Source: Octopus vulgaris
Taxonomy: Eukaryota
NCBI GenBank assembly: GCA_951406725.2
Contig: OX597831.1
Location: forward strand, 64,480,001-64,544,000
Length of the DNA: 64,000 nt
Direction of reading: 5' to 3'
In this document: positions 1-64,000 of the stretch, piece after piece
Position numbering within the stretch: the stretch's first letter is position 1
How the letters are laid out: every line of letters starts with the position of its first letter
Notes under the pieces: model-generated
What the model was told of the DNA's origin: nothing
What the model saw: the letters and a program-made list of their open reading frames with translations, nothing else
Database searches by the model: none
Translations under genes and position numbers: made by a program

Positions 1-59
1 AAGTTTAATTAAATTAAATCAGCAAAGTAAAAGTTTTTGAAAGTTTTCTCCCTTTGAAT

Positions 60-251
60 GAAAGAGAAAGGAAAAAAGTAAGCTAAATGAGTCACAAAAG
101 TTGTGTATATTGACTGATGACGTAGTACACAGAATCTGATGACGATATCATTGTAGCATGGGAAAGTGAAATATCGCGAGTCAGGTTCCAATGTAAAAGC
201 GATCCTGTCAACAGTTTTGTTATCACTGCTGCTGGCTTTAATATTACAAAC
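60..251 (+). promoter_or_regulatory. Putative proximal promoter/5'UTR of VPS37A
   Basis: Directly upstream of ATG 252; locally CpG-containing; TGAGTCA (88-94), TGACGTA (118-124) and TCGCGA (174-179) motifs; TSS cannot be placed from sequence. Confidence 0.4.
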
Positions 252-352
252 ATGAACTGGTTACTGGGGGGTAAAACTAAAGCCGTTTCTACGACCAATC
301 TTCAAGCTCAGAAAAACAAGCAAATAGAGTCTTTGAAAAAAGTCAACCCCAA
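252..352 (+). CDS. VPS37A: VPS37A-like (ESCRT-I subunit) coding exon 1
   Basis: ATG at 252; MNWLLGGKTKAVSTTNLQAQKNKQIESLKKVNP resembles the VPS37A N-terminus (MSWLF...LQQQKQRLIESL); ends AA|gtaag (phase 2), compatible with exon 2. Confidence 0.9.
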
Positions 353-1448
353 GTAAGAGTCTTTTTTCTTCTTCTTCTTTTTTTCTTTTGACTCGTGTTT
401 ATATTTCAAACATGGAGATTTATAAACATATTTATATATATTTCTTTCACCCCCGCCTGCAGCGCAGCGATACATCGTTTTAGATTACCACAATCTGGCT
501 TCCTTTTCGTGATCTTCAAAGATATACTGATGAGATCCAGCAATTAATTGGATCACTGTTTATTTTTGCTGTTTATAACTGAACCATTCTCGTCTTTGGA
601 TTTTTTGAAATATCTTGTCCACAATCTTATATCACTGGTTGTTTACATCCTGGGCCTGTTCTCTCCACATTTTCTCAAACTGTTGAACGGACGATCACCA
701 GAAACGAATCAGAAAAAAACATTAATGGCATAATATATATAATATATATATGCAGTTCTTGGTAATTTCCTGACCATTGTATGTGTCAAGAGAAAATATC
801 TTTACGTGATGTAATCCTATTTATTTTCATGATGTCATTCGTTCATTCTCCTTCTCGCACTTAGACAACATGCAAATATATATTTATAAATATCACGTTT
901 TGTTTATTCGTTGTTTTGAACAACAGATCAACCCTAACCGTGAACGCCTTTTCCATCTGTGACACCCTTGTCATTATAAGGGCCAAAGATCGGCATTAGG
1001 GGTATCCATGTTTAAGTTACTGGAAGATTTGGCTGCTATTTTCAGCAGGTTGATCGATCACGTAAAGGCTACCTTGTTGGTTAATTTATTTCGTCATTAT
1101 TTAATCGTGTTTATGGGATTAACATCTCTTTATACTTCTTGCGTATTATTATACAGTCACGATTCTAAAATATCTGGGTTTTCTTTAATCAGCGGGGTGG
1201 CCCCTGTATAAAATCGTTCGGGCTGGTAGAAATGGCTGCCAAAATCTCCTTCTGTGTATACCTTATTTATCGTGTGTAAATAAAAGAAGAATACATTTGA
1301 TAATATGGTCCGATGTACTTCTAAAAGACAGGATGGCCACGGCCTACGCAAACTGGACAGGCCTGTTTCTTCTTAGTAAAAAAATAGCATAGCTTTAATC
1401 TGCCCGCTTTCTGCCACTGGTTTTGATCTGATCGTTATTGTAATATAC

Positions 1449-1502
<54 letters not shown>

Positions 1503-2245
1503 CCTACACAGACACATATATAGATATATAAGCCTATATGTATATACATACACACACCCTTTATTCTCCGTGCACGATCTGTTTTATACTTTATAGCTAT
1601 ACTAATTAAATGTGTTTGGTTTTTCCCGAAGTTCCGCTTCAGTATTGTACGAACCAACCAGAAACCTCTACGTTGTTGACCAGCTTGCTAGAAATAACGG
1701 CCAAATCTCCCCCTCGATTGCACGCGAGCACCTTAGATAGCGAAAGGAAAGATTAGCTAATTATATTTTTTTTATATGATTGACAAAGGCAAGATATTCG
1801 GGGGGCTACAAAGTCAGAGCTGACCTGGGGCTAAACATGCCAACAACCTAGTAACCACCAGACCCCCGAGGGAACTTATACGCAGTCATTCAACCTGTTA
1901 GAAATGCGGGTCAACAACGAAATTTAGTAATATTTTGACTGATGTCACATAGCTGCTATTTCTGTGTTGTTTTAGTGCGACCCACAATCCGCATAGATAT
2001 TGAATTAACTTCCTTGACAACATTTCCTTGTCTCATCAGAAAATGTCGAAATTTTATGCGTGTGCATTATATATATATATATATATGCATATATATATAT
2101 ATGTGTGTGTTTGAAAAATTCATTGTAACACTAAATACTCTTGCTTTGTTTTAATGTGTGTATGTTTCAAATGCTTCTAATATTTGCAATATTCTGTATT
2201 TACGAATGTTTCATTTAACAACACTCTCCTATCTCTCTTCCAACA

Positions 2246-2261
2246 TACACACACGTGTATA

Positions 2262-2325
<64 letters not shown>

Positions 2326-2370
2326 ATATATATGTGTGTGTGTGTGTGTATATATATATATGTGTGTGTG

Positions 2371-2411
<41 letters not shown>

Positions 2412-2440
2412 GTGTGTGTGTGTGTATATATATATATATC
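2246..2440. repeat. Compound (TA)n/(TG)n microsatellite
   Basis: Direct inspection. Confidence 0.97.
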
Positions 2441-3510
2441 AAAATAAGCAACAAGGATATCCTTGTTGCTTATTTTGATTGTAATCATATTACAATTTTG
2501 ATTTATACTAAATTCTGGTGCTTTTAACTTAAGTACCATATTCAACTGAATCTAAATTTTACTGAACTTATATATATAAAACTATGTCTGTATGCATTTG
2601 CACAGCCTTTATTCAGTTGTAATTCTTTCTATTTATTGATATCAAAGTTAGTTTTCTGCGTCGATTTAATGTATATTTTCTACTACACATTATATACACA
2701 TTCAAAAACATTTCCACTCAGTTTACATTTTCCCTTCTCTTAATGAACTACGCAACACACACACACACACACATCTACAAGCCTTTATAAATTCTCAGTT
2801 GAAACCCTTAATCTAAGTTAGATCTGCTTTTCCTTTCGTGTCTGAATGAGATTTTTTTCTCCATCTGCTAAGCTTTTTCATTGTGTAATTTTCCTCCAAA
2901 CTTGTCTCCCAGCTCTTTGCCCGAGAAAAAAAAAAGAAAAAAAACCTGCTATACAATGACAATACCTCGCTTTAAACAACACAATTAACACACACCACCA
3001 CCACCACCCTCTTACTTGTCCATCACCCTTCGCCACATTTCTCATAGCTTTCATTTGATTATTTAAAACATCAACAATTCCGCCAACTATTATCACAGTG
3101 AACTCGGCTTGCATGACACATCCACAGTCGAAACTGAAATAAAGCGAAGAGGTGATGGTGGTTTGGTTGCGGCGGTGGTGGTGGTCGTGGGGGGAGCCTA
3201 CTTAACTCACTTGAGAGTGGCAGCCGGTGGGTGGGAAATAGAGCTACAACAGTTGTTTTGTGCTTTGTATGAGTGTATGGTGTTCTGTAATTAATCACGT
3301 AAGTTTATAAAAAAAAAAGGTGTTTTTATACCCACCTACATTTTATAACAGATGTTTATTGCAGTTACACACATTTATAGAACTGGTGCTCATCTGTAAT
3401 GTTATATATAAACTTGAGTGGTCGCACAATCTACAAGAAATATTGGCCCAAATTCCTTCAGATTATAGCCATCATCAGATCTGATGTCCTGACTTTGGGA
3501 GCTAAACGAC

Positions 3511-3932
3511 GGGTCTTTTCGGTTTGAACGGCAGTTTTTAACATAATTTCTAGAAAAAAATTATAAACCTCGTATACTAGTAGAATGTGTTTATAAAACA
3601 TCTTTTTCTCTTGGCTTTATTAAGAAAATTCTATAGTTTGTAAGATATTTGTTGTTTTTTTTTTCTTCAATTTCTGCAATCTCAACCAATCAATGACATG
3701 TACTGAGGTAAAAAAAACATTCTGTGCCGTATGAATATGTCCCTCGTTTAAGAAACAGCTTGGGTTTATTTACATTTGTGAAGAAAAAAAAAGATACCCT
3801 TCTCCCCACCCCTAACTAACCCTAACCCTAAAATAGATTGAAATGCAATAGATCGATACTAGGGTCATAATTATGGGTGACAATTTCATATAACACCGCT
3901 AGAAAAAACTGCCGTTCAAACCGAATAGATCC
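3511..3932 (+). mobile_element. Merlin-like MITE family 1, copy 1
   Basis: About 28-bp TIR GGATCTTTTCGGTTTGAACGGCAGTTTT; 9-bp TSD CTAAACGAC; internal CCCTAA repeats. Confidence 0.88.
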
Positions 3933-4398
3933 CTAAACGACTTCTCCTCTCATAGAAATACATACATACATGATGATGATGATGGTCTCTCTTGTTGAGA
4001 ACAATGTACGTTTGATTAACTGAAGTATCTGCTTGTTGAATTGGTGGAGAAATGAGTTTTTCACAGGCACTTGTACTTTTAATGTAATTTTCAAATAGAA
4101 TCTCCATGACTCAGTTTAACAATGCAAGACATTTGAATTACTATTGCAGTCCACCCAATCTTTTCTCTCACGTGATTGTGCTGAAAGACACACGTACCCA
4201 GCTTGAAGTGGAATCAAACCCGGTACTTTATGTGTGTGTGTGAAGTGAGCAATAACTGGCTCTCTCTCTCTCGCGCGCACACACATGGCTTTGTAGTTAG
4301 GTTGTGGGTTCGATTCCTGCACCAGGCAACACGTTGTGTCTTTGAATAAAGCACTTCATTTCACTTTGCTCCAGTCTGCTCAGCCAACTTCTGATCTC

Positions 4399-4466
<68 letters not shown>

Positions 4467-4782
4467 ATCCTCAATATTCCATTGGGTCAAGAGTGGGAGA
4501 GCCGAGAAGATTCACTTCTGCATAAGCACCCAATACAACTAATGAAACCATTGTACAAGCTACCAGGTCACATTCGCTTACATGTGAGGGCTAATCATTT
4601 TGTTTTCTTTTGTACAGCTAGGCACAGGTGTGGCTGTGTGGTAAGAAGCTTGCTTCCCAATCACATGGTACTGAATTCAGTCTTACTGCATGACACATTG
4701 GACTAGTGTCTTCTACTTACAGCCTTGTGTGAATGGATTTGGTAGACAGAAACTGAAAGACGCCTGTCATATATGTATATAT

Positions 4783-5062
4783 CACGTGATCACGTGACCG
4801 ACCAGTCCATTAGATGTAGTTACCCATCGCTGGTCACAATGCGTTCGCATTGTTTTAGCTTTCGAATGACGCCACCCCGCTGGCTAAGCGAGCGGGCCAA
4901 CAGAAGAAAGAGTGGTGAAAGAGTACAGCAGGGATCACCACACCCTGCCGGAGCCTCGTGGAGCTTTTTTAGGTGTTTTTGCTCAATAAACACTCACAAC
5001 GGCCGGTCTGGGAATCGAAACCGCAAGTCCACTGCCCTAACCACTGGGCCATTGCGCCTCCA
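4783..5062 (-). mobile_element. tRNA-derived SINE family C (also about 10160-10463 and 34153-34460)
   Basis: Minus-strand head GGCGCAATGGCCCAGTGGTTAG..GGTTTCGATTCCC; tail GGTCACGTGATCACGTGA. Confidence 0.85.
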
Positions 5063-5875
5063 CATATGTATATATATATACATATATATATATATATACC
5101 TCGAGACCATAACCTCGTGGCTCAGCCCACTTAGGTGTACTTTTCTTTCATTGGACACTAAACTCTGCTTGCGAAGACCTGTTGAGGCACTTGAAATCGA
5201 AATCAAATTCAATGACTGGCATCCATACTAGTGGACCGCTAAGAGCACCATCCGAGCGTGATCGTTGCCAGAGCGGCTAACTGGCTTCCGTGTTGGTGGC
5301 ACGTAACAGGCACCATTCAAGCGTGATTGTTACCAGCGTCACCTTACTGGCACTTGTGCCGGTGGAACGTGAAAAAACATTCGAGCAAGGTCGTTGCCAG
5401 TGCCACAGGACTGGCTCCTGTGCAGGTGGCACGTAAAAAAACACCATTTGAGTGTGGGCGTTGCCAGTACCGCCTGACTAACCCTCGTGCTAGTGACACG
5501 TAAAAGCACCCACTACACTCTCGGAGTGGTTGACATTAGGAAGGGCATCCAGCTGTAGAAACTCTGCCAAATCAAGATTGGAGCCTGGTGCAGCCATCTT
5601 GTTCGCCAGTCCTCAGTCAAATCGTCCAACCCATAGAAAGCGGACGTTAAACGGTGATGATATATATATTTGTATGTATGTATGTTTGTGTGTCTTTGTG
5701 TCTGTATTTATCCCCTACCCCATAATTTAGTGGTTTGGCAAAAGAGATCAACAGAATAAGAACCAGGCTTTCAAAAAAAAGTATGGGGATTGCTTCATTC
5801 AACTAAAATTCTTCAAAGTGGTGCCCCAGTATGGCTGCAGTCTAATGACTTGAAACAAGAAAAAGATAAAAGATA

Positions 5876-6260
5876 GGCGCAGGAGTGGCTGTGTGGTAAG
5901 TAGCTACTTACCAACCACACGGTTCCGGGTTCAGTCCCACTGGTGGCATCTTGGGCAAATGTCTTCTTCTATAGCCTCGGGCCGACCAAAGCCTTGTGAG
6001 TGGATTTGGTAGATGGAAACTGAAAGAAGCCCATCGTATATATGTATATATATATATGTGTGTGTCTGTGTTTGTCCCCCTATCATTGCTTGACAACCAA
6101 TGCTGGTGTGTTTATGTCCCCGTCACTTAGCGGTTCGGCAAAAGAGACCGATAGAATAAGTACTGGGCTTACAAAGAATAAGTCCCGGGGTCGATTTGCT
6201 CGACTAAAAGGCGGTGCTCCAGCATGGCCACAGTCAAACGACTGAAACAAGTAAAAGGAG
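5876..6260 (+). mobile_element. tRNA-derived SINE family A, full copy (about 20 copies or fragments in the window)
   Basis: A-box TGGCTGTGTGG, B-box GGTTCAGTCC, central (TA)/(TG) microsatellite, tail ...GACTGAAACAAGTAAAAG. Confidence 0.9.
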
Positions 6261-7716
6261 TATATATAGAGAGACACAGTATCTCAATATTCAATTAGAA
6301 AACCAGCTTTGTTCGTTATGCTGTCTCTTATTAGTATGAATGTTACTCAGCTGTAGTGGTGAGTTATACTAAGCTCACTCTGCATAGTTTCAAAATCAAG
6401 GATGACGTGTCCAATAATATACACGTTTGTTACTTTTGCCTCACTTGTAAAATTTTCACAGGCTTCATTTGTTGGGCCATGAATGAGGAAGTGGTATTAA
6501 AGAAAATGTAATTCAGCCTAAAGAAAGACATTTATTGTGGTTATAAAGCTAATGTGAATGCCCAACAAAAGCAGGTTTCACAATGATGAAGCTATGATAC
6601 ACCATAGCAAAAAGAGACCGATAGAATAAGTACCAGGCCTTAAAAAAAAATAAATACTGGTGTTGATACATTCAACTAAAAGATCTTCAAGGCAGTGCCC
6701 CAACATGGCCACAGTCTAATGACTGCAACAAGTAAAGGATAAAAGATAACATAGTCACATCATTAATGTTAAAACTGACCAAGTTGTTGTAGTGTTGGAT
6801 ATTTGTTCAGGCTATCTTCACACTGAGTTCCAATCCTGATAGGTCAATAGGTGTGTTTTATATTAGAAACAATTATTGGCAAAACTTATTATAGTATTGG
6901 ACAAAATAAATACCTTGTGGCAGGCCCATCACCTGACTCAGGCACCCGAGGGTGCTTCAGAATATTCTGGGTGGGCGCTAATTTGTATTGCAGGAAAATT
7001 TTTGTAAACTGTCATTTTCTAAATCTGAGGGTGCACCATTGAATAGTGAAGGGGCAGAACCATCCAGTACACCCACTTAGCAAAAGGTATGTTAGGCATC
7101 AAGAAATGTACTATAGAAAGTTTTTTGTAAACTGTATTTTCTAAATCAGAGGGTGCACCATTGAATAGTGAAGGGGCAGTGCTATCTAGTGCACCCCCCT
7201 TAGCCACAGGCATGCCTTATGGTATTTCTTCCAGCTCTTTACATTCTAAGTTCAAATCCTGCCGGAGCCAACTTTACCTTTCATCCTTCCCAGGGTTGTT
7301 AAAATAAAGTTCCAATTAAATACAGAGATCAATTTGTTCTGCCTCTTTATATTCTGAGTTCAAATCCTACTGGGGTAACTTTGCTTTTCAACATTTTGGA
7401 GTCAATAAAATAAAATACCAATCAAGTACTGGGCTCAATTTTATTGGTTAAACTTCTTCAGTTTTCTAACCTTGTCCAAACTAGACACAATTATTATTTA
7501 TATTGTTTCCAATTCAACCTTGATTCAGCTGATATATGACAAAAGGTGTTCAGGGAGTGGGGAAATAAGTCATTTACATTTACCCCAGTGCTCAACTGGT
7601 ACTTATTTTATCAACCCTGAAAGGATGGAAGGCAAAGTCAACCTCAGCAGAATTTGAACTCAGAACTGTAAAGACGAATGAGATGCCACTAAACATTTTG
7701 CCCGGTGTAGTAATGA

Positions 7717-7770
7717 TGGTGGTGGTGGTGGTGGTGGTGGTGGTGGTGGTGGTGGTGGTGGTGGTGGTAG
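7717..7770. repeat. (GGT)n microsatellite
   Basis: Direct inspection. Confidence 0.97.
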
Positions 7771-8057
7771 TAGCTGTTGTTGTTTTTGTTTTTTCTCATC
7801 CTTCTCAAATATTTGACTGATACTTATTTTATTGACCCAGAAACGATGACTAACAAAGTCAACTTGTAGGATGCATAAAAACTGTACGGCAAACCGATGG
7901 ACTAAATGTATATTGCAATATTTTTTTTAAAAGCAACATTCTGTTCTTCCGAGTTTGAATCATGCAGGGTCAGTTTTTGCTTTTCTTCTTTCTGGATGTG
8001 GGAAAAGAAGCAACCAGTTTTTAAGTACTAGTGCTGGCGAAATCTTCCAACATTAAA

Positions 8058-8078
8058 ACTACTACTACTACCACTGCC

Positions 8079-8119
<41 letters not shown>

Positions 8120-8215
8120 CACCACCACCACCACTACTAATACTACCATTATAACTACTACTACTACTACTTCTACCACTGCTACTACTACTACCATTGC
8201 TACTACTACTACTTG
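8058..8215. repeat. (ACT)/(ACC)n microsatellite
   Basis: Direct inspection. Confidence 0.95.
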
Positions 8216-8630
8216 TGGTAGTGGTGGTGGCAGCAGTTGTTGTTGTTTGACTGACTTGTTAGAGCATTAAAAAAATGCATTGTCGTATTTGTTCTGGCTC
8301 TTTTTTTGTTTGTCTTTCTTTACCTTGAGTTCAAATCCTGATGAAGTTGGTTTTGCCTTTCATCTTTTCAAGGTCAGTAAAATAAAATATTGGACTAACT
8401 ACACTGGTTAATGGTATCAACTAATATCTTCCCACAAAAATTGCTGGCCTTGTGTCTAAAATCAAAAACCATTATTTTCAAAGGGAAGAGCTAGCAGAAT
8501 TGTTAGAATGCCTTGCAGTATTTTTTGAAGCTCCTTACATCCTTCTGGAATCAACAAAATAAAGTAACAATCAAATCAATAGTATCACACGTCTCTCAAA
8601 AATTACTGGCCATGTACTTAGAAACCATTA

Positions 8631-9022
8631 CTGGCAGTATTGCCTGGCGTTGCTCAGGTTTGTTTCGACCCTTTAGAATTGGAATTTTTGAAAAGTAAAA
8701 ATTTTGCATTATATAGCTTATTATTCTCTTTAAGTGAACATTTTCTGGTTGAAATACACCGTAAAATGGCGACACAGCAGTAAAAAAATTGTAAAAAAAA
8801 ATAGGGATTTTCATAGAAAAAAAGCACCTTTTTGATCTAAATAATTTTTGGTCTTAACATGGTCCGATTTCAATTTTATCTTCTACGGAATGAAGAGCGA
8901 GCCTTCTTCTGTCATACTCTCAATTTTGGCCAACTTGTGCCTCAGGGTCTCGGAGGAGATAGTATTAGTTGAAGGCTACCAAACCTGCCATACACAGACA
9001 ACTTCAGCTTTATATATAAAGA
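8631..9022 (-). mobile_element. Non-autonomous Helitron-like element
   Basis: A|TC 5' end; subterminal GC-rich hairpin-like GCAACGCCAGGCAATACTGC; CCAG|T 3' end; termini shared with the 36259 copy. Confidence 0.7.
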
Positions 9023-10778
9023 TTACTGTTATTATTAAGACAGCCATCCAGCAGAATCCTTAGCACACCAGACAAAATGCTTAGTAGCATTTCTTCTGAC
9101 TTTACATTCTGAGTTCAAATGCCACCAAAGTCAACTTTGCCTCTTATTTTTTCAGGGTCAATAAAATAGGTACCAATTAACCACGGTGGGTGTGATGTAA
9201 TTGACTATCTCCTCACCACTGCAAATTTCAGGCCTATAGCAGAAACAGTTGTTGTTGTTGTTGTTGTAAATATACTTCAAAAGAGTCTGTCAATCTCAAT
9301 CCATTCCTTTAATAAGAAATTATGATAAAGAATAAGCTGAAACTGTTACTTGATTTTCATTGACTATTAAAAAAATCAAAATCAAAATCGATCAACATCA
9401 ATGGAAATTGTAGCTGTGATACCAGTGCCGGTGGCACGTAAGAGAACCATCCGAACGTGGCCGTTGCCAGTGCCGCCCCAACTGGCCTCCGTGCCGGTGG
9501 CATGTAAAAAGCGCCGTCCAATCGTGGCCGTTTGCCAGCCTCATCTGGCACGTAAAAAGCTCCCACTACACTCTCAGAGTGGTTGGCGTTAGGAAGGGCA
9601 TCCAGCTGTAGAAACATTGCCAAATCAGACTGGGCCTGGTGCAGCCTTCTGGCTTCCCAGACCCCAGTTGAACCGTCCAACCCATGCTAGCATGGAAAGC
9701 AGACGCTAAAAGATTGATGATGATGATGATTACATGATAATTACAGCTGTTTAAATCAATTTGATGTTGGTTTTAACATTTGGATTATTCTATCAAACGT
9801 AATACTTATTTATTCAGTGTTTTGAATTAATCATGTATTATCTTGTCGCTTTGAGATTTCAATAATGCGAATGTTTATTTTAGAGTGAGAGTCCAGATCT
9901 AGCTAGTTTGAACATAAAGCTGGTTGAATATTTAAGCTGAACTGAAGGCGGTGAGCTGGCAGAATCGTTAGCATGCTGGGCGAAATGCTTAGTGGCATTT
10001 CATTCGTCTTTACATTCTGAGTTCAAATTCTGCCGAGACCAGCTTTGCCCTTCATCCTTTTGGGGTCGATAAAATATACATGGGTTGGTGTAATCAACTT
10101 ACCTCTTCCTCTGAAATTGCCGGCCATGAGCCAAAATTTGAAACCAGTATTTGGCCCAGATATCACCGTCACCGACCAGGCTATCAGATGTTGCTACGCA
10201 TCGCTGGTCACAATGCACTTCGCATTGTTTTAGCCTTCAAATGACGCCACCCCGATGGCTAAGCGAGCAAGCCAACAGAAGAAAGAGTGAGAGAAAGTTG
10301 TGGCGAAAGAGTACAGCAGGGTTCACCACCACCCCCTGCCAGAGCTTCGTGGAGCTTTAGGTGTTTTCACTCAATAAACACTCATAACGCCTGGTCTGGG
10401 AATCGAAACCGCGATCTTACAACTGTAAGTTCGCTGCTCTAACCACTGGGCCATTGCGCCTCCACGGCCCAGATATAGCCAGTTTAAATCCTGAAAGTTA
10501 ATAAGTTAGTAAGTAAGCTATATCCAGCTGATAGGGTGTTGTGGTGGCTGTGAGGCATTTTTCTTTACAATGTGCTTATAAGTACTGTAACTTTCTAGAA
10601 TCATCAGTCTTATTGTGTGCTTTACTTTCAACATTTTATAATTTCATTATAAGTCTTTGTTTTTGTTCATTCTACCTTCTTCAGAATTTCTATCAATATT
10701 TTTGCCTGAAATTAAACAGCTGGCAGAATTGTTAACACACAAAAAAAAAAAATATGTTCTTTGTTCAAATTCCACCGA

Positions 10779-10988
10779 GGTCAACTTTGCTTTTCGTCTT
10801 CTCAGAATCAACTTTGCCTTTCGTCTTCTCAGAATCAACTTTGCCTTTCGTCTTCTCAGAATCATCTTTGCCGTTCATCTTCTCGGAATCAACTTTGCTT
10901 TTCATTTTGTTGGAGTCAACTTTGCCTTTCACCTTCTCAGAGTCAACTTTGCTTTTCATTTTCTTGGAGTTGACTTGGCCTTTCATCA
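10779..10988 (+). repeat. 27-bp minisatellite, about 8 units
   Basis: Unit (A/G)TCAACTTTGCCTTTCGTCTTCTCAGA. Confidence 0.92.
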
Positions 10989-11745
10989 CTGAGGTTGATG
11001 TGCTAAAATTTGAAACCAATATTTCTGCTTAAAATAATATCTATGTCATGAATTATCTGGGTTGCAAATGTAAAGTTTATTGAGTATTATAAACAGCTGT
11101 GTGCTGTGTTCTTGAGCAAAACACTTTATTTTCACATTGCTCCAGTTCACTCGACTGTAAAAATGAGTTGCGACATCACTGGTGCCAAGTTGCATCAGCC
11201 TTTGCCTTTCCCTAACATCGGTGGCATGGAGAAGGGAGGCTGGTATGCATGGGTGACTGCTAGTCTTCCATAAAACAACCTTGCCTGGACTTATGCCTCA
11301 GAAGGTAACATTCTAAGTGCAATCCCATGGTCATTCATGACCGAAGGGGGTCTTTCTTTTCCAATGCTGATTTATTCTCATTGTTTTGAATTAATCATAC
11401 TTTATCTTATAGCTTCAAAATTTCAATGATATGATTGTGTAGTTTTAGAATGACATTGTAGGCTAGGTGTGAGAGGTCAGATATGGCCAGTTTGAGTGTA
11501 AAACAGGTGGAATATTTGGGCCAGATATGCCCAGTTTAAATGCTAAAGGATTAAATGTTAAAAAAAAAAAGTTCCTTTTTTTTTTTACTTTAGTTTTTAG
11601 GTACAAGTGTGACTGTATGGTAAGAAGTCTGCTTCTTGACCATATGGATCCAGGTTCAGTCCCACTGCATTGCACCTTCTACTATAGCCACAGGCCTACC
11701 AAAGCCTTGCAGATGCATTTGGTAGACAGAAAATGAAAGAAGGCT

Positions 11746-11788
<43 letters not shown>

Positions 11789-11958
11789 GTGTGTCTTGAG
11801 ATCATGGGGTTGTTGTAAATGAGTGTCACTGTCATGCAAGCAGTAATCGTTCATTTCCAATTTTCTGCAAAAACCTATCTGGTCATGGGGACCAGATATT
11901 CTTGGAAACAGGTGAGGGTTGTTGACAGGAAGGATATCCAACCATAGATAATCTGCCT

Positions 11959-12112
11959 GGCGTAACTTCGGTATACGTACCGGAAGTACCAGATAGATTT
12001 CAACAAAATGTTTTTTTTATATATATGGGGGGTTAGGGTGGGAGAAAAGGGTTTCTGTTATCTTCAGAAATGTAAACAAAGCCACTTACAGTATGTATAC
12101 CGAAGGATCACC
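11959..12112. mobile_element. Small MITE family 2 (GG...CC termini)
   Basis: Imperfect 22-bp TIR (GGCGTAACTTCGGTATACGTAC / GTATGTATACCGAAGGATCACC); 9-bp TSD AATCTGCCT. Confidence 0.8.
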
Positions 12113-13732
12113 AATCTGCCTCAACAAAGAATCTGTCCAACCCATGCAAGCATCCAAAAGTGGATGTTAAAATGATGGTGGTGGCAGTGGGTTTTTTTAA
12201 AGCAACTTTACTTCCCTGCCATAATGCTTCTATAACCAGAACAGAGACGAACTTCCAGCTATGCCATTTTCTTTAAATTTCAAACTTTTAATTTCCATGT
12301 CCTGTTTCCTCTTCTTTGGCAGCCAATCTCTTTCTTCGTTGCAGTAAAAATATACTTCACCAATTTTCTTGTTGAGAATGCACTGCCAGGAATGTGGGTG
12401 GGCTTACTTCTACAATACTATACAAATAGTAATTCACAGAAATTTAAACAACTGAAAATTCATTCAGTTTGTCTTTATTGTATTTGGCAGATGAAATTAG
12501 AAACAAGCATTTTGTTAATTAATTAATTAAAAGTGTATTATTCAGGAATCTTGAGTGATGTTATTAACAGGATAATTTTAGCATTATGGTCATGCATTTG
12601 ACAACTCTTCACAATCCTTATACTTTTCCATTCTCTTTAGAAATGTCCCATTTCCATTTACTTTACATAACTTACTTCCTTGACTAAAAACTTAAGTATC
12701 AGTTTACATAACTCTGTCACTTTCAAGTCTTCCTACAGTATTTATTACGCTTTATAAATGCCAGGTCTTTTTTTCTTTCTTTTGCACTCTCCAAATCATA
12801 TTTTATATTACAAAATGCCATATTTTTTATCTTTTATTTGTTTCAGACATGAGACTGTGACCATGCTGGGGCACCACCTTGAGGAACTTTTAGTTGAATG
12901 AATCAACCCCAGTGCTTTTTTTTTTTAACCCTGGTACTTAATATATCGATCTCTTTTGCCAAACCACTAAGTTAGAGGAATGTGAACACACCAACACCAG
13001 TTATCAAACAGTGGCAGGGGACAAACACTGACAGAAAGACACACACATAGATATGTATGTATATACATACATACGTACATACATACATACACACACATAT
13101 ACATACTACTACAACAACTACCACTACTACTACTACTACTACTAATAATAATAATAATAATATGACTGCAAAAGAATGAATGAGACCTCAATAATATGTA
13201 AATAGAGGAATTTATCTATAAATGTGACCTGTCTTCATAACTGATGAGATGCCAGAGCAGACATCAACCCCAGCATCTGAAACTCTGAGTTTTATTATGA
13301 CAGCCAACTAATTGTTATATATATATGATTGGCTTCTTTCAGTATCTGTCTACCAAATCCACTTACAAGGCTTTGGTCATCCCAAATCTATAGTAGAAGA
13401 TACTCACCCAATGCAGGTGCCATGCAGTGAAACTGAACCTGGACACGTGTGGTTGGGAAGTAAACTTCTTACCATGCAGCCACATTAAAATATGTATTAT
13501 GTATACTTATAATGGTTCTTAAATACATGACTATTTGGAACAGGAGATGAGCCCAGTACACCATGACATATTTTCCTGACTGTAGTGCATAAAAAGGAAG
13601 TGGGTAGGAGATAAAGGAGTAAAATGAATAATAGGGTAAATATGAAACCATGTGGTAAGATGTTTGCTTCTCAACCACATGGTTCCAGGTTCAGTCCCAC
13701 TATGTGGCACCTTGGGCTACCTTCTACTATAT

Positions 13733-13960
13733 ATTTCTTTACTACCCACAAGGGGCTAAACACAGAGGGGACAAACAAGGACAGACAAACGGATTAAGTC
13801 GATTACATTGACCACAGTGCGTAACTGGTACTTAATTTATCGACCCCGAAAGGATGAAAGGGAAAGTCGACCTTGGCGGAATTTGAACTCAGAACGTAAC
13901 GGCAGACGAAATACCGCTAAGCATTTCGCCCGGCGTGCTAACGATTCTGCCAGCTCGCTA
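13733..13960 (-). mobile_element. SINE family B inserted into a family A head
   Basis: Reverse copy flanked by direct repeat CCTTCTACTATA. Confidence 0.88.
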
Positions 13961-15079
13961 CCTTCTACTATAGCCTTAGGACTGCCTAGGCCTTATGAGT
14001 GGATTTGCTAGATGGAAACTGAAAGAAGCTCATTGTGTGTGTATGTATATATATATAGACACAGGCATGGCTGTGTGGTTAGAAGTTGGCTTCCCAACCA
14101 CATTCAGTCCTACTGCTGTCTCATGTTTAGTCCCACTCCATGGCCCCTTGGGCCAGTGGTTTCTGTTATATAGCTCCAGGTTGACCAAAGCCTTGTGAGT
14201 AGATCAGGTAGAAAGAAATTGGAAAAAAAAAAAACCTGTTGTGTGTGAGTGTGTATGTTTGTTGTATGTATGTTTGTGTGTCATTGTCTTGACATAACAT
14301 GATAGATGTGGGTGAGTGTCACTGTCATACAAGCAGTGTCGTTCATTTCCAATATTCTGTGGAAAGATGTCTGGTCATGGGAGAATATAACCTAGCTTGA
14401 AAACAAGTGAGCATAGGCAACATAAAGGGCATCCAACCATAAAGGAATCTGCCTCAATAAACTTCATTTGACTCATACAAGCATGGAAAAGTGGACGTAG
14501 GCGCTGGCATGGCTGTGTGGTAAGAAACTTGCTTCCCAACCTCATGGTTCCAGGTTCAGTCCCACTGCATGGCACCTTGGCTAAGTACCTTCTACTCTAG
14601 CCTTAGGCCAATCAAAGCCTTCTGAGTGGATTTGGTGTATGGAAGCTGTAAGAAGCCCACGTATATGCATTATCTATATATACTTGTGGCACGTAAAAAG
14701 CACCCACTACACTCTCGGAGTGGTTGGCGTTAGGAAGGGCATCCAGCTGTAGAAACACTGCCAGATCAAGATTAGAGCCTGGTGCAGCCATCTGGTTCGC
14801 CAGCCCTCAGTCAAAATCGTCCAACCCATGCTAGCATGGAAAGCGGACGTTAAACGATGATGATGATATCTATATGTGTTTGTCTCCCCATCACTGCTTG
14901 ACAACCATTGTTGGTTTGTTTATATCCCTGTAACTGAGTAGTTCAGCAAAAGAGACAATAGAATAAGTGCTAAGCTTAAAAAAAAAAGTCCTAGGTAAAT
15001 TTATTCGACTGAAACTCTTCAAAGTGGTGCTCCAGCATGGTCACAGTCAAATGACTGAAATAAATAAATAAAAGAATTA

Positions 15080-15748
15080 GGCGCAGGAGTGGCTGTGTGG
15101 TTAGTAGCTTGCTTACCAACCACATGGTTCCGGGTTCAGTCCCACTGCGTGGCATTTTGGGCAAGTGTCTTCTATTGTAGCCTTGGGCTGACCAAAGCCT
15201 TGTGAGTGGATTTGGTAGACGGAAACTGAAAGAAGCCCGTCGTATATATGTATATACCTTGTGAAAGGTAGGAGAGTCCAGTTTGCTGGACATTGTTGTA
15301 GAGCTGAAAAAGAAGTAATTTCTACTCTTCTCCTCTGGAAGCCATCTACTCGCAGTACCAGAGGGCACACACTCTCCTACCCTGATGTAATCTCCAGGGA
15401 CACAGGCATCCAGCAACAGGACCTCCGTAATGCCATGATGGACCGTGAAGTCTGGCGTAGCATGGTAAATTCCATTGTCTCGACCACGGTCGAACAATGA
15501 TGAATGATGATGATATATATATATATGTGTGTGTGTCTGTGTTCGTCCCCCTAGCATTGCTTGACAACCAATGCTGGTGTGTTTATGTCCCCGTAACTTA
15601 GCGGTTCAGCAAAAGAGACCGAAAGAATAAGTACTAGGCTTACAAAGAATAAGTCCCGGGGGTCGATTTGCTCGACTAAAGGCGGTGCTCCAGCATGGCC
15701 ACACTCAGATAAAACAAGTAAAAGAGTAAAAAAAGAGTAAAGAGTAAA
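15080..15748 (+). mobile_element. SINE family A (split by an RTE fragment)
   Basis: Same head and tail as the 5876 copy. Confidence 0.88.
15258..15512 (+). mobile_element. RTE-like LINE 3' end nested in the microsatellite of a SINE
   Basis: RRVQFAGHCCR...LLLWKP...AMMDREVWR* followed by a (TGA)n tail; the flanks are the two halves of one SINE. Confidence 0.8.
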
Positions 15749-15819
15749 ATAATGACCACACACACATACACGTGTTTGTATTTGAAAAAAAATTAATCTT
15801 TCACACATTCTTTTTCCAG

Positions 15820-15894
15820 AATCCAAGAAGTTTTTCGAGATGTAGAATATCACGTGTCATTTGTTAGTGGCAGTACCAATGTTTGCCTCCGAGT
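15820..15894 (+). CDS. VPS37A: VPS37A-like coding exon 2
   Basis: ttttccag| acceptor, |gtaagt donor; (K)IQEVFRDVEYHVSFVSGSTNVCLR(V) matches the IAEIQKDVEYR segment of the UEV-like domain; phase 2/2. Confidence 0.92.
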
Positions 15895-16182
15895 GTAAGT
15901 ACTTGCTCTTTCTTTTATCTTCCCTTTTTATAAACTATTCATTAATTTCCTTTACTGCTTCCATGAGACTAATGAACAGCTATACTACGTGATCATATTA
16001 ATTATTGGCTACATGCTTCGTATGGATGCCAGCTATTTAAAGTTCTGCTCTAATTAGTCAAGCAGCTTGACCTGACCTCGTTGTGTAATAGTACTTCTAC
16101 AAAGGAAAAACTCCAATCCATTCAGCTTTTTTTCATTTCAAGTTTTTAATAGTCAGCTATTAACCTCTTAACACTTCTTTAA

Positions 16183-16403
16183 CCCTTTCGTTACCAACCC
16201 AGGCAAAACTGGCTCTGGCTCTGTAGTACAAATGTCTTTTTTTCATAAGTTTTGCATCAAAATATACCACCAAACCTTAGTCACAATTTATGTTCCTAAC
16301 ACTAGCTTAATGATAACTAAGTTATTTTACTAAATTCTTTGTTATATTTAAAATAATTGAAAGAAACACAGAGCATCTCAAAATAAACACCGTAACGAAA
16401 GGG
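16183..16403. mobile_element. piggyBac-like MITE
   Basis: TTAA TSD on both sides; TIR CCCTTTCGTTAC / GTAACGAAAGGG. Confidence 0.85.
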
Positions 16404-16991
16404 TTAAAATCTGTGTGTAAATACACCGTTGTAAAGCTTATTTCCCAACTACATAGTCTTTGGTTCAGTCCTATTACACAGCAGCTTGGGCTGAAGAAGT
16501 CCATTGTATGTGTGTGTGTGTGTGTTTGTGTGTAAAAAACAAAAGAGGAAGCTGGAAAATGTTTTGGTATTATTCGTTCACCATTACACATGTTTCGTTG
16601 CTAATAGGAATTATGCAGTTTTAGATACAGATGTAAGAAAATTCCTGTTAGAAATTTCTTACATGTTTATCATCATCACCATCATCATCATCGTTTAATG
16701 TCTGCCTTCCATGCTGGCATTAACGAGTGAAACCTTGTAATTCCTATTAGTAAATGAAACCTGTTATGGTAAATAAATAATACCTAAAAAAATTTCCAAC
16801 TTCCTCTTTTGCTATATAATAACTCTGCAAAAAATATTTCCAGAATTTTCAGCTCTAGTATGTATCTTACACCAATGCAACATCAACAGCATCTACATAC
16901 TTGATTGTAATACTGGAATAAGCAGATGTGCTTCAAGGGGACACAGCTTGGATTTTACTCTACCTATATTGTGTATATATATATCCATTTC

Positions 16992-17429
16992 TATAAAATA
17001 CAGTGTACATTTAAACACATTAAGAGATTTCCATCACAGGGATCCCTTATGCTTGAAGGAACAGCTAAAGTCCCAACCACTAATTGGAGATAAATTCTTG
17101 AAGGGAATGAAAAATAAAAACATTTACTATCTATTTCCTGGACCATGGTTTCTGACTTATTAAACATATAAACACAAGGCCTTGTGTTTATATGTTTAAT
17201 CTTGGCATACCTGTTGATGAAGACTTTGCCTAGCAAATTATTTTATTTTATTTGCTAAAATAAGTCAGAAACCATGGTCCAGGAAATAGATGGTAAATGT
17301 TTTTTATTTTTCATTCCCTTCAAGAACTTATCCTTAATTAGTGATTGGGACTTTAGCTGTTCCTTCTTGGGTAAAGGATTGCTACGATGGAAACCTCTTA
17401 ATGTGTTTAAATGTACTCTGTATTTTATA
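16992..17429. repeat. Fold-back inverted repeat, ~170-bp arms
   Basis: 16992-17161 versus 17259-17429; internal perfect palindrome 17162-17197. Confidence 0.9.
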
Positions 17430-17789
17430 TGAATAATATATAGTCTATTGACTAATTTTTCTATACGCTAGGCCACTGGTAGTAAAAGTTTCTAAAATCT
17501 TTATTACCCTGATATTATTAATTATATATATATATGCCTGTGTACTCTTGCTTTGACATCACATGATGGTTGTAAACAAGCATTACTGCCATAGAAATGG
17601 TGTTTTTCATTTCCAGTTTTCTGTAAAAAGACATGTATGTCTGGGCATGGGAAAATATTACCTTGCTCGTAAACAAGTGAGGGTTTGAGAGAGGCAGGGT
17701 AACTGGCCATAGAAAATCTGCCTCAACAAACTCCATGCCCATGCAAGCATAGAGAGGTGAATGTTAAATGATGATGATAATGATATATA

Positions 17790-17819
<30 letters not shown>

Positions 17820-17820
<1 letters not shown>

Positions 17821-18225
17821 GTCCCAAACTTTGGCATCCATCAAGAGTTACACAAATACTAGAACTGGGCACCACTGCATAGTGCTAAGGACTCCAAATT
17901 TGCCACCAAGATGTAGGACAAGATGCTGCGATAGCCTGGGCTTCAGAGGTCCACAGGTCTTCAATATCCTCCCGAAGGACCTGATAGACCTGCATGGGGT
18001 GGATGCAGATGTCTTCAAAATAAAGCTGGACATTTTCCTGTCAGGTGTCCCAGATGAACCAACTTCATGGCAAGAGGTGCAGATGAGAGCAGCTGCATCA
18101 AAAACTCTCTCATGCACCAAATGTCAATTGCTAAAAAGTATTCGTGAAGTAAAATCACGTAGCAACACCGAATGGCAGTGCCCCAGCATGGCCACAACTC
18201 GTGAGCTGAAACTAGATGAAATGAT
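17820..18225 (+). mobile_element. CR1/Jockey-group LINE 3' fragment (different family)
   Basis: SLGFRGPQVFNILPKDL...VFKIKLDIFLSGVPDEP C-terminal ORF2 motif. Confidence 0.75.
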
Positions 18226-18689
18226 ATATATAAAGGTGGTAAGCTGGCAGAATCCTTTGCACACCAGCTCTGTTGGTTCAAATTCCACCGAGGTTGACTT
18301 TGCCTTTCATCCTTTTGGGGTCAATAAAATAAGTACCAGTTGAATTACTGGGGTCGGATCAACTTATCCCCTTCCCTAAAATTGCTGGCCTTGTGCCATA
18401 ATTTGAAACCAACATATATATAAAAGTGAGTGTGTGTAGAATTTAAACATTAAAAACTTTTCTTTAGACCAAATATTGCTTAAAGCTAAAAATTCACTTT
18501 ACTAAAGTATAGCTCTTTGTTTAAAACACATGTTGTGTAATAAAATTTTTAGGCAGGGCGAAATGAATAAGAGAAAAACTTGTTTCACATTTGTTATTGC
18601 TGTTTATTTTTATTGCTTCTCAGTTTCCACTTCATCTTGCTATCCTGCTGAGTACATAATAACATATAACTGTATAAAAATGTTGTTTA

Positions 18690-18732
<43 letters not shown>

Positions 18733-18961
18733 CATCATCATCGTCGTTTAACGTCTGCTTTCCATGCTAGCATGGGTTGGACGGTTTGACTGAGGGCTGG
18801 AGAACCAGATGGCTGCACCAGGCTCCAGTCTTGATCTGGCAGAGTTTCTACAGCTGGATGCCCTTCCTAATGCCAACCACTCCGAGAGTGTAGTGGGTGC
18901 TTCTGCATGCCACTGGCACAGGGGCCAGTCAGGCGGTACTGGCAACAACCTCGCTCGAATC

Positions 18962-18993
<32 letters not shown>

Positions 18994-19187
18994 TTTGAGT
19001 GGTGCCGGTGGCACGTAAAAAGCACCCACTACACTCATGGAGTGGTTGGCGTTAGGAAGGGCATCCAGCTGTAGAAACATTGCCAGATCAGACTGGGCCT
19101 TGTGCAGCCTTCTGGCCTCCCAGACCCCACTTGAACCGTCCAACCCATGCTAGCATGGAAAGCGGACGCTAAATGATGATGATGATA

Positions 19188-19410
19188 ATACTTTATTTAA
19201 AAGCAGCAGAAATTTAACAAAAGCTGTTACTCGGAGTTTCACATTCCCGTTCGTCGAACGACAAAACTGTCCGACGAACGGGAATGTGAAACTCCGAGTA
19301 ACAGCTTTTGTTAAATTTCTGCTGCTTTTAAATAAAGCATATTACTCTACCTCTGGTATTTGAGTACTCTTTTTTTCCATCTCGTTTCACATTTATGTGT
19401 TTACTCCGGT
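19188..19410 (+). mobile_element. Penelope-like (pLTR) remnant with perfect 66-bp inverted repeat
   Basis: Arms 19191-19256 / 19272-19337; hammerhead-like motif; related copy at 27477-27668. Confidence 0.65.
19261..19311 (+). ncRNA. Minimal type I hammerhead ribozyme-like motif (U4C core variant)
   Basis: ACAAAACUGU-CCGACGA-AC GGGAAU GU-GAAA-CUC C GAG-UA-ACAGCUUUUGU; predicted cleavage after GUA (19300). Confidence 0.55.
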
Positions 19411-19427
19411 ATATGTATATATATATA

Positions 19428-19823
19428 GGCATAGGAGTGGCTGTGTGGTAAGTAGCTTGTTTACCAACCACATGGTTCCGTGTTCAGTCCCACTGCGTGG
19501 CACCTTGGGCAAGTGTCTTCTACTATAGCCTCGGGCCGACCAAAGCCTTGTGAGTGGATTTGGTAGACGGAAACTGAAAGAAGCCCGTTGTATATATGTA
19601 TATATATATGCGTGTGTGTGTCTGTGTTTGTCCCCCTAGCATTGCTTGACAACCGATGCTGGTGTGTTTATGTCCCCGTTGCTTAGCGGTTCAGCAAAAG
19701 AGACCGATAGAATAAGTACTGGGCTTACAAAAAGAATAAGTCCCGGGGTTGAGTTGCTCGATTAAAGGCAGTGCTCCAGCATGGCCGCAGTCAAATGACT
19801 GAAACAAGTAAAAAAGTAAAAGA
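19428..19823 (+). mobile_element. SINE family A
   Basis: Full-length match to the 5876 copy. Confidence 0.9.
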
Positions 19824-20204
19824 GTATATATGTGTGTGTGTGTGTGTAAACTAATTTGTATTACATTAATACTAGATTGACAACTTGTTCTTTACATAAA
19901 CCTTCATAAATACTACGCATTCTGTCTGCAACACGATTATACTTGTTTTGAAACATATAAATGTTTACACGGATAAATATAATTATCTGAGGTACAGTGC
20001 TTACGTTAAAAAATCAATAATAGTAATTTTTAATGATCACTAATTTTGTGATAAAAACTTCGCAACAGGCTTAAATATTAATATTGTGACACATGACCAT
20101 GATAAAGGCAGATTTGATCAAGGACTTCTTCTTGTTCTTTAGTTTAGTTTTCTCCTGGGTTGTTGAAAATATAGTACATACAAGATGCTGATCAGTTATG
20201 TCGG

Positions 20205-20560
20205 TTACAATTTCTCCCTTTATCAAAATGATCTTGAGTGGGGGGGCCATGCTGGAGTATTTGTAAGCCTGGTGCTTATTCTATCAATATCTTCTGCCGA
20301 ACCGCTAAGTTATGGGGACATAAACACACCAACATTGGTTTCTAGGCAATGGGGGGGGGGACTAACACAGACACAAATACACGCACATAAATATATATAT
20401 AGAGCAGACTTCTTTCAGTTTCCATCATTCAAATCCACTCACAAGGCTTTGGTCGGCCCAAGGCTATAGTAGAAGACACTTGCCCAACGTGCCACACAGT
20501 GGGACTGAACCCGGAACCATGTGGTTGGGAAGCAAGCTTCTTAACACAGCCACACCTGCA
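20205..20560 (-). mobile_element. SINE family A
   Basis: Reverse-complement match. Confidence 0.85.
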
Positions 20561-20571
20561 CCTATATATAT

Positions 20572-20604
<33 letters not shown>

Positions 20605-20606
<2 letters not shown>

Positions 20607-21938
20607 GCTTAGTCACCTATATAGTTAACCAGATGATACACGAAGGAGTCATACCCAATGACTGGTGTAGCAGCATAATAGTCAACTGCTACAAAGGTAA
20701 AGGTAACGCCCTAGATACAAATAATTACAGAGGTATCAAGCTGTTGGATCAAGTAATGAAGGTTACGGAGAGGGTCAGTTTAGATGAGATACAGTTTGGG
20801 TTCGTGCCAGGGAAAAGCACCACTGATGTGATATTTCTGGTAAGACAGCTGCAGGAGAAATACTTAGCCAAAGATAAACCCCTGTACCTGGCTTTCATTG
20901 ACATGGAGAAAGCCTTTGACAGGGTGCCCCAATCCCTTATCTGGTGGTCAATGAGGAAACTAGGGATAGATGAATGGTTAGTGAGAGCTGTGCAAGCCAT
21001 GTACAGGGACGCTGTCAGTAAGGTGAGGGTTGGCAACAAGTACAGTGAAGAATTCAGGGTAGAGTTAGGGGTTCACCAAGGTTCAGTCCTCAGCCCCCTC
21101 CTATTCATCATAGTCCTCCAGGTAATAACGGAGGAACTCAAAACAGGATGCCCCTGGGAGCTCCTCTATGCTGATGACCTTGCTCTAATTGCTGAGTCAT
21201 TATCAGAACTAGAGGAGAAGTTTCAAGTGTGGAAACAAAGATTAGAATCGAAGGGCCTTAGAATCAACCTAGCTAAAACCAAAGTCCTAATAAGTAGGAA
21301 GGCAGGCAAACCACAAATCTCTTCAGGTAGAGGGCCCTGCTTGATCTGTAGAAATGGCGTAGGAAGAAACTCTATAAGATGCACCCAGTGTAAGCTATTA
21401 ACACATAAGAGGTGCAGCAATATCAAAGGAAGGCAAACTGGGAAGATAGCTTTTGTATGTGACAGATGCTCGGGAGCAATAAATAACACAGAAAATGTGC
21501 AGAGAACAACCTCCACCACATTCCAGGGAGAAAAACTAGAAGCAGTTGATAGCTTCCGTTACCTAGGTGACCAAGTCAGTAGCGGGGGAGGGTGTGCTGA
21601 AAGTGTAGCTGCTAGAATAAGAATAGCCTGGGCAAAGTTCAGAGAGCTCTTACCTCTGCTGATGACAAAGGGCCTCTCGCTCAGAGTAAAAGGTAGACTG
21701 TATGATGCATGTGTATGAACAGCTATGCTACATGGCAATGAAACATGGGCTGTGACTGCTGAGGACATGCGTAAGCTCGCAAGGAATGACGCTAGTATGC
21801 TCCGATGGATGTGTAATGTCAGTGTGCATACTCGACAGAGTGTTAGTGCCTTGAGAGAAAAGTTGTACCTAAGAAGCATCAGATGTGATGTGCAAGAGAG
21901 ACGACTGTGTTGGTATGGCCATGTGGCGAGAATGGATG
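20605..21938 (+). mobile_element. Truncated RTE-clade LINE, RT region, pseudogenised
   Basis: NYRGIKLL, QFGF, DMEKAFDRV, GVHQGSVLSPLLF, YADD, FRYLG; in-frame TGA at 21716; continues HGNETW...WYGHVARM. Confidence 0.92.
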
Positions 21939-21939
21939 T

Positions 21940-22800
21940 GGTTAATGTAGAAGAAAAAGTGTATGGAATATACCAGAGTTGATGATAAAGTGGTTTAAAG
22001 AGAGCTCCTTTAATACATGTCACAACAGTGTGGTCTAACTGTAGGCCCACTGGTCCAATAGATGAGCGATGAAGGGTGCCCGTTGGTGAGCGGTTTTGCT
22101 AAGGAGTTGATGATAAAGTGGTTTAAAGAGAGCTCCTTTAATACATGTCACAACAGTGTGGTCTAACTGTAGGCCCACTGGTCCAATAGATGAGCGATGA
22201 AGGGTGCCCGTTGGTGAGCGGTTTTGCTAAGGAGATTCTTGTACAAGTCACAGCTAGAAGCTTTGTTGATGTCAAGTGCAATAGTATTATTTTCAACTTC
22301 ATTGTAAGCAAGATCCCACTCTGAGTAACATACAAGAGCCAGTCTTTTGTAGATTTGGCTCTATGAAAGCCTTACTAGTGGTCCCTGAAGGGATTGTGAA
22401 ATTCAAAGTGTTTAGTGAAAGTGGTTATTAACAAGTGGCTATCATGTTTGATATGCTGGAAGTGTGACAAGAGGACTGATGGCTCAGTCAGAGATATTGC
22501 CCTTTTAAGAGTGGTGTATAGTATTGTTTCCAAAGACCAGGTTATATATATCCTTACAGAATGTAAGAGATTGAATAATTTGGTGAGGGTTATGGGCTGT
22601 TTCTGGGGCACATTGAGGGTAATTGAAGTGACATCGTGGGAATTTATGGCTTTGTTAGTTGAAACAATTGGAGGTGCTTTCACACGTGAACTGTATGGTG
22701 AGCCTGGCAGAGTGGAGGAGATTTACTTAGAGTTTGTAGCATGGATTTAGATGCTAAGTGGGCAGCAAATTTGAAGGCATATTTAACCACCATGGTAGTT
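21940..22800 (-). mobile_element. Heavily decayed Jockey/CR1-group LINE RT fragment with internal ~128-bp tandem duplication
   Basis: Frameshifted remnants HNPFRDH**GFHRAKST (cf. LLSDHQYGFR), IALDINKA, INSG..TLFLL; duplication about 21976-22103 / 22104-22232. Confidence 0.6.
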
Positions 22801-22861
22801 GAATGGGGGGGGGGGGGGAACAAGGAAGACAGCTTCTGCACTGGTTTCTCTTTCTCTCTTT

Positions 22862-23068
22862 TCTCTTTTACTTGTTTCAGTCATTTGACTGCGGCCATGC
22901 TGGAGCACCGTCTTTAGTCGACAGATCGACCCCGGGACTTATTCTTTGTAAGCCCAGTACTTATTCTATCTGTCTCTTTTGCCGAACCGCTAATTGACGG
23001 GGACATAAACACACCAGCATCGGTTGTCAAGCAATGCTAGGGGGACAAACACAGACACACAAACATAT

Positions 23069-23133
<65 letters not shown>

Positions 23134-23299
23134 TACGACAAGCTTCTTTCAGTTTCCGTCTACCAAATCCACTCACAAGGCATTGGTTGGCCTGGGGCTA
23201 TAGCAGAAGACACTTGCCCAAGATGCCACGCAGTGGGATTGAACCCGGAACCACGTGGTTGGTAAGCAAGCTACTTACCACACAGCCACTCCTGCGCCT
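22862..23299 (-). mobile_element. SINE family A
   Basis: Full-length reverse-complement match. Confidence 0.9.
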
Positions 23300-23445
23300 T
23301 ATGTTGATTTCATTAAATATTCTTGTGGTAATGGATTTCACCAGACTCTACTAATTCTGATATTTTCCTTTCACAGGTATAACTATTAGTGTATATGTTT
23401 TATTGAAATAAGTCTTTTGAAAGGTTTAAAACTTTTCTTTTCCAG

Positions 23446-23560
23446 ATCTCTGCCACCCCAGTTTCCACAGGAGAAACCAGTTGTTACTATACAACCTCCT
23501 GCCAAACACCCTTGGGTGGATTCCCAATCAAAAGTTGTGGGATGTCCTTCATTAAATGAA
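23446..23560 (+). CDS. VPS37A: VPS37A-like coding exon 3
   Basis: ttttccag| ... |gtgagt; SLPPQFPQEKPVVTIQPPAKHPWVDSQSKVVGCPSLNE contains the diagnostic LPPQFPQEKP motif; phase 2/0. Confidence 0.96.
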
Positions 23561-24189
23561 GTGAGTTACTGTTCTTATTTTTTAATATTATTTTTTTTCT
23601 ATTTGTTCTTATTATTTTTCTAATAAATAACTTGTGCGTCAACCAAGTTTGTTTCACTGCTATATTGTTCTGTAGACTATGACATTAGCCAAATCTGTAT
23701 GTAAAAGATAGATGAAGACAATATCTTTGTGGTATCTTTATGGACAGAAAAAGAAACTGTGTGGAAACTGGTTTTAATCCTCAGTCAGGGTTTCATGCCA
23801 TGTGCCTCCACAAAGTGTCTGCATCTGTTTATACTTACAGTGTTGGCTTAAAATCTACAAATATAGTCTGCAGTACACTATAGCTTTTTTTCCTAAATGT
23901 AATATTTTTCTCTGGAATTTATTACATGTAAAATATACACATGCTTGTATGTGTGCTGTACATTTGTTTTTCAAATCAAGAATGTAAGTTTTGCTGTCAT
24001 AATGACAGCTCAACTTTCCCAAAGAAAATACTTTACATATCAATCCGAACTGAAATTCGTTGTTTACAAATAGTTTCTCAAACCTTTCATAGACAATGGA
24101 AAGCTTGCCTGATTTTCCCCATTGTGTCAAACTCATCACACTACACTCAATATGTGCCAATCAATGCAGTTATATAGCCACCAGTCTAT

Positions 24190-24480
24190 TCCTTCTATTG
24201 TGGTGTATTCTGATGGAGCTCCCTCTTAGCTGCACATTATGATAACTTTGATGTCTCTCAAGATTCGGTTATGTCTCCAAACAAAATTTCTTTCTCTACA
24301 TCAACAACCTACTGACCATCACCTCCAGTAAAACTCATTACTATGCGGATGGTGCCACTTTTCATTACTGAACCTTCCACATCATTCCTGCGCAACCTAG
24401 ACATCTTACACTAAACCTCCACTGACTCCATGAACAAAAACCTCAATTTTCGAAAGGAGTCATGCAAATAGTATCAATAG
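24190..24480 (+). mobile_element. Decayed LINE RT core fragment
   Basis: VSQDSVMSP..YINNLL..HYYADGATFHY resembles GVPQGSVLSP..FINDLL..YADD. Confidence 0.6.
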
Positions 24481-24569
24481 AACAAGCAAATAGCTTCACC
24501 TGCAGAAGAGTAAAGTAATACATGAATATTCTTCTTATGGACAATCTGTCCCATCTATGGACTTGATAT

Positions 24570-24730
24570 ATATGTGTTCGTGTGTCTGTGTTTGTCCCCC
24601 TAGCATTGCTTGACAACCAATGCTGGTGTGTTTTGGGCTTCCAAAAGAATAAGTCCTGGGGTCAAGTTACTCGATTAAAGGCAGTGCTCCAGCATGGCCG
24701 CAGTCAAATGACTGAAACAAGTAAAAGAGT
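24570..24730 (+). mobile_element. SINE family A, 3' half
   Basis: Tail-region match. Confidence 0.85.
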
Positions 24731-24947
24731 AAAAAAAATTACTTTTGACAGAATAATGTGAATGCTTAAGGCTTAAACATCGTCACCACCAAGATGAGGA
24801 CATGAGTTTAAATACGTCAGTGTATAATTACTATTCCATTAGCTTCAGTTTTTGTTTTTTTGAGTTTAACATTTATACTTTACTATCTTTATCACTGCAT
24901 AAACATATCCTTAATACTAATATTGTTTGTTATTTCTCCTTGTTTAG

Positions 24948-25030
24948 TTTACCATGCATAGTAACCTGGGTCTTGTGATACAATCTATAATTGAAGAATT
25001 CAACAAGAATCCCCCAATTCTTGTACCATT
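24948..25030 (+). CDS. VPS37A: VPS37A-like coding exon 4
   Basis: tgtttag| ... |gtaagt; FTMHSNLGLVIQSIIEEFNKNPPILVP matches FTMHSDLGKIIQSLLDEFWKNPPVL; phase 0/2. Confidence 0.96.
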
Positions 25031-25221
25031 GTAAGTAAACTACTTAAGTACCTGGTATTCTTTACAATTTTACATCTTTGTATATTGTAACATTGTTTAG
25101 TTTATTTGTATATTGTAACATTGTTTAGTTTATTTGTGCAACAGGACAAGAGACGGAAGATCTACAGTGATTGTAGGGGAGCCAACTGAGGACTTGTTGC
25201 TGACCCCCTGATGAAAGATAC

Positions 25222-25640
25222 GGATCTTTTCGGTTTGAACGGCAGTTTTTTCTAGCGGTGTCATATGAAATTGTCACCCATAATTATGACCCTAGTATCG
25301 ATCTATTGCATTTCAATCTGTTTTAGGGTTAGGGTTAGGGGTGGGGAAAGGGGTATCTTTTTTTTCACAAATGTAAATAAACCCAATCTGTTTCTTAAAC
25401 GAGGGACATATTCATACGGCACAGAATGTTTTTTTTTACCTCAATGGACATCACTGATTGGTTGAAATTGCAGAAATTGAAGAAAAAAAACAACAAATAT
25501 CTTACAAACTATAGAATTTTCTCAATAAAGCCAAGAGAAAAAGATTTTTTATAAACACATTCTACCAGTATACGAAGTTTAAAAGTGTTTAGTTACGTGG
25601 AAATTATTTTAAAAAACTGCCATTCAAACCGAAAAGATCC
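25222..25640 (-). mobile_element. Merlin-like MITE family 1, copy 2
   Basis: Same TIRs; 9-bp TSD GAAAGATAC. Confidence 0.9.
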
Positions 25641-25920
25641 GAAAGATACTGCCTAGGTGTTAAATGAATTTGGGGAAATTTGAGATTATTAATTAAAGCT
25701 TCTGACATAAATTTGGAATACAAAAAAAATTCTTCTTGCAAATACGAGCTTAGCCTGAAAAATTCATAAGCTGGCTACGGAGGAGAGATGCTAGAGCTGT
25801 GAAACCTTGCATGCATTAATTAGGTAATTATTGCATCAGAGGACCTGCTAGCTAGGAAGCATATGTAACCTGAATTTTACCTGCTCCACTTCCTCAATTT
25901 GGATGGTATATAAAAAGCAA

Positions 25921-26150
25921 GGCGGTGAGCTGGCAGAAACGTTAGCATGCTGGGTGAAATGCTTAGCGGTATTTCGTCTGCCGTTATGTTGTGAGTTCAA
26001 ATTCCGCCGAGGTCGACTTTGCCTTTCATCCTTTCGGGGTCGATAAATTAAGTACCAGTTATGCACTGAGGTCGATGTAATCGACTTAATACCTATGTCT
26101 GTCCTTGTTTGTCCCCTCTGTGTTTAGCCCCTTGTGGGTAATAAAGAAAT
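25921..26150 (+). mobile_element. SINE family B with Nin/Deu-like core (other copies at about 7565, 9947, 18234, 48485)
   Basis: B-box GAGTTCAAATTC followed by GACTTTGCCTTTCATCCTTTCGGGGTCGATAAATTAAGTACCAG. Confidence 0.85.
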
Positions 26151-27147
26151 AGGTATATAAAAAGCACCATTTGCGGGTGGCTGATGCCAGTGCCACTTGA
26201 CTGGTTCCTATGCTGGCCGCACATAAAAAGCACCCACCACACTCCCTGGGTGGTTGGCATTATGAAGGGCATCCAGCTGTAGAAACCTTGCCAAATCAGA
26301 TTGAAGCTTGGTGCAGCCTCTCGGCTTGCCAATTCTCAGTCAAACTGTCCAACCTATGCCAGCATGGAAAGCCGGCATTAAATAACAGTGATGAGATATA
26401 TGTGTGTGTGTATTTAGAATGTTGTTTGTTATGGCTGGACAGAGAGTGACCATTGGTTTCACACCTATAAAGCACTTAGCTGTATCGGTGACTTGTCAGG
26501 CTTAAATGGCCACTTGGGTCCGAAGAAGCAAAGGGAAACCAGAAATGCCTTTCAAAAATTCAACAAGTAGTTCACTAAAGAAGGAGAATGATGCAATGGG
26601 TGGCCAAAATAGAGGAGTGAAATTCAAGAAGGTACTACTTCGTTTGTATGGCCAATGGTCCATCTTTTCTTACTTGTGATACATGCTATCATATCTGTCT
26701 CTTCCAAGCTGGGCTAGTTTGTCATTAGTGACAGTACATATTTAGCCCCCCCCCCCCCCAACTCACTATTCACAGTTACAATCAGTTGAACTATCTTGCT
26801 CTGATTGTAATAAGATCTGCAGAAGTAAATCTCGTTTGACTAGGTACATGAAATGTGACCGTATCAATTTTCAACTGTCTTCACTACTAATACAATCATC
26901 TTCATGTCATCTGTATGGAAAAATTTGTAAAACTCTCGTTGGATTAAAACGTCATTTCCAGTCACATAACATATAGACTATCTCTGTCTTGTAGTAATTT
27001 TCTAAACTGTAAATATTTAACTCTTTATCACTTATATGGTTGTGTGCTGTTAGCTTTAACTAGCTTAGTACCCATGTATATGTACTCTGTCAGTGTTGGT
27101 GTTAAGAACAGTCATACTCAGTTAACAAGTTGACAGCCAAGTCAACA

Positions 27148-27185
<38 letters not shown>

Positions 27186-27446
27186 TAACAAAGGGTGAAA
27201 CTAATTAATTAAGAAGTAATCAGTAATTTCACCAAGTAGAATTTGGCATGAAAAGGACCATTTCATGGTAAATTTAAGTAATACTATATAATTAGGGTTC
27301 AGCAACGATTTGCTTCACCACATACCGAAGTTTAGAAATAGCAGTCAAAAAATCTTAGCTATTCCTTCTACTTTAAAGGGAGTTCCCAGAAAAACCAAAG
27401 CACTTGAAAACAAACCACGCAGGCAAAAGGAAAAAATGACGAAAAT

Positions 27447-27476
<30 letters not shown>

Positions 27477-27477
<1 letters not shown>

Positions 27478-27665
27478 CCGGAGTAAACACATAAATGTGA
27501 AACAAGGTGGAAAAAAGAGTACTCAAATACCAGTGGTAGAGTAATATGTTTTACTTAAAGCAGCAGAAAATTCAACAAAACCTATTACTCTGAGTTTCGC
27601 TTTGCCGTTCATCGGACAGTTTTTGCTAGCGAAATTTTGTTGAATTTTCTGCTGCTTTAAATAAA

Positions 27666-27668
<3 letters not shown>
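27477..27668 (-). mobile_element. Penelope-like remnant, second copy, with hammerhead-like motif at about 27575-27625
   Basis: Minus strand CUGU-CCGAUGA-..-GAAA-CUCAGAG-UA-AUAG; ~31-bp inverted arms 27550-27580 / 27635-27665. Confidence 0.6.
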
Positions 27669-27710
<42 letters not shown>

Positions 27711-27765
27711 AATAATTGTGTACAGTGCTCAGGTGCACTACAACTCATCTAAAGTGTATATATAA

Positions 27766-30591
27766 TCAGGTGAAGTTTCGGCGGATTTCGGAAAGCATGA
27801 GGGCCTTAAAAGATGCAGTGTCATGGCAGTCAACAACTGACGCAGGCAGTTTATTCCATGCTTCAGCAACTCTGAGCGTGAAAAAATGTTTCCGAAAGTC
27901 ATGGGAGCTGTATTGTTTTCTGACTTTGTAGGCATGTCCACGTGTGTTAGACACATGGAGATCAAAAAGGTGTTCAGTGTTGTTGTTGGTGAGGTGGTTG
28001 ATAACTTTGTGGGTGTTTACCAAGTCCGTCGCCAAACGCCGGAGCTTCAGAGAATCCATGCCCAGGGAAACAAGGCGCTCAGAATATGGTAGGTGTCTGA
28101 TGGAGGGTATGCGTTTGGTTGCACGTCTCTGGACAGATTCCAGGAGGTCAATGTTCTGTGCAAGATAGGGGTTCCAAACTGATGATGCGAATTCCAAGTG
28201 TGGTCGTACCATAGCTGTATACAGTTTTAAATAGATGGCTGGAGAGCGGCTAACAAAAGACCTGCTGAGTGATGCCAAGACACCCTCGGCCTTCCTGACA
28301 ATCTTAGAGATATGCTTTGACCAACGCAAATCACTGCTGACAGTGATGCCTAGGTCACGCTCGCAAGAGGATTTCTTGATATCAGTGTTGTGGAGGGAGT
28401 ATGTGAACGCAGGGTTTTTTCTCCCAAAATGCATGGTGGTACACTTGTCCACAGCCAGTTTCAGTTGCCAGTCTGTGATCCATTGCTGCATTGTGTCTAG
28501 GTCTGATTGCAGGAAAGAGTTGTAGACATCAGGATCTGTCCTCTTGATTTCAAGGTACAGCTTGATGTCGTCTGCATATTTCAATACTGTGGCATTCTTT
28601 AAATTGGCATCTATGTCGTTAATGTATGCCACAAACAAGAGGGGGCCAAGGACAGATCCCTGTGGTACACCCGATGACATCTCATATGGTGTAGAGTGCT
28701 GTCCTAGAACTGTGACTACCTCCTTTCGGCTGAGGATGAAGGATTTCAACCAGTTAAAAAGGTCATCCCCCACACCCATTGCAGAGAGTTTCACCATAAG
28801 CCTTTTGTGTGGCACAGAGTTGAAAGCCTTAGCAAAGTCAAGGTAGACAACATCCACCCATGAGCCACTGTCAGTAATCTGAGTAATGTCCTCAAGGAAC
28901 TCGACAAGCTGGTCACTGCAGCTGGAGTTAGGGACAAATCCATATTGTGAGGGTCGGATGAGACTGTGAGAGCTCCAGAAGTTCCAGAGTGTTTCTCTGA
29001 CACACGATTCCATCAGTTTTGCAATACAGCTAGTGAGACTGACTGGGCGATAGTTGACAGGTGATGTGCGGTCGCCCTTTTTGAACAGAGGAATGACACT
29101 GGCAGTTTTCCACTGCTCCGGAGTAGCACCATTGTTGAGACAGTACTGGAAGAAAATAGAAAGCTGGTGTAAAAGGAAATGCCTGCCACGTTTGAGAAGC
29201 AGGTATGTAACTCCATCGAGACCAGGGGAGGCATAGTTGCGCTTATTTTGAAGGTGACGTCGCAGCATTGCAGGTGTAAATTCCATAGTTGTTATGGAGT
29301 TTGCTGTTAGTGATGGTGAAGATGGTACATTTTGACTTTCAACAGTGAATATGTTTGCATAGCACTCGGCAATGAGTTCTGCGCATTCCTTGGGGTCGTC
29401 AGTGATCTGGTTTGTGTGAGGGTTGCGAAGAGGGCCCACTGGAGAGTGAGGTCTCTGCTTTGAGTGCACATATTTCCAGAAAACCTTGCTGTCAGGATTG
29501 GCTGCTATGCACTGTTCAAATTCAAGCACTGCTTTTTTTGTCACTTGCTTGAGATGGTTGGAGGATTTATTCCGCTTCTTCCTGTTGGTGTCTGATTTAT
29601 GCAACCTGTATTCCCGTTCAGCAGTCCGACGTTCCCTCCTGGCAAGTCGGACCGCTGAAGTTTCCCAAATTGCCCTTTTGGGGCGGTTCTTCTTTTTTTG
29701 TTTACGTGGCACTGATGCTGCACATGCTGCCCATATTGAGTCCAGGATACTCTGGAGTATAGTATTCACATCTCCAGAGTTGTAGAATTCACGCCAGTTT
29801 GGGTGCTGTAGTTCAGTGTGGTACAGGTTCCAATCTGCTCTCTTCCAATCGAAGGAAGCAGATTGGAGATGGTTCAGGTTTTTGTTGCCCGCAAGAGCCA
29901 GATTGGCGATGATCATAGCATGATCAGAGTCACCTAGAGGTTCCTCCGTAGTGCAATTGATAACCGCTTCAGGAGTTGTGGTGAAGAGCAGGTCCAAGGT
30001 GTTGTCGCCTCTTGTTGGAGAGGTGACTACTTGTGACCAGTTTGAGTCCAGCACAAGCTCAACAAAATCGTTTGCACTCTGTGGCCAATGGAAGGTCTCC
30101 CAATCGATCTCAGGATGATTGAAATCGCCTGCAATAAACACATAAGTGGCTGTTTTCCTGGCAGCAGCTCGGAGGACATTGCAAAGCTGTGTGTCCCGAT
30201 GGTAACTTGGGGGACGATAAACAACGCCAAGCAGGAGTGTTGACATGGTCATACGCACGTCACAGAAAAAAACTTCTTCTTGTGATTCGTTCAAATCGGC
30301 ACAAGGAATTACCAAAAAATTTGAACAAACGTAGACCATCACACCACCACCACGGCGGTTAGTGCGGTCCTTACGGAAGAGGTTGTACCCCGTAATGTTG
30401 AAAACCCCATCACAGAGTAAGGAATGCGCCCATGTTTCCGTGACAGTGATGAAGTCAGGGTCAACACTTCTGACGTAGGCGTTGAACAAATGTATTTTGT
30501 TGCATAAACTGCGAGCATTTAAGGACAACAATTTGTACCCTGCTCGCAGTTTATGATGGTGTGTAGAGGATGGCAGGTTGTTCTGGCTTAG
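27766..30591 (-). CDS. LINE ORF2p: APE endonuclease + reverse transcriptase (no initiating AUG)
   Basis: LNARSL, TETW, GDFN, SDH (APE); YRPVSLT, QYGF, LDFAKAF, GVPQGSVLGPLLF, YADD, DLG (RT); TRGH..FFTLRV..WNKLP CR1-type C-terminus; frame open from 30615. Confidence 0.95.
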   Translation of the reverse strand, partial: LSQNNLPSSTHHHKLRAGYKLLSLNARSLCNKIHLFNAYVRSVDPDFITVTETWAHSLLCDGVFNITGYNLFRKDRTNRRGGGVMVYVCSNFLVIPCADLNESQEEVFFCDVRMTMSTLLLGVVYRPPSYHRDTQLCNVLRAAARKTATYVFIAGDFNHPEIDWETFHWPQSANDFVELVLDSNWSQVVTSPTRGDNTLDLLFTTTPEAVINCTTEEPLGDSDHAMIIANLALAGNKNLNHLQSASFDWKRADWNLYHTELQHPNWREFYNSGDVNTILQSILDSIWAACAASVPRKQKKKNRPKRAIWETSAVRLARRERRTAEREYRLHKSDTNRKKRNKSSNHLKQVTKKAVLEFEQCIAANPDSKVFWKYVHSKQRPHSPVGPLRNPHTNQITDDPKECAELIAECYANIFTVESQNVPSSPSLTANSITTMEFTPAMLRRHLQNKRNYASPGLDGVTYLLLKRGRHFLLHQLSIFFQYCLNNGATPEQWKTASVIPLFKKGDRTSPVNYRPVSLTSCIAKLMESCVRETLWNFWSSHSLIRPSQYGFVPNSSCSDQLVEFLEDITQITDSGSWVDVVYLDFAKAFNSVPHKRLMVKLSAMGVGDDLFNWLKSFILSRKEVVTVLGQHSTPYEMSSGVPQGSVLGPLLFVAYINDIDANLKNATVLKYADDIKLYLEIKRTDPDVYNSFLQSDLDTMQQWITDWQLKLAVDKCTTMHFGRKNPAFTYSLHNTDIKKSSCERDLGITVSSDLRWSKHISKIVRKAEGVLASLSRSFVSRSPAIYLKLYTAMVRPHLEFASSVWNPYLAQNIDLLESVQRRATKRIPSIRHLPYSERLVSLGMDSLKLRRLATDLVNTHKVINHLTNNNTEHLFDLHVSNTRGHAYKVRKQYSSHDFRKHFFTLRVAEAWNKLPASVVDCHDTASFKALMLSEIRRNFT

Positions 30592-31411
30592 TTTCCCTGA
30601 GTTGCTGTAGTTTTTTTAGTTATTGTGGGTAGAGAGCACTCAGACCAGCTGGTATCTCTCTTCCACGTTTCAGCAGTCTTGACAAATCTCCAGATTTGTC
30701 CATCTTCCCGAAGACTGAAGCTTTCCTGTAGAGCTGAGTTCCTATTCAGGGAAGCCACTACACGTAGCTTTGGGCGTACATCGGATGGTAAGCCTGGGCG
30801 TGTTCGGAAGGTGGTCCGATTTTCCCGCCCAGCTTTAACTGAGGCCAGATGGTAAGAGGTTGCCTCAGTGGGGTCCGTAAAAGACAACTTGATGAGCCTA
30901 GGTTTTGGGCCAGGTCGTCCAAGGCGGATAGCACCCATTGGGGGAACGCAGCCTAGGTCTTTGGCTGAGTTGGCAGCAAAAGCCTGAAGATCAGCCATGT
31001 CTTCTGGCACCCCAATGGCAATGACTTCATGGGTGGCAGAATCCGCGGTCTTAAATGCGACAAGAGGTACAGGTACAGGGAGGTTCTTTAGCAGAGCATT
31101 CCGATAAGACCCCTCATTGTGGAGTCCAACCTGAATGGTTGCTTTTATTCCTGCTACTTCCCCTTTTAAAGCACAGATCGATTGTTGCAGTTCTGCAAGA
31201 ACCGCACTGGTCAATTGGTGTTGTTGTTGTTGCTGCTGTTGCTCTGGTTGTGGTTGATTTTGTTGTTGCTGTTGTTGTTGTTGATGTTGTTGTTGCTGCT
31301 GCTCTGGTTGTGGTTGATTTTGTTGTTGCTGCTGCTCTGGTTGTGGTTGATTTTGTTGTTGCTGCTGCTCTGGTTGTGGTTGATTTTGTTGTTGCTGCTG
31401 CTGCTGCTCTA

Positions 31412-31444
<33 letters not shown>

Positions 31445-31838
31445 CTGGTTGTGGTTGATTTTGTTGTTGCTGCTGTTGCTGTTCCGCCTCCTCCACGGGA
31501 GTGGCAGGGGGAGACACAATCGTCGGTTGTGGAGGCACGCAGGCCTGACACTGAAAAGTCCAAGATTTAAGCTGAACCATCTTCCAGAGTCTATCCATCA
31601 TAGCATTATGATGGCTCTTTTTTTGGCCTGGGATCTTCTGAAAGTCCGTGGCACATTGGAGGCAGACAGAGATGAGACATGTCCCACATTCGACCCAGCG
31701 ATTACGGAACGTATTTTCGGGTTCCGTACAGATGTGGCAGGTGTGATTTTCTGGGCAGTGTTCTATTTTAGAGCAGCGACCAGTCTTATCGCACGCCGCT
31801 ATGGATTTCACCATGGCGATTCTGTTGGTTCTGGTCAT
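30588..31838 (-). CDS. LINE ORF1p, 416 aa: Cys-rich PHD-like finger, polyQ/QNQPQPE repeats, coiled coil, RRM-like C-terminal region
   Basis: True ATG at 31838; CHIC..CGTC..CLQC..WTFQCQAC; LAELQQSICALKGEVAGIK heptads; IAIGVPE and IRLGR..PRLIKLSF motifs typical of LINE ORF1p. Confidence 0.88.
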
Positions 31839-32911
31839 CCGTAGAGACAGAAAATGTAAACAACAATACGATAAAAGTAAAATATAAAATATTTGTTTTT
31901 GATTCGTTCTTTTTTGTGTATATTCCTTGTTCTTAAATATTGCGTGTGTATATACACATGTTTCGTTCTTTTTTGTGTATATTCCTTTTTTTCTTAAATA
32001 TTGCGTGTGTATACATAAAAGTATTTGTGCGTATAGACACGGAGAAAGTTTGTAAACAGAAATGAAATTTTGGATTTTTTTGCAGTGTAGTCCGTCACAT
32101 TAAATAGTGTGATTTATTTTCACTCTGCACGTATATACATGTGTGCTACAAGTATCTATGTATGTATGTATGTCACTGCTTTATAAATTTTGGACGTACT
32201 TACTGTCGTTCAACGATTTCTTTTACCCTCAACTACACGTGGTGAATTCTTCCATTGTAGATCTGTGGTGGTCATCGTCGTAATATTTTCTCTTTAGTTT
32301 CCTCGCCAAATTGATTATACCCTAATCAAACCATTTGTTTGTCTACTTGTGAATGTGTCTTTGTTTTAGTAACATTGTATTTTCCTCCTTTTCCTTTTTC
32401 ATTCCCATATTATATGGAACTTCGGTGGACAGCTACTCTAAGACTCTGTATCATGACATGTTATTGGCTTGGAAAATGCAAAGGAAAATGCTTGGCTAAC
32501 CTCATTTGATATTATTTGGGTCCCCAAAATAAATCCAGTTCATTGAATTGTTACTGAGAGGAAGAGGAGGAGAAAGAGGATGCTGCTGCTGCAGATGATG
32601 ATGATGATGATGGAAATGACAATGATGAGCAGAATCCACTGTTGGGATTTAAGTCCACATCATCCACATCCTCCTGGATAAAATAAGAACAAGTCAAATA
32701 CAGGAGTTGTTCTAATCAGTTATATCTTCCATACAAAATTATGTGATCTTGTGCCTGTGTAGTCCTAGATACATTGTGACTGATGATATATATATATGTA
32801 AACATAGATATACATATACATATGTTTGTGTGTATTAGTTTATTTCAGTATTGTCCTATATATTAGTGTTACTGCTCGTTAATTTATCTAATGTATTCTG
32901 TCTTCTTATAG

Positions 32912-33113
32912 CAATATTAATACTCCTGCTCCTTACTACGTGGGCCAACTTCCTTCACAAAGTCCAGTTGCAAATATAAGCAATATGTATCCACACTTTC
33001 GACCAGCGAATACTCCAGTTAACCCTTGCACAAAGACATCGGTGTTAACTGCAAATGGAAACCAATCAACCTTGGAAAATTTTCCCCTTCAGGAACCTCC
33101 TCATAATCCAGAG
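32912..33113 (+). CDS. VPS37A: VPS37A-like coding exon 5 (Pro/Ser-rich linker)
   Basis: cttatag| ... GAG|gtaac; open frame NINTPAPYYVGQLPSQSP...EPPHNPE; phase 2/0 bridges exons 4 and 6; a poorly conserved linker is expected here. Confidence 0.8.
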
Positions 33114-34647
33114 GTAACATTTCTTTTTATTCAGAGAAAATAATTATTTTTTGGTTGTACCTGTTGGTGAAACAACATCTATTCACAAAGTTTTAAGTAG
33201 CACTTACATTGGTGTGTGTGTTTATATATATATATATAATTATTATTTGAGGGAATAAAATCCAAACTTAAAAGGAAAAAAAATTCAATTTAGAAATACT
33301 AAATCAAATTTCACACAATATAATATATATATATAAAAAATTTACTTAATCTTTACGTTTTATTGTTATTTTAATTTTAACTTTTCTATTATATGTAATT
33401 TTCTAGATGGTGTAATTTAATTATTCATTTTGAATTGATAAAAGGTGGTTTTTTTCTGATTTTATATATATATATACATGCATGCAGGGAGGGAGATAGA
33501 TAGATAGATATATAATTTTTTAAAAACGCTTGTTTTAAATGGACAAAAAATTTATATCATTACAGTTCATATTAGTTCCCATAACACGCTCTAGTAATTG
33601 AAACCTAATTTGAATGGCTATTTTTTAAAAATTTTCTATATACTTTTTTTGTTTTTCAATACTGGAAGAATCTGAATGAGTTTTAAAATGTTAACTATTT
33701 GCATGAATTATTGAAGGAAATGTTTTGTAATGTCTGACACTTGGCTTAGATGGATTAGAAAATAAGTGAAATAGACTTTGATTTATGCCTCTTTTTGTGT
33801 TTATTTACATTAGAGAAGATTTTTAATTGAATCAGTTTTGGTATTACTGGTACATACATGAACAGCAATGTAAACCTGGGCCATATTTTAGGATGTAGAG
33901 CAAAGCTAAATACCTGACATTTTTTCTGACACTCTTCCTTTTTGATCAGCTCCCCATTCTCTTCTCATAGAATGTATTGCAAGTTTCCATACGAAAATGT
34001 AATACAAACTTGATTGTTTTTGGAATTACATCTTCCAACTTTTTTAATTTTTTTAAAAGTTTCAGCTCAGAGCTGCGGCCATGCTGATGCACCGCCATTT
34101 TTATAATGTATATATGTGCATATATTATAGATATGTCATATATATATATCAAGTGATCACGTGACCGACCAGGCTATCAGATGTTGCTGCACATCGCTGG
34201 TCACAATGCGCTTCGCATTGTTTTAGCCTTCAAATGACGCCACCCCGCTGGCTAAGCGAGCAGGCCAACAGAAGAAAGAATGAGAGAAAGTTGTGGTGAA
34301 AGAATACAGCAGGGATCGCCACCAACCCCTGTTGGAGCCTCGTGGAGCTTTTTAGGTGTTTTCGGTCTATAAATACTCACAACTCCCGGTCAGGGAATTG
34401 AAACCGTCATCCTACAAGTGCGAGTCTTCTGCCCTAACCACTGAGCGATTGCGCCTCCACAGTCCTCTGCCCTAACCACTGGGCCATTAACTTTTTTTTT
34501 TGTAATTTAAAATGCTTATTTTCAATTCTAATACATCAGAGATTGTGATTTCATTTACTTCAATCTTAAACATTATATTTCATATCCTTTTTATTATATC
34601 AATATTTTATTGTTCTATAATATAATTTCTTTTTTTTTGTTTTTCAG

Positions 34648-34709
34648 TATTTCAGTGGATACAAAATGCCAGAATTACCTACTTCATTTCCTTCATTGAA
34701 AACCAAGAG
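34648..34709 (+). CDS. VPS37A: VPS37A-like coding exon 6
   Basis: ttttcag| ... AG|gtaat; YFSGYKMPELPTSFPSLKTK matches GYKMPDVPDAFPEL; phase 0/2. Confidence 0.93.
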
Positions 34710-35399
34710 GTAATACTTGTTGAACACATATGATGGTTGTCTTTATTCTTTTTTTCCCCCGCCGTAGAGATAATTTTGCATTCTTTAGAAATGTATTTTG
34801 GCCATAACACAAACAGCACCATAGGATAAAGAATTGTCGCTTATTTTCCAGTGGTCAAGTAGTTTTTATGTTTTATCTTTTACTTGCTTCAGTCATTAGA
34901 CTGCGGCCATACTGGGGCACCACCTTGGAGAATTTTAGTTGAACGAATCAACCCCAGTACTTACTATTTTTTGTAAAGCTTGGTACTTACTCTGTCGGTT
35001 TCTTTTGCCAAACTGCTAAGTCACAGGGGACATAAACACACCAGTACTGGTTGTCAAGTGGTGGTGGGCGGGGGGGGGGGGGGCAAACGCATACACAATG
35101 ATACACTCGCATAAATATATATATATATATAAGGGGCCTGAAGGGTTGCATGGCTGCAGTCAAATGACTGAAACAATTAAAAAAAATAGAAGAATATTTA
35201 GTCAGCCAGTTTAAATGTATCCACCAAATCCCTTTTGAATATATCTTTTTTTTAACATTTACGTCACTGCCTTGCAAGGAACATGTTATGACATAAAGCT
35301 CCCTGAATCTCAAGGTTTATCCCATAAGATGGGACAGACTTAGGTACAATAGAGAATTAAATAAATATATTAAAAAAATTTTCATATAAAAAGTTTTCA

Positions 35400-36012
35400 G
35401 GCACAGGAGAGTGGCTGTGTGGTAAGTAGCTTGTTTACCAACCGATGCTGGTATGTTTACGTTCCCGTCACTTAGCGGTTTGGCAAAAGAGACCGATAGA
35501 ATAAATACTGGGCTTACAAAGAATAAGTCCTGGGGTCGATTTGCTCGACTAAAGGCAGTGCTCCAGCATGGCCGAAGTCAAATGACTGAAACAAGTAAAA
35601 AAAAAAAAAAAAAAAGGAGTGGCTGTGTGGTAAGTAGCTAGTTTACCAACAACATGGCTCCGGGTTCAGTCCCACTGCGTGGCACCTTGGGCAAGTGTCT
35701 TCTGCTATAGCCTCGGGCCGACCAAAGCCTTGTGAGAGGATCTGGTAGACAGAAACTGAAAGAAGCCTGTCGTATATATATATATATATATATGCATGTG
35801 TGTGTATATGTTTGTGTGCCTGTGTTTGTCCCCCCCAACATTGCTTGACAACTGATGCTGGAGTGTTTATGTCCCCGTCACTTAGCGGTTCTGCAAAAAG
35901 AGACCGATAGAATAAGTACTGGGCCTACAAAGAATAAGTCCTGGGGTCGATTTGCTCGACTAAAGGCGGTGCTCCAGCATGGCCGCAGTGAAATGACTGA
36001 AACAAGTAAAGG
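35400..36012 (+). mobile_element. Tandem SINE family A pair (first copy internally deleted)
   Basis: Head fused to tail at CAACC microhomology (about 35440), poly(A), then a full copy. Confidence 0.85.
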
Positions 36013-36258
36013 AGTATATCATATAAATCATCTCCCATCGACAGAAATCAGGAGACCATAAAACTATATTAGAATAGCAAGTAAGTAAAATGAAAACTAT
36101 AAATTTGTCATCAGCATACATGCATATCATGTGTTTAACCTATATTCACTACTGTTTAAACACACTCTGCCGTTGTTGTGATGGTGGCAGTGGCTGTGGT
36201 AGCTGCTGCTGATGTTATGGTTGTGAGTTTTAAGCCTGCAGTGTGTATCTCGATATAA

Positions 36259-36553
36259 TCTTCTTTATATATAAAACTGAAGTTGTGTGGTGTCTGTCTC
36301 CTCTGATTTAGATTCCTAACTACTCCCACATTTCGCGGTGCAGTTTAACCAAAAGCAGGTATCTTATAGTCGTGATTCATATCGAGCCCTTCTGGGTATT
36401 AGTGCGTGCCTACGATGATAAAAAAATTTACCATAATTTTTTCGCATTTTTAATGCATTTTTTGCTCGGTTTATATAAGGGAAGTAACTCTCTAAAAATG
36501 CTTATATAGTTATTTCCCTTACAAATCTGAGCAACGCCGGGCGATACTGCTAG
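36259..36553 (+). mobile_element. Non-autonomous Helitron-like element
   Basis: A|TC...GCAACGCCGGGCGATACTG-CTAG|T; no TSD. Confidence 0.78.
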
Positions 36554-37276
36554 TATTAATATAAACATCTCAAGATTTGATGTGATAATGTCCCAGCTGC
36601 AGTCTGTATATTCTAAACAGCTCATACCAAGATACCTTCATACTGTATTATTATCATCACCTTCAATAAAACTTGACAAATATCAGCTTTTGTTCTACAA
36701 ACTTAGCTTCTATACCAGCAGGGAAAACAGCCTTTTGTCACAAGTCACTTACCTTTTATCAAAACTATCCGAACGTGGCTGTTGCCAGCCTCGCCTGGCC
36801 TCCGTGCTGGTAGCACGTAAAAATCACCATCTGATCGTGGCCGTTTGCCAGCCTCGTCTGGCACCTGTGTCGGTGGCATGTAAAAAGCACCCACTACACT
36901 CATGGAGTGGTTGGCGTTAGGAAGAGCATCCAGCCGTAGAAACACTGCCAGATCAGACTGGGCCTGGTGCAGCCTCCTGGCTTCCCAGACCCCAGTTGAA
37001 CCGTCCGACCCATGCTAGCATGGAAAGCAGACACTAAACGATGATGATGATGATGATGATGATGTACCAGTGAGATAAAAACTACATTCCCAAATTGCAG
37101 AAAAAAATGGAAAAGAAATCTAAGTATTTTCTGAAGATCAAAGTTAAATTAGCTTACTTTAATAACCACCACCACCAACTCATTAAACTATATATTGTCA
37201 TGTATAATTTATAACAAAATAACTGCAAAAGCATTCAAAAAATTTCCCCCAAAATGCAACTTAAAATGTAAACATG

Positions 37277-37950
37277 TGCAGATGTGGCTGTGTAGTAAGA
37301 AGCTCGCTTCCCAACCACATGGTTCCAGGTTCAGTCCCACTGTGTGGAGCCTTGGGCTGACCTGAGCTTTGTGAGAAGATTTGGTAGATGGAAACTAAAA
37401 GAAGCTTGCTTCCCAACCACATGGTTCCAGCTTCAGTCCCACTCTGTAGTACCTTGGGCATGCATCTTCTACTCTAGCCTTGGGCCAATCAAAGCCTTGT
37501 GAGTGGATTTGGTAGACGGAAACTGAAAAAAGCCCATTGTATATATATGTATGTACTTTTGTGTCTGTGTTTGTCCCCCCACCATCGCTTGACAACTGAT
37601 GTTGGTGTGTTTACATCCCCGTAACTTAGCGGTTCAGCAAAAGTAACTGATAGAATCAGTACTAGGCTTACAAAGAATAAGTCCTAGGGGTCGATTTGTT
37701 CGACTAAATGCTGTGCTCCAACATGGCCACAGTCAAATGACTGAAACAAGTAAAAAGAAAAAAAAAGAATATATATGTGTGTGTCTGTTTGTCCCCACCA
37801 CCACTGCTTGACAACTTGTGCTGGTGTGTTTACATCCCAGTAAACACAGCAGTTCAGCAAAAGAGACTGATAGAATAAGTACTGGGGATTGATGCATTCG
37901 ACTAAAAGCATGGCTGCAATTAAGTGACTGAAACATGTAAAAGATAAAAC
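37277..37950 (+). mobile_element. Cluster of SINE family A copies/fragments
   Basis: Duplicated head and two tails. Confidence 0.8.
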
Positions 37951-38340
37951 AAAAAAAAAAGATATGTATGTATGTATGAACGTAAGTATGTGACAGTATG
38001 GTAACTGAAGGGGTTTCACTGATTTCTTGTATGAGATACAGACAAGGGAATTTATTGCCTAACCCATTTTATAGTATTTTCTAAGTTGGGAATAAAAAGT
38101 ATGAGAATTTGTGATGCCTATTCCCTAAGCAATGCTGTTCCATTGAAATAAATATTTTCCAGCAAAAACTGCTTAAAAAAGTCATTTGCTTTTAAAAGAT
38201 AAGAAATACTTCTGCATACAGTTAATCAAGATAAGTCTTGTTTTTTTCCAGATCATCATTTGATTTGTTCAAGATAATCTGATAATGTTTATAAGCCCTG
38301 TATATAAATTAGCTCCAGTAAAAATATAAACTGCTATACT

Positions 38341-38742
38341 CTTACTCTTTTACTTGTTTCAGTGATTTGACTGTGGCCATGCTGGAGCACCGCCTTCAGT
38401 CGAGCAAATCGACCCCGGGACTTATTCTTTGTAAGCCCAGTACTTGTTCTATCGGTCTCTTTTGCCAAGCTGCTAAGTTACAGGGACGTAAACACACCAG
38501 CATCAGTTGCCAAGCGATGTTGGGAGGAAAATCACGGACACACAAACATATACATACATACATACATACAGATATATACGACGGGCTTCTTTCAGTTTCT
38601 GTCTACCAAATACACTCACAAGGCTTTGGTCGGCCCAAGGCTATAGTAGAAGACACTTGCCCAAGGTGCCACGCAGTGGGACTGAACCCAGAACCATGTG
38701 GTTTGTAAGCAAGCCACTTACCACACACCCACTCCTACGTGC
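38341..38742 (-). mobile_element. SINE family A
   Basis: Full-length reverse-complement match. Confidence 0.9.
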
Positions 38743-38882
38743 TATATTAGGGATGTTATAAATAATACGTTTTCAATAATGTTAAACTTAATTCTGTTGC
38801 TATTTTCCTGAATGTTTTTATAAACATTACGTTTTGCAAAATCGTTAATATTAATAATGATGAAACAATGTTTCTATTTCAG

Positions 38883-39010
38883 TATAACAGAGTTAAACGA
38901 ACTGATGAATGATGAGGGCAAACTGTTTGAAATGCTTCAGAATCTACCTGAAGTGATCAAAATTGAGAAAGAACGCCAACAAATGTCTGATGAATGTATT
39001 AGCCTTGCAG
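38883..39010 (+). CDS. VPS37A: VPS37A-like coding exon 7 (Mod(r) domain start)
   Basis: atttcag| ... G|gttagt; ITELNELMNDEGKLFEMLQNLPEVIKIEKERQQMSDECISLA; phase 2/1. Confidence 0.93.
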
Positions 39011-39556
39011 GTTAGTTAAAATCAACAGCTGTCAATCACGACAGCAATTTTTCATTTCCATTGTTTGGGAATTTTATTTGTTACGCGTGTAGATAGAATT
39101 AAAGTTAAGAATATTAATATATGTGATTTAACTTAGAGTTTCAGTTACTAAATTAATTGGGACTTCATTTATGAAAGGAAGACTTCAAAGTGTTGTGTCC
39201 CTCAAATTATTATCACGTTTAGTCTTATTACATGGTTAGTAGAAATTTTCGGATGTATCGGGTACATCGTCTCAATTTTGTCAGCATTCTAATCATATAA
39301 GCCATTCAAGGGAAAGTTCTAATGCCTATGCAATTTAACTTTACCAATGTTTGCATCAGAGAATATATTATTGAATTCTATTATATTTCATAGTACCAAC
39401 TTACAAGATGTGAGCCTAGATTAGTAGACATAGGTTATCATTCTGTCATCTCTTACTTAGTCTGACCCTGTTATGAAAGTCATTTTCTGGTTTTGATCTT
39501 CTGCAGTATTATATTTTAAATTTTTATCATTTTTTTTTTAAATATACGTTTTATAG

Positions 39557-39615
39557 AAAAAAATTTGAAGAAAAAACCAGTGACAGAACAACTTAAAAAG
39601 TCCTTGCTAAAGAAG
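39557..39615 (+). CDS. VPS37A: VPS37A-like coding exon 8
   Basis: ttatag| ... |gtaaga; (E)KNLKKKPVTEQLKKSLLKK matches RKNLLLEPSLEAKRQTVLDK; phase 1/0. Confidence 0.9.
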
Positions 39616-40535
39616 GTAAGAAAATAATCAACATTTTGTAGTTACTAAAATAAATATTAGTTCACCAGAATTATTGACAATGCTAAAACATGGCTGTTGT
39701 TTCTAATGCTTTTTCTTGATTTCAAATGTTTAATCCTACTAGGTGTATATGTATACACTATGATGTATAAATATAATACCAGTTTATTAAACTATCAATA
39801 AATTAATAAATTACTTGTACATTTTGTTTCATTACTGTATTGTACTACAGAATATGTAGATTTTAACCTGCACTGTATCTAATAAATAGATGTAAGCAAC
39901 TTACAGACAATATCTTAATATTAAAGAAAGTATCGTTTGTAAAGTTAAGGTGTTTACATCTTGTTGAACATCATCATCATCGTTTAACATCTGCTTTCCA
40001 TGCTAGCATGGGTTGGACGATTTTGACTGAGGGCTGGCAAACCAGATGGCTGCACCAGGCTCCAATCTAGATTTGGCGGGGTTTCTACAGCTGGATGCCC
40101 TTCCTAACGCCAACCACTCTGAGAGTGTAGTGGGTGCTTTTTATGTGCCACCGGCACGGAGGCCAGTCAGGCAGTACTGGCAACGACCTCGCTCGAATCC
40201 TTTTATACGTGCCACTGGCACAGGTGCCAGTAAGACGCAGCACAGAAATTGGGCTAAGAAAGGCAGTGAATTTATACTGATGTATATGTCTTCTGTGTTT
40301 TTCAAAGAAAGGAGTAATTTTGTGAAGGTAATATATGTAGCTGTTTGTAGATAGTGGGACATGTATAATTAACGGGGGACTCAGTATGTGATACAAATTA
40401 TAATTGAATTTGATTTTAGTTTTGTATGCATGGAGTACAGTCAGTTCTAATATGATGTTTCAAGTTACATCTTAGTCACATATCAAAGAAATATGGGAAA
40501 ATAATATAAACTAATTATCCACTATTTCCTTCCAG

Positions 40536-40698
40536 CTGGACGAGTTGGAGATGTTACAGAACGAATTTGAAGAAGAAAGTGAGCACCATATGTGTCTGTC
40601 TGACCAGTTTCACCCCACCAGTATTCAAAGTAACATAAAGGTAGCCGTAATGGAAGCAGATGAAAAGTCAGAAAAGATTGCTGAAGATTTTCTTAATG
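40536..40698 (+). CDS. VPS37A: VPS37A-like coding exon 9
   Basis: cttccag| ... G|gtaag; LDELEMLQNEFEEESEHHMCLSDQFHPTSIQSNIKVAVMEADEKSEKIAEDFLN matches LKVAAHEAEEESDNIAEDFLE; phase 0/1. Confidence 0.96.
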
Positions 40699-40725
40699 GT
40701 AAGATGGGTTTTCACTAGACAGGCT

Positions 40726-41142
40726 GGATCTTTTCGGTTTGAATGGCAGTTTTTTCTAGCGGTGTCATATGAAATTGTCACCCATAATTATGACCCTAGT
40801 ATCGATCTATTGCATTTCAATCTGTTTTAGGGTTAGGGTTAGGGGTGGGGGGAAGGGTATCTTTTTTTCTTCACAAATGTAAATAAACCCAATCTATTTC
40901 TTAAACGAGGGACATATTCATGCGGCACAGAATGTTTTTTACCTCAACAGACGTCAGTGATTGGTTGAAATTGCAGAAATTGAGGAAAAAAAACAACAAA
41001 TATCTTACAAACTATAGAATTTTCTCAATAAAGCCAAGAGAAAAAGATGTTTTATAAGCACATTCTATCAGTATACGAAGTTTAACATTTTTTAGTTACC
41101 TAGAAATTATGTTAAAAACTGCCATTCAAACCGAAAATATCC
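40726..41142 (-). mobile_element. Merlin-like MITE family 1, copy 3
   Basis: Same TIRs; 8-bp TSD GACAGGCT; 27 nt downstream of the exon 9 donor. Confidence 0.9.
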
Positions 41143-41559
41143 GACAGGCTTTGTGTGGCATTCAAGCAACAGTATTATTCTTCGAAGGGTAAAATGGTAG
41201 TTGTATATTGAATGCAAAATCATTGATTATTCAATTGATCTTTTCCAAAGGTTAGGAAATAATGTCTGTTGAAATAGACACTTTCTCTCATAGACTTTAT
41301 CATGTGCCAAGGGTGTTGTACTCTTGGACAAGATACATAACTCTGCTTGCATATTCAAAACAGAATTCATTGAGACAGATTTTCTATGGTCAGATGACCT
41401 TTCTGTTTCCAACCAAGGTAATGGCTGGACATGTTTTCACAGAAGGTTAGAAATAAATAACACCATTTATGTAACGTTTTTAAAACTCCATAGTTGGTGA
41501 GTGAAGGAAGTTGTCCTTGGACTAAAAATTGTTGATGTTTGTTCCTTTGAAAAATTGTT

Positions 41560-41836
41560 GATGTTTGTTCCTTCTCAAGCCATGCCTGGCTCATAAGGGC
41601 CGGTTTCTTGGTGTATAGGTTCCCCACCTGGACGGGACGCCGGTCCGTTGCAAGTGAGCTGCAAGATGCAGGAGGAAAGAGTGAGAGAAAGTTGTGGCGA
41701 AGTTTCGCCGTTACCTTCTGCCGGAGCTGCGTGGAGCTTAGGTGTTTTTGCTCATAAACACACACACCGCCCAGTCTGAGATTCGAACCCACGATCCCTC
41801 AACCAAGAGTCCGCTGCTCTAACCACTAGGCCTCCA
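41560..41836 (-). mobile_element. SINE with family C-like head and V-domain-like core
   Basis: tRNA head GGCCTAGTGGTTAG..GGTTCGAATC; core GGACCGGCGTCCCGTCCAGG; (CAA)-type tail. Confidence 0.65.
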
Positions 41837-42321
41837 CTTGAAAACTTGCAACAGAGTGTACTCCATACTCCATTAAAGGCACTCAGAGGCCAAGTGGTGG
41901 CAATGATTTAAGTCTGTCACTCAAGAACAGAAATGGTTTCTTTGACAGGCTTCCACACAGATTCTGATGACCAAATTTCACTTGACCTGAAGAAGGTACT
42001 GCAGTGAAATTCAATCTGAAATTATGTTATTATGGAGCAATTATTTTTTTACTACAGGGTCCTATCTTCATCCTTCCATATTCCTACAAAAACAGGGACA
42101 GCCATGGTTTGAATGACTATCAGTCCCCCTAAACCCCAAACCTGCCCATTCAACCAACGTTTACAAAACGATTGAGATCTATAAAAATCGATTTAAATAC
42201 TTTCTATTTATAGAAAAATAATTTACTTGAAATTTAGCTACTTTTAAATATAAATTTATAAACTTAAGTAGGAAATTGTTTTCTCAAAAGTAATTACAAT
42301 TGTTTATAATATTCATTACAG

Positions 42322-42371
42322 GAAAAATTGATATTGAAGAATTCAAACAATGCTTTACAGAAGAAAGAACT
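42322..42371 (+). CDS. VPS37A: VPS37A-like coding exon 10
   Basis: attacag| ... |gtgagt; (G)KIDIEEFKQCFTEERT matches GKMEIDDFLSSFMEKRT; phase 1/0. Confidence 0.95.
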
Positions 42372-42501
42372 GTGAGTAAAATCTTGTGTTTTTTGAAATC
42401 TTTTTTCCAGTCTTTTTTTCCACTTTTTAATTTTATTTAATACCAACTCTTAATACCAGTCATTCTTCTTTTTCATAGTATTTGTCTATGTTGTTTATAG
42501 T

Positions 42502-42504
<3 letters not shown>

Positions 42505-42539
<35 letters not shown>

Positions 42540-42903
42540 AATTATTGTATCCAGTGCTCAGGTGCACCACAACTTGTCAAATGTGCCTATAAAGTATATG
42601 CAGTAATGCACAAATGTCTGGAAAGCGAACAGTGAATGAGTGAGATACATGCTTGCGTGTGTATGGAGGGGAGAAAATCAGGTGTAGTGTTGGCGAATCT
42701 CAGGAAGCATGGAAGCTTTGAAGGATGCACTGCTCCGACAACTAACAACTGATGCCGGCAGTCTGTTCCATGCTTCAGCAACTCTTAGCGTGAAAAAATG
42801 TTTCCGGAAGTCATGGGAGCTGTGCTGTTTTCTGACTTTGTAAACATGCCCACGGGTGTTAGACGGGTGGAGTTTGAAAAGGTGCTCAGAGTTATTGTTT
42901 GTA
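42505..42903 (-). mobile_element. 5'-truncated CR1-group LINE 3' end (sister subfamily of the intact element)
   Basis: High similarity to the ORF2 C-terminus at 27766-27990; same terminal hairpin and (ATT)n tail. Confidence 0.9.
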
Positions 42904-44385
42904 ATGCTAAAGAGTTAAAGCGATCTAAGTTAAAACCTTCCATCAAAATTTTATATTAATGCTCCAAACATCAGCTTTAATAAGGACAATAAATTCTTTA
43001 TTATTTTCAAAATTAATTGTAACAAAAGCAGTGTATTTCTACAACAATATACAAATGAAAGGATTAATAGAATGAAATTATGTGTGGCTATTATTGCAGT
43101 TGTTAAAAATTAAAGTACTTCTTCCTTGTATTTCACTTCTTCATCATCATCATTGAGTTAATCCGTCTTCTCCTCCTACTCATTTCTCATCATTTCTTTA
43201 TTTACGAGATTATCTTGACATGCATTGTTAATGTAACATTTCTTTGTATGAGACAGTGCCTGATAATCTTTTTAATAACACTAACGTACAGAAGGATGCT
43301 TATGTGTGCTTAATTAGAATTAATAATGCTTTAGGCTAAGTGACTATCACAAAGCCAACAATAAAAACTATATCTGTACATGTGTGTATGTAGAGAATGA
43401 GAGAGAGACAGACAGACAGACAGACAGATAGAGATAATGATGCTAATAAACAAATGAAACCGCTTAGGTTAGATATACAAAATATACACACATATATACA
43501 GAGAAAACAAGACTGAAAATATTCAGAAATTGCATATTAATGTTTAAATATACAGATATTTACATATTAACAGAGCAAACTTACACTGAATACAAAGACA
43601 CAGAAAATTAAGGGGAGAGGGTATGGTATTATGAGCCTATTATGTATTTCTAGGGGCTTGAAATTACTTCATAATGTTGGCAGATATAGTTTGCAAAAAG
43701 TCAAGGATATGCAACCAGTAGCAGAAGCATATAAACATTAGGTAGATTTGGCCCCTGTTTTCAGAGTGGAGAGATGGGTACCTAACAAATATATATCTAT
43801 GTGTGTATCGATAATAATAATGACGATGATGATGATCATCATCATCATCATTTAACGTCCGCTTTCCATGCTAGCATGGGTTGGACGATTTGACTGAGGG
43901 CTGGAGAACCAGACTCCAATCTGATCTGGCAGAGTTTCTACAGCTGGATGCCCTTCCTAACGCCAACCACTCCGAGGGTGTAGTGGGTGCTTTTACATGT
44001 CACTGGCACGAGGGCCAGTATCGTGGTACTGGCAACAGCCACGGTGGTTTTTACGTGCCACCTGCACAGGAGCCAGTCCAGCGGCACTGGAGACGACCTC
44101 GCTCAAATATTTCACATGCCACCAGCACAAGTGCTGGTAAGGTGACGTGGTAATGATCACACTTGAATGATGTGCTTAATGTGCCACCGGCACAAAGGCC
44201 AGCTTGTTGCTCTGGCAACGATCTCCCTCGTATGGTACTCTTAGCGCTCCACTAGCAACAGATGCCAGTCAACGAGTTTGATTTTGACTTCGATTTCACT
44301 TGCTTCAACTGGTCTTTGCAAGCTGAGTTTAGTGTCCAATGAAGAAAAGGCATGCACAAGTGGACTGGTTACACCCCTAGCATGA

Positions 44386-45280
44386 TAATAAGGATTATTA
44401 CAAAGTAGCATAGCATTACCTTTAATTCTTTTTATATATACAGCTTTACATAGACCTACACATGTTTTAACTGCTCTGATTAGTTAACATTGCAATTGCA
44501 ACCCTACTATAATAATAGTGCAGTTTCTTTAGAGATCTTCACTTAATATCTTTCAATTTAACTGTTCAAAGTTTTTCGTTTATCTACTCTGTATGATGTA
44601 GAGTTGTTTGTTAAGTTAGACATGAACCATCTTCAATTCAAGTTTTGAATGGATAATCACTTATAGTTCGTTATTTCAAAACATTCTGTTTAAATGTTTA
44701 TTATTCGTTTATACTGGGCAAATGTGAATTTCCTCATGTGCAAGCATCTCAAAGTTTGTTCCTTTCTAGAATGTATTACATTACCCTTAGATGTAAAAAT
44801 TTGGTAAAATTCTTCTAAACTTAGGTCACATCTATTAGTTCATGGTTTGTATGGTTTTGCAGTACAAATTAGTTCACAGTTGATCGTATAGTCTTTGTTT
44901 CTGTCTTTAATAGAACCAGATCAGTTTACTAAGACTTGTTTGGAATCTTTAATTTTTAACTCTAAATGAACTCAAATGATTTATACTGCAAAACCATAGA
45001 GACCTGGAACTAAAATATGTGATTTATGGTTAGAAGAATTTTACCAAATTTTTACATCTAAGGGTAATATAATAGATTCTAAACAAGAACAAGCTTCGAG
45101 ATGCTTACACATGAGGAAATTCATATTTTCTCAGTATAAATGAATAAAAGTGAAGACCCTGAAGAAACTGCACCAGTATTATAGAAGGGTTGCAGTTAAA
45201 ACGTGTAGGTCTATGTAAAGCTGTATATATACAAAAAGGATTAAAGGTAATACTATGCCACTTTGTAATAATCCTTATTA
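44386..45280. repeat. Large imperfect fold-back inverted repeat
   Basis: Outer arms about 44386-44530 / 45150-45280; inner arms about 44717-44880 / 44968-45127. Confidence 0.85.
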
Positions 45281-45548
45281 TTTTTATTATTGTTGACATT
45301 ATATACTCCCGAATTCCTATATCGTTAAGGTAATATATTCAAAATTATCCAACAGAATATATCTCTAAATTCTTATCTTATGAGAATATTAGATTTATAT
45401 ATTAATTGATGAATAACTTATTTTAAATACCAGAGAGCAAACTGGTAAACATTTGGAGTAATCCCTTACTATTTACAAATAAATATATATATATATATTT
45501 GTTTTCCACCTGCCTTCGTCTTTTGTCTATTTTCATAAAGCTTCCCGT

Positions 45549-45584
<36 letters not shown>

Positions 45585-45673
45585 AGATACATCTATTGGG
45601 TGGCAAATATTCGTTATAAATATCACCACCAGTGGCCCAGCATGTATAAATAGTCAATAGACAACATATTCAT

Positions 45674-45976
45674 ATTTTAAAATAGAAAATTACCTTGTTA
45701 TTTAATGGTTATACCATGGTTTTGAATTTCTTTAGCAAATAATATTATTCGCCTGGTGGATAATATTGTTTTGCTAAATTACCTATTAAAGGATGGCAAA
45801 TAATGTTATTTGCTAAAGAAATTCGAAACCATGGTATAACCATTAAATAACAAGGTAAAAGTTTTTATTTTTCATTTACTTCGAAATTTGCTATTAAATT
45901 GTTTTTGGCCGTGTTGGCTGCTATTTCTAGCATGTAAAAAATTACCTGTTAAAGGGTGGTTTTCTATTTTAAAATA
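45674..45976. repeat. Nested inverted repeat
   Basis: About 65-bp arms 45689-45753 / 45795-45858 plus 17-bp outer arms. Confidence 0.8.
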
Positions 45977-46134
45977 AGAATATATATATATATATATGCG
46001 ATGATTTTTGGTAAGTGGTGTTGAATTTACAAATCAGTAAACAATAATAATATTTTATAAGCTAAAGTGATCACTGTGCATTGACTAAGTAGGGTTCTCC
46101 ATATGTGTATACGTGTATTACGTGTATATATATA

Positions 46135-46428
46135 GGCACAGGAGTGGCTGTGTGGTAAGTAGCTTGCTTACCAACCACTTGATTCCAGGTTCAGTCCCAC
46201 TGCATGGCACCTTGGGCAAATGTCTTCTACTATAGCCTCGGGCTGACCAAAGCTTCATGAGTAGATTTGGTAGGCAGAGACTGAAAGAAGCCCCACCATC
46301 GCTGGACAACTGATGTTGGTATGTTTACATCCCTGTAAATTAGCAGTTCAGCAAAAGAGACTGATAGAATAAGTACTAGGCTTACAAAGAATAAGTCCTG
46401 GGGTCAAATGACTGAAACAAATAAAAGA
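46135..46428 (+). mobile_element. SINE family A (deleted)
   Basis: Head and tail without the central microsatellite. Confidence 0.85.
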
Positions 46429-46519
46429 ATATGTATGTGGATGATAGTGTTGTTGATGATGATGATGTTGGTGGTGGAGGTGGTGAACGTAAGATTACAC
46501 AATTTAATTAGATGTGCCC

Positions 46520-46745
46520 TAGATGTGCAGAAACATTAGCACACTGGGCGAAATGCTTAGCGGTATTTCGTCTGTCGTTGCATTCTGAGTTCAAATTCCG
46601 CCATGGTCGACTTTACCTTTCATCCTTTCGGGGTCGATAAATTAAGTACCAGTTTCGCACTAGGGTCGATGTAATCGACTTAATTTCTTTGTCTGTCCTT
46701 GTTTGTCCCCTCTATGTTTAGCCCCTTGTGGGCAGTAAAGAAATA
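46520..46745 (+). mobile_element. SINE family B just upstream of the last exon acceptor
   Basis: Match to the 25921 copy. Confidence 0.85.
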
Positions 46746-46801
46746 TATTTACTCTTTGTTTTTTTGTTTTTTTCTACTTTTCTCTTTCTTTTTTTTTGTA
46801 G

Positions 46802-46879
46802 TTATGCCACTGTCGGAGAGCCAAAGAGGAAAAACTGAACCAAATCATACTGGCAAGCGGATTCTATCCTCACATGTGA
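46802..46879 (+). CDS. VPS37A: VPS37A-like coding exon 11 (terminal)
   Basis: Long polypyrimidine tract then tgtag|; LCHCRRAKEEKLNQIILASGFYPHM* contains the conserved CHCRRAKEEKL; TGA at 46877-46879. Confidence 0.96.
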   Translation, partial: LCHCRRAKEEKLNQIILASGFYPHM

Positions 46880-47252
46880 TCTAGTGAAGTGTTCTTCAAA
46901 GAAAGTGAAATTATTACTCCTATGAATATCTTTAAAAAAAAGAATATATCACAGTTACTCATAGCATTGTACCATATATAGGGTAAATATATTGCCCTCA
47001 GTGACCTTTGTATAGCCACTACATAAAGGACATCGCAACACTTAATTCACAGAAATCTGTTTCTCATCTTGTACAAAAACTATTGGAAAATTATTATTTT
47101 GTTTCATTATAAAGAGGTTACTTTCTACCCTCTCTCCTACCTCTTTTTTTTCTCTTGTTTTTTTTCCAAACTTTCCGGAACTAATTTTTCTACTGGCCTT
47201 CTAATTTATCTCCATAGTTCCACAATTGATATCAGTATGATATGTAAAAATG

Positions 47253-47263
47253 AATAAAATAAA
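47253..47263 (+). terminator. Candidate polyadenylation signal(s) of VPS37A (overlapping AATAAA x2)
   Basis: AATAAAATAAA about 375 nt after the stop, followed by T/GT-rich tcttgtcttttgtttt. Confidence 0.55.
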
Positions 47264-47296
47264 TACTCCAAACAGTATCTTGTCTTTTGTTTTAAA

Positions 47297-47856
47297 AATA
47301 ATAATGAAATTATTGTATACAGTGCTCAGGTGCACCACAACTTGTCAAAAAGTGCGTATAAAGTATATGCAGTAATGTACAAACGTCTGGAAAGCAAACA
47401 GTGTATGAGTCAGATACATGCTTGCATGTGTATGGAGGAGAGAAAATCAGGTGTAGTGTTGGCGAATCTCAGGAAGCATGGAAGTTTTGAAGGATGCAGT
47501 GCTCCGACAACTAACAACTGATGCTTCAGCAACTCTCAGCGTGAAAAAATGTTTCCGAAAGTCATGGGAGCTGTGCTGTTTTCTGACTTTGTAAACATGT
47601 CCACGGGTGTTAGACAGGTGGAGTTTGAAAAGGTGCTCAGAGTTATTATTTGTAAGATGGTTAATAATTTTATGGGTGTCTGCCAAGTCAGCTGCCAGAC
47701 GTCGGAGTTTCAATGTGTCCATGCCCAGGGAGGTAAGGCGTTCAGAATATGGCAAATGCCTGATGGAGGGTATTCTTTTGGTTGCACGTCGCTGAACGCC
47801 TTCCAGAAGATTAATATCCTGGGCAAGATAGGGGTTCCAGACCGGTGATGCAAGTT
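47297..47856 (-). mobile_element. 5'-truncated CR1-group LINE 3' end (sister subfamily)
   Basis: ASPVWNPYLAQDINLLEGVQRRATKRIPSIRHLPYSERL...FFTLRVAEA is nearly identical to the ORF2 C-terminus; same 3'UTR as the 42505 copy. Confidence 0.93.
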
Positions 47857-48014
47857 GCCGTTTTAGATATTTAAAGCAAACTACATCTGAAAACAAAATT
47901 TCATTCGCCATCATACTGCCCTACGCTACAACGAAAACTTTTCGGAAAATATTAGTTCATTTCATCATCAATGTTTTTCTCTATTAGGATGGTTGAGTAT
48001 CTTTAATGAAGATA

Positions 48015-48470
48015 CTGATAATAATTAATTCGTTTATTGGCCACAAGGGCTAACAAAAATCAATTAAAACATAAAGGGACAAAACACAGGACGAAAGTTA
48101 CAAAGGGTTTTGTCCGTTTGAAAAAAATTCGTGTACAAAAGCAGGATAACAACATGTAAGTAACAATTAAAACTCCCAATAGGAGGAGGCGCTTCAAAAG
48201 GTTACTCGTGGAAAAACCCATAAAAGCCACGGGAGCCTGGTCAAAAGGTGGGTAGAGAGCCCCTTTCTCCTTTTATATTTCCTTTTAATTTTTTTTCATA
48301 GGTGTATCCTCTGAATTGGTCCGTTCATACTGGCCATTCTTGCGACATTCACCCACCTTTCAATAAACTTGCTACCAGACACAGCACTTCCCTCTCTACT
48401 CTCATCTTCCTTTTCAAGTGAAACTTGAAAAAGTTGATGAGGACTTGACCAAAGAGGAAAGTGTCTGACA
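48015..48470 (-). mobile_element. Tx1/L1-like LINE 3' fragment
   Basis: LINFFKFHLKRKMRVEREVL..KFIERWVNVARM C-terminal pattern, followed by a pyrimidine-rich 3'UTR and (TTA) end. Confidence 0.55.
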
Positions 48471-50726
48471 TAATAATAATGATGATTTCAAATTTTGGCA
48501 CAAGGCCAAGAAGTTCAGGGTAGAAGGTAAATCGATTACATCGACTCCAGTTTTCATCTGATACTCATTTTATCAATCCCAAAAAGTGAATGGCAAAGTG
48601 GACCTCGGCAGAAATTGAACTAATAATAATAACAATCTCCTCTGTACCATTCCAATTTTAGTATATGTACTGCCAAAGCTAGTACAATAATAATAATAAT
48701 AATGAATAATCATGACAACTGTTTACTTTTCTTTATTGGCTTCAAGAGTTTGAAGAGATACAATAAAATGCAATGATTGTTAAATGGGACAGTGGAGTTA
48801 CAAAGGCATTTAGGGTGGGACAAAAAGGTATACAAAGATGAAGGGAATGGTGAAAGGCATTATGCAACTGAAGTGGTCATAGGATTAAAAATTTATAAAA
48901 CAAATAACCGCATACAAATAAATTGAAAGTATCATCATCATCATCATCATCGTTTAACGTCCGCTTTCCATGCTAGCATGAGTTAGACGATTTTGACTGA
49001 GGGCTGGCGAACCAGAAGGTTGCACCAGTCTCCAATCTTGATTTGGCAGAGTTTCTACAGCTGGATACCCTTCCTAATGCCAACCACTCTGAGAGTGTAA
49101 TGGGTGCTTTTTATGTGCCACTGGCACGGGGCCCAGTCAGGCGGTACTGGCAACGACCTCGCTCGAATCCTTTTACACATTCCACCAGCACAGGTGCCAG
49201 TAAGACGATGTTGGTAACGATCACACTCTAATGGTGCCCTAAAAGTCAAGAATAAAGCATAAAATACTTTGTGTTCTTATCTATATATTGATTAGGTTGG
49301 GTTAGAGCACCCCCGTTTCGCTACCAGCTCACTATTGCTCATATTGCTCTCATGCACTCAAAGGGGCCATTAACATGGGGATGTCTTCAGGGGATGCGTT
49401 TTTCATTTTATTGTACTGTCTTTGTATTGTTTTTACCAAAAATCAATGGAAATTGTAGTTGTGATCCCTGTGCCAGTGGCACGTAAAAAGCACCGTCCTA
49501 ACATGGCCAATACCAGCGCCACCTTGACTGGCTTCTGTGCCGGTGGCACGTAAAAAGCACCAACCGATCGTGGCCGTTGCCAGTCTAGCCTGGCACGTAA
49601 AAAGCACCCACTACACTCATGGTGTGGTTGGCGTTAGGAAGGGCATCCAGCTGTAGAAACACTGCCAGATCAGACTGGAGCCTGGTGCAGCCTTCTGGCT
49701 TCCCAGACCCCAGTCGAACTGTCCAACCCATGCTAGCAAGGAAAACGGACGTTAAACAATGATGATGATAATGATTATGATTCTTTTCATGTCTTTTGTA
49801 TTCGCAATCCATCTGTATCAATGTCATTCTGACATCACCGTTATAATCCCTTGCACCACAGATATGTGATTCTGTCGAATTGATGTTAGTTTGGTCTTCG
49901 AATGATGGTGAATCTCAGTTCATCATCCACCTCATCATTGTGTTTGTCATTACTCTGAAGAAAGGCATCATCATCATCATTTACCATTTATTTTCCATGC
50001 TGACATTGCATGGATGGTTTGACAGGAGTTGGCATACTAAAGAACTGCACCAGGCTCCCTTTGTCTATCTCGACATGGTTTCTAAAACAGCCAATCAAAG
50101 CCTGGTGTAGATTATTCCCCTTCAACCATTTCTTTTTTTTGTTTTGTTTTCTGTAGGCTTTTTTTTTACCCCTCTTTTTTAGAGACTTCTTTTTGTTTTT
50201 CCCCGTTTGTATTTCCCTTGGCAATTTGGGAACTTATCTCCACAGCCAACATAGCATCATCATCATTATTACAAGACAGTTGGTAAGTGTTGTGGAGACT
50301 GAGGTTTGCTGTTGCTGTCAACATTTAACTATGGCTGGAAGAAAAGATTCCTCAGCTTTTGGCATTGAGGCTAAAGCAACTCCTCCAACAATTCCAAGAC
50401 TTCAACCTGTGGTGCTGCTGGAATGACAATCTCTAGATCTTGCTGGTGTTAACATCCTTTTTTTCGTTTTTTTTTTTTTAATTTTACAGGGCAGAAAGCA
50501 TTCATGTGACTCTTGCAGAACTGGCTCTACCTACTAAAAGCTTTTTTACATGAGGTGCACAGCTAAAGGAAAATTTCAGGATATGTCTATTAAATACATG
50601 TGTGTGTGTGTGCATGCATGTGTGTACATATGTGTGCGTGTTTGTCCCCCACCACCACTTTACAACCAGTGTTGGTGTGTTTCTGTCCTTGTAGCATAGT
50701 GGTTCGGCAATAAAAGACCTATAGAA

Positions 50727-51130
50727 TTCTTTTACTCTTTTACTTGTTTCAGTCATTTGACTGCGGCCATGCTGGAGCACCGCCTTTAATCGAGCAACTC
50801 GACCCCAGGACTTATTCTTTGTAAGCCTAGTACTTATTTTATCGGTCTCTTTTGCCGAACCGCTATGTGACGGGGACATAAACAAACCAGCATCAGTTGT
50901 CAAGCAATGGTAGGGGGACAAACACAGACACACAAACATACACACACACATATATATACATATATACGACGGGCTTCTTTCAGTTTCCGTCTACCAAATC
51001 CACTCACAAGGCTTTGGTCGGCCCGAGACTATACTAGAAGACACTTGCCCATGGTGCCACGCAGTGGGATTGAACCCGGAACCATGTGGTTGATAAACAA
51101 GCTACTTACCACACAGCCACTCCTGCGCCT
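50727..51130 (-). mobile_element. SINE family A nested in an older + strand SINE tail
   Basis: Full reverse copy; the host tail resumes at about 51131. Confidence 0.88.
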
Positions 51131-51435
51131 ATAAGCACTATACTTAAAGAAATCAGTCCTAGGTTCGAGTTGTTCAACTAAAACTCTTCAAGACGGTGCC
51201 CCAGCATGGCCACAGTCAAATGACTGAAACAAGTAAAAGGAAAAAAATTTCAATTTGAGTTTATTTGGGGTTATCTCCCTTGATTTTAGATTTTAAGCAC
51301 TTAGAATGAGGTTTGTTTTGTTGACTGCCTGAATGATCAAAGTTCAATAACCCAAGCAGTATAAGTATGAGATTCTATTATAGGTGTATTGAATATGAAG
51401 AATACTCCCTGAGATGCTTTACATCAGCACTTTTG

Positions 51436-51841
51436 GGATCTTTTCGGTTTGAACGGCAATTTTTAACATAATTTCTAGGTAACTAAAAAATTTTAAACTT
51501 CGTATACTGGTAGAATATGTTTATAAAACATCTTTTTCTCTTGGCTTTATTGGGAAAATTCTATAGTTTGTAAGATAATTGTAGTTTTTTTTTTCTTCAA
51601 TTTCTGCAATTTCAACCAATCACTGACGTCTATTGAGGTAAAAAAAACATTCTGTGCCATATGAATATGTCCCTCGTTTAAGAAACAGATTGGGTTTATT
51701 TACATTTGTGAAGAAAAAAAGATACCCTTCCCCCCACCCCTAACCCTAACCCTAAAATAGATCGATACTAGGGTCATAATTATGGGTGACAATTTCATAT
51801 GACACCGCTAGAAAAAACTGCCGTTCAAACCGAAAAGATCC
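51436..51841 (+). mobile_element. Merlin-like MITE family 1, copy 4
   Basis: Same TIRs; 8-bp TSD CACTTTTG. Confidence 0.9.
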
Positions 51842-52708
51842 CACTTTTGAACAGAATTTATAATCTGAATGTTATTAGTTCAGTTCCTGGTTATGTTTGC
51901 TGGGTAGTTAATCACCAAACCTCTGATACTGTTAGACACATACACACAGAGGAGGTTAAATCTGTTACAATGTTTACCAGTACCTACAGGCTAACATTAC
52001 TTGTGCTTTGATCAGAAAAATATCAGAAACCTCAGTGCATGAGTATGAATAAATGTATTTGAAATGAATAACTTGTCTGATATATGTTTTGATCTATTTT
52101 TCTAGTTTCCACAGCTCTATATCAGGTGATACATTTATATTTCTTCAATTATTTTATATCGTTATGGTACAAGTCATGGTCACCAAAACTAAATTGTTTA
52201 ACATCCGCCTTCCATGCTGGCATGTGTGTGTGTGTCTTTGTGTCTATGTTTGTCCCACAACTACTTGACAACTGGTGTTGGTGTGTTTACATCCCCATAA
52301 CTTAGTAGTTCAGTATAAGGGACTGATAGAATAAGTACTAGGCTTTAAAAAACACCTGAGGTAGATTTGTTCAACTAAAACCCTTAAGCCCTTCAATAGA
52401 AAGCTTAGTGTAGGAAGAAACTGTGGCAATTTTCTGCTCCACCTCCCCACATGCCATCATGTCACTGCATCTCTTGTTGAAGTCATAACCTTCATTGATT
52501 ATAATCAATAATTATTGGTGGTTGAAACTTTTTGGAGCCACTGACAGTGGACCTTTCCTGGGTCTACTTCTTCCATGGGTTCCCTCCACTGTTAGAGATC
52601 AGCACTTCTTCATGCAGCTGTCCCCGTCCATACACATCACATGACATATCAGTGCAGTCATCTGTGTGTGTGTGTGTGTGTGCATGCATGTGTGTATGTG
52701 TGTGTGTG

Positions 52709-53965
52709 TATACAGCTTCGATGGGTAAATTGTCACCATTTTATATTTTAACTTTATGCATGTGCATTGTTTCTTTTTGATTTTGTCGACTACACAGTAT
52801 AGCAGGGTCAGTTGGGCATTGTCTGTGAGAAAAACAGCACCATGACACAATTCATTCTGCCAGAAACTTGGAAATGATGTTCCGTACTGCTTGTCATTCA
52901 CACTGGAAGCTCCAATACAAACATTTCAGAGTGTTTAGGTATCAATCTGAGGACATGTACCGAGAGAGATAAAAATCAAACATCCAGTCAACATCATGAT
53001 GTTTAGAGTGATCACTAGTGGCGGCGACGTTATGCCTCCATTCATCTTCCCACATGGCCTCACACTCAACACGAAGGCCTACATCAAGTGCCTGGAGAAG
53101 GGAGTGCGGCCCTAGGTCAAGAGGGTGGCTCCTGGAAAACAGGACTTTTGCACCATACTACACAACCAGGAGAACCCAGTTATGGCTGTCAGACAATTTC
53201 TGTGACCACATCACCCCTAACATCTGGCCACCCAACTCCCCAGACTGCAACCCCTTTGATTAATATGTGTGGGGCATAGTTGAGCAAGAGACCAACGAAA
53301 CTCCTTGTAACATCAAAGATGAACTGAAGGCAAGGATTAAGGCAGCATTCACCAACTTAAACAAGGAGGCCATCCAGAAGAGTTGCAGGAGATTCTGAAG
53401 TCGTCTGGAGACCGTGGTTGAAACCAACAGTGATTTTATTTGATAAATATACTCTTTAGTATTTTGAGATAATTTTATGTAATTATGGCAAATTTACTCT
53501 CTCATTTACTTGTTTCAGTTTCTTTGACTGTGGCCATGCTGGAGCACCGCCTTTAGTCAAGCAAATTGACCCGAGAACTTATTCTTTGTAAGCCTAGTAC
53601 TTATTCTATCGGTCTCTTTTGCCGAACCACTAAGTTACGGGGACGTAAACACACCAGCATCGGTTGTCAAGCGATGTTGGGGGGATAAATACAACACACA
53701 AACATACACATATATATATATATACATATATACGACGGGTTTCTTTCAGTTTCCGTCTACCAAATCCACTCACAAGGCTTTGGTCGGCCCGAGGCTATAG
53801 TAGAAGACAATTGCCCAAGGTGCCACGCTGTGGGACTGAACCCGGAACCATGTGGTTCGTAAGCAAGCTACTTACCACACAGCCACTCCTACGCCTATAT
53901 ATCTGTTAAAATGAGATGTCAGTGTTATTTTCATTTTTGGTTAATTTATTCACTGCACCATGTGT
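52709..53965 (+). mobile_element. Decayed, internally deleted Tc1/mariner (maT/DD37D-like) DNA transposon, interrupted by a SINE
   Basis: Frameshifted transposase: MPPFIFPHG, QDFAPYY (QDxAPxH), WPPNSPDCNPFD; TA-CAG start at about 52710. Confidence 0.8.
53500..53896 (-). mobile_element. SINE family A inside the Tc1/mariner remnant
   Basis: Full reverse copy. Confidence 0.9.
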
Positions 53966-54309
53966 ATATATATATATATATATATGCACACACACACATA
54001 GATGTGTGTGCGTGTACTCATATGATAAACCAAAATTCAGAGAAGTGAGCAATGAAATGTTTATTCCATTTGTTGATAGCTGTTTCGTAATCTGTATCCA
54101 GTTACATCAGCAATGCTAAAGCATTTATATAGAAATATATGCATAGGTGTATATATATAGCTGTGTTGAGATGTAATGAATAAGGTTCCTCATCATATTA
54201 TTTCACAATCATCATCATCGTCAGCATTGTTTTTATGTCCACTTTTCCAATGCTTAGAATATATACATACATACATACAGTCAGTTGCCATGATCAATCA
54301 TTAGCCACT

Positions 54310-54472
54310 ACACACATTTTTTTCTCTCCTTGTTTTTTCTGTGTCCCTTTCTATAGAAGAGCGCAGGCTCGAAACGTAAAAGACCTTTTCTCTTCCTGAG
54401 CGTTATACTAACACATCTATTTGCTTTGTACACCACCTGTCTTCGTCTTTTGCTTTTTTCGTAAACTCTCCC
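54310..54472 (+). mobile_element. Penelope-like remnant of another family with degenerate hammerhead motif
   Basis: CUUU..AGAAGAGC GCAG GCUC GAAACGUA AAAG (palindromic ACGU stem III) at 54345-54385. Confidence 0.5.
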
Positions 54473-54749
54473 TACATACATACATACGTATGATGATTGC
54501 TTCATCTTCACAGATAATAGCAATCCCATCAACACACATATCATACCCCATCACACAGCTCAGTCATTCCATTGAAGAGCCCTCAAATGGCTTTTAAGAC
54601 CAGATGCTGATTGAAAGGCTTTAAAACACAAATGATTCATATTATCCAAATTCCTTCTACATCTTTACATTTTGGAATCTGATTCTGAAGGAATATTTTT
54701 GTGAACTAGCATATGTCTTTTAAGTCCAGATATCATTTTGCGCATTTTG

Positions 54750-54996
54750 GCAGAAACGCGAGGGCGGGCAGCTGAAGACCTGGGTTATGACGATCAAGGA
54801 GGACCTCTCCGTGCTCACGGGTCCGCAGGTGGTCGGCTTGCGCCAATGGAACCGTGACTGGCTCGTTATCTCCAGTGGACTGGCGCAGGACCATCATGCG
54901 TGGGCTGCCATGGTTCGAGATGCCTCGAGGGTGGTAGAAGAAGCCGACTCAACCTGCCCAGGGTGAATGTCACTACAAGTACAAGTAAAGTAAGTA
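54750..54996 (+). mobile_element. RTE-clade LINE 3' end
   Basis: RGGQLKTWVMTIKEDL...LAQDHHAWAAMVRD* then a CAAGTA/AAGT-type repeat tail; local GC-rich island. Confidence 0.75.
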
Positions 54997-55102
54997 CATT
55001 TTGTGACTTATAAAACTAGTCGTATGAGGTGGTTGGGGATCAATGATTATTACCTGTCTGGGCATTTCAATTTTCATGTTATTTCATATCTCTCTTTCTC
55101 TT

Positions 55103-55492
55103 TCTCTTTTACTTGTTTCAGTCATTTGACTGTGGCCATGCTGGAGCACCACCTTTAATCAAGCAACTCGACCCCGGGACTTATTCTTTTGTAAGCCCAG
55201 TACTTATTCTATCGGTCTCTTTTGCCGAACCGCTAAGTGACGGGGACATAAACACACCAGCATTGGTTGTCAAGCAATGCTAGGGGGACAAACACAGATG
55301 CACAAACATACATGCACACACGCATATATATATATATACGACGGGCTTCTTTCAGTTTCTGTCAACCAAATCCACTCACAAGGCTTTGGTAAGCCCGAGG
55401 CTATAGTAGAAGACACTTGCCCAAGGTGCCATACAGTGGGACTGAACCCGGAACCATGTGGTTGGTAAACAAGCTACTTACCACACAGCCAC
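55103..55492 (-). mobile_element. SINE family A
   Basis: Full reverse copy. Confidence 0.9.
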
Positions 55493-55803
55493 ATCCATCT
55501 CTGAATGTGCCAACAAATCAGCATCATCAGTGTAAAACAATTCTCTGACAAGTGTTTTGAAAATCTTTGCTTTGCAACTAAACTGAGTAAGATTTGACAT
55601 ATATATAAATGTTGCTTGGTCATTTCCAAACCTGGAAGATAAACTATCAGCTATACTACATTTTAATTGGTTATTTCTCCTTCAGGTAATCAGATAACTC
55701 ATTCCTGGTTATGCCTTCAGTCCTAATTCGATGTTCTAATCATTTAACTCTCACCAGGTCATCAATTACCTCATTCTTTTATGCTTACATACTCACAGAT
55801 TAG

Positions 55804-56100
55804 GGATCTTTTCGGTTTGAACAGCAGTTTTTTAAAATAATTTCCAGGTAACTAAAAAATTTTTAATTTCGTATACTGGTAGAATGTGTTTATAAAACAT
55901 CTTTTTCTCTTGGCTTTATTGAGAAAATTCTATAGTTTGTAAGATATTTGTTGTTTTTTTTCTTCAATTTCTGCAATTTCAACCAATCAATGACGTCTAT
56001 TGAGGTAAAAACATTCTGTGCCATATGAATATGTCTATCGTTTAAGAAACAGATTGGGTTTATTTACATTTGTGAAGAAAAAAAGATACCCTTCCCCCTA
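55804..56100 (+). mobile_element. Merlin-like MITE family 1, truncated copy 5
   Basis: Left TIR plus body, cut off by an RTE 3'-end insertion. Confidence 0.85.
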
Positions 56101-56692
56101 CCTTTGGAAATATGCAGTGCATGAGAAGAACTGGCAAGCCAAATGAGACCATAACCCAGAGCCTATGCCAGGGGTGTAACCAGCCCACTTATGCGTACCT
56201 TTCCTTCATTGGACACTAAACTCTGCTTGCAAAGACCTGTTGAGGCAAGTGAAATCGAAAATGAATCAAATTCGATGATTGGCACCCATACCAGTGGAGC
56301 GCTAAGAGTACCATCCGAGCGTGATCATTGCCAGAGCAGCTGATTCGCTTCTGTGCCGGTGACACGTAAAAATGCCAATGGCACATGAAAAAACAACTGC
56401 GAGGTCGTTGCCAGTGCTGCTGGACTGGCTCCTATACAGGTGGCATGTAAAAAACATCATTTGAGCATGGCTGTTGCCAGTACCACCTGACTGGCCCTCA
56501 TGCTGGTGGCATGTAAAAGCACCCACAACACTCTTGGAGCTGTTGGCGTTAGGCAGGGCATCCAGCTGTAGCAACTCTGCCAGATCAGACTGGAGCCTGG
56601 TGCAGCCATCTGGTTCGCCAGTCCTCAGTCAAATCATTCAACCCATGCTAGGATGGAAAGTGGATGTTAAATGATGATGATGATGATGATGA
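56101..56692 (+). mobile_element. RTE-like LINE 3' end/3'UTR with internal hairpin repeats and (GAT)n tail (about 13 copies, e.g. 5100-5660, 9370-9730, 18730-18960, 19000-19187, 36765-37063, 39970-40240, 43835-44382, 48932-49240, 49440-49770)
   Basis: Shared 3' end ...CCATGCTAGCATGGAAAGCGGACGTTAAA(CGAT)(GAT)n with variable 5' truncation; this longest copy starts with an ORF end LWKYAVHEKNWQAK*. Confidence 0.7.
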
Positions 56693-56725
56693 TATATATA
56701 TATATTAAATTATACTCCCTAATAT

Positions 56726-56756
<31 letters not shown>

Positions 56757-58104
56757 TTATTTAAACTGCAGATAACTCCAAAGGAAAATTATGGCAATAG
56801 ACAATCATATTATCAAGGGATGTTTTATTTCATCTACTTAAGGCTGTGAATGTGTGTGTGTGTGGGTGGGTGTGTTAGTCTATTGTGATTTGTAGAAAGA
56901 TTTATTCCTTAAATATTGAACAAATAAATTTTTTTACAAAATCATTCTCAATTTTGAGACAATTAAGTTTATCTTCCAAAAAAATTAAATTTAATATTAA
57001 CCTATCTCAAAACTTTAGACATACGATTATTGATGAAGACAAAATAGGATCTGGTGATGATGTTTGTATCTTTGCCCGGAATGTTAATTATCTCAAAAAA
57101 TAAACGAAAACGTTCAAATTCCTTGCTGGCCCAGAAAATTAGCACCGCACCAAATGACCCAATACTATCAACCTAAAATTGTTGCAAGTTATCTCCCTTC
57201 AATCATTGTTCCTATTATCGCGGGAGATATTATTGTGTGAATTCTTTTGATTATGTTTACCCGGTGTCTTCTTAATTTCCTAATTATAATCAATAAATTG
57301 ATAGCTAACATACCAACACCTTGTTTATATAGTTTGACTGAAAGCTGAAGAAATTACACAAACAATATGTCAATGATAATGTATTAAACTTAACTGTTTT
57401 GTGAAATCTCCCAAAAAACATTTACACTAACGTTGCTTAAAATTTTAATTGATTTAATTAAAGGAAAATAAGAGTATTAACAGAAAAATTAACTCCGGCA
57501 TCATTTCGGATTGTTGGAAGGGGGCAGAAAGAAAGGGAGAACGAAAGAAAGAGAATGAATAGAAAACTTTGCATTTACTTCATCCATCGGTTTTAAACTT
57601 AATATATAAAGCCGCCGTTAGATCCCCCAAAAAAAAGTATACTCTATCACTGAGACAATTATGCCCAATTATTAAACGTAACAAGGGGATGTCGACTTAA
57701 TAGATTTTAAACCATCTGGTTTCGGTAAACGAACAATTTTCACACTGACAAGGACAATTTTTTAATTAAGTGTGGACTTGTAATAACAAAGGAAACTCCA
57801 GAAGCGAGTAGTGTCTGGTGACAAAGATTATTTTGTATCGCAAACACGGATGATAGATATCTACCCACACGGATCTCGACGATTCTCATAAAACAACAGA
57901 AGATGATGTATAAAGTAGGTAAACAGTTTTTTTTAATTCATAATTATGGATTTCCGATTTTAAGCAGAGACAAAATATAAATATGCATGGTTCTGAGTGG
58001 AAATAGTTTTAACGGAAGATAGCTTTTATGTCGAAGAGCTTAGAGGGTTGCTGTAAGTCGTAGCCGCAACTGGGTGGAGGGAAACATTGGGTGTTTGTAG
58101 TGAC

Positions 58105-58720
58105 AAACAAGGATAAAGAGGAGAGAAAGAGTAAAGTTGTGACAGAGGGATGACAGCTGAGGAAGAGTCATTGGGGAAGTGACAACGGAAAGATAGATGT
58201 GTGTGTGGAAAGGAAGAGAGAGAGAGAGACAGGCAGAGAAATGAGTGGGGTGAGAAAAATATTAAAGCGATGAGTAAGGAGAGAGATATGTATTAAAGAG
58301 CGAAGTGGAGAGTGTGAGAGTGAATCTGAAATAAAGAGAGAAAGAGAGAGCTGAACGAAGAGAAGCAAAGCAATAGGGAGAGAAAGAAAGGTGTAGAAAG
58401 CTAATAAGAGGTTGGGGGAGAGCATGATATGTAAAATTAGAAAATAGAGAGAGAGAGAAAGATATGGGAAAGGAAGAAGAAGTTTGTACAAGTGAGAGAG
58501 AGGGAGAATGAGAAAAATACGGTAGAAAAGAGGAAGGTGCATATAGAGAGAAAGGTGTAGATAGAGTGATAAATAGAGAAGGGAGAGTCGTATAGATAAA
58601 GTAATAAATAGAGAGGGGAGAGAGGTGTAGATAGAGTAATAAATAGAGAAAGGGAGATGCTTTGAGAAATAAAAGTGGAGAGTCGAGAGAGAAAGAAACA
58701 TGTAGAAACAAGAAAGACTA
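58105..58720. repeat. Purine-rich (GA) low-complexity tract with ~38-bp internal repeats
   Basis: Strong strand asymmetry; repeated GATAGAGTAATAAATAGAGAAGGGAG at about 58555-58660. Confidence 0.85.
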
Positions 58721-61700
58721 AAAGTGAATGTAATTCAGAGTAATTGAACTAGTGTTTCCGGCAATAGAAATCACAGGCATTTAGATCGGTCGATCTATTT
58801 AATCGCTGGATTTTTTTCCCCCTCTTTTGTTTTTACATGAATACATTGATTTTGACAATTTTTTCTCTGCGACATTAAACTCTAAAACCAGTAATGGTAA
58901 GTACCACCGTTTTATTCGATAGGAAGCAACCTGACCGCTTCCACCCGCTTCAGTCATCCCCCCCACCTCGTTATATCATTGTTGTGTCATGTGTTTTATT
59001 ATGATAATTATTATTGTTTGTCTTTTAGAAGCTATTGCTGTATGGATTTATCTCTGAATTACATATGATATCCCTCAGCTACCGACGTCATTTATTGTCA
59101 TATACCGGTGTTTATTGTTACAACAATCGTCTCATTGATGGCCTCAGCTCTCTTAAATGTCCATCTTAAACACACTACCCACACTTCCTGGCCTTCTCTT
59201 TATCTTTCCCTGCACCTCACACATTGTTGACTCCCAGACTTCGGAACTGTCCTTTATTAATAATCTTTTTTTATTTCCCTAAAATGTGAAAAGAAAACGA
59301 GGCACCTGCTTCCAACTAATTATATATATAAACCAAAAAAGCGTGCAAAAGTTGTTTCTTCTCAATTAATAATAATATCGTGAGTATAACATGTAGTCGA
59401 CTTATAAATTTATCTAGTCGCACTCCTTATCTTCTTTTCTCCTTTCATCTGTTCAGTTTTAATTTATGAAAAAAAAAGGCACCGACTTAATTTCTTACAT
59501 TTTCCCCCTTCTGTCTTTTTTTTTTTCATCTTGAAATATTACACTAATCTAATGAGTATCTTCCGACCCACTTTTGCTTCGCCATGTCTTTTAAAATATT
59601 TCGTCAAATCTTTTGCTTAGATGTTACCTCGCATTCTCTTCAATAAGATGCATCATCACTCACCGGTCTCCTCATTTCTCGATTATTAATATATCTCTCT
59701 CTTTTGCCATATTCATCGCTGGAATCTTCTTCCACCTACGAGAGACAATCCATTTCGAAACTAATCTTTGCAGCCATCGTTTTTTTTCTTCCAACATTCC
59801 TAACCCCCAACCTATTGTCCTTATCGACCGATCTCCTGGGACATCTTTGGATGCTTTCTCTATTTCTATTCATGACTCCTTCCATTATTTAGTCAGCGGG
59901 TAACAGACTTTACAGTCATTGGACTAGTTTTATTTGGCAAATGTTTTATTTTCCCAGCTTTGTTGAGCCATATATTAATACAGGCCTATATTATTGTTCT
60001 GGTTATTGTTTCTTGATGCCTCAGAACTGGCACACAAATCGTACCATCTTCAAGGTACGCCGTAATCTGTGGTCATCTGATATTCTGTTTACTCTATAAT
60101 TGGAACATGCAGCTTACCCACACGAAACCTTCTCCGGCACATTCGTGAATATACTGTGCGCTTTCACACATAAATATCAATTATCTCACATTCACATATA
60201 AATATCATTTATATCACATTCATACACACACACACTTTGAAAACACATACATAGATATTCATGTCATGCACATACGTATGTATATTTCCTCACATGAGAC
60301 CCTCCCTCCTCTTTTCATTGGCATTACTTGCACTATCATATTAGTAGTACCCACAACTTTCTATATAGCAACTATGTTGTTATCTTCCTACATTTCTCTG
60401 TCCCTCCGGTCAGTATATATTAGGGTAACTATAGAAACACATTTCTAATTTTCTTTAGCCTATTTATAGCTTTGGTTGGGGCAAGTTATTCTGTTTTATT
60501 TAGTTTAATAAACTAGTTGTAGTAGGCATGTTTCATTGAAATAACGAACATTATTACATCGAGAATAGTCAAAGTAGATTTTTTTCCCTGATAAACAACA
60601 CTCATGTTTGAAGTATCTGTGGTGGTGGTGGTAGTAAATGTAAGAAAAGGACTAACAAGCAAAACTGAGTGAGTGAATAAACAGAATTTTACGCCTTAAG
60701 TTGGTCTACTATCAATTTGACGCGGTCAGATAAGGGACCCCCCCCCACACACACATTCCCCAAGCAATTAAAATATGTGGTGTGCGTGGAGCAATGTCTA
60801 AGTGGTTGAAAGAAGTGTTGTAACAATCACGAAGCTGAAACTCACGATAAATTCTGTTTGCATTTTATAGATAAAAATTTCTGAAATGTTTTTTTTCTGT
60901 ACTATCCAATGCAGCTGCATTTAAGGTATACTTTATTTAGCCAGATGTAATTCAGTTTCTTTGCAATTTTTACATTTACAAAGATTGGTCAGTGATAGAA
61001 TGTTGCATTGGATAATTATACTTTGCTAGGTTTGGTGTTCTAATTCGTCGGGGTTGATCTCGTTTTCCAAATGTCACGTTTTTGGTATTTAATACAAATA
61101 TGCGATAATTGTGCTTTTCAATTTCCATAACACGCTTTAGGTTTAAGGGGTGGAACATCGAAAACAATTGACTAAATATTTTTCAGTACTTAGTCTTGTC
61201 TCTTTCTGTCTCTAGTTCAAATCCTAGTGTAGTAGATTTAACCCCACCCTTCCGAAGCTAGTAGAATAAGTACTAAACATGTAGTGGGACCAATTGACTT
61301 TGATGTGCAGTGTGTTGTGATTAAATTTCATATACTTTAATGCATCTTAAATTTCTAGATATCGAGAAACATTTGTAAAACTTCAATTACAATCCATCAG
61401 AGATCACGTGATAAGAGGTCTTGTATAAGTCAAGGTAAAGCTATTATTTAATAAGTGGCATTTTGCTTGAAATGTCATCGTACCATTTCTTGTAGTATCT
61501 ACTTACATAACACGAAATTCCCTATCATTTTGTTAACTGACAACCATTTTGATTTAAAAAATCTAGCTCGATCCAACAGATAAATTTAAACATCTCCAAT
61601 TGCACTGATATCAGTCTGTCTGGAAGAGCTGGAAAAGTCCACAGATGTCATCACCTTTTCTTCCTACTGGAGGTCATAGAGATATGACAATTTGAGTTTC

Positions 61701-61861
61701 ATTCAGTTAAATTGTGATCTCACAAATGCCTCAATTTTATAAGCTATATTCAGTTTCTCCATGGACAGCAGTATGTGAAGATCTGCCAAATGTCTCTTGC
61801 AAGCACTAGTTCTCAGCATGAATGTTTTGTGTATTTGACACTGAAATGCACTTTAAAATAT

Positions 61862-62535
61862 ATTTCTTTACTACCCACAAGGGGCTAAACATAGAGGGGA
61901 CAAACAAGGACAGACAAAGGGATTAAGTTGATTACATCGACCCAGTGCGAAACTGGTACTTTATTTATCGACCCCGAAATCGAAATTGAACCAATACTAT
62001 GACTGGCACCCGGCAGATGCCAGGACCCCTGGACTGGAGATACGTAAAAAGCACTATCCGAATCGTGGCTGATGCCAGCGCCGCCTCGACTGGCTTCCGT
62101 GTTGGTGGCACGTAAAAAGCACCATCCGAATCGTGGCCGAAACCAGTGCTGCCTCGACTGGCTTCCGTGCCGGTGGCACGTAAAATGCACCAATCCGACC
62201 GTGGCCAATGCCAGCCTCGCCTGGCACTAGTGCAGGTGACACGTAAAAAGCACCCACTACACTCACGGAGTGGTTGGCGTTAGGAAGGGCATCTAGCTTT
62301 AGAAACATTGCCAGATAAGACTAGAGCCTGGTGCAGCCTTCTGGCTTCCCAGATCCCCGGTCGAACCGTCCAACCCATGCTAGCATGGAGAACGGACGTT
62401 AAACAATGATGATGATGATGAGAGGATGAAAGGCAAAGTTGACCTCGGCGGAACTTGAACTCAGAACGTAACAGCAGACGAAATACCGCTAAGCATTTTG
62501 CCCGGTGCACAAACGTTTCTGCCAGCTCACCGCCT
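61862..62535 (-). mobile_element. SINE family B split by an RTE-3'UTR insertion (about 61978-62420, + strand)
   Basis: The two halves rejoin as ...CGACCCCGAA|AGGATGAAAGGC... Confidence 0.88.
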
Positions 62536-64000
62536 TTGCACTTGAAAATAAAAAGTGAAATGTAATCTATCAAAATTGTTGTACTTAAGTGTTATTCTGT
62601 CATACCCATTGAAGTGTTATACCATGGCCATCATCTGCATTTCTCAGCCGAATGTTTCATTGTTTTCATTACCCAACCAAGTGTTGCGTCAGCTCTTTCT
62701 TAATTACCCAGTTAAATGGTGTACCATCTCCATCATCTTTATTACCCAAGCAAGTGTCGCAATTGTGCAGTTCAGCTTTACTGTATCCAATTTGGATCGT
62801 GTCCTCAGTAGATCACAGACTGTAAGTGAAGTTGTCCTCATATGGGCCTGAAGTTATTATAAACAGTCAAGAAAGGTATTCTAGTCAACATTAAACAAAA
62901 TTGGTTGGGAGCCAGTACCATTAGTAGATTTGTTTACTTTTTCTAAACCAAACTTTGAGGTCATTCAGTTAGAATGTGACAGTTGTTAGTGTTATCATTT
63001 CTTAATTGTTACAAGCCTTCCTGTAAGAAATACTTAGAAGTTCTTTGCTATCAAACAGGTCACAAGGTCACAATTATGCTGAACATACTTTAGTTATAGC
63101 ACTCTCTACTTGCTCTGCTTGTATTCAGTTTGAATGTAGGTGTTTAAAAATTTTTTTTATATATATATATATATACACACAAGGATTTCCTCTATCATTT
63201 GTAACCCAAGGGAGCCTTTAGCAATCTCTTGACCTGTTATAAATAGCATCTAAATCTTCCTTAGAGATAGAATGGGGCATGACTAAAGGTCCTTTTGATC
63301 ATTGGTCTGCTCAGATGGGGCTTACCTGGGGCTAAACAATAACTTATTCCAGATGAGCCAATAAAGGAACCTATAAGCTGTCGCTCAACTTGCTGGAAGC
63401 AACCAAATTTCATTTAAATGCCACCCTATTGCCTTAAAAAAGGATACATTAGATAATGTGGTCCGTAGGTCTGCTGTCCTATAATTAATCAATCTGTTGA
63501 GTAAATGAGTAAAGCATTGACTTGCTAAAATTAACAACCAAATAACTCTCAGATCACAACTCTGACAATGGAGACATTGGAAATTTAGCCCTATATACAC
63601 TGTCTGAAAAAAGAACTGGATGGTCATGGTTGAAATGGCTATGATCATGCATCTACTGAATTAGAGCTGACTTGAGGCTAGACAATAGCTTAGAAGATTT
63701 CTCGATAACTTTGCATCAGTGATTGATCAGGCTAAGGCTGATGTTTTATTGTAGTAGTTCCATTTTAATATTTGCGGGGGAAAAGGATATCATTGAAATA
63801 TACAATTTCTCGTGTATTTCAATGATGAGAGATATCAACAATACTTCTTAATGCCTTTTTCTCCTTTAAATGTCTACCTAGTTTTCCATGTTACTTGCTG
63901 TCTTAATAACTTTAGAAGTCTTGTTGCTGGATATTGCCTCCATTGCTGCAGTCATCATCATCATCATCATCATACTTGCTTCGGTCATTGGACTACAGCA

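Follow-up and report, generated by a model that had tools for sequence, protein, structure and literature searches.

The window, by which we mean the whole 64,000-nt stretch of Octopus vulgaris DNA analysed here, contains an APE-type non-LTR retrotransposon (LINE), recognizable by an APE endonuclease followed by a reverse transcriptase (RT) and by its dispersed copies. The features of this copy, which we assign to family A, are the following:

27693..32788, minus strand: whole LINE copy of family A, about 5.1 kb, probably full length, with TA-rich flanks
30588..31838, minus strand: ORF1, 416 aa from the ATG at 31838, with a second in-frame ATG at 31814
30591..30597, minus strand: slippery heptamer G_GGA_AAC in ORF1 phase (CAG GGA AAC), seen in the sequence
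30588..30590, minus strand: ORF1 stop codon UAA (TAA), directly 3' of the heptamer
30532..30590, minus strand: linker of 59 nt, open in the ORF2 frame and running into the endonuclease
30503..30555, minus strand: 15-bp hairpin with arms 30555-30541 and 30517-30503, specific to family A in this register
27766..30615, minus strand: ORF2 frame, 949 aa between stops, encoding the APE endonuclease and the RT, with no AUG before the endonuclease
27693..27765, minus strand: short 3' UTR, with an (ATT)n tail and a motif also present in family B

Pfam searches with ORF2 matched PF03372 (6e-12), PF14529 (1e-13) and PF00078 (5e-37). The alignments of eight other copies begin at 27667-27757 and extend to 32389-32788, and the 5' end of family A is defined by two copies, that of the window and L376, which share their first base and have different flanks. 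All 40 scored matches (from 378 candidates) were at 99-100% and spread over many contigs; the copies show variable 5' ends (5' truncation), a common 3' end and an (ATT)n tail, and the ORF2 frame is still fully open in many of them. The family is a young, high-copy LINE of the CR1/L2 group.

ORF1 is laid out as a PHD-like finger, a poly-Gln repeat, a coiled coil-RRM-CTD and a short unfolded tail ending in G-N-stop. The AF2 model of its last 203 aa has a pLDDT of 86.5 (48-66 in the tail), and the top nine rows of a Foldseek search with the ORF1 model are human L1 ORF1p (best E 2.5e-5). Superposition of the model on the L1 RRM with VIA gave a Z of 9.3 and an rmsd of 2.4 over 80 residues, values with which other RRMs tie, and a PDB sequence search with the ORF1 profile returned coiled coils only, at E 0.078 or worse. 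The PHD assignment is based on Cys/His spacing and on ESM Atlas neighbours with PHD families at 0.85-0.90; Pfam gave no PHD match on the ORF1 of the window copy. ORF1 is of type IIC, with an N-terminal PHD and an L1-like coiled coil-RRM-CTD, the type described for CR1 subgroup 5 and L2 subgroup 6 (PMC4120745). The element resembles CR1/L2 lineage LINEs with a type IIC ORF1 in ORF1 architecture, APE-RT ORF2, short 3' UTR and simple-repeat tail. In a quick RT tree inferred without named CR1 or L2 references, it clusters with P0001 and P0002 (100), and this cluster sits in a larger set of 34 rows (99), among them a turtle and an amphioxus protein.

Read directly from the DNA, the ORF2 frame overlaps ORF1 and is -1 relative to it. 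Its first in-frame ATG, at 30339, lies beyond the LNARSL and TETW motifs, 64 codons past TTG 30531, and the nearest ATG in any frame, at 30518, is out of frame. The preliminary description had reported the in-phase heptamer followed by UAA, the open -1 frame and the late AUG, all of which are present as described, and its proposed fusion of about 1357 aa agrees with the 1357 aa that we computed for the -1 slip product from the ORF1 and ORF2 frames. The element probably uses programmed -1 frameshifting at G_GGA_AAC to make a ~1357-aa ORF1-ORF2 fusion. Most ribosomes would terminate at the UAA, releasing ORF1p, and a smaller share would shift back by one base on GGA/AAC, immediately ahead of the stop codon of ORF1, traverse the open linker and produce an ORF1-endonuclease-RT fusion of this length. 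Since the ORF1 fold is complete before the slip site, which is located in the unfolded tail, such a fusion would carry an intact ORF1. PMC5009743 lists G_GGA_AAC among the most shift-prone heptamers.

The body of the window copy's ORF1 contains two other in-phase heptamers, and given a G-N ending, synonymous codons produce an in-phase heptamer with p = 0.14. Since one in-phase heptamer alone is thus not rare, the case rests on conservation and not on the single copy. We examined 128 distinct copies in the source genome, 124 of which contain the junction. These comprise family A and its sister family B, which has 72% nucleotide identity to A and ~60% amino acid identity in the C-terminal half of ORF1; queries with two relatives at 52-60% gave only these two families among the fetched loci. 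GGGAAAC-TAA is present in 79/81 family A copies, and GGGAAAY in 24/25 family B copies, with the stop also kept in 23/25. Between the two families, the heptamer and stop are identical at 10/10 positions, against 34/60 in the upstream and 39/60 in the downstream flank, and the codon giving the heptamer's first G differs (CAG, CTG, TTG) while always ending in G. The heptamer is thus conserved beyond its diverged flanks. The stop context is UAAG in family A and UAAC in family B.

Phase is preserved as well. The linker measures 59 nt in 80 of the 81 family A copies and 56 or 59 nt in all 25 family B copies, and every multi-copy length variant of the ORF1 tail (52, 55, 61, 64 and 73 nt) and of the linker (56 and 59 nt) keeps the phase, off-phase length variants being confined to two single copies and a passenger family. 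An ORF2-frame Met ahead of the endonuclease occurs in 3/124 copies (two from the flanks of truncated copies, one by a point change in a passenger copy), and a SART1-type AUG overlapping or adjoining the ORF1 stop is absent from both families. The preliminary description had named an in-frame AUG, a single fused ORF or an unconserved heptamer in other copies as evidence against its reading; the copies present no family-level AUG, no self-propagating fused ORF and a conserved phase of heptamer and stop.

One candidate for a natural fused subfamily, a family B variant with an extra G (25 exact copies, versus 45 of the normal B junction), was rejected as a hard-wired fusion. Each of the 18 copies examined begins at one and the same point, 169 nt 5' of the heptamer, and has just 55 codons open on that side. 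One host element lies upstream of all 18, and 16/18 also have a common downstream flank in the stretch compared. The variant represents a single truncated insertion copied along as a passenger, and it is therefore evidence neither way.

Beyond these families, we collected 59 ORF1 relatives, 51 of which extend to the C-terminal motif; most are known as protein only, where G-N could be a peptide motif. The tail contains G-N in 38/51 (5.9 expected from shuffles; reverse N-G in 11) and G/K/E-N in 50/51 (16.1 expected). The position of G-N in the unfolded tail is not fixed: its distance from the last Trp ranges over 3-36 residues and that from the C-terminal end over 0-19, and in 38/38 relatives the preceding residue has a codon able to end in G. 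The best two ORF1-profile matches with DNA, L349 and L363, are both -1 and AUG-less, ending in G_GGA_AAC-UUC-UAA and G_GAA_AAC-UAA, respectively. None of the 59 relatives was evidently a long ORF1-ORF2 fusion, the single long match (P0169) being weak and repetitive. A single-protein metagenome scan yielded no matches.

Among distant families (27-38% ORF2 identity), which are not independent of one another and were placed with a quick tree, an in-phase X_XXY_YYZ occurs in 16/23 with a -1 overlap, and the other phases in 2 and 3. The in-phase expectation is 2.5-3.2 from ORF1 background and 6.85 with amino acids fixed (exact calculation, p 9e-7). The heptamer lies <=3 nt from the ORF1 stop in 5/23 -1 families, which use four different heptamers, and in 0/9 +1 families. 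A strict heptamer is missing in 7/23 distant -1 families, an in-frame Met is also present in 7/17 -1 families having the heptamer, and several internal A_AAA_AAC matches coincide with a conserved K-N in ORF1. Held-out loci called as -1 presented the strict heptamer in 3/7 and a relaxed form in 4/7. Other relatives have +1 junctions (UUU_C) or leaky in-frame stop junctions; by family, we counted 24 with putative -1 slippage, UUU_C in 5/9 +1 families, and 11 AUG-less families with an in-frame stop.

Of the interpretation offered in the preliminary description, the frameshift and fusion are strongly supported by comparison, heptamer and phase being kept in the sister family, distant ORF1 relatives and many CR1-like families; the role it gave to a hairpin or pseudoknot is not supported. 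The hairpin exists as reported, with perfectly complementary arms, a 23-nt loop and a 35-nt spacer, and folding of the 121-nt region gives -33.4 kcal/mol (z -4.78), a value matched by 0/200 shuffles. The perfect 15-bp stem is found in 61/81 family A copies. In the homologous register of family B only 4-9 of the 15 pairs survive, and the inspected alignments contain no compensatory changes. For the hairpin region, z is -3.9 in the window copy, between -2.5 and -3.0 in older A copies and between -0.7 and -1.6 in B. The suggested AACAA/UUGUU and CCUGC/GCAGG pairings are, by inspection, also lost in family B. This family can pair the 3' arm with a segment lying closer (11-13/15 positions in 22/25 copies, G-U allowed), but its minimum-energy folds are not significant.

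According to PMC3542737, a canonical -1 signal requires a structure 5-9 nt downstream. We found no conserved stem-loop or pseudoknot at this distance in A, B or 16 distant families. Folding of the 75 nt that follow the heptamer was not significant either (z +0.3 in A, -1.6 in B, and from -2.2 to +1.7 across the distant families); the folding method does not predict pseudoknots, and long-range pairs were checked to ~+260 nt. Lost in family B and 35 nt distant instead of the usual 5-9, the 15-bp hairpin is probably not the conserved stimulator; the adjoining stop codon or some unrecognised element may serve instead.

In an unrelated LINE family of the same genome (L161), ORF1 and an AUG-less ORF2 do not overlap; the absence of an AUG alone therefore does not imply slippage. 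Ribosomes could instead terminate at the UAA and restart, perhaps aided by the hairpin, at a near-cognate linker codon, yielding a separate ORF2p. Families A and B have a CUG at matching positions of the linker, seven codons ahead of the endonuclease, and the family A hairpin covers both this CUG and the first endonuclease codons. According to reviews, reinitiation is also the mechanism of L1 (AUG-independent) and SART1 (where a downstream structure is needed), and the L161 family provides a precedent for an AUG-less, non-overlapping ORF2. We nonetheless regard this explanation as unlikely, given that it predicts neither a heptamer conserved in one phase, nor distinct heptamers at this position across distant families, nor a G-N that floats up to 19 residues before the stop, and that the hairpin is not kept in family B.

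The fusion might also arise at the RNA level, by polymerase slippage adding a base on the G/A runs or by splicing that joins the ORFs, to give a minor fused mRNA. One B copy did gain an extra G in the run, placing the ORF1 tail in frame with ORF2, but this was a single event propagated as a passenger. A 1748-nt contig of one run, whose status as RNA is a guess, crosses the junction without a splice joint, insertion or deletion, although contigs drop rare variants; junction coverage came from this one run, the heptamer lying outside what runs X20, X21 and X23 covered. The strict dependence on codon phase suits ribosomes and not polymerases, and we consider an RNA-level origin very improbable. 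It is hardly credible that the heptamer simply follows from a conserved S/Q-G-N terminus of ORF1p and plays no part in decoding, ORF2 being made otherwise. Most distant ORF1 relatives are indeed visible as protein only, and Ser or Gln precedes G-N in 30/38, but the motif has no fixed position within its unfolded tail, gives way to K-N or E-N, and has slippery codons in every DNA-visible case, and the heptamer enrichment holds with amino acids fixed.

The +1 and leaky-stop junctions of other relatives hint at fusion by recoding in general. We tentatively propose, as a possibility rather short of an even chance, that CR1/L2-group LINEs generally make their RT as a recoded ORF1-ORF2 fusion, by -1 slippage, +1 slippage at UUU_C or stop readthrough, switching among them like LTR elements and viruses, with the -1 slip occurring here without nearby RNA structure. 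If true, a large group of animal LINEs would make a Gag-Pol-like fusion at a set ratio, tying the enzyme to the RNA-packaging protein and explaining the AUG-less ORF2s in annotations, and a -1 signal working without proximal structure would be of interest to the recoding field. The frameshift reading offers a testable answer, amenable to a direct reporter test, to how CR1/L2-type LINEs make reverse transcriptase.

ORF2 translation of bicistronic LINEs was called 'not clear' in 2013 (PMC3708506), and the bench-tested LINEs (L1, SART1) point, per reviews, to reinitiation. We found no -1 frameshift for CR1 LINEs in the literature searched, and 'frameshift', 'overlap' and 'fusion' had 0 occurrences in a text search of the CR1/L2 ORF1 survey (PMC4120745). 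A -1 shift has itself already been stated for other LINEs: a figure legend of a review (PMC5911963) says that the Dictyostelium elements TRE5-A and TRE3-A need one for ORF2. Like the element described here, these are APE-type non-LTR elements with two ORFs; in contrast, they are amoebozoan, target tRNA genes, and have an unrelated ORF1 and a zinc-finger ORF2.

Among better known signals, the viral and retroviral -1 sites of gag-pol type, as portrayed in PMC3542737 and PMC5009743, share with this junction a canonical heptamer in the upstream frame near a stop, a polymerase ORF that lies in the -1 frame and lacks a start of its own, and a highly shift-prone G_GGA_AAC. The element here differs from them in being non-LTR, in having no conserved structure 5-9 nt downstream, and in that its frameshift is predicted from sequence. 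Human L1 and silkworm SART1 are likewise bicistronic LINE RNAs in which ORF2 depends on ORF1 translation, and the L1-like ORF1 fold is a further resemblance. Both, however, make a separate ORF2p by initiating or reinitiating in an unconventional way, in SART1 at an AUG that overlaps the stop, whereas family A has no such AUG, its ORFs overlap and its heptamer is conserved.

The long interspersed element on the minus strand of the window carries an ORF1 running from ATG 31838 to TAA 30588 (last codons CAG GGA AAC TAA) and an ORF2 frame, at -1 relative to ORF1, that is open from 30615 to 27766 (949 aa). The first in-frame ATG of ORF2, at 30339, lies within the endonuclease, 64 codons past TTG 30531, and the ORF2 protein matches the APE endonuclease and reverse transcriptase (RT) families. 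For the ORF1 end, the ORF2 frame and its late first ATG the preliminary description is confirmed, as it is for the 15-bp hairpin with its 23-nt loop and 35-nt spacer (region fold z -4.78) and for the length of the predicted -1 slip product, given there as about 1357 aa and computed here as 1357 aa.

Features of the LINE copy and its flank (window positions)
~27693-32788, minus strand: LINE copy of family A, the window LINE's own family; one other copy begins at the same base
32788-31839, minus strand: leader (~950 nt) containing numerous upstream AUGs, a donor-like AGTAAGT near 32203 and, ahead of ORF1, a pyrimidine tract; ~32680-32550 resembles an acidic coding stretch; capture from the host or an intron is possible
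27738-27718, minus strand: 3' UTR motif directly ahead of the (ATT)n tail, near-identical in A and sister family B; likely an RT recognition element
27544-27580 / 27635-27671: 37-nt inverted repeat (92%) just past the LINE 3' end, resembling a small palindrome or MITE-type element

A junction query of the 2.8-Gb host genome gave 378 candidates, and all 40 scored were 99-100% identical. Among the 150 scored of 4031 candidates from a protein query, many share the 949-aa open frame, so the AUG-less ORF2 is the state of the family and not a single-copy defect. The ORF1 N-terminus appears PHD-like judging by ESM Atlas neighbours, and a Pfam search of ORF1 gave no PHD match; the C-terminal half has a confident predicted fold (pLDDT 86.5) whose closest structural match is human L1 ORF1p. 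This architecture is type IIC as described in the accessible portion of PMC4120745, where the type occurs in CR1 and L2 subgroups; our quick RT tree, built without named CR1 or L2 references, does not separate these two placements.

Since the ORF1 body holds two further in-phase heptamers and the chance of one, given the ORF1 amino acids, is 0.14, a lone in-phase heptamer is unremarkable. Conservation was assessed with an ORF1 C-terminal-half query (150 matches listed, 40 fetched), which recovered older A subfamilies and family B at about 60% amino acid identity. The 128 distinct copies compared are a sample picked by similarity, not the whole family, and four lack the junction. GGGAAAC-TAA is present in 79/81 family A copies and GGGAAAY in 24/25 family B copies, the stop also being present in 23 of the latter. 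The heptamer phase thus held across copies, a check that had been proposed at the outset, and the family-level in-frame AUG named as refuting was absent, with Met in the ORF2 frame of only 3/124 copies. Between A and B the junction region is 72% identical, with heptamer and stop matching at 10/10 columns, the preceding 60 at 34 and the following 60 at 39. Every multi-copy length variant of the ORF1 tail and linker preserves phase, as is partly expected from triplet repeats.

The hairpin, initially put forward as the stimulator, fared differently. All 15 pairs are kept in 61/81 family A copies, 13-14 in 19 and 7 in one, and fold z is -3.9 for the window and -2.5 to -3.0 for three older A copies; because all 25 B copies keep only 4-9 of the 15 pairs and three of them fold weakly (z -0.7 to -1.6), the hairpin is not a conserved part of the junction. 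A C-rich GCCAUCC segment (30574-30566, minus strand), 16 nt past the heptamer, is shared by families A and B. Arteriviruses have a C-rich stimulator bound by protein, and PMC5009743 mentions PCBP; by that parallel the segment may be a candidate stimulator, as a lead only. Contigs of a B-like family also occur in a second organism (run X23), over a stretch that does not include the heptamer.

A family B variant with an extra G in the heptamer run joins the ORF1 tail to ORF2 (25 exact copies; 18 of the 124 junction-bearing copies). It was rejected as a fused family, since 18/18 examined copies share their start point and host element, and represents one insertion amplified as a passenger. The corresponding loci (L191-L210, e.g. 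G000:C2:184824700-184830700) hold a 5'-truncated B LINE nested in another LINE-like element, presumably RTE-like; a short target duplication seems to be present, and the composite has spread to at least 25 loci.

A full HMMER scan with ORF1 found 59 relatives, of which 51 were kept after dropping eight without the C-terminal motif. The three best reaching the C-terminal end (45-60% identity) all finish G-N-stop. G-N occurs in the tail of 38/51 relatives versus 5.9 in shuffles (reverse N-G, 11), G/K-N in 43/51, and G/K/E-N in 50/51 versus 16.1 in shuffles. Its position floats, 3-36 residues past the last Trp and 0-19 ahead of the stop, and in the window ORF1 it sits in the low-confidence tail of the model. 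The preceding residue can supply the first G in 38/38 cases, judged from protein sequences only. In the two best ORF1-profile matches among loci with DNA the codons agree with the slippery reading: L349 carries G_GGA_AAC one codon ahead of the ORF1 stop, whereas in L363 the heptamer is G_GAA_AAC and abuts the stop; each has a -1, AUG-less ORF2. GGA is tolerated as the XXX of a slippery heptamer, according to the accessible part of PMC3542737.

The distant screen comprised 160 metagenome and MAG contig loci (the best 80 of 429 and best 80 of 324; 27-45% ORF2 identity), together with the window and a single copy of family B. The contig loci appear to be LINEs of animal DNA present in the assemblies; near-complete CR1-like LINEs in many prokaryotic MAG records (L291-L370) are most likely eukaryotic contamination. 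After 73 loci without an endonuclease start and 18 failing the motif rule were set aside, 71 remained, forming 60 clusters; in 33 of these the frame of ORF1 differs from that of ORF2, by -1 in 24 (including the window's own) and by +1 in nine. An in-phase heptamer lies in the overlap of 16/23 foreign -1 families (other phases, 2 and 3), 13 of the 16 belonging to the commonly used set, and in 0/9 +1 families. The ORF1 background predicts 2.5-3.2 such families (p about 1e-10), and a null holding the amino acids constant predicts 6.85 (p 9e-7); these p-values overstate independence because the families span ~10 quick-tree groups with weak basal support. In five foreign families the heptamer, in four different forms, lies at most 3 nt from the ORF1 stop; in long overlaps it is mostly near the overlap start, and some internal matches coincide with a conserved K-N of ORF1. 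The strict heptamer is absent in 7/23, Met is also present in 7 of the 17 -1 families having a heptamer, and folding downstream of it does not stand out (z -2.2 to +1.7). Among 18 held-out loci, seven were called -1, three with the strict heptamer and one more with a relaxed form.

In the last eight ORF1 codons, in-frame UUU_C occurs in 5/9 +1 families versus 0/24 at -1 (0.02 expected in each); of these five families three or more are kin. Met is also present in 7/9 +1 families. The site resembles the +1 site described in the available part of PMC5009743. Eleven of the 27 clusters without an other-frame ORF1 have a same-frame ORF1, one stop, and then an AUG-less ORF2. Their stops are UGA-C (six), UAG-G (two), UAG-CAA, UGA-A and UAA-G (one each), with UAA in 1/11 versus 18/24 in the -1 class. 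These contexts match leaky ones tabulated in the part of PMC3542737 at hand; some cases could be single-copy nonsense mutations mimicking the class. On a bold reading, all three classes would each yield an ORF1-ORF2 fusion.

Candidate recoding classes among the distant loci
L246, L261, L279, L280, L304: +1 overlap with in-frame UUU_C at the ORF1 end; candidate +1 frameshift class
L225, L227, L228, L236, L247, L252, L255, L312, L314, L317, L323, L339, L356: CR1-like, same-frame split, mostly at a leaky stop (UGA-C, UAG-G, UAG-CAA); candidate readthrough class

The anatomy, phase and conservation of the junction are directly observed, and the comparisons show that the slippery site of this CR1/L2-group LINE is genuine and conserved. 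We consider it probable that the ribosome would slip -1 on G_GGA_AAC, yielding a minor fusion of whole ORF1 plus ORF2. Reinitiation at a non-AUG codon is the rival, and stays one given that it operates in L1 and SART1 and that another LINE family of the host genome has an AUG-less ORF2 that does not overlap ORF1; we regard it as rather unlikely for this element. A contig from one run reads through the junction with no splice, although assembled contigs mask rare variants and its origin from RNA is a guess. In several other LINE families of the host genome (L161, L163, L167, L171, L172, L180, L189) an AGTAAGT resembling a splice donor lies at the ORF1 end or close to it, with a pyrimidine-rich stretch behind it, and the L161/L167-type family starts ORF2 without AUG or overlap. 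The labels RTE-like and L1/Tx1-like for other elements here are resemblances that we presume.

The open literature, as far as the portions consulted extend, yielded no description of slippery sites in CR1/L2 elements (including PMC3708506, PMC2881922, PMC5006619, PMC1925062, PMC11203168 and PMC11835228); subscription papers and Repbase reports lie outside this scope, and earlier proposals may exist. Among LINEs, PMC5009743 discusses only HeT-A, TART and L1 in its available part, that of PMC3894237 does not mention frameshifting, and PMC13343379 has no match for frameshift, overlap or fusion. A figure legend in PMC5911963 gives a -1 frameshift as a requirement of TRE5-A and TRE3-A. Although it departs from viral -1 frameshift signals in that no conserved proximal structure was found, for which reason the heptamer is not classed as a canonical -1 signal, the junction of the window LINE can be likened to them.
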